7,142 bases of DNA, from positions 2,130,363-2,137,504 of the forward strand of contig CP070760.1 of the NCBI GenBank assembly GCA_020348965.1. Reading direction: 5' to 3'. Both the position numbers and the translations under genes were made by a program. The notes beneath the pieces were generated by a model. It was not told the origin of the DNA, did no database searches, and was given only the letters and a program-made list of their open reading frames with translations. Position 1 is the stretch's first letter. The number at the start of each line of letters is the position of its first letter. Positions 1 through 7,142 of the stretch are shown piece after piece. The DNA is from Candidatus Heimdallarchaeota archaeon (GTDB lineage: Archaea > Asgardarchaeota > Heimdallarchaeia > Hodarchaeales > Hodarchaeaceae).

Positions 1-1
1 T

Positions 2-337
2 CTAGCTCACACCTTTGCAACAGAATCACAAGTTGAACCTGCATTAGTAGCTGGGTTATTCTCTGCTATTACTTCTTTCGCAAAAGAAGCTGTTAGGAGT
101 GAACAATTGTTAAAGACCATAGATCACGGTGATGTGGTGTTAACAATAGAATATGCCAAATGGGTTTTTGCAGCGATTTTTGCAGACAGTACTTCAACTG
201 AACTCCGGAAACAGCTAAGTGAATTTCTGACAGACTTTGAAACGCGCCATGCTAAGACTCTTCCCACTTGGTTAGGGGATCTCGATGTGTTTCAAGGAGA
301 CTTGTCAATTATTGATGACATTTTCACTAGCAGATAA
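2..337 (+). CDS. 3' end of a gene that opens beyond the window start. It encodes a longin/roadblock-like alpha/beta domain (motif EPALVAGLFSAITSF). Function unknown.
   Basis: Frame 2 is open from nt 2 to the TAA at 335-337. The TTG at 107 used by the ORF track is probably internal. The translation LAHTFATESQVEPALVAGLFSAITSFAKEAV...FLTDFETRHAKTLPTWLGDLDVF aligns by eye with aa ~538-645 of the neighbouring 890-aa protein (IDPQLVSGFLSAISGLFSEL...VFETDFHKKLEDFVGVLDAF). Confidence 0.6.
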   Translation, partial: LAHTFATESQVEPALVAGLFSAITSFAKEAVRSEQLLKTIDHGDVVLTIEYAKWVFAAIFADSTSTELRKQLSEFLTDFETRHAKTLPTWLGDLDVFQGDLSIIDDIFTSR

Positions 338-412
338 GTAAACCAAATCATCAACGGTTGAAAATTATCTTACAATTAAGTCAGGTAGTCGTCGGTGATT
401 ATTGTAAGGGCC

Positions 413-3085
413 TCAATTCCCTTCTCCCATAATGAGAAGATAATCTCCAGTTTGTAATTGTGCAATTGAACACACTAAGGTGGTGAGGTCTGTTTTTAGG
501 GTTACTTTCACACCATTCAAAGGATTTGTGGTCTTATGATGTAGGGTAAAACCTTTTGAGGTCATTAATCTTGCCCACCGTGATAACTCCGATTCTGAAT
601 AAGTTATAGTTCTTATTGATTTTACTTTAATTCTAGAAGCCGATTCAAATAACAAGTTACGTTCCAGAATATCTGATTTAAGAGAATCAGGTAAAGGACT
701 TGTTTGTATATCAATTAGCAGCTCGTTAAACCAGTTAGTGTCGATATCTATGAGTTCTTCAGTTTCTTCATGAGAAAGAAAATCTAAGTCTTCAGTTGTT
801 GGATCGGCTGCAGCTGGTTCTATCCCTAATTCTTCAGGGATAGTTTCTTCAAATTCTTCGCTCCCAAGATCAATTATTGGTTTATGGGTGATGAAAGGAG
901 GTAATGTTCGATTTCCATCAGTGAGAACGAGAATCCCCTCCCGTAGATAGAAGATAATGGCCTCTGTTATTTCACGATAACTATATTCAGAGTCAAAAAG
1001 ACATTGATTGACAATCTCCTCTACAAAAAGGCCTTCAGTTATCGCGAGCTGATCAATTTGACCACTAATGACCTTATACAACGTTGGAAAAGGAATCTCT
1101 TGTTTATAAGCGCGATTAATCTGAATAGGTGTAATTAATGAAAGACCTAGATGATAATCAAGAAGTCCAATGGCAGGACGAAAGGCATCAAGAACACCAA
1201 CAAAATCTTCGAGTTTCTTGTGAAAATCTGTTTCAAAAACGTAGGAAAAGTTTCTTAATCTCTGTTTTAAGGTGTTTAAATATTTAGGAGTCCGATCGAG
1301 AATAATAGCTGTAACAGAGTGGTTCCCCTCCACCGTTACAATCTTAAAAGCACGATCTCCAATCTCTTCAGTGAAAATTCGTAAAATTGTACGTTTTTGA
1401 ACGAGGTCGTTTTTAAGTTCACTAAAAAGCCCTGAAATCGCGCTAAGAAATCCTGAAACAAGTTGAGGATCGATTTTTAGCATTGTGATTCCAAGTTCGA
1501 AAATGCAAATACCAGTTTTCTTATGAAGAATTAATATATGTTTACATGCTAGTAAATTAGTTAGATCTTGATGACTATATGGTGCAACTTCAATAGAAGG
1601 AGGTTCGATGTCCTTCTGTTCAATATCGGTTGAAATATCTGGTTCAATTTCCGAAGGAGTAGGAACTTCTTTTAATATAATTTTACCTAATTGAGGTTGA
1701 TATGTGGGGATGTTTTCAGGCATCTCATCTTCTTGAGGATCGATATGTTTAGACAAACGTGGACGGACACGAATCTTAATTGGTCGATGGCTTCCACCAT
1801 GTAATCCGACAATTAGAGCTTCTCCACGGACAAGATGAGGCAATATTGACACCGTTTCAGTACTTATTCCCTCCATCAGTCGAATTTTCGTAATATCCTT
1901 GTCAGATCTTATTCTGAGTGCGATCAATGTGTTCATATTTGCTACAATGTTATCAGGTAAATCACCAGGTCGTTGGGAGATAAGGATTTCATGAATACCA
2001 AATTTTCTTCCTTCCCGTGCAATACGAGGGAGGATCTCGTTTGTGTTGGCAAATCGATGTGCTTCCTCGATAACAAGTATGATTTCATGTTCTCGTGCAA
2101 GCTCTCCCTGAAGTTTTTTCTCAAAAACCTGAGTAAGGATTTCATTTACTAACAGATTTCGTTTCCTTTCATCAATAAATTGGTCTAATCGGATAATCGA
2201 AATTCGTCCAGGCTGTATTAAGGCATCTAAATCAAGTTCTTTTTCAAATAATCTCAAGTTTTCCAAGGAATAGATCTTTGAAATCAGATTTTCTCGTGTT
2301 GAACTATGGATGTCTGAATCTCGAATTAAAGACATCAAATCGTCCAGTAAGAGTGGCTCCTTTATGATATTCAATAAAGAATTTTCTTGCGCGGCGGTTA
2401 AACTGATTAATCTACGTAGTTTTGGCAGATTAAAACGGGTTCCTAGTCCTAATGACTCTTTTTCAAAAACTAAAACATTCTCCAGAAATCCACGAGGAGA
2501 ATAATCCTCAAAATTCAGGTATTCAATCTCTGGGCCATCATTCTGCTGTGTTAATCCCCAATACTCATTGTGAGTATCAAATAACATGACTGCAGCTGAT
2601 TTAAACTTCATTAGAATCTCTTCTAGCAACACAGCTACAGTATATGATTTTCCTGCTCCAGTGCTAGCAACACAGAGTACATGTCGTTCTAGAAAATCAG
2701 GTGAGATAAGAAAGGGGTCAGTTTGATTGTTGAAGGTTATTATGTCCCCTAGATAAATACCATTGTCACCACGATATGAAATAATCTTTGAAACTAGTCC
2801 TTCTGGAGGATGTCTGATTTGGGCTTCTGGAGATACGGGGAAGCGACAGGGGGAGAGTGCGAAATCTTTGAGATCAATTTCCCCAAGAATAATTGCTGTT
2901 CCTTTGATTTCCTCACCCTTCGTTTGAATCAAGTTAGAGACTTGAGCTAAGTATTGCTTTTGAGGGGTTTTTTTCAAATCATTAATTAAAATAAAATCTT
3001 GTTCATTAATAGACGTTTCAGCTGCAACAATACGAAATGAAATCTCTGATGTTGAGGATTTAATTACTTCCATTGTTTGAGACAA
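413..3085 (-). CDS. Multidomain HerA/DUF87-family (FtsK-HerA superfamily) P-loop ATPase. It is fused to a longin/roadblock-like domain, a possible winged-helix module and an uncharacterised C-terminal domain.
   Basis: Uninterrupted 890-codon ORF. Walker A is VASTGAGKSYT (aa 139-149, nt ~2645-2668). The HerA-typical MLFDTHNEY follows. Walker B is EIILVIEEAHRF (nt ~2057-2083), and the HerA-like REGRKFGIHEILISQRPGDLPDNIVANMNTLIALRI is present. The N-terminal ~130 aa resemble a HAS-barrel. The track start at 3085 is TTG; the in-frame ATG at 3073 (MEVIKSS...) is the more likely start. Confidence 0.85.
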   Translation of the reverse strand: MSQTMEVIKSSTSEISFRIVAAETSINEQDFILINDLKKTPQKQYLAQVSNLIQTKGEEIKGTAIILGEIDLKDFALSPCRFPVSPEAQIRHPPEGLVSKIISYRGDNGIYLGDIITFNNQTDPFLISPDFLERHVLCVASTGAGKSYTVAVLLEEILMKFKSAAVMLFDTHNEYWGLTQQNDGPEIEYLNFEDYSPRGFLENVLVFEKESLGLGTRFNLPKLRRLISLTAAQENSLLNIIKEPLLLDDLMSLIRDSDIHSSTRENLISKIYSLENLRLFEKELDLDALIQPGRISIIRLDQFIDERKRNLLVNEILTQVFEKKLQGELAREHEIILVIEEAHRFANTNEILPRIAREGRKFGIHEILISQRPGDLPDNIVANMNTLIALRIRSDKDITKIRLMEGISTETVSILPHLVRGEALIVGLHGGSHRPIKIRVRPRLSKHIDPQEDEMPENIPTYQPQLGKIILKEVPTPSEIEPDISTDIEQKDIEPPSIEVAPYSHQDLTNLLACKHILILHKKTGICIFELGITMLKIDPQLVSGFLSAISGLFSELKNDLVQKRTILRIFTEEIGDRAFKIVTVEGNHSVTAIILDRTPKYLNTLKQRLRNFSYVFETDFHKKLEDFVGVLDAFRPAIGLLDYHLGLSLITPIQINRAYKQEIPFPTLYKVISGQIDQLAITEGLFVEEIVNQCLFDSEYSYREITEAIIFYLREGILVLTDGNRTLPPFITHKPIIDLGSEEFEETIPEELGIEPAAADPTTEDLDFLSHEETEELIDIDTNWFNELLIDIQTSPLPDSLKSDILERNLLFESASRIKVKSIRTITYSESELSRWARLMTSKGFTLHHKTTNPLNGVKVTLKTDLTTLVCSIAQLQTGDYLLIMGEGN
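1136..1573 (-). other. Internal longin/roadblock-like domain (aa ~505-650) of the HerA-like protein, paralogous to the C-terminus of the 2..337 ORF.
   Basis: The DPQLVSGFLSAI motif was verified at nt 1436-1471 by reverse-complement translation. The hydrophobic pattern read by eye (ILILHKKTGICIFEL / DPQLVSGFLSAISGLFSEL / ILRIF..FKIVTVEG..VTAIILD / YLNTLKQRLRNFSYVFE) suggests a beta-beta-alpha-beta-beta-beta-alpha order. The exact family name was not determined. Confidence 0.5.
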
Positions 3086-3229
3086 CCATTTAAAGCTGAA
3101 ATGACTTACTTCTTATCTAATAGCTACTTTAATCTGATTAATTGTTTTAACCTTTTCCTTTAGAATCTGTATAACTATTTTTTTCTCAATAGTTGATTGA
3201 TTACCAAAGAATTTCTGTTATTCATTCCC

Positions 3230-3245
3230 GCAAAAAGTTAATAAT
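3230..3245 (+). promoter_or_regulatory. Candidate BRE/TATA promoter for trxB.
   Basis: Purine-rich GCAAAAAG (3230-3237) is followed by TTAATAAT (3238-3245). The box centre lies ~25 nt upstream of ATG 3266, which is consistent with a leaderless or near-leaderless mRNA. Confidence 0.4.
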
Positions 3246-3265
3246 TAGATCTTCTTACTCACAAC

Positions 3266-4279
3266 ATGAAATCACCTAATTCCTTTTTAGGTGGAGAGTA
3301 CCCTATAATGGGAAGTACGTCTGATAATAACAAATTTGATATGGTTATCATTGGTGCTGGACCAGCAGGTATGGCGGCTGCTATTTATGGGTCACGTATG
3401 GGTTGGAAAACAATAGTACTCGATAAAGAAGCAGTTGGAGGGTTAGCAGCTACCACTCCCATTATAGAAAACTATCCCGGTTTTTCAGAAATTACTGGTC
3501 TCGAGTTTGCAGAGAGATTAAGAAAACAGGCGGAAAAATTTGGAGCAGAGATCCGAGAATTGGTAGAAGTGACGGAAGTAAAAGCTGATCAGGTTCCACT
3601 CGAAGTAGTCACGACCACGGGTAATTTCATCGCAAAAGTTGTCATTATTGCGACTGGGACAGCTCATCGTCACTTAAATATTCCAGGAGAAGAAGAATTT
3701 GAAGGAAAGGGAGTTTCTTATTGTGCTACGTGTGATGGTCCATTATACAAGGCTAAAAAAGTTGCAGTTGTAGGAGGTGGAAACTCAGCTGTTACAGAGG
3801 CTCTGTATCTGAATAATGTGGTCCGAGAAGTTCACTTAATTCACCGTCGGGATCGATTACGAGCTGATGAATCACTTCAGAGAGAAATTCTCAACAATTC
3901 AAATGTTAATTTCGTCTGGGACTCAGTTATAGAAGAAATTCAGGGTAGCGAAACAGGGGGAGTCAAAAAAATCTCAATAAAGAATGTGAAAACTGAAGAA
4001 ATCAGTTCTCTTCGTGTAAAAGCGGTTTTTGTTGCCATTGGTATATCTCCTAACAATGAATTGGCCAAAAAACTTGGAGTTGAACTTACCGAAGAAGGGT
4101 TAATCAAGGTTGATAGTAAGCAACGTACCAGTATTCCCCGAATTTATGCCTGTGGTGACATTACTCCTGGTCAAGGACAGATCTCAGTCGCAGTAGGAGA
4201 AGGGACAACTGCTGCAATCTCGGCTTTCCTTGATATGAAAGGTGGGGATTGGTATGGGGAAGAAGTAAGTAATGGTTGA
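3266..4279 (+). CDS. trxB: Thioredoxin-disulfide reductase, low-molecular-weight NADPH-type TrxR.
   Basis: FAD motif DMVIIGAGPAGMAAAIYGSR. Redox-active CATC at nt 3722-3733 (SYCATCDG). NAD(P)H motif VAVVGGGNSAVTEALYL followed by HRRDRLRA. C-terminal GDITPG...AVGEGTTAA. The start is ambiguous. ATG 3266 lies ~25 nt after a TATA-like box, implying a leaderless transcript. ATG 3308 (MGSTSDNNKFDMVIIG) follows AGGTGGAG at 3289-3296 and gives a more typical N-terminal length. Confidence 0.93.
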   Translation: MKSPNSFLGGEYPIMGSTSDNNKFDMVIIGAGPAGMAAAIYGSRMGWKTIVLDKEAVGGLAATTPIIENYPGFSEITGLEFAERLRKQAEKFGAEIRELVEVTEVKADQVPLEVVTTTGNFIAKVVIIATGTAHRHLNIPGEEEFEGKGVSYCATCDGPLYKAKKVAVVGGGNSAVTEALYLNNVVREVHLIHRRDRLRADESLQREILNNSNVNFVWDSVIEEIQGSETGGVKKISIKNVKTEEISSLRVKAVFVAIGISPNNELAKKLGVELTEEGLIKVDSKQRTSIPRIYACGDITPGQGQISVAVGEGTTAAISAFLDMKGGDWYGEEVSNG

Positions 4280-4791
4280 TAGTAATATTGGACCACACAC
4301 TACCATCGCATTCCGTTGCCATAGATAGAGTATCAGCTCATTTCAGTGCTGCTCACGCTTTAAAAACAAGTCAATACGAAGAGGGTCTCCACGGTCACAA
4401 TTATCAAGTTGAAATGGAAATCGGGGGAAAGATGGATACTGAAGATCTTGTCGTTGACTTTGTATTCTTGGAGGATCTCCTGCAACAAATTCTTTCACAA
4501 TGGGATCATTATGTCCTCATGCCAATGAATAATACATATGTGACACTCTCCGAGAATGACGATAATCTCGAAATTCAGTATGGAAACCGTTTTTATTCCA
4601 TTCCAAAGAGGGAGATCAAGCTGCTAAACTGCGTAAATGTTACAACGGAAGCATTGTCTCGCTTATTGGGAGAGAAAATTCGAGCTCAGTTAAAAAAGGA
4701 GAATTTATGGGATAGGATCCAGAGTATTAGAATAACAATTTGGGAAACATCTTGTTACCGCGCTACTTATTCCATTGGCTCCACTTCTTAA
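4276..4791 (+). CDS. COG0720 / 6-pyruvoyl-tetrahydropterin synthase (PTPS/QueD) family protein lacking the catalytic Cys. Candidate PTPS-III/VI-type enzyme forming 6-hydroxymethyl-dihydropterin.
   Basis: Family signature FSAAHAL...EEGLHGHNYQVEMEIGG (Zn-binding His residues), DLVVDF, WDHYVL and TTEALSRLLGEKI. The position of the QueD Cys (Cx3HGH) holds Glu (E35-E36-G-L-HGH). There is no ATG. The ORF starts at TTG 4276 (or TTG 4288) and overlaps the trxB stop as TTGA. Confidence 0.82.
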   Translation: MIVILDHTLPSHSVAIDRVSAHFSAAHALKTSQYEEGLHGHNYQVEMEIGGKMDTEDLVVDFVFLEDLLQQILSQWDHYVLMPMNNTYVTLSENDDNLEIQYGNRFYSIPKREIKLLNCVNVTTEALSRLLGEKIRAQLKKENLWDRIQSIRITIWETSCYRATYSIGSTS

Positions 4792-5575
4792 TAAAACAAG
4801 TCAATTTAACTTTAGGAAATCCAGAAATTGACTGTCCCTGACAAGTTAGATTAAAACGAAGTCCTTTATGTTGGGAATGATAAGATGCTAACAATTTACG
4901 TGCGATCTTGAATTTTTCAAGCTTTTTCCTTTTTGATTTTTTTATGGGTGAATCTAAAGTACTATATCGACCAATGATATACCCAAAATCAAAACCAATT
5001 AGTCCAATCAATGGAGATTGAAAATGAAAGGCCAAAAAAATTGCACGATCCCCATCTGTAAACCCACCAAAATTTAGAAGTACTTGGCCTGGTTCACATT
5101 GTGTGGTTCCCCATACGTAGTTATTGGAAATTATTTCCGAATTTTGAGTAATAAACCGAGAAATCTGCTGTTTATTGTCACCGTGAGCATGAATTAATGT
5201 TAAGGCTCCATTATTGATGGCCCATCTAATCGATTTCCAATCACCATCCAGATCAGTGACAACTATTGATGGGACAATATTTTCATTTCGTAGAAATGTT
5301 GTAGCACCATCAACAGCGATTGAGCGAAGATTGGACATAATCTCAGTAGAAAAAAGTGTTGATACATCTTCCTCCAAAGAGGGGCCAGCTCCTGCAATAA
5401 TCACTGGTTCTTGAAGAATTGCTTTTAATTTTTGGAGTATTTTTTCTTTTTTAATTGGCATTAACTCGATTAAAAACTCCTTCAATAACTGTGCTGATCG
5501 TTTATCTGCTTCTGTGTTAAAACCTAATTGTTGCATGATTTGAAAATACTCATTCTTCCAGTCTTGCCAATTCAT
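4763..5575 (-). CDS. mptE: MptE-like (DUF115 family) 6-hydroxymethyl-7,8-dihydropterin diphosphokinase.
   Basis: 270-codon ORF with ATG at 5575-5573 and TAG at 4765-4763. Motifs recalled from the DUF115/MptE family: VIIAGAGPSL, AVDGAT...VPSIVVTDLDGD, LIHAHGDN, GGFTDGDRAIFLA and GLIGFDFG. The assignment is from memory of family motifs, not a search. Confidence 0.75.
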   Translation of the reverse strand: MNWQDWKNEYFQIMQQLGFNTEADKRSAQLLKEFLIELMPIKKEKILQKLKAILQEPVIIAGAGPSLEEDVSTLFSTEIMSNLRSIAVDGATTFLRNENIVPSIVVTDLDGDWKSIRWAINNGALTLIHAHGDNKQQISRFITQNSEIISNNYVWGTTQCEPGQVLLNFGGFTDGDRAIFLAFHFQSPLIGLIGFDFGYIIGRYSTLDSPIKKSKRKKLEKFKIARKLLASYHSQHKGLRFNLTCQGQSISGFPKVKLTCFIKKWSQWNK

Positions 5576-5607
5576 CGGAAAAATCTCGGGTTGACAGTAA
5601 TTAATCA

Positions 5608-5615
5608 GATATTAA
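5608..5615 (-). promoter_or_regulatory. Candidate TATA box for the mptE-like gene.
   Basis: The minus strand reads TTTAATAT ~36 nt upstream of ATG 5575. The background is AT-rich, so this is weak. Confidence 0.3.
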
Positions 5616-5701
5616 AGCGAGGAAAAGTTGTCTGGTAGTTATTTAAACACTTCAAAAAGAAAAATCCGAAGAATCATTAAACATTTTTATCCACCATAGA
5701 C

Positions 5702-5709
5702 TATTTAAA
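5702..5709 (+). promoter_or_regulatory. Candidate TATA box for the 5S transcription unit.
   Basis: TATTTAAA would place a TSS near 5730, upstream of the leader. Alternatives are TTATTTAAAC at 5638-5647 and ACTAATAA near 5746-5753. Unresolved. Confidence 0.25.
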
Positions 5710-5776
5710 GGCTCTTGAAAGCGCTCATCTTGGTTTTTAGTATTACTAATAACAACAAGACGCCACCAACATGTGA

Positions 5777-5795
5777 GATTCTGCCGGAAGTTAAG
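5777..5795 (+). other. Leader-side strand of a bulge-helix-bulge (BHB)-like processing motif at the 5' boundary of the permuted 5S.
   Basis: GAUUCUG (5777-5783) pairs with CAGGGUC (5911-5917): 7 bp, 2 G.U. CCGG (5784-5787) pairs with CCGG (5904-5907) as a 4-bp central helix. AAG (5788-5790) is unpaired. GUU (5790-5792) can pair with AAC (5901-5903), so the inner helix is weak and this site is relaxed. Confidence 0.55.
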
Positions 5796-5909
5796 TTAGG
5801 CTCCGTTTCGATCTGTACTGTCGTGCGCGAGCCAACGGGAACATCGAAAAGCTGAGTATTGCTCGGCCAAAGGGCCTGAGATACACCCGGTCTCATTCCG
5901 AACCCGGAA
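5790..5909 (+). rRNA. rrf: 5S rRNA gene with circularly permuted gene order. The 3' half (helix II 3' strand, helices V/IV, loop E) lies at 5790-5856, a capping pentaloop at 5857-5861, and the 5' half (helix I 5' strand, loop A, helix II, helix III/loop C) at 5862-5909.
   Basis: G+C-rich island in AT-rich DNA. 5883-5909 reads ACACCCGGUCUCAUUCCGAACCCGGAA, the universal helix III/loop C. 5790-5849 reads GUUAAGUUAGGCUCCGUUUCGAUCUGUACUGUCGUGCGCGAGCCAACGGGAACAUCGAAA, a close match to the remembered archaeal helix V/loop E/helix IV (GUACUG..GUGCGCGAGCC..GGGAA). All helices pair across the permuted order: helix I 5851-5856/5862-5867 (6 bp), helix II 5872-5879/5796-5803 (8 bp, 2 G.U), helix III 5887-5890/5904-5907, helix V 5806-5812/5843-5849 (7 bp). 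Confidence 0.85.
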
Positions 5910-5917
5910 ACAGGGTC
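5901..5917 (+). other. Trailer-side strand of the BHB-like motif at the 3' boundary of the permuted 5S.
   Basis: A 3-nt bulge AAA (5908-5910) lies exactly between the 4-bp CCGG/CCGG helix and the 7-bp outer helix. CCGGAA is directly repeated at 5784-5789 and 5904-5909, spaced 120 nt apart. Confidence 0.55.
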
Positions 5918-5936
5918 CCCTTGTTATTAGGCGTAA

Positions 5937-5952
5937 TTTTTCCTTTTTCTTT
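5937..5952 (+). terminator. Oligo-T archaeal-type termination signal downstream of the 5S locus.
   Basis: TTTTT (5937-5941), CC, TTTTT (5944-5948), C, TTT (5950-5952), on the + strand ~30 nt after the 5S 3' boundary. Confidence 0.5.
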
Positions 5953-6065
5953 GTAAAAGATTTCCCAATAGATTTCATCGTCAAAATCTTTATCATCACA
6001 TAATTATTATCAAAATTAATAATCACTCTTGGAGTATAAATAGAAAGATCTGTAGTTCTCTAATC

Positions 6066-6073
6066 TTTAATAT
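6066..6073 (+). promoter_or_regulatory. Candidate TATA box for the SNM1-like gene, with an alternative TATAAATA at 6035-6042.
   Basis: TTTAATAT would give a TSS near 6095 and a ~25-nt leader containing the SD. TATAAATA at 6035-6042 would give a ~55-nt leader. Confidence 0.3.
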
Positions 6074-6106
6074 GTCCCGTACGTAACCTGAATGGATTTC
6101 TCACCA

Positions 6107-6114
6107 AAGGAGGA
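6107..6114 (+). promoter_or_regulatory. Shine-Dalgarno-like ribosome-binding site for the SNM1-like gene.
   Basis: AAGGAGGA, 5-6 nt upstream of ATG 6120. Confidence 0.6.
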
Positions 6115-6119
6115 ATGTA

Positions 6120-7031
6120 ATGGTATTTTCTACAATCGCTCAAAGTTACTTTGATGAATTTCCATTTCGGCGGGCCGATCACCGAAAAACGTCTACAGAC
6201 TTTTATTTCCTGTCGCATGCACACTCTGATCATACTTCAGGTCTTCGGTTAAGTTTATCTGATCCTGATGCAATCATTGTTTGTTCTAAGGAAACATCAG
6301 CAGTCATTAAAGTTCTTTTTGGAATTCCTAAGGAGAAATGCCTGATTATCAGCCCTAATCAATCCCTTGATTTTGATAAATATACTGTTCATGCATTAGA
6401 TGCCAACCACTGCTTGGGCAGTTTAATGTTTGTAATTGAATCAAAAAAAGGCCTAAAGGAAGTTTATACCGGGGATTTCAGGTTGGGCAAGCCGATTCTT
6501 GATGAGCTAAATCTAATTCAGGGAGCAAATCATATGTGGCTTGACTATACGTATGGAACCAACGATATATTCAAATTTCCCTCTCGTGAAGAAATGATTT
6601 CAGAAATGATCTCTTTAATCTTATCAGAAGACAATTATCCTTCGAGAGATATCTGGATTGCTGCTTATCAGGTTGGTAAAGAACTTCTTCTAAAAACAAT
6701 AAGTGAGGCCTTGAAAGTTAAAATTTGGGCTTCAGATGTTAAAGTAAGAATCTATAAAGAAATTGGTGGAGAATGGGATATTTTCACTAATGACACAGAT
6801 TCGGGGGTGTTCGTTGGAAGTCGTAGAATGGTGGAAAGATTACACGGTATTAATAAGGATGGCCAAACGAGAATGATAGATGCTTTACGCATCTCACCAA
6901 CAGGTTGGTCGGCACGATTACGTAAGAAACGTTTGGATGTGCATTTCTTTCCTTACTCTGATCATTGTTCGTATTCAGAGGTTCATGAATTCATCAAAAT
7001 CGTTAAGGCAAAAAATCTCACGAAAATCTAA
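6120..7031 (+). CDS. SNM1/PSO2/Artemis-like (DRMBL-type beta-CASP) metallo-beta-lactamase-fold nuclease, compact 303-aa form.
   Basis: Motif series typical of the SNM1 clade: FDEFPF...DFYFLSHAHSDHTSGL (HxHxDH), DANHCLGSLMF, YTGDFR, WLDYTYG...FPSREEMI, YQVGKELLL and C-terminal FPYSDHCSYSEVHEFI (DRMBL PYSEHSS-like). The strong SD AAGGAGGA at 6107-6114 lies 5 nt before the ATG. The protein ends about where beta-CASP motif C would be expected, so that motif is not visible. Confidence 0.82.
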   Translation: MVFSTIAQSYFDEFPFRRADHRKTSTDFYFLSHAHSDHTSGLRLSLSDPDAIIVCSKETSAVIKVLFGIPKEKCLIISPNQSLDFDKYTVHALDANHCLGSLMFVIESKKGLKEVYTGDFRLGKPILDELNLIQGANHMWLDYTYGTNDIFKFPSREEMISEMISLILSEDNYPSRDIWIAAYQVGKELLLKTISEALKVKIWASDVKVRIYKEIGGEWDIFTNDTDSGVFVGSRRMVERLHGINKDGQTRMIDALRISPTGWSARLRKKRLDVHFFPYSDHCSYSEVHEFIKIVKAKNLTKI

Positions 7032-7142
7032 TGACATAATCAACTTGGAAAAAAGCCAAAAAAAGCTAATCTAAAGTTTCTCAAATCATTAATCTAGCAT
7101 GAATGGAACCTACTTTGCGTGTAAATAATCTTCGAGATATAC

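Follow-up and report, generated by a model that had tools for sequence, protein, structure and literature searches.

A HerA-family ATPase with a longin-winged-helix tail in Hodarchaeales, and the exchange of its motor

What is a longin domain doing at the end of a HerA-type ATPase, and is such a protein real? The question arises from a 7142-bp stretch of DNA (the window), which is an entire contig of a metagenome-assembled genome that is 70.7% complete and whose contigs were joined by 100-N spacers. One open frame at 413..3085 (-) encodes 890 aa from a TTG codon, or 886 aa from the ATG at 3073, the start used by homologues. The original prediction, that this frame fuses a HerA-type ATPase to a longin-like domain and further C-terminal modules, is confirmed. 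In the AF2 model (pLDDT 75) a beta-barrel at the N-terminus precedes the RecA core; a longin domain, a winged-helix (wH)-like domain of three helices and a folded C-terminal domain (CTD) come after it, and two acidic linkers are disordered. The layout recurs in about 50 full-length homologues of 850-894 aa, drawn from independent assemblies and 38-84% identical over aa 500-890. Agreement across so many assemblies rules out that two genes were joined by a frameshift or a misassembly, and the linker regions are also tiled by contigs from other runs. We also reject the idea that the family already has a name: NCBI calls the homologues only 'ATP-binding protein', and a literature search of partial coverage on HerA, longin and Asgard found no paper describing the fusion.

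The HerA-longin-wH-CTD fusion is real and, among the genomes searched, confined to the order Hodarchaeales. A CTD profile finds one copy per genome in 21/21 genomes of the genus and a motor-less form in one of the two genomes of a sister family, with no match in the other 278 Asgard genomes searched; a broader profile returned motor-only or cassette-only matches and no fusion in other Heimdallarchaeia orders. The gene is single-copy and vertically conserved, and both of its halves are strongly conserved in all 21 genomes of the genus. A wider distribution, as the NCBI labels 'Thorarchaeota', 'Hermodarchaeota' and 'Promethearchaeota' would imply, was rejected, since the coordinates match GTDB genomes of the same genus (L023=G102, L011=G139, L009=G211). 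The names of homologues also place the window in Hodarchaeales. The fusion is a core gene of the order, and its product joins a HerA-family ATPase, all of whose catalytic motifs are intact, to a longin-wH-CTD cassette on a flexible linker.

The motor begins with a short HAS-type beta-barrel (aa 5-105; 2771..3073 (-)), which AF2 strands and paralogue alignment place at ~30 aa shorter than that of the NurA-linked HerA of the same genome. The HerA/DUF87 ATPase core follows (aa 106-450; 1736..2770 (-)), with Walker A at 2645-2668 (-) and Walker B at 2057-2071 (-). Its assignment comes from a DUF87 match to aa 125-320 (E 6e-18, above the cut-off), from fold matches, the best in Foldseek being the archaeal HerAs 9x1m and 4d2i, and from motif conservation: Walker A K146, R134, D170/H172, Walker B E341, R360/K361 and Q371/P373 are kept in 47-48 of 48 homologues. 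The sequence features of the FtsK-HerA superfamily and DUF87 are there (P-loop core, Walker A/B, arginine finger, conserved Gln), and the complete HerA motif set originally read in the first ~445 aa, behind a HAS-barrel-like N-terminus, is borne out. By analogy, the ATPase is predicted to form a hexameric ATP-driven ring, from whose C-terminal face six cassettes would extend. The HerA of the HerA-NurA complex (S. solfataricus 4d2i, T. kodakarensis 9x1m) gives the best sequence and fold matches and shares the HAS barrel and RecA-like core, Walker A/B, the QRP motif and both arginines (R142 and R381 equivalents). However, the fusion has no nurA, mre11 or rad50 linkage, its HAS barrel and K363 loop are shorter, and it has an additional 440-aa C-terminal cassette.

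Residue K363 of S. solfataricus HerA interacts with DNA (PMC5715905). When the K363 and K420 equivalents are placed by alignment to that protein, the loop after Walker B that corresponds to K363 measures 11 aa in 47/47 homologues with the same motor (type A, below), against 17-19 in NurA-type HerAs; it is 6 aa shorter than in S. solfataricus HerA and has no K or R in 35 of the 47. Canonical dsDNA end resection by the fusion is unlikely. The basic residues of the pore-facing, K420-equivalent helix (K396, K400, R402) are invariant in homologues, which is compatible with a DNA or other nucleic-acid substrate. NurA is absent from the window, as first noted. The original suggestion was to look for small GTPase, NurA and nuclease genes just outside it; among the conserved neighbours within 8 kb at 21 related loci, neither a small GTPase nor NurA nor Mre11/Rad50 could be recognised. 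Two further HerA genes are present in the genome (G000). Both of its nurA genes lie immediately next to these, one to each, and one of the two HerA genes also adjoins Mre11-like and Rad50-like ORFs, judged by motifs. The HAS barrel of HerA is required for NurA binding (PMC3326311). Against the NCBIfam HerA equivalogs NF040819 and NF040937 the fusion scores 115.5 and 85.6, where the cut-offs are 970 and 800.

Beyond the ATPase, a linker (aa 451-503; 1577..1735 (-)) is acidic, Pro-rich and, in its middle part, poorly conserved; it is disordered in the AF2 model (pLDDT < 50), in agreement with the linker originally placed at aa ~450-505. The longin domain (aa ~504-652; 1130..1576 (-)) is modelled as two strands, a helix, three strands and two helices, and its best structural matches are longins, so that of the two identities first offered for aa 505-650 the longin stands and roadblock/LC7, a fold with a long N-terminal helix and a single C-terminal one, is ruled out. 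It is conserved to the same degree as the ATPase core, has no Pfam longin match and is only 5-20% identical to known longins. It thereby differs from Sec22b, Ykt6, VAMP7, TRAPPC4/sedlin, AP sigma and the Lokiarchaeal roadblock-longin 8yqg, and also in its attachment to an ATPase and in the wH that comes after it. Longin is a fold used by eukaryotes in membrane trafficking, and we know of no eukaryotic protein with the ATPase-longin-wH layout. NPRL2 has a longin and then a winged-helix region, and in this order of domains the NPRL2/NPRL3-like longin proteins of GATOR1/SEA may resemble the cassette. As the fusion is restricted to a single order and no eukaryotic counterpart is known to us, it probably arose as an invention of this lineage and did not give rise to eukaryotic machinery. 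An 'NPRL2-like longin' is a frequent fusion partner in Asgard archaea (10.1101/2020.10.19.343400).

Where a possible winged helix was seen at aa ~660-725 there is indeed a wH-like domain (aa ~653-730; 896..1129 (-)), modelled with three helices and three short strands at pLDDT ~90. It has Atlas TM scores of 0.57-0.77 to small domains of diverse proteins and no Pfam HTH match, and it co-occurs with longin in many other Asgard-type proteins. Since it is net acidic (mean charge -5.6 across homologues), it is unlikely to bind DNA. The second linker (aa 731-781; 743..895 (-)) is acidic as anticipated, unconserved and disordered, and the CTD (aa 782-890; 416..742 (-)) is, again as anticipated, a separate domain, folded in the model as three helices and a four-stranded meander. 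The CTD is seen only with the longin-wH-CTD cassette or, weakly, with type-B motors. Its Atlas TM scores to DUF3568, START-like and DUF3710 models are 0.45-0.53, fold searches are dominated by longin, and there is no sign of a new fold. Matches of cassette profiles to Cas2 and CdiI (Pfam and PDB, sequence level) were set aside as weak, and nothing else useful was returned.

In divergent homologues the same cassette is carried by different motors. Type A, with a HAS barrel, is found in the genus of the window and in P0060 and P0061; type B, from another DUF87 subfamily and without the barrel, in P0052, P0059, P0065, P0066 and P0069; type C in one partial sequence, P0062. On the ATPase tree the fused motors form three clades, a single grouping being rejected (p-AU 5.5e-5), and under a mixture model types A and B as one group are also rejected (p-AU 4e-8); long-branch or distant rows were left out of these trees (7 in the first; 10, plus 4 redundant type-A rows, in the mixture-model tree). 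The type-A motor is a clade of its own, apart from NurA-linked HerAs (support 100/97). The cassette tree mixes motor types, with A and B each non-monophyletic (p-AU 2.9e-4 and 1e-5), a result that rests on ~25% identity and is less secure, and motor-less cassettes appear at about three places on it.

The clearest case is locus L084, whose gene order is that of the window: MptE-PTPS-TrxB-fusion, then the convergent membrane protein. Between the two loci identity is 68% for TrxB, 73% for the C-terminus of the membrane protein and, over 392 aa, 37.5% for the cassette, whereas the motors align only in two short patches of 27-30%. The L084 motor shares 62% identity with its type-B counterpart in P0065, and yet the cassettes of these two are only 26.5% alike. 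L084 is one contig, and we think an assembly chimera unlikely, because GC3 is similar throughout the gene (0.20 and 0.19) and type-B fusions are present in four further independent assemblies. These comparisons show that the cassette is the conserved unit and that its motor has been exchanged between HerA subfamilies or lost. The exchange of motors is a new result. In the sister family, two type-B motors have a CTD-like domain at their C-terminal end but no longin-wH (E 3e-6 and 2e-4, database size 1000; L090:928-2673 (-) and L092:1706-3514 (+)), hinting that the CTD originally arrived with a type-B motor. G265 also has a motor-less longin-wH-CTD gene (L079), and one could speculate that it co-assembles with a type-B ATPase via the CTD.

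Convergent to the fusion, at 2..337 (+), lies the C-terminal longin of an 11-12-TM membrane protein that is cut by the contig end (full length at L008:10729-13377 (-)) and has no Pfam match. Its longin is homologous to that of the fusion (hhalign 98.4%), but about four other longins encoded in the same genome score as well against it. Downstream of the fusion the membrane gene is present at 20/21 genus loci, next to it at 18 and with one gene in between at 2, and at 5/5 type-B loci, and convergent adjacency holds in 25 of the 28 fused loci with flanking DNA; it was found at neither of the two loci of the second type-A lineage (P0060, P0061) and at none of five motor-less cassette loci, some of these contigs being short. 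The protein occurs in 89 of 301 Asgard genomes, usually in single copy; searches of the other Heimdallarchaeia families and of one family of 76 genomes did not find it. Because 66 of those genomes lie outside Hodarchaeales, and 13 loci there have no HerA within ~8 kb, it does not need the fusion. The adjacency may also be inherited gene order, since the housekeeping MptE and PTPS genes persist nearby in deep lineages and the whole block is syntenic; in the window, ordinary housekeeping genes (thioredoxin reductase-like, PTPS/QueD-like, MptE-like) occupy 3266-5575. A predicted complex of the two longins from the organism of L008 scored 0.02 and weighs neither way. A functional link, with the membrane protein as candidate partner, is suggestive only. 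Further along, at L008:13684-18623 (-), conserved genes encode a membrane-anchored HTH_20 protein and two Pfam-less proteins of ~550-600 aa, each of which has a hydrophobic segment at either end.

Most of the best 150 relatives of the fusion's longin form the C-terminal end of a large membrane protein, immediately behind a TM helix, and the closest ones serve for the most part as the cytoplasmic tail of a large protein that crosses the membrane once. A large family, P0071-P0204, consists of surface proteins of 1000-3000 aa with a signal peptide, a single TM helix and a cytoplasmic longin(-wH) tail, and looks like a receptor-type architecture. In P0107 a small GTPase is fused to a related longin-wH, and at L088:2175-4906 the motor-less cassette P0070 is followed by two convergent small GTPase genes.

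Taken together, the comparisons suggest that the longin tail is a docking adaptor. The best explanation overall, which we hold tentatively and at somewhat less than an even chance, is that the ring is docked by its cassette on another protein, the likeliest partner being the longin tail of a membrane protein. The longin-wH part would replace NurA as the targeting element and bring the HerA ring to a cellular site, probably the cytoplasmic longin tails of membrane proteins, through longin-longin pairing, with the convergent multi-pass protein as one candidate; the docked ring would then pump or remodel a polymer. We favour docking because the fused motors fall in three clades while the cassette tree mixes motor types, because L084 keeps gene order and cassette with a type-B motor, because the genome has two other, NurA-adjacent HerA genes, and because the K363 loop is shortened and mostly free of K and R; replacement of NurA is favoured because type-B motors lack the barrel that NurA binding needs. 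Membrane tails are the favoured site because most of the best longin relatives sit there and because the membrane gene follows nearly all fusions but no motor-less cassette. We count against docking the persistence of motor-less cassettes, which makes coupling to a motor non-obligatory, together with the wide occurrence of the membrane protein, the missing neighbour of P0060 and P0061, a gene order that may simply be inherited, a neighbouring longin no closer than its paralogues, the invariant pore basics, the single contig of L084 and the partial type C. The motor swaps lend weight to the original notion of a recruited motor, which is plausible. A bolder version is doubtful: a membrane-docked ring motor, no longer a DNA-repair enzyme, whose longin-wH would pair with longin tails of membrane or surface proteins while an interchangeable HerA drives cargo or complexes.

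Asgard longins are usually read as small-GTPase platforms, and here the longin might act in a GEF/GAP-like manner, with a GTPase switching or recruiting the motor. Longin and roadblock dimers do bind small GTPases (PMC10933270), and P0107, P0070 and P0061 (two genes from a small GTPase) point the same way, but none was recognised in the conserved neighbourhood of the 21 genus loci, and such genes are so numerous in Asgard genomes (43 motif-matching short ORFs here, in a crude screen) that an occasional adjacency is expected. We consider this reading unlikely; the original interpretation is partly supported, its longin and wH-like calls standing, whereas the roadblock alternative falls and a GTPase-regulatory role finds little direct support. 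Could the fusion instead be a third repair or recombination HerA, translocating dsDNA with NurA or another nuclease in trans while the wH reads DNA? No catalytic motif is damaged, the nearest experimental structures belong to HerAs that translocate DNA, the K420-equivalent helix keeps its basic residues, type A has a HAS barrel, and a MutS-like ATPase and a metallo-beta-lactamase (window 6120-7031 (+), a profile match with a weak DRMBL hit) share the syntenic block. The shortened K363 loop, the acidic wH, a HAS barrel that type A has only in short form and type B lacks, the two NurA-linked HerAs already in the genome and the separate type-A clade make this quite unlikely in our judgement. The MutS-like protein (735 aa, HhH + MutS_V ATPase, L008:1694-3901 (-)) adjoins the metallo-beta-lactamase in 11 loci.

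A Ced/TraD-like transport machine, with the 11-12-TM neighbour as channel and the fusion ATPase as dedicated DNA or protein pump, would account for an adjacency that persists across motor types and for homologous longins on both proteins. The HAS-less motors resemble coupling ATPases (weak CedD/TraD matches), and the crenarchaeal Ced DNA import ATPases CedB and CedD are likewise HerA-family motors with a partner other than NurA. We regard it as improbable, as the membrane protein is widespread without the fusion and has no Pfam match, the genes are convergent and form no operon, and CedD and CedB scores are far below cut-off (CedD 65.9 against 600). The fusion ATPase also has no TM helix. Incidental fusion, in which ATPase genes were several times taken up from next door by the gene of a scaffold cassette with no functional coupling, would fit the scattered origins of motor-less cassettes and the extensive shuffling of longin domains in Asgard archaea (10.1101/2020.10.19.343400); it is very improbable, given that all three captured motors are HerA-family and that both halves are so strongly conserved in the genus. 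Defence HerAs (Sir2-HerA, DUF4297-HerA) also work with a partner other than NurA, but the fusion is far below their family cut-offs and has no defence partner; an anti-phage system was rejected, the neighbours being housekeeping genes, the gene single-copy in 21/21 genomes and the PADLOC matches covering the motor only.

A motor-bearing longin cassette that survives motor replacement at the same locus points to the targeting of a force-generating ATPase. The cassette is a small, soluble, testable adaptor, and the locus a case of in-place domain displacement in a core gene. Were docking at the membrane true, a longin would direct the recruitment of a mechanochemical motor in a prokaryote, and in a lineage for which closeness to eukaryotes has been proposed.

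The window also holds a circularly permuted 5S rRNA gene at 5775-5920 (+), with a predicted mature RNA at ~5790-5909. Rfam matches its 3' half first and its 5' half second, and a short hairpin connects what are natively the two ends. An ordinary 5S rRNA was not found in the five genomes examined. The flanks can pair into a bulge-helix-bulge, from which cutting and joining would give a 120-nt 5S (alignment read by eye), and the permuted gene is conserved in 19/20 genomes of the genus.

What the first reader, a model, noticed from the sequence alone, without database searches (positions are those of the whole stretch)
5790..5909. Circularly permuted 5S rRNA gene: 3' half encoded upstream of the 5' half, with helix I capped by a pentaloop
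Read on the + strand, the locus first encodes the part of 5S that normally follows loop C: GUUAAG, the helix II 3' strand, then helices V, IV and loop E. The two helix I strands (GCUGAG/CUCGGC) are then joined by a UAUUG loop where the natural 5' and 3' ends should be. Only after that come loop A, the helix II 5' strand and the universal CCCGGUCUCAUUCCGAACCCGGAA hairpin. Every helix of the canonical three-way junction can still form across this rearranged order, including G.U and compensatory pairs, which argues against a decayed pseudogene. No colinear 5S can be read from either flank. Known precedents for permuted RNAs include permuted tRNA genes (Cyanidioschyzon, Thermofilum), permuted SRP RNA in Thermoproteus, permuted 23S rRNA in Pyrococcus and permuted organellar 5S. 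I am not aware of a permuted 5S gene described in an archaeal chromosome.
Basis: seen in the sequence. Interest (0 to 1): 0.9.

Follow-up and report, generated by a model that had tools for sequence, protein, structure and literature searches.

The report
Circularly permuted 5S rRNA gene
In Hodarchaeales, an Asgard archaeal group regarded as close kin of eukaryotes, the 5S ribosomal RNA gene is encoded back half first, and flanking sequences look built to cut the transcript out and probably join its ends, which would explain why standard annotation misses this gene.

Summary
Window 5790-5909 (+) encodes every 5S rRNA element in rotated order: helix II 3' strand, helices V and IV, helix I closed by a small loop, loop A, helix II 5' strand, then helix III and loop C.

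- **Model test.** Rfam's 5S model gives only two sub-threshold pieces in swapped order. A model built from ordinary archaeal 5S RNAs rotated in silico hits 5790-5909 full length at 104.8 bits. The same sequences unrotated give 35 bits.
- **Conservation.** The arrangement recurs at the same syntenic position in 14 distinct loci (about 17 contigs) of Hodarchaeales/Heimdall-group archaea. In 13 aligned loci 98% of cells pair, and 13 base pairs change on both sides.
- **Transcription unit.** The gene has its own TATA-like box, a leader of about 60 nt (inferred) and a trailer before T-runs. Leader and trailer form a covarying processing stem.
- **Cleavage motif.** Next to the gene the stem holds a bulge-helix-bulge-like motif (CCGGAA on both strands). 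Symmetric cleavage and ligation would restore the universal ...CCCGGAA-GUUAAG... junction.

Best reading: a functional permuted 5S gene whose RNA is excised by the tRNA-splicing endonuclease and probably circularised. I found no published description. Circularisation and the absence of a colinear copy remain untested.

The parts
5701..5727 (+). Promoter-like region. It has a TATA-like box (TTTAAA at 5704-5709, 86 nt upstream of G5790) followed by the conserved block GGCTCTTGAAAGCGCTC.
   Evidence: An A/T-rich TATA-like box lies 80-105 nt upstream of the gene in 11 of the 13 loci scanned and by eye in the window and L133. It is followed by G(G/A)CTCTTGAA in most of them. The promoter function is inferred, not shown.
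5760..5764 (+). Distal leader strand (ACGCC) of the extended leader-trailer stem. It pairs with 5930-5934.
   Evidence: RNAduplex places leader and trailer in the same register in all 13 loci. The distal helix sequence differs by lineage but stays complementary: GCGCC/GGCGC, ACGCC/GGCGU, GUUGCG/CGCAAC, CGCUUA/UAAGCG, CUUUCC/GGAAAG and GACAU/AUGUC.
5775..5783 (+). Leader strand (GAGAUUCUG) of the 9-bp outer processing helix. It pairs with 5911-5919.
   Evidence: In one search, 91.5% of cells pair and three pairs change on both sides (U-A/C-G, U-A/A-U/C-G, C-G/U-A). The 3' partner slid by 1-3 columns gives 20-49% paired.
5784..5787 (+). Leader CCGG, a copy of the helix III strand. It can pair with 5904-5907 to form the 4-bp central helix of a bulge-helix-bulge-like motif.
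   Evidence: Cofolding of mini-substrates gives the outer helix, an AAA bulge and a 4-bp helix in the 6 loci with CCGG or CUGG. In L125 the leader reads CUGG and the trailer strand CCAG, a compensatory change. In 7 of 13 loci the fourth pair is A.C.
5788..5789 (+). Leader bulge AA. The predicted 5' cleavage site is between A5789 and G5790.
   Evidence: AA is invariant in 13 of 13 loci. The cleavage position is inferred from the geometry of the motif.
5790..5909 (+). Circularly permuted 5S rRNA gene of 120 nt. The order is helix III-extension 3' strand, UAAG, helix II 3' strand, helices V and IV with loop E, capped helix I, loop A, helix II 5' strand, then helix III and loop C.
   Evidence: Rotated model R1 gives 104.8 bits full length, E = 4e-23. 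Unrotated model R2 gives 35 bits and Rfam at most 20.8 bits. The minimum-energy fold is the 5S three-way junction. After rotation the sequence is 65-74% identical to colinear archaeal 5S.
5851..5867 (+). Helix I closed as a hairpin. 5851-5857 pairs with 5861-5867 and the cap is 5858-5860 (AUU). The natural 5S termini would lie here.
   Evidence: Four of the 7 pairs change on both sides across relatives. Examples are GCUGAG/CUCGGC, GCUGAAG/CUUCGGC, GCUGGG/CCCGGC and AACGGG/CCCGUU. The loop sequence is not conserved (UAUUG, GUU, UUUUA).
5887..5907 (+). Helix III and loop C (CCGGUCUCAUUCCGAACCCGG).
   Evidence: Rfam aligns 5885-5909 to model positions 27-51 with all pairs standard. Pair 122-140 covaries once, in L125.
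5908..5910 (+). AAA, a 3-nt bulge on the trailer strand between the central and outer helices. The predicted 3' cleavage site is between A5909 and A5910.
   Evidence: AAA is invariant in 13 of 13 loci. It is unpaired in the cofold structures.
5911..5919 (+). Trailer strand (CAGGGUCCC) of the outer processing helix.
5930..5934 (+). Distal trailer strand (GGCGU). It pairs with 5760-5764.
5937..5952 (+). T-rich run (TTTTTCCTTTTTCTTT), the likely archaeal transcription terminator.
   Evidence: T-runs begin 16-54 nt (28-54 nt in 12 of the 13) after the 5S 3' end in the 13 loci. The terminator function is inferred.

Best explanation
Window 5790-5909 is the functional 5S rRNA gene of a Hodarchaeales (Heimdall-group Asgard) archaeon, encoded in circularly permuted order. 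It most likely arose from a tandem duplication followed by loss of the outer halves. The leader still carries the CCGGAA that ends helix III.

The gene is transcribed on its own, from a TATA-like promoter about 86 nt upstream to a T-run about 28 nt downstream. In the precursor the leader and trailer pair into a long processing stem. At the base of the stem, next to the gene, the leader CCGG pairs with the CCGG that ends the gene. Unpaired A's lie 3' of that helix on each strand. This is a bulge-helix-bulge-like motif of the kind cut by the archaeal tRNA-splicing endonuclease EndA.

Cleavage in both bulges, followed by RtcB ligation, would join A5909 to G5790. That recreates the universal ...CCCGGAA-GUUAAG... 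connection and yields a 120-nt covalently circular 5S rRNA. The natural ends of that RNA are replaced by a 3-nt loop on a 7-bp helix I.

What is shown: the permuted order, its conservation, the covariation in all helices and in the leader-trailer stem, and the motif geometry. What is inferred: transcription limits, EndA cleavage, ligation, and incorporation into the ribosome as a circle.
For: - **Permutation.** Rotated model R1 scores 104.8 bits full length at exactly 5790-5909. Colinear genes score 16-46 bits with the same model. Unrotated model R2, built from the same sequences, scores 35 bits on the window and 108-137 bits on colinear genes. Rfam gives two swapped partial hits.
- **Reality and selection.** The same gene lies between the DRMBL-family and MptE-like genes in 14 distinct loci (about 17 contigs) from NCBI genomes, JGI metagenomes and Logan assemblies. 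Identity of the neighbouring MptE-like protein falls as low as 46%. R1 scores on these loci are 84-107 bits.
- **Covariation.** Over 46 pairs, 98.0% of cells pair and 13 pairs change on both sides. None of 500 shuffles reached the observed value for percent paired, pairs changed on both sides, cells changed on both sides or the covariation score; the count of further pair types was matched in 268 of 500. Slid controls give 26-49% paired.
- **Processing stem.** The outer helix 5775-5783/5911-5919 has three pairs that change on both sides. Leader-trailer duplexes fall in one register in all 13 loci, with a lineage-specific complementary distal helix.
- **Central helix.** L125 changed the leader (CUGG), the helix III 5' strand (CCUGG) and the 3' strand (CCAG) together. 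Cofolding forms an outer helix, a 3-nt bulge and a 4-bp helix in the CCGG-type loci.
- **Junction.** Both strands read CCG(G/A)AA, so any two-fold symmetric pair of cuts gives the same product, the canonical GGAAGUUAAG. This follows directly from the sequence.
- **Precedent.** The permuted Thermoproteus SRP RNA is repaired in exactly this way (PMC4731332). Archaeal 16S and 23S precursors are circularised at the same kind of motif in leader-trailer stems (PMC8339473).
- **Capping helix I is tolerated.** An engineered E. coli 5S with its native ends joined by a tetraloop is functional (PMC7283268).
- **Detection failures in the literature.** 5S genes 'could not be predicted' in closed Heimdallarchaeum genomes (PMC8813620). 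The Ca. Hodarchaeum mangrovi description lists no 5S (10.1101/2020.10.19.343400).
Against: - No RNA data were available. The transcript ends, cleavage and circular junction are all unobserved.
- The motif is not canonical. The leader-side bulge is only 2 nt if G5790 pairs with C5903.
- In 7 of 13 loci the fourth pair of the central helix is A.C (leader CCGA), and their cofold minimum-energy structures do not form that helix.
- The central helix competes with helix III of the mature fold.
- The inner helix GUU/AAC never varies, so it carries no covariation signal.
- Leader-trailer duplex z-scores against shuffles are modest, from -0.2 to -4.0. The fold energy of the 120-mer is not unusual (z = -1.6).
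- One metagenome contig, L129, lacks the leader strand of the outer helix.
- Whole genomes could not be scanned, so a second, colinear 5S copy cannot be excluded.
- R1 and R2 were trained on sequences chosen because they share the window's 23-mer in helix III and loop C. This inflates absolute scores, though not the rotated-versus-unrotated contrast.
Confidence: 0.6

Rival explanations
1. It is a functional permuted 5S gene, but the mature RNA stays linear and permuted. The leader-trailer stem only guides nucleolytic trimming. The ends at G5790 and A5909 remain an unligated nick in the internal loop between helix III and its 2-bp extension, held together by helices II and III. The brown-algal mitochondrial permuted 5S is likewise permuted in the final product.
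For: - The 120-nt linear sequence folds on its own into the complete three-way junction.
- The bulge-helix-bulge-like motif is imperfect, and degenerate in 7 of 13 loci.
- Permuted mitochondrial 5S rRNAs function as linear permuted molecules (PMC4267664).
Against: - A plain trimming stem does not explain why the leader keeps CCG(G/A)AA invariant next to the gene.
- It does not explain why the L125 leader co-varied with helix III.
- It does not explain why the predicted cuts restore the universal junction sequence with exact spacing.
- EndA products (2',3'-cyclic phosphate and 5'-OH) are normally ligated by RtcB in archaea. This rests on established knowledge and PMC4731332.
Confidence: 0.28
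2. The RNA is circularised as above and then re-opened in the helix I cap. This would give a conventional linear 5S with normal termini. Permuted tRNA genes of Cyanidioschyzon and circular pre-16S/23S rRNA intermediates are handled this way.
For: - Circular intermediates that are re-linearised are the textbook route for archaeal 16S and 23S rRNA (PMC8339473).
- They are also the route for permuted tRNAs (cited in PMC4267664).
- The P. furiosus 23S rRNA is circularised and then opened elsewhere (PMC7758197).
Against: - The cap is only 3-5 nt on a 7-bp helix, and its sequence is not conserved (UAUUG, GUU, UUUUA).
- No spacer or processing signal sits at the cap.
- Helix I is about 1-2 bp shorter than in colinear 5S (alignment), so opening it would leave a weak helix.
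Confidence: 0.08
3. It is a non-functional relic (pseudogene) or an assembly artefact, and the working 5S is a colinear gene elsewhere in the genome.
For: Whole genomes could not be scanned here. Rfam finds nothing at gathering score at this locus.
Against: - The locus recurs in 14 distinct loci (about 17 contigs) from different projects and assemblers, including megabase-scale contigs.
- 98% of cells pair, and compensatory changes occur in helices I, II, III, IV and V.
- Loops C and E are invariant.
- A conserved TATA-like box, a processing stem and downstream T-runs are present in all 13 loci examined.
- Others failed to find 5S in closed Heimdall-group genomes (PMC8813620).
Confidence: 0.03

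Closest known systems
Permuted, circularised SRP RNA of Thermoproteus tenax/uzoniensis (Plagens et al. 2015, PMC4731332)
   Same: - An essential structured RNA gene in an archaeal chromosome is encoded in rotated order.
- It has its own TATA promoter and a short leader.
- Leader and trailer fold into a bulge-helix-bulge motif at the new termini.
- Cleavage by the tRNA-splicing endonuclease and ligation restore the functional connectivity.
- The old termini are replaced by continuous sequence.
- The gene had been 'missing' from annotation.
   Different: - The RNA here is 5S rRNA, and the lineage is Asgard (Hodarchaeales) rather than Thermoproteales.
- The motif is less canonical, with a 2-nt bulge on one side and an A.C pair in many relatives.
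- The central helix is built from a duplicated copy of the gene's own helix III strand.
- No RNA or enzyme data exist for this case.
Excision and circularisation of archaeal pre-16S and pre-23S rRNA at bulge-helix-bulge motifs, including the permuted 23S of Pyrococcus furiosus and circular 23S in ribosomes (PMC8339473, PMC7758197, PMC12918454)
   Same: - A leader-trailer processing stem carries a bulge-helix-bulge motif next to the mature RNA.
- Processing by EndA and RtcB gives a circular rRNA.
- In some lineages the circle, or a permuted form of it, is what sits in the ribosome.
   Different: - Those genes are colinear, and any permutation arises only at the RNA level.
- These papers state that 5S rRNA is not processed this way (PMC12918454).
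- Here the permutation is in the gene, and ligation is needed to regain the canonical order.
Permuted mitochondrial 5S rRNA of brown algae and other stramenopiles (Valach et al. 2014, PMC4267664; Rfam mtPerm-5S)
   Same: - It is a 5S rRNA whose helix I is replaced by a closed hairpin.
- Standard 5S models miss it.
   Different: - It is organellar.
- Its new ends lie at the loop A junction between the alpha and gamma domains, not between helix III and helix II.
- Its domain order is otherwise kept.
- It has no leader-trailer stem or bulge-helix-bulge motif.
- It stays linear.
Circularly permuted tRNA genes (Cyanidioschyzon merolae; cited in PMC4267664)
   Same: The 3' half is encoded upstream of the 5' half, and the order is repaired through a circular RNA made at a bulge-helix-bulge-like motif.
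   Different: The circle is re-opened by RNase P and tRNase Z at an intervening sequence. Here the 3-nt cap offers no such spacer.
Engineered circularly permuted 5S (cp5S) in E. coli (Huang et al. 2020, PMC7283268)
   Same: The native 5S ends are joined by a small loop and the molecule still works in the ribosome.
   Different: It is artificial. The new ends were placed in loop C or loop D and fused to 23S rRNA.

Membership tests
5S rRNA (Rfam RF00001) | Three-way junction with helices I-V | tested here: met
   All helices form. Over 46 pairs, 98% of cells pair across 13 sequences, and 13 pairs covary on both sides. The minimum-energy fold is the Y-shape.
5S rRNA (Rfam RF00001) | Universal sequence motifs: loop C with helix III (CCGGUCUCAUUCCGAACCCGGAAGUUAAG), loop E (GUACUG...GGGAA) and loop A | tested here: met
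   The Rfam alignment of 5885-5909 to model positions 27-51 is a near-perfect match. The 23-mer is shared with many archaeal and actinobacterial 5S genes. After rotation the sequence is 65-74% identical to colinear archaeal 5S.
5S rRNA (Rfam RF00001) | Colinear gene order, with the 5' and 3' ends forming helix I, and a score at or above the gathering threshold of 38 bits | tested here: not met
   There is no hit at gathering score. Partial hits score 20.8 and 18.9 bits in swapped order. Colinear model R2 scores 35 bits against 108-137 bits for colinear genes. It is 5S by structure and sequence but not by gene topology.
Permuted archaeal RNA genes repaired by bulge-helix-bulge cleavage and ligation (Thermoproteus SRP RNA type) | Gene halves in rotated order, with the old termini closed | tested here: met
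   R1 gives a full-length hit at 5790-5909. Helix I is capped by 3 nt.
Permuted archaeal RNA genes repaired by bulge-helix-bulge cleavage and ligation (Thermoproteus SRP RNA type) | Leader and trailer pair to form a bulge-helix-bulge motif: a central 4-bp helix flanked by at least one 3-nt bulge (definition in PMC4731332) | tested here: inconclusive
   The outer helix covaries. The trailer AAA bulge and the 4-bp CCGG/CCGG helix are present in 6 of 13 loci. In 7 of 13 the fourth pair is A.C. The leader-side bulge is 2 nt, or a 3x1 loop.
Permuted archaeal RNA genes repaired by bulge-helix-bulge cleavage and ligation (Thermoproteus SRP RNA type) | Cleavage by the tRNA-splicing endonuclease and a ligated circular junction seen in RNA | not testable with these tools
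   No RNA-seq or enzyme data were accessible. The predicted junction is A5909-G5790.
Permuted mitochondrial 5S (mtPerm-5S type) | A 5' hairpin replaces helix I, new termini lie at the alpha/gamma (loop A) junction, and the beta and gamma domains stay colinear | tested here: not met
   The break lies between helix III and the helix II 3' strand, in the beta domain. The Rfam E-value scan listed only RF00001 pieces; overlapping hits from the same clan would be suppressed.

The most novel reading that the evidence does not exclude
Hodarchaeales are reported as the closest archaeal relatives of eukaryotes (title of Eme et al. 2023, cited in PMC12918454, plus my own knowledge). On this reading they have no colinear 5S gene at all. 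Their ribosomes would carry a covalently circular 5S rRNA, made by tRNA-splicing-type excision and ligation of a permuted precursor. This would be the first natural circular 5S rRNA and the first permuted 5S gene in a cellular chromosome. The same or a similar arrangement may also explain the 'missing' 5S in other Heimdall-group genomes such as Heimdallarchaeum.
Probability: 0.45. Interest if true: 0.9.

Novelty: new variant of a known kind. Interest (0 to 1): 0.85.

Why it matters
5S rRNA is one of the most conserved and most easily annotated genes in biology. Its order of helices has been treated as fixed outside a few organelles.

- **A whole order has rotated the gene.** These archaea sit next to the eukaryotic stem, and they have kept the rotated gene under purifying selection. 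This shows that the connectivity of 5S is evolutionarily negotiable in free-living cells.
- **It extends splicing-type RNA repair to the third rRNA.** Current reviews say that 5S is not processed through bulge-helix-bulge motifs.
- **It has a practical consequence.** 5S is one of the rRNA genes reported when metagenome-assembled genomes are called high-quality drafts (for example PMC9723677). Rfam- or barrnap-based annotation will report it as absent in this lineage, and gene callers place spurious ORFs over the locus.
- **It offers a natural test case** for how a circular or nicked 5S assembles with uL5 and uL18 into the central protuberance.

Tried and rejected
1. **Wasted genome scan.** I spent the single genome-contig scan on the 23-mer CCGGTCTCATTCCGAACCCGGAA. 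The hits served only as colinear control 5S genes. As a result the taxonomic spread in reference genomes, and the presence of a colinear copy in the same genomes, could not be tested.
2. **Failed look-ups.** Exact look-up of the window's own MptE-like protein failed. So did look-up of the Ca. Hodarchaeum mangrovi homolog.
3. **Heimdallarchaeum not reached.** L137 is a possible Heimdallarchaeum-related contig found through a distant MptE homolog; the attribution is a guess from its NCBI 'Pacearchaeota' label and PMC8813620. It has no synteny and no R1 hit. Whether Heimdallarchaeum also has a permuted 5S stays open.
4. **Poor alignment.** The long-flank MAFFT alignment A2 misplaced the L130 insertion and the non-homologous distal flanks. 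I replaced it with the trimmed alignment A3 and with per-sequence duplex folding.
5. **Intron idea rejected.** I asked whether the 30-nt insertion in L130 is a bulge-helix-bulge intron. No such motif can be drawn, because both candidate bulges fall on the same strand, and RNAfold does not produce one.
6. **Bulge-helix-bulge in the native fold rejected.** In the mature fold, helix III has no bulge on the opposite strand. The motif needs the alternative leader:trailer pairing.
7. **Fold energy not used as evidence.** The z-score is only -1.6.
8. **tRNA scan.** ARAGORN found no tRNA or tmRNA in the window.
Full report
**What is in the sequence.** Read on the + strand, window 5790-5909 contains every element of an archaeal 5S rRNA in rotated order.
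- 5790-5795: GUUAAG.
- 5796-5803: helix II 3' strand.
- 5806-5812 with 5843-5849: helix V.
- 5813-5842: loop E, helix IV and a GCGA loop.
- 5851-5867: helix I closed as a hairpin.
- 5868-5871: loop A.
- 5872-5879: helix II 5' strand.
- 5883-5909: helix III and loop C, including the near-universal ACCCGGUCUCAUUCCGAACCCGGAA.

The region stands out from its roughly 31-37% G+C surroundings at about 47% G+C in 200-nt windows, or 54% over the 120-nt gene itself.

**Covariance-model tests.** Rfam finds no family at gathering score in the window. In E-value mode it reports two sub-threshold 5S pieces in swapped order. One is 5885-5909, matching model positions 27-51 at 20.8 bits. The other is a forced global alignment of 5744-5859 at 18.9 bits, whose real match is the 3' half.

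Rotated sequence cannot be submitted to Rfam here, so I made the reciprocal test.
- I took 13 ordinary colinear archaeal 5S genes, which score 63-103 bits with Rfam, and rotated them in silico after CCCGGAA.
- I aligned them and built a model, R1. RNAalifold recovered helices II, V, IV, I as a hairpin, and III.
- R1 hits the window at exactly 5790-5909 (+), covering model positions 1-122 of 122, at 104.8 bits and E = 4e-23.
- The colinear genes, in their genomic order, give only split hits of 16-46 bits with R1.
- The same 13 sequences modelled unrotated (R2) give 108-137 bits on colinear genes and 35.0 bits on the window.

One caveat applies. The training sequences were found through a 23-mer shared with the window, which inflates absolute scores. 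It does not affect the rotated-versus-unrotated contrast.

**Organism and conservation.** The flanking genes are archaeal: a HerA-like helicase, a thioredoxin-reductase-like protein, PTPS, an MptE-like kinase and a DRMBL-family metallo-beta-lactamase. The MptE-like protein is 100% identical to an NCBI protein from a 'Candidatus Heimdallarchaeota archaeon' contig of 3,155,959 bp. Its closest homologs are labelled Hodarchaeales, Hodarchaeota or Promethearchaeota.

I fetched the contigs that encode homologs at 46-66% identity. In every syntenic case the same permuted 5S lies in the DRMBL-MptE intergenic region. This holds for L001, L002, L123, L125, L126/L127, L128/L129, L130/L131 and L138. In L130/L131 the gene is inverted relative to its neighbours. 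A metagenome scan with a pattern that only a permuted order can satisfy returned five more loci, L132-L136. R1 scores all of these at 84-107 bits. Rfam detects no 5S at gathering score in any of the 12 loci scanned. The arrangement is therefore not a misassembly. It appears in assemblies from several projects, including megabase-scale contigs.

**Covariation.** I aligned 13 distinct sequences from leader position -17 to trailer position +13, with the L130 insertion removed. The proposed mature fold plus the outer leader-trailer helix has 46 pairs.
- 98.0% of cells form standard pairs.
- 13 pairs, comprising 37 cells, change on both sides.
- None of 500 column shuffles reaches the observed values for percent paired, both-side changes or the covariation score; the count of further pair types was matched in 268 of 500.
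- Sliding the 3' partners by 1-3 columns drops pairing to 26-49%.

Compensatory changes occur in helix I (4 of 7 pairs), helix II, helix V, helix IV and helix III. Examples for helix I are GCUGAG/CUCGGC, GCUGAAG/CUUCGGC, GCUGGG/CCCGGC and AACGGG/CCCGUU. The pair U5857-G5861 also covaries (U-G 8, G-C 4, U-A 1). The cap is therefore a triloop rather than a pentaloop, and its sequence is not conserved. The pattern fits a functional RNA and not a pseudogene.

**A dedicated transcription unit with a processing stem.** A TATA-like box lies 80-105 nt upstream in the 13 loci examined. In the window it is TTTAAA at 5704-5709, 86 nt upstream. It is followed by a conserved G(G/A)CTCTTGAA block. T-runs start 16-54 nt downstream (28-54 nt in 12 of the 13); in the window they span 5937-5952.

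The leader just upstream of the gene (GAGAYNYUG, 5775-5783) is complementary to the trailer (CARRRYCYC, 5911-5919). Three of the nine pairs change on both sides. RNAduplex puts leader and trailer in the same register in all 13 loci and extends the stem with a distal helix. The sequence of that helix differs by lineage but stays complementary: ACGCC/GGCGU in the window at 5760-5764/5930-5934, and elsewhere GCGCC/GGCGC, GUUGCG/CGCAAC, CGCUUA/UAAGCG, CUUUCC/GGAAAG and GACAU/AUGUC. This is the architecture of archaeal 16S and 23S processing stems (PMC8339473).

**The bulge-helix-bulge-like motif and the predicted junction.** Between the outer helix and the gene, the leader reads CCGG-AA (5784-5789). 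That is the same six bases that end the gene (5904-5909). CCGG is a palindrome, so the leader copy can pair with the 3'-terminal copy to make a 4-bp central helix. Unpaired A's then lie 3' of the helix on each strand: AA(G) in the leader and AAA (5908-5910) in the trailer. An inner helix forms from GUU (5790-5792) and AAC (5901-5903).

This has the two-fold symmetry of a bulge-helix-bulge motif. [quoted passage not shown]

Support for the motif:
- Cofolding of mini-substrates yields an outer helix, a 3-nt bulge and a 4-bp helix in the six loci with CCGG or CUGG leaders.
- In L125 the leader (CUGG), the helix III 5' strand (CCUGG) and the 3' strand (CCAG) changed together.

Weaknesses of the motif:
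- In 7 of 13 loci the leader is CCGA, giving an A.C fourth pair, and the cofold minimum-energy structure does not form the helix.
- The leader bulge is 2 nt if G5790 pairs with C5903.
- The inner helix is invariant, so it gives no covariation signal.
- The central helix competes with helix III.

Both strands read CCG(G/A)AA. Any symmetric pair of cuts followed by ligation therefore gives the same product...CCCGGAA-GUUAAG... This is exactly the Rfam consensus junction (CggAAguUAAG) and yields a 120-nt circle. The leader CCGGAA also looks like the remnant of an upstream 5S copy. That fits an origin by tandem duplication and loss of the outer halves (inference).

**Mechanism and alternatives.**
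- **Favoured (0.6 overall).** The precursor is cut by the tRNA-splicing endonuclease in the two bulges and ligated by RtcB, giving a circular 5S with a capped helix I. The core claim, a functional permuted gene with a processing stem, is above 0.9. The circularisation step is about 0.5-0.6.
- **Main rival (0.28).** The ends are left unligated as a nick, and the linear permuted RNA is held together by helices II and III.
- **Re-opening at the cap (0.08).** The 3-nt unconserved loop has no spacer, which makes this less likely.
- **Pseudogene or artefact (0.03).** The conservation and covariation data argue strongly against this.

An engineered E. coli 5S with its native ends joined by a tetraloop works in ribosomes (PMC7283268), so capping helix I is structurally tolerable.

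**Comparison with what is known.**
- **Thermoproteus SRP RNA.** The permuted, circularised SRP RNA of Thermoproteus is the closest mechanistic analogue (PMC4731332).
- **16S and 23S rRNA.** Archaeal 16S and 23S precursors are circularised at bulge-helix-bulge motifs. P. furiosus 23S is permuted at the RNA level, and circular 23S has been reported in ribosomes. The same literature states that 5S is not processed this way (PMC8339473, PMC7758197, PMC12918454).
- **Circular 5S-derived RNAs.** These have been seen in Halobacterium and Sulfolobus. They come from colinear genes, have heterogeneous junctions and are interpreted as degradation products (PMC12558985).
- **Brown-algal mitochondrial 5S.** This permuted 5S breaks at loop A, stays linear and has no processing stem (PMC4267664).

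**Novelty check.** Full-text searches for permuted or circular 5S in archaea, Asgard or Hodarchaeales found no description. The library does not cover most subscription journals.

Three published remarks are consistent with the finding:
- Wu et al. [quoted passage not shown]
- The Ca. Hodarchaeum mangrovi description lists only a 23S gene.
- Kariarchaeum, Borrarchaeum and Jordarchaeum genomes report a 5S.

**Limits.**
- No RNA data were available.
- Bulge-helix-bulge recognition by the Hodarchaeales endonuclease is untested.
- Taxonomic spread beyond the sampled Hodarchaeales-like lineages is unknown.

Noticed in passing
L130 2662-2810 (+) and L131 1-135: In this lineage the permuted 5S is inverted relative to its DRMBL and MptE neighbours. 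It also carries a hairpin insertion of about 30 nt (AGAUAUGAAGGAAUAUCUUCAUUCCGGGAA) exactly at the 2-nt bulge of the helix III 3' strand. Two independent assemblies show it. No bulge-helix-bulge intron could be drawn, so it may be an expansion segment.
   Followed up: partly
L126 about 2612-2685 (- strand), compared with L127: L126 has a 37-bp tandem duplication covering helix III, loop C and the trailer outer strand (CCGGTCTCATTCCGAACCCGGAAACAATATCCCCTGG, twice). The near-identical L127 lacks it. This is either real heterogeneity or an assembly artefact.
   Followed up: no
L128 2483-2608 and L129 2498-2617: L128 has a 6-nt tandem duplication (CTGTTG) in the helix IV 5' strand, and its R1 score drops to 95.8 bits. 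L129, from the same JGI project, lacks 16 nt of leader, including the outer-helix strand. Both may be assembly errors or population variants.
   Followed up: no
window 5705-5896 (-) and 5796-6026 (-); L126 2662-2904; L127 1244-1486; L138 2-184: Open reading frames of 60-80 aa with no Pfam hit overlap the unrecognised 5S gene. In the public records, gene callers annotated some of them as proteins. They are probably spurious.
   Followed up: partly
window 5710-5757 and the equivalent leader regions of all loci: A conserved block lies after the TATA-like box: G(G/A)CTCTTGAA..GC(G/C)C, then (C/T)TGGTTTGTA. A small leader hairpin follows, with a stem that differs between lineages (for example GUAG...CUAC and GUUUG...CAAAC). 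Its function is unknown. It may mark the transcription start or be a further processing element.
   Followed up: no
window 413-7031 and all related loci: Gene order is strictly conserved as MutS_V-domain protein, DRMBL-family protein, 5S, MptE-like, PTPS, thioredoxin-reductase-like, then an 870-890-aa HerA/DUF87 protein. This holds in relatives whose MptE-like protein is as little as 46% identical. The PTPS and MptE-like genes converge and overlap by about 29 nt (4763-4791).
   Followed up: no
L138 1-123: A 147-kb contig of GCA_016840035.1 ends 3 nt after the 3' end of the permuted 5S. This may be coincidence, or the locus may be hard to assemble through.
   Followed up: no
loci (for example L003, L009, L018): The 23-nt helix III and loop C sequence CCGGTCTCATTCCGAACCCGGAA is identical in many Actinobacteria and in diverse archaea. 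It is useless as a lineage marker.
   Followed up: yes

What the first reader, a model, noticed from the sequence alone, without database searches (positions are those of the whole stretch)
5777..5917. BHB-like leader/trailer structure predicted to circularise the permuted 5S into a 120-nt RNA with an exact canonical junction
The leader GAUUCUG-CCGG and the trailer CCGG-AAA-CAGGGUC form a 7-bp helix and a 4-bp helix. A 3-nt AAA bulge sits on the 3' strand, and an AA(G) bulge sits on the 5' strand on the opposite side of the 4-bp helix. This is the topology of the bulge-helix-bulge substrate of the archaeal splicing endonuclease. Cutting after the second bulge nucleotide on each strand (5789|5790 and 5909|5910) and ligating gives ...GAACCCGGAA-GUUAAGUUAGG..., exactly the conserved 5S sequence, in a 120-nt circle. 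The 6-nt direct repeat CCGGAA at both boundaries fits this scheme. The RNA might remain circular, or be reopened at the UAUUG loop to give conventional termini. The 5' site is relaxed (2-3 nt bulge, only ~3 bp of inner helix), so the model is not airtight.
Basis: partly seen in the sequence, partly recalled or inferred. Interest (0 to 1): 0.85.

Follow-up and report, generated by a model that had tools for sequence, protein, structure and literature searches.

The report
Permuted 5S rRNA gene with splice-site stem
An Asgard (Heimdall-group) archaeon encodes its 5S ribosomal RNA with the two halves in swapped order, inside a conserved stem shaped like the cut site of the archaeal tRNA-splicing enzyme. 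Cutting and rejoining there would give a 120-nt circular 5S rRNA, and the layout explains why no 5S gene could be found in these genomes.

Summary
Window 5790-5909 (+) is a complete 5S rRNA in circularly permuted order, with helix I closed by a hairpin and the gene ends inside the invariant ...CCCGGAA|GUUAAG... stretch. Rfam sees only two sub-threshold halves in swapped order. Rotating the sequence restores one colinear match to canonical 5S.

I found 26 further distinct permuted 5S genes, in Heimdall/Hod-type MAGs and, at a different locus, in Frey/Jordarchaeia. All keep this geometry. The outer helix has compensatory changes at 8 of 10 pairs. The 4-bp helix is CGUG/CACG in Frey/Jord, so it is complementary pairing and not a direct repeat. 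Cutting after the second bulge nucleotide always recreates the canonical junction, even where the register is shifted by one.

The best reading is a functional, probably sole, 5S gene. It is matured like the permuted Thermoproteus SRP RNA: endonuclease cuts at a relaxed bulge-helix-bulge, then ligation to a circle. Cleavage, ligation and the final topology are inferred, not shown. I found no paper describing this, and the authors of complete Heimdallarchaeum genomes reported they could not find a 5S gene. I rate it a new variant of a known kind, of high interest.

The parts
5702..5709 (+). TATA-like box (TATTTAAA) of the predicted archaeal promoter of the 5S unit
   Evidence: An A/T box (ATATTTAAAG / TATATAAAG) sits at the same distance upstream in all Heimdall/Hod-type loci. 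Its role as a promoter is inferred.
5732..5789 (+). Predicted 5' leader. The start is inferred, about 26 nt downstream of the TATA box at a conserved GG.
   Evidence: Upstream alignments. The transcription start has not been mapped.
5733..5753 (+). Hairpin at the 5' end of the leader (GUU.UUAGU-AUU-ACUAA.AAC)
   Evidence: Present in the MFE fold. The equivalent hairpins in relatives differ in sequence: UUAGUG/CACUAA, UUGGUG/CACCAA, GUUUG/CAAAC, GGUG/CACC.
5760..5764 (+). Distal helix of the processing stem, 5' strand (ACGCC)
   Evidence: Pairs with GGCGU at 5930-5934 in the leader+trailer co-fold. Most other lineages have a distal helix with a different sequence (GCGCC/GGCGC, UUGCG/CGCAA, GAGACGCGUG/CACGCGUCUC); L001 does not form one.
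5768..5771 (+). Middle helix of the processing stem, 5' strand (AACA)
   Evidence: Pairs with UGUU at 5922-5925.
5777..5783 (+). Outer helix of the BHB-like motif, 5' strand (GAUUCUG)
   Evidence: 7 bp with 5911-5917. Compensatory changes at 8 of 10 aligned pairs across 20 distinct sequences. RNAalifold predicts it independently.
5784..5787 (+). Central 4-bp helix H, 5' strand (CCGG)
   Evidence: Pairs with 5904-5907. It is 4 bp in 15 of 27 sequences and 3 bp plus an A.C mismatch in 12 of 27. It is CGUG/CACG in Frey/Jord-type genes and CUGG/CCGG in L015.
5788..5790 (+). 5' bulge AA|G, with the predicted cut at 5789|5790
   Evidence: Read from the sequence. G5790 can alternatively pair with C5903. 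Relaxed in all relatives.
5790..5909 (+). Circularly permuted 5S rRNA gene, 120 nt
   Evidence: Rfam half-matches. Colinear with canonical 5S only after rotation. 92% of cells paired on the 5S structure, with 13 covarying pairs. 26 further distinct homologues.
5790..5850 (+). Segment matching the 3' part of a canonical 5S: 3' strands of helices III and II, then helices V and IV with loops E and D
   Evidence: Aligns to the 3' part of the Rfam model, from about position 48. Helix V has compensatory changes at 5 of 6 pairs.
5851..5867 (+). Helix I closed into a hairpin (GCUGAG-UAUUG-CUCGGC) in place of the normal 5' and 3' termini
   Evidence: Covarying pairs AU/GC and GC/AU/CG. The loop is 3-6 nt and variable.
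5868..5909 (+). Segment matching the 5' part of a canonical 5S: loop A, helix II 5' strand, helix III and loop C, ending in the conserved AA bulge
   Evidence: Rfam model 27-51 matches 5885-5909. The canonical HMM, positions 11-54, matches 5866-5909.
5904..5907 (+). Central helix H, 3' strand (CCGG). The same bases form the 3' strand of helix III in the mature fold.
5908..5910 (+). 3' bulge AA|A, with the predicted cut at 5909|5910
   Evidence: A 3-nt bulge is present in all 27 sequences: AAA, GAA, or GAU in L146.
5911..5917 (+). Outer helix, 3' strand (CAGGGUC)
5922..5925 (+). Middle helix of the processing stem, 3' strand (UGUU)
5930..5934 (+). Distal helix of the processing stem, 3' strand (GGCGU)
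5937..5948 (+). Two T5 runs, the predicted archaeal oligo-T terminator
   Evidence: T-rich runs (often TTTTTTCTAT) lie 30-45 nt past the 5S end in relatives. Their role as a terminator is inferred.

Best explanation
Window 5790-5909 is the functional, probably only, 5S rRNA gene of a Heimdall-group Asgard archaeon, and it is encoded in circularly permuted order. It is its own transcription unit, running from a TATA box at about 5702 to T-runs at about 5937-5948.

In the primary transcript, a leader of about 58 nt and the trailer pair into a long processing stem. The base of that stem is a relaxed bulge-helix-bulge. It consists of the outer helix (5777-5783 with 5911-5917), the 4-bp helix (5784-5787 with 5904-5907), a canonical 3-nt bulge on the 3' strand and a looser AA(G) bulge on the 5' strand.

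The archaeal splicing endonuclease (EndA) is proposed to cut after the second bulge nucleotide on each strand, at 5789|5790 and 5909|5910. The tRNA ligase RtcB then joins A5909 to G5790. This restores the invariant ...CCCGGAA-GUUAAG... connection between helix III and helix II. After release of the leader, CCGG 5904-5907 re-pairs with 5887-5890 to form helix III. The product is a 120-nt covalently closed 5S rRNA whose helix I stays capped by its hairpin loop.

Shown here: the permutation, structural selection on the 5S helices, and conservation and covariation of the stem. Also shown: complementarity of the 4-bp helix and exact reconstitution of the junction by the cut rule.

Inferred: the transcript ends, cleavage by EndA, ligation, circularity of the mature RNA, and absence of a second, canonical gene.
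For: - Permutation: Rfam matches in two halves. A canonical-5S HMM is colinear only after rotation, 40.1 bits against 24.5 + 5.3 bits in swapped order.
- Functional gene, not a relic: helices II, V and the closed helix I covary. 92% of cells pair, 13 pairs have double changes, and 0 of 500 shuffles reach this. Position and flanking genes (HerA-TrxR-QueD-MptE-5S-MBL) are conserved in the Heimdall/Hod-type loci, whose flanking proteins are only 41-85% identical. A truncated extra copy in L015 is decaying.
- Stem: the outer helix has double changes at 8 of 10 pairs, covariation 0.53 against 0.19 shuffled and at most 0.14 slid. Every lineage forms the 4-bp helix, the 3-nt bulge and an outer helix, and all but L001 add a distal helix.
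- The 4-bp helix is pairing, not repetition: Frey/Jord leaders have CGUG opposite CACG, which can pair only with the 3' strand.
- Cut rule: in all 27 sequences, cutting after the second bulge nucleotide gives ...CGGAAGU(U/C)AA. In Frey/Jord the register is shifted by one on both strands. In L146 the genome encodes only ...CACGGA followed by U, so the second conserved A has to come from the leader side.
- A relative (L142) carries a 30-nt insertion in helix III/loop C. The same cut rule removes it exactly, which suggests the splicing machinery acts on 5S precursors in this clade.
- No canonical copy seen: Rfam at gathering score finds no 5S in 18 loci. The canonical HMM finds only half-matches in 219 kb of Asgard loci. 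A search for the canonical-order junction found 0 hits in the metagenome collection. The authors of complete Heimdallarchaeum genomes state that 5S genes 'could not be predicted' (PMC8813620).
- Precedents: the permuted Thermoproteus SRP RNA is cut at a leader/trailer BHB and is circular (PMC4731332). A 5S with helix I closed by a tetraloop works in E. coli ribosomes (PMC7283268).
Against: - There is no RNA-level evidence of any kind.
- The 5' half of the motif is not canonical. The inner helix is at most 3 bp of invariant 5S sequence, so it cannot covary. The bulge is 2-3 nt. In 12 of 27 sequences the 4-bp helix has an A.C mismatch next to it.
- Thermodynamic prediction does not choose the BHB conformer. 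The window precursor MFE is -65.9 kcal/mol and the BHB conformer is -62.4. RNAalifold pairs the leader CCG with the 5' strand of helix III.
- The 4-bp helix competes with helix III of the 5S itself.
- A nick between the AA bulge and G5790 might be tolerated, so ligation is not logically required.
- Whole genomes could not be scanned, so sole-copy status rests on one paper's statement about related genomes. A Jordarchaeum MAG has been reported to carry 'a 5S rRNA gene', method not stated (PMC9723677).
- Reviews and recent papers state that archaeal 5S is not circularised (PMC12918454). That shows novelty, but also that there is no precedent.
Confidence: 0.6

Rival explanations
1. Linear permuted 5S. 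The stem directs excision by EndA or another nuclease at or near 5789|5790 and 5909|5910, but the ends are not joined. The ribosome carries a 120-nt linear 5S. Its termini lie between the AA bulge and the 2-bp G-U/A-C helix, and helix III forms a 3'-terminal hairpin.
For: The fold of the linear 120-mer already contains helices I-V. Linear permuted 5S rRNAs exist in brown-algal mitochondria (PMC4267664). Nothing in the DNA demands ligation.
Against: EndA products (a 2',3'-cyclic phosphate and a 5'-OH held together by a helix) are the standard RtcB substrate. They are ligated in every known leader/trailer BHB case: 16S, 23S, SRP RNA and permuted tRNA. The break point differs by one nucleotide between the Heimdall type and the Frey/Jord type, while the summed sequence is exactly canonical. 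That is expected if the nick is sealed and unexpected if the termini matter. The 2-bp G5790-U5791 helix would be very weak at a free end.
Confidence: 0.2
2. Circular intermediate, then reopening. The circle forms as above and is later cut in the helix I loop (UAUUG, 5857-5861). This gives a conventional linear 5S with termini at helix I, as in permuted tRNAs and circular pre-16S.
For: Permuted tRNAs and circular pre-16S/23S are re-linearised. The window's loop is A/U-rich, and A/U-rich motifs are 5S processing sites in methanogens (PMC10515664).
Against: The loop is 3-6 nt with no conserved sequence: UAUUG, GUU, UUUUA, AAUUA, UACUUG. In Frey/Jord-type genes and L002 it is a c(UUCG)g or c(CUCG)g cap, which is a structural tetraloop and not a nuclease site. 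Helix I would be only 6-8 bp with no spacer to trim.
Confidence: 0.08
3. The stem is not an EndA substrate. The conserved leader/trailer helix serves another purpose, such as a folding chaperone for the permuted RNA, a binding site, or a substrate of a different nuclease. The BHB-like look comes from 5S's own CCGG-AA sequence.
For: The 5' site is non-canonical, and half of the sequences have a mismatch in the 4-bp helix. Energy models prefer alternative pairings of the leader CCGG. A conserved beta-CASP-like MBL nuclease gene sits next to the 5S in all Heimdall/Hod-type loci.
Against: The 3-nt bulge on the 3' strand, flanked by a 4-bp helix and a covarying helix, is invariant in 27 sequences. 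It was rebuilt with different sequence and register in Frey/Jord. The BHB cut rule predicts the exact junction, which a chaperone role would not require. The MBL gene is not linked to the 5S in Frey/Jord loci, and the 5S is inverted relative to it in L142 and L150.
Confidence: 0.08
4. Non-functional rearranged relic or assembly artefact, with the real 5S gene elsewhere.
For: Whole genomes could not be scanned here. One Jordarchaeum MAG is reported to have a 5S gene.
Against: The same arrangement occurs in more than 25 independent assemblies. These include complete chromosomes (CP147778, CP070665, CP070695) and the 3.16-Mb contig the window appears to come from. The 5S helices show compensatory substitutions, and the promoter and terminator context is conserved. 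The one truly truncated copy (L015) shows what decay looks like. No 5S gene could be found in complete Heimdallarchaeum genomes.
Confidence: 0.03

Closest known systems
Circularly permuted SRP RNA gene of Thermoproteus tenax / T. uzoniensis (Plagens et al. 2015, PMC4731332)
   Same: It is an essential, universal structured RNA encoded in permuted order. Standard searches could not find the gene. A short leader and the trailer fold into a relaxed BHB that the tRNA splicing endonuclease cuts, and the ends are joined in a functionally important conserved region. The mature RNA is circular.
   Different: The RNA is different (5S rRNA, a ribosome component) and so is the phylum (Asgard, not Thermoproteota). 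The distribution here is much wider: two classes and dozens of genomes, with conserved synteny. The stem extends into a long rRNA-like processing stem. No experimental evidence exists yet.
BHB-containing processing stems of archaeal 16S and 23S rRNA, with circular pre-rRNAs and, in some lineages, circular 23S in ribosomes (PMC10515664; PMC12918454)
   Same: Long leader-trailer helices carry a BHB at their base. EndA cleavage and ligation give a circle.
   Different: Those genes are colinear with the mature RNA. The circle is an intermediate, or it merely closes helix 1. For 5S, the literature describes other pathways (A/U-rich motif cleavage, exonucleases) and states that 5S is not circularised. 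Here ligation would be needed to restore an internal, conserved connection.
Circularly permuted tRNA genes (Cyanidioschyzon merolae; Thermofilum pendens; PMC3218864, PMC3978253)
   Same: The 3' half is encoded upstream of the 5' half. A BHB formed by leader and trailer is processed by the splicing machinery into a circular intermediate.
   Different: The tRNA circles are reopened by RNase P and tRNase Z at the acceptor stem, where a spacer separates the ends. Here helix I is capped by a 3-6-nt loop with no spacer or recognisable processing signal.
Permuted mitochondrial 5S rRNA of brown algae and other stramenopiles (mtPerm-5S; Valach et al. 2014, PMC4267664)
   Same: Helix I is replaced by a closed hairpin, so the 5S termini lie elsewhere.
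   Different: It is organellar. The ends lie at the three-way junction between the alpha and gamma domains. The final RNA is linear and permuted, and no ligation or BHB is involved. Here the break is between helix III and helix II, and a splice-type stem flanks the gene.
Post-transcriptionally permuted 23S rRNA of Pyrococcus furiosus / Thermococcus barophilus (PMC7758197; bioRxiv 10.64898/2026.03.23.713588)
   Same: An archaeal rRNA whose mature connectivity differs from the linear gene order because of BHB circularisation.
   Different: In that case the gene is canonical and the RNA becomes permuted: it is circularised and then helix 98 is excised. Here the gene is permuted and processing would restore canonical connectivity.
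Engineered circularly permuted 5S rRNA in E. coli (Huang et al. 2020, PMC7283268)
   Same: The native 5S ends are joined by a tetraloop and new ends are opened elsewhere, and the ribosomes still work.
   Different: It is artificial. The new ends were placed in loops C or D and tethered to 23S. No natural counterpart was known.

Membership tests
5S rRNA (Rfam RF00001) | Match to the covariance model at or above the gathering score (38 bits) | tested here: not met
   Genomic order gives only 20.8 and 18.9 bits in the window, and no hit at gathering in 18 related loci. This is expected for a permuted gene. A rotated sequence could not be submitted to cmscan.
5S rRNA (Rfam RF00001) | Colinear sequence similarity to canonical 5S over the whole molecule | tested here: met
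   After rotation there is one hit at HMM positions 12-103, 40.1 bits, E = 9e-14 against an HMM of 98 canonical 5S. The conserved CCGAACCCGGAAGUUAAG is restored across the junction.
5S rRNA (Rfam RF00001) | Three-way junction with helices I-V supported by covariation | tested here: met
   92.2% of cells are paired. 13 pairs have double changes (helices II, V, I, and one in III). 0 of 500 shuffles reach this, and slid controls fall to 54-56% or less.
5S rRNA (Rfam RF00001) | Free 5' and 3' termini forming helix I | tested here: not met
   Helix I is a closed hairpin (5851-5867) in all 27 sequences.
Bulge-helix-bulge substrate of the archaeal splicing endonuclease | Central helix of exactly 4 bp between the two cut sites | tested here: inconclusive
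   It is 4 standard pairs in 15 of 27 sequences, including the window and all Frey/Jord genes, and 3 pairs plus A.C in 12 of 27. There are compensatory differences between classes (CCGG/CCGG against CGUG/CACG).
Bulge-helix-bulge substrate of the archaeal splicing endonuclease | A 3-nt bulge on the 3' strand, flanked by the 4-bp helix and an outer helix | tested here: met
   Present in 27 of 27 sequences (AAA, GAA, GAU). The outer helix is 5-10 contiguous bp and covaries.
Bulge-helix-bulge substrate of the archaeal splicing endonuclease | A 3-nt bulge on the 5' strand, flanked by the 4-bp helix and an inner helix | tested here: inconclusive
   AA plus a G that may pair with C5903. The inner helix is at most 3 bp (GUU/AAC) of invariant 5S sequence, so no covariation is possible. 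It is weaker still in Frey/Jord. It qualifies only as a relaxed (bulge-helix-loop-like) site.
Bulge-helix-bulge substrate of the archaeal splicing endonuclease | Cleavage by EndA at both bulges | not testable with these tools
   This needs recombinant enzyme or RNA end mapping.
Permuted ncRNA gene matured through a circle (permuted tRNA, Thermoproteus SRP RNA) | The 3' part of the RNA is encoded upstream of the 5' part in one transcription unit | tested here: met
   A single promoter-like box and a terminator-like T-run flank the unit.
Permuted ncRNA gene matured through a circle (permuted tRNA, Thermoproteus SRP RNA) | The predicted cut-and-join product has the canonical sequence with no missing or extra nucleotide | tested here: met
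   True in 27 of 27 sequences and in two registers.
Permuted ncRNA gene matured through a circle (permuted tRNA, Thermoproteus SRP RNA) | Junction-spanning RNA molecules exist | not testable with these tools
   No RNA data were available. Indirect tries found nothing and are uninformative.
mtPerm-5S (stramenopile mitochondrial permuted 5S) | Termini at the alpha/gamma domain junction, a linear mature RNA, an organellar gene | tested here: not met
   The break here is between helix III and helix II in the beta domain. The flanking genes are archaeal chromosomal genes. See PMC4267664.

The most novel reading that the evidence does not exclude
The ribosomes of Heimdallarchaeia (including Hodarchaeales) and of Frey/Jordarchaeia may contain a covalently circular 5S rRNA. 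It would be made from a permuted gene by the tRNA-splicing machinery. The permuted gene would be the only 5S gene in these genomes, and in some lineages it would also carry a splice-type intron. The permutation would then be a rare, essentially irreversible genomic character shared by the archaeal groups closest to eukaryotes. Eukaryotes have an ordinary colinear 5S gene. The character could therefore be used to test whether eukaryotes branch inside or outside Heimdallarchaeia.
Probability: 0.45. Interest if true: 0.9.

Novelty: new variant of a known kind. Interest (0 to 1): 0.82.

Why it matters
- It would solve a standing annotation gap. Complete Heimdallarchaeum genomes were published with the remark that no 5S rRNA gene could be predicted (PMC8813620). 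Rfam-based pipelines miss every one of these genes, which also affects 'high-quality MAG' calls that require a 5S.
- As far as the searched literature shows, it would be the first permuted 5S rRNA gene outside organelles. It would also be the first 5S whose maturation depends on the tRNA splicing endonuclease and ligase. That would overturn the textbook statement that archaeal 5S, unlike 16S and 23S, is not circularised.
- If the mature RNA is circular, it adds a third rRNA to the newly recognised circular rRNAs in archaeal ribosomes.
- The permutation is a discrete character present in every Heimdall/Hod-type genome sampled here and in Frey/Jordarchaeia. Mapping it across Asgard lineages gives an independent marker for the disputed placement of eukaryotes relative to Heimdallarchaeia.
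- It makes the question directly testable with one RT-PCR on existing enrichment cultures.

Tried and rejected
- **Metagenome scan, canonical junction.** I searched metagenome contigs for the canonical-order junction with lineage-specific flanks (GGTCTCNTTCCGAACCCGGAAGTTAAGTNAGGNTCCG). There were 0 hits. So this collection holds no canonical-order gene and no assembled circle with this sequence, but the result is weak evidence.
- **Metagenome scan, broader pattern.** A broader permuted-gene pattern was badly designed. Its 3' part matches ordinary 5S genes, and a chance GTTAAG upstream was enough to score.
- **Junction-peptide trick.** The reverse strand of the circle has a frame without stops. 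I searched the protein collection with a 40-aa junction-spanning peptide to catch ORFs called on transcript-derived contigs. There were no candidates, which is uninformative.
- **Exact look-ups of window proteins.** The look-ups for the window's MptE-like protein (4763-5575, -) and for P0001, which is 100% identical to the window's MBL protein, failed. The window's source is known only from that protein's NCBI name (JSV04_10835, Candidatus Heimdallarchaeota MAG, 3.16-Mb contig).
- **Taxonomy of L002.** It could not be obtained.
- **Direct repeat as duplication scar.** I considered that CCGGAA is only a relic of a tandem duplication. I rejected this as the sole explanation, because Frey/Jord leaders carry CGUG (complementary to CACG, not identical to it) and L002 and L015 break the repeat (AG, CUGG).
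- **RNAalifold alternative.** In this fold the leader CCG pairs with the 5' strand of helix III. I rejected it as the conserved structure because the Frey/Jord leader cannot form it. It remains a possible competing conformer.
- **Two copies in one MAG.** I first thought L005 and L019 were two copies. They are the two ends of one locus split by the assembler.
- **False positives.** L009, L011 and L016 are chance hits of the pattern.
- **Functional link to the MBL neighbour.** I considered a link to the adjacent beta-CASP-like MBL gene. It is not supported, because the gene is unlinked in Frey/Jord and the 5S is inverted relative to it in two lineages.
Full report
**1. The observation**

- GAUUCUG (5777-5783) pairs with CAGGGUC (5911-5917): 7 bp, including two G-U pairs.
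- CCGG (5784-5787) pairs with CCGG (5904-5907).
- AAA (5908-5910) is a 3-nt bulge on the 3' strand.
- AA plus G (5788-5790) is unpaired on the 5' strand, on the far side of the 4-bp helix.
- Read 5' to 3', each strand runs helix, 4-nt helix strand, bulge, helix.

This is the arrangement of a bulge-helix-bulge (BHB). The rule that the splicing endonuclease cuts after the second bulge nucleotide is taken from my own knowledge of the Thompson & Daniels and Li laboratory work. Plagens et al. define a BHB as a central 4-bp helix flanked by at least one 3-nt bulge (PMC4731332). Cutting at 5789|5790 and 5909|5910 and joining the ends gives a 120-nt molecule that reads ...GAACCCGGAA-GUUAAGUUAGG....

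**2. The interior is a circularly permuted 5S rRNA**

- Rfam reports nothing at gathering score. With permissive thresholds, the 5S model matches in two pieces in swapped order. Model positions 27-51 match 5885-5909 (20.8 bits). In a second, nominally full-length hit at 5744-5859 (18.9 bits), only the model's 3' part, from about position 48, aligns to 5S sequence, from about 5788.
- I built a sequence HMM from 98 canonical 5S genes that a scan had fetched. The rotated window sequence gives one colinear hit (positions 12-103, 40.1 bits). The genomic order gives two hits in reversed order (24.5 and 5.3 bits).
- The fold has helices II, III, IV and V. Helix I is closed into a hairpin, GCUGAG-UAUUG-CUCGGC, at 5851-5867.
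- The gene's ends fall between the conserved AA bulge that follows helix III and the G-U that starts the strand returning to helix II.

**3. Origin and context of the window**

- The flanking ORFs are a HerA-like ATPase, thioredoxin reductase, QueD/PTPS, an MptE-like kinase (an archaeal marker) and an MBL/DRMBL hydrolase.
- The MBL protein is 100% identical to JSV04_10835 of a Candidatus Heimdallarchaeota MAG, on a 3.16-Mb contig.
- The 5S lies alone between the divergently oriented MptE and MBL genes.
- A conserved TATA-like box sits at 5702-5709 and two T5 runs at 5937-5948. These suggest an independent transcript of roughly 5732-5941. This is inferred from the alignments and has not been mapped.

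**4. Relatives**

- One pattern scan of 185,579 species genomes asked for GTTAAG, then GTACTG, then CCGAACNCGGAA about 100 nt downstream. That order is impossible in a normal 5S gene. It returned 21 loci, 18 of them true permuted 5S genes.
- The 18 are labelled Hodarchaeota, Heimdallarchaeota, 'Hermodarchaeota', Promethearchaeota, Freyarchaeota and one unclassified archaeon. They include three complete chromosomes.
- Neighbour-gene look-ups added more: L142, L147, L148 and L150 of the Heimdall/Hod type, and L143-L146 of the Frey/Jord type.
- Counting the window, this makes 27 distinct precursor sequences.
- In the Heimdall/Hod type, the block HerA-TrxR-QueD-MptE-5S-MBL is conserved while the proteins have diverged to 41-85% identity.
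- In the Frey/Jord type, the gene sits elsewhere, between rpoB and a SPOUT methyltransferase/L23 cluster.
- None of the 18 loci tested has a 5S hit at Rfam's gathering score. In 219 kb of Asgard loci, a canonical-5S HMM finds only the half-matches inside the permuted genes.

**5. The gene is under selection as a 5S**

On a 19-sequence alignment, the permuted 5S structure is paired in 92% of cells. Thirteen pairs have changes on both sides, in helices II, V, the closed helix I, and one in helix III. No shuffle of 500 reaches these values, and sliding the partners drops pairing to 54-56% or less. By contrast, a truncated second copy upstream of the intact gene in L015 has lost the conserved GUACUG and breaks off after about 56 nt.

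**6. The leader/trailer stem is conserved and covaries**

- *Outer helix.* It reads GAUUCUG/CAGGGUC in the window. Elsewhere it is GAUAUUG/CAAUAUC, GGCUCUG/CAGAGUC, AAUCUCUG/CAGAGAUU, GAUCCUG/CAGGAUC, GAACCUG/CAGGUUC, GGGUG/CACCC and GACGUCGCCG/CGGCGACGUC. On 20 distinct sequences aligned in register, 8 of 10 pairs have double changes. The covariation score is 0.53, against 0.19 for shuffles (0 of 500 reach it) and at most 0.14 for slid partners. RNAalifold finds this helix without being told.
- *Whole stem.* Co-folding leader and trailer gives the 4-bp helix, the 3-nt bulge and an outer helix of at least 5 bp in every lineage. In all but L001 an internal loop and a distal helix of 4-10 bp with unrelated sequence follow. 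The result is a long processing stem like those of archaeal 16S and 23S.
- *Frey/Jord leader.* The TATA box lies only about 44 nt upstream, so the leader there would be about 18 nt, as compact as the 23-nt leader of the Thermoproteus SRP RNA.

**7. The 4-bp helix and the cut rule**

- CCGG is a palindrome, so in the window CCGGAA could be either a direct repeat or a pairing partner. The Frey/Jord genes decide between these. There the 5S ends ...AACACGGA(A) and the leader has CGUG. CGUG is complementary to CACG, is not a repeat of it, and cannot pair with the 5' strand of helix III. L015 has CUGG (a G-U pair), and L002 has AG rather than AA in the bulge.
- In Frey/Jord, the whole motif is shifted by one nucleotide on both strands. 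The 3' bulge is GAA and the 5' bulge is AAA.
- Cutting after the second bulge nucleotide then gives ...CACGGA + AGUUAAG. This is again exactly the canonical ...CGGAAGUUAAG.
- In L146, the third bulge nucleotide is U. The genome therefore encodes only one of the two conserved A's at the 3' end, and the other must come from the leader side.
- In all 27 sequences, the rule yields the canonical junction with no nucleotide missing or duplicated.

**8. A further hint that the splicing machinery works on these precursors**

L142 is labelled Thorarchaeota but has the Heimdall/Hod-type synteny. Its permuted 5S has a 30-nt insertion in helix III/loop C...CAUUCCGAA|AGAUAUGAAGGAAUUUCUUCAUUCCGGGAA|CCCGGAA. 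It can form a 4-bp helix (UCCG/CGGG), with an AAA bulge followed by a stable intron hairpin on one side and AAC on the other. Cutting after the second nucleotide of each restores CAUUCCGAACCCGGAA exactly. This is a single example. The boundaries are ambiguous within a GAA repeat, so I treat it as a candidate intron only.

**9. Weak points**

- The 5' half of the motif is relaxed everywhere. The inner helix is at most G-C, U-A, U-A, made of invariant 5S nucleotides, so it cannot be tested by covariation. In 12 of 27 sequences (leaders ending CCGAAA), the 4-bp helix has an A.C mismatch next to the 5' bulge.
- Energy minimisation of the window precursor does not choose the BHB conformer: -65.9 kcal/mol for the MFE against -62.4 when the BHB is enforced. 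The 4-bp helix competes with helix III.
- No RNA data could be reached. A junction search in metagenome contigs found nothing, and so did a junction-peptide search in the protein collection.
- I could not scan whole genomes for a second, canonical 5S gene.

**10. Mechanism**

The best-supported model has five steps:
1. The unit is transcribed on its own.
2. The leader and trailer zip into the processing stem.
3. The splicing endonuclease, anchored on the canonical 3' bulge, cuts both strands 4 bp apart.
4. RtcB joins A5909 to G5790.
5. The released 3' CCGG re-pairs with 5887-5890 to form helix III.

The product would be a 120-nt circle with helix I capped. I favour a circle that stays closed, for two reasons. 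The cap is short (3-6 nt) and variable. In Frey/Jord-type genes and L002 it is a c(UUCG)g or c(CUCG)g tetraloop. An engineered E. coli 5S with a tetraloop-closed helix I also functions (PMC7283268).

A linear, unligated product is the main rival. It would fold, but it does not explain why two lineages place the nick one nucleotide apart while keeping the summed sequence exact.

**11. Comparison with what is known**

- The closest analogue is the permuted SRP RNA of Thermoproteus. In that case the gene was undetectable, the leader/trailer BHB is relaxed, EndA cleavage was shown in vitro, and the mature RNA is circular.
- Permuted tRNA genes and the BHB stems of 16S and 23S use the same machinery.
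- The permuted mitochondrial 5S of brown algae is a different thing. It is linear, its ends lie at the three-way junction, and no splicing is involved.
- Known archaeal 5S maturation uses A/U-rich-motif endonucleolytic cuts and trimming. Recent papers say explicitly that 5S, unlike 16S and 23S, is not circularised.
- Six full-text searches found no description of a permuted or circular 5S in archaea.
[quoted passage not shown] That is what a permuted sole copy would cause.
- A caveat: a Jordarchaeum MAG was described as having a 5S gene, with the method not stated.

**12. Verdict**

It is a new variant of a known kind: a permuted non-coding RNA gene with a splice-type stem. It appears in a molecule (5S rRNA) and a lineage (the Asgard groups nearest eukaryotes) where it was not known. 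It is widespread and ancient enough to serve as a phylogenetic character.

My confidence levels:
- about 0.95 that this is a functional permuted 5S gene
- about 0.8 that the stem is a processing signal of the BHB type
- about 0.6 for the full cut-and-ligate-to-circle model

Interest: 0.82.

Noticed in passing
L142 5572-5720 (- strand): This is a permuted 5S of 149 nt with a 30-nt insertion in helix III/loop C. The insertion is flanked by a 4-bp helix (UCCG/CGGG) and by AAA and AAC bulges. Removing it by the BHB cut rule restores the canonical CAUUCCGAACCCGGAA. It is a candidate splice-type intron inside a 5S rRNA gene, seen in only one genome.
   Followed up: partly
L015 3150-3275 (+), upstream of the intact gene at 3570-3691: This is a truncated, decaying second copy of the permuted 5S locus. 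It has its own group-A-type leader and the first ~56 nt of the 5S, with GUACUG mutated to GUAUUG. It looks like a relic of gene duplication or replacement, and it shows what an unselected copy looks like.
   Followed up: partly
L142 and L150/L151, compared with window 5790-5909: The 5S unit is inverted in place between the MptE-like and MBL genes in two lineages. The flanking genes keep their order and orientation, so the 5S behaves as an independent, invertible cassette.
   Followed up: no
window 6120-7031 (+) and its orthologues in all Heimdall/Hod-type loci; L002 1186-2136 (-): A 303-aa MBL-fold/DRMBL (beta-CASP-like) protein is the constant downstream neighbour of the permuted 5S. JGI names some orthologues 'Cft2 family RNA processing exonuclease'. 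A 36%-identical homologue lies 2.5 kb from the 5S in L002. It is not linked to the 5S in Frey/Jord loci. Whether it has any role in 5S processing is unknown.
   Followed up: partly
window 5705-5896 (-) and 5796-6026 (-); L143 4279-4443, L144 4234-4398, L145 353-517: Mechanical ORFs, and 54-aa genes called in public annotation, lie over the permuted 5S. They are almost certainly spurious protein calls on an RNA gene. One reverse-strand frame of the 120-nt circle has no stop codon.
   Followed up: partly
window 5733-5753 (+): The predicted leader begins with a hairpin whose stem differs in sequence between lineages but is maintained: UUAGUG/CACUAA, UUGGUG/CACCAA, GUUUG/CAAAC, GGUG/CACC. Its loop often contains AAUCUCA. 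Its function is unknown.
   Followed up: partly
window 5773-5777 and the equivalent leader positions in relatives (alignment A1, columns 8-13): The leader motif UG(C/U)GAG, just outside the 7-bp helix, is nearly invariant in Heimdall/Hod-type genes (G9, G11 and A12 at 90% or more). It does not covary like the helix next to it. In the window's MFE fold it pairs with loop C (CUCAU). Its role is unexplained.
   Followed up: no
L005 (start of contig) and L019 (end of contig), same MAG YT1_021; also L003: Contigs end exactly at or inside the permuted 5S. L019 carries TrxR-QueD-MptE-5S and L005 carries 5S-MBL, so one locus was split by the assembler. These are not two gene copies.
   Followed up: yes
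L143 (record labelled Lokiarchaeia), L013 (labelled Hermodarchaeota), L142 (labelled Thorarchaeota): The public taxonomic labels disagree with the type of permuted 5S and with the synteny. L143 is Frey/Jord-type, while L013 and L142 are Heimdall/Hod-type. The MAG labels are probably wrong or outdated, so the true phylogenetic spread of the permuted gene needs a proper tree.
   Followed up: no
window 4276-4279 and 4763-4791: TrxR and QueD overlap by 4 nt (ATGA-type coupling). The QueD and MptE-like ORFs converge and overlap by 29 nt. This is ordinary compact archaeal gene packing.
   Followed up: no
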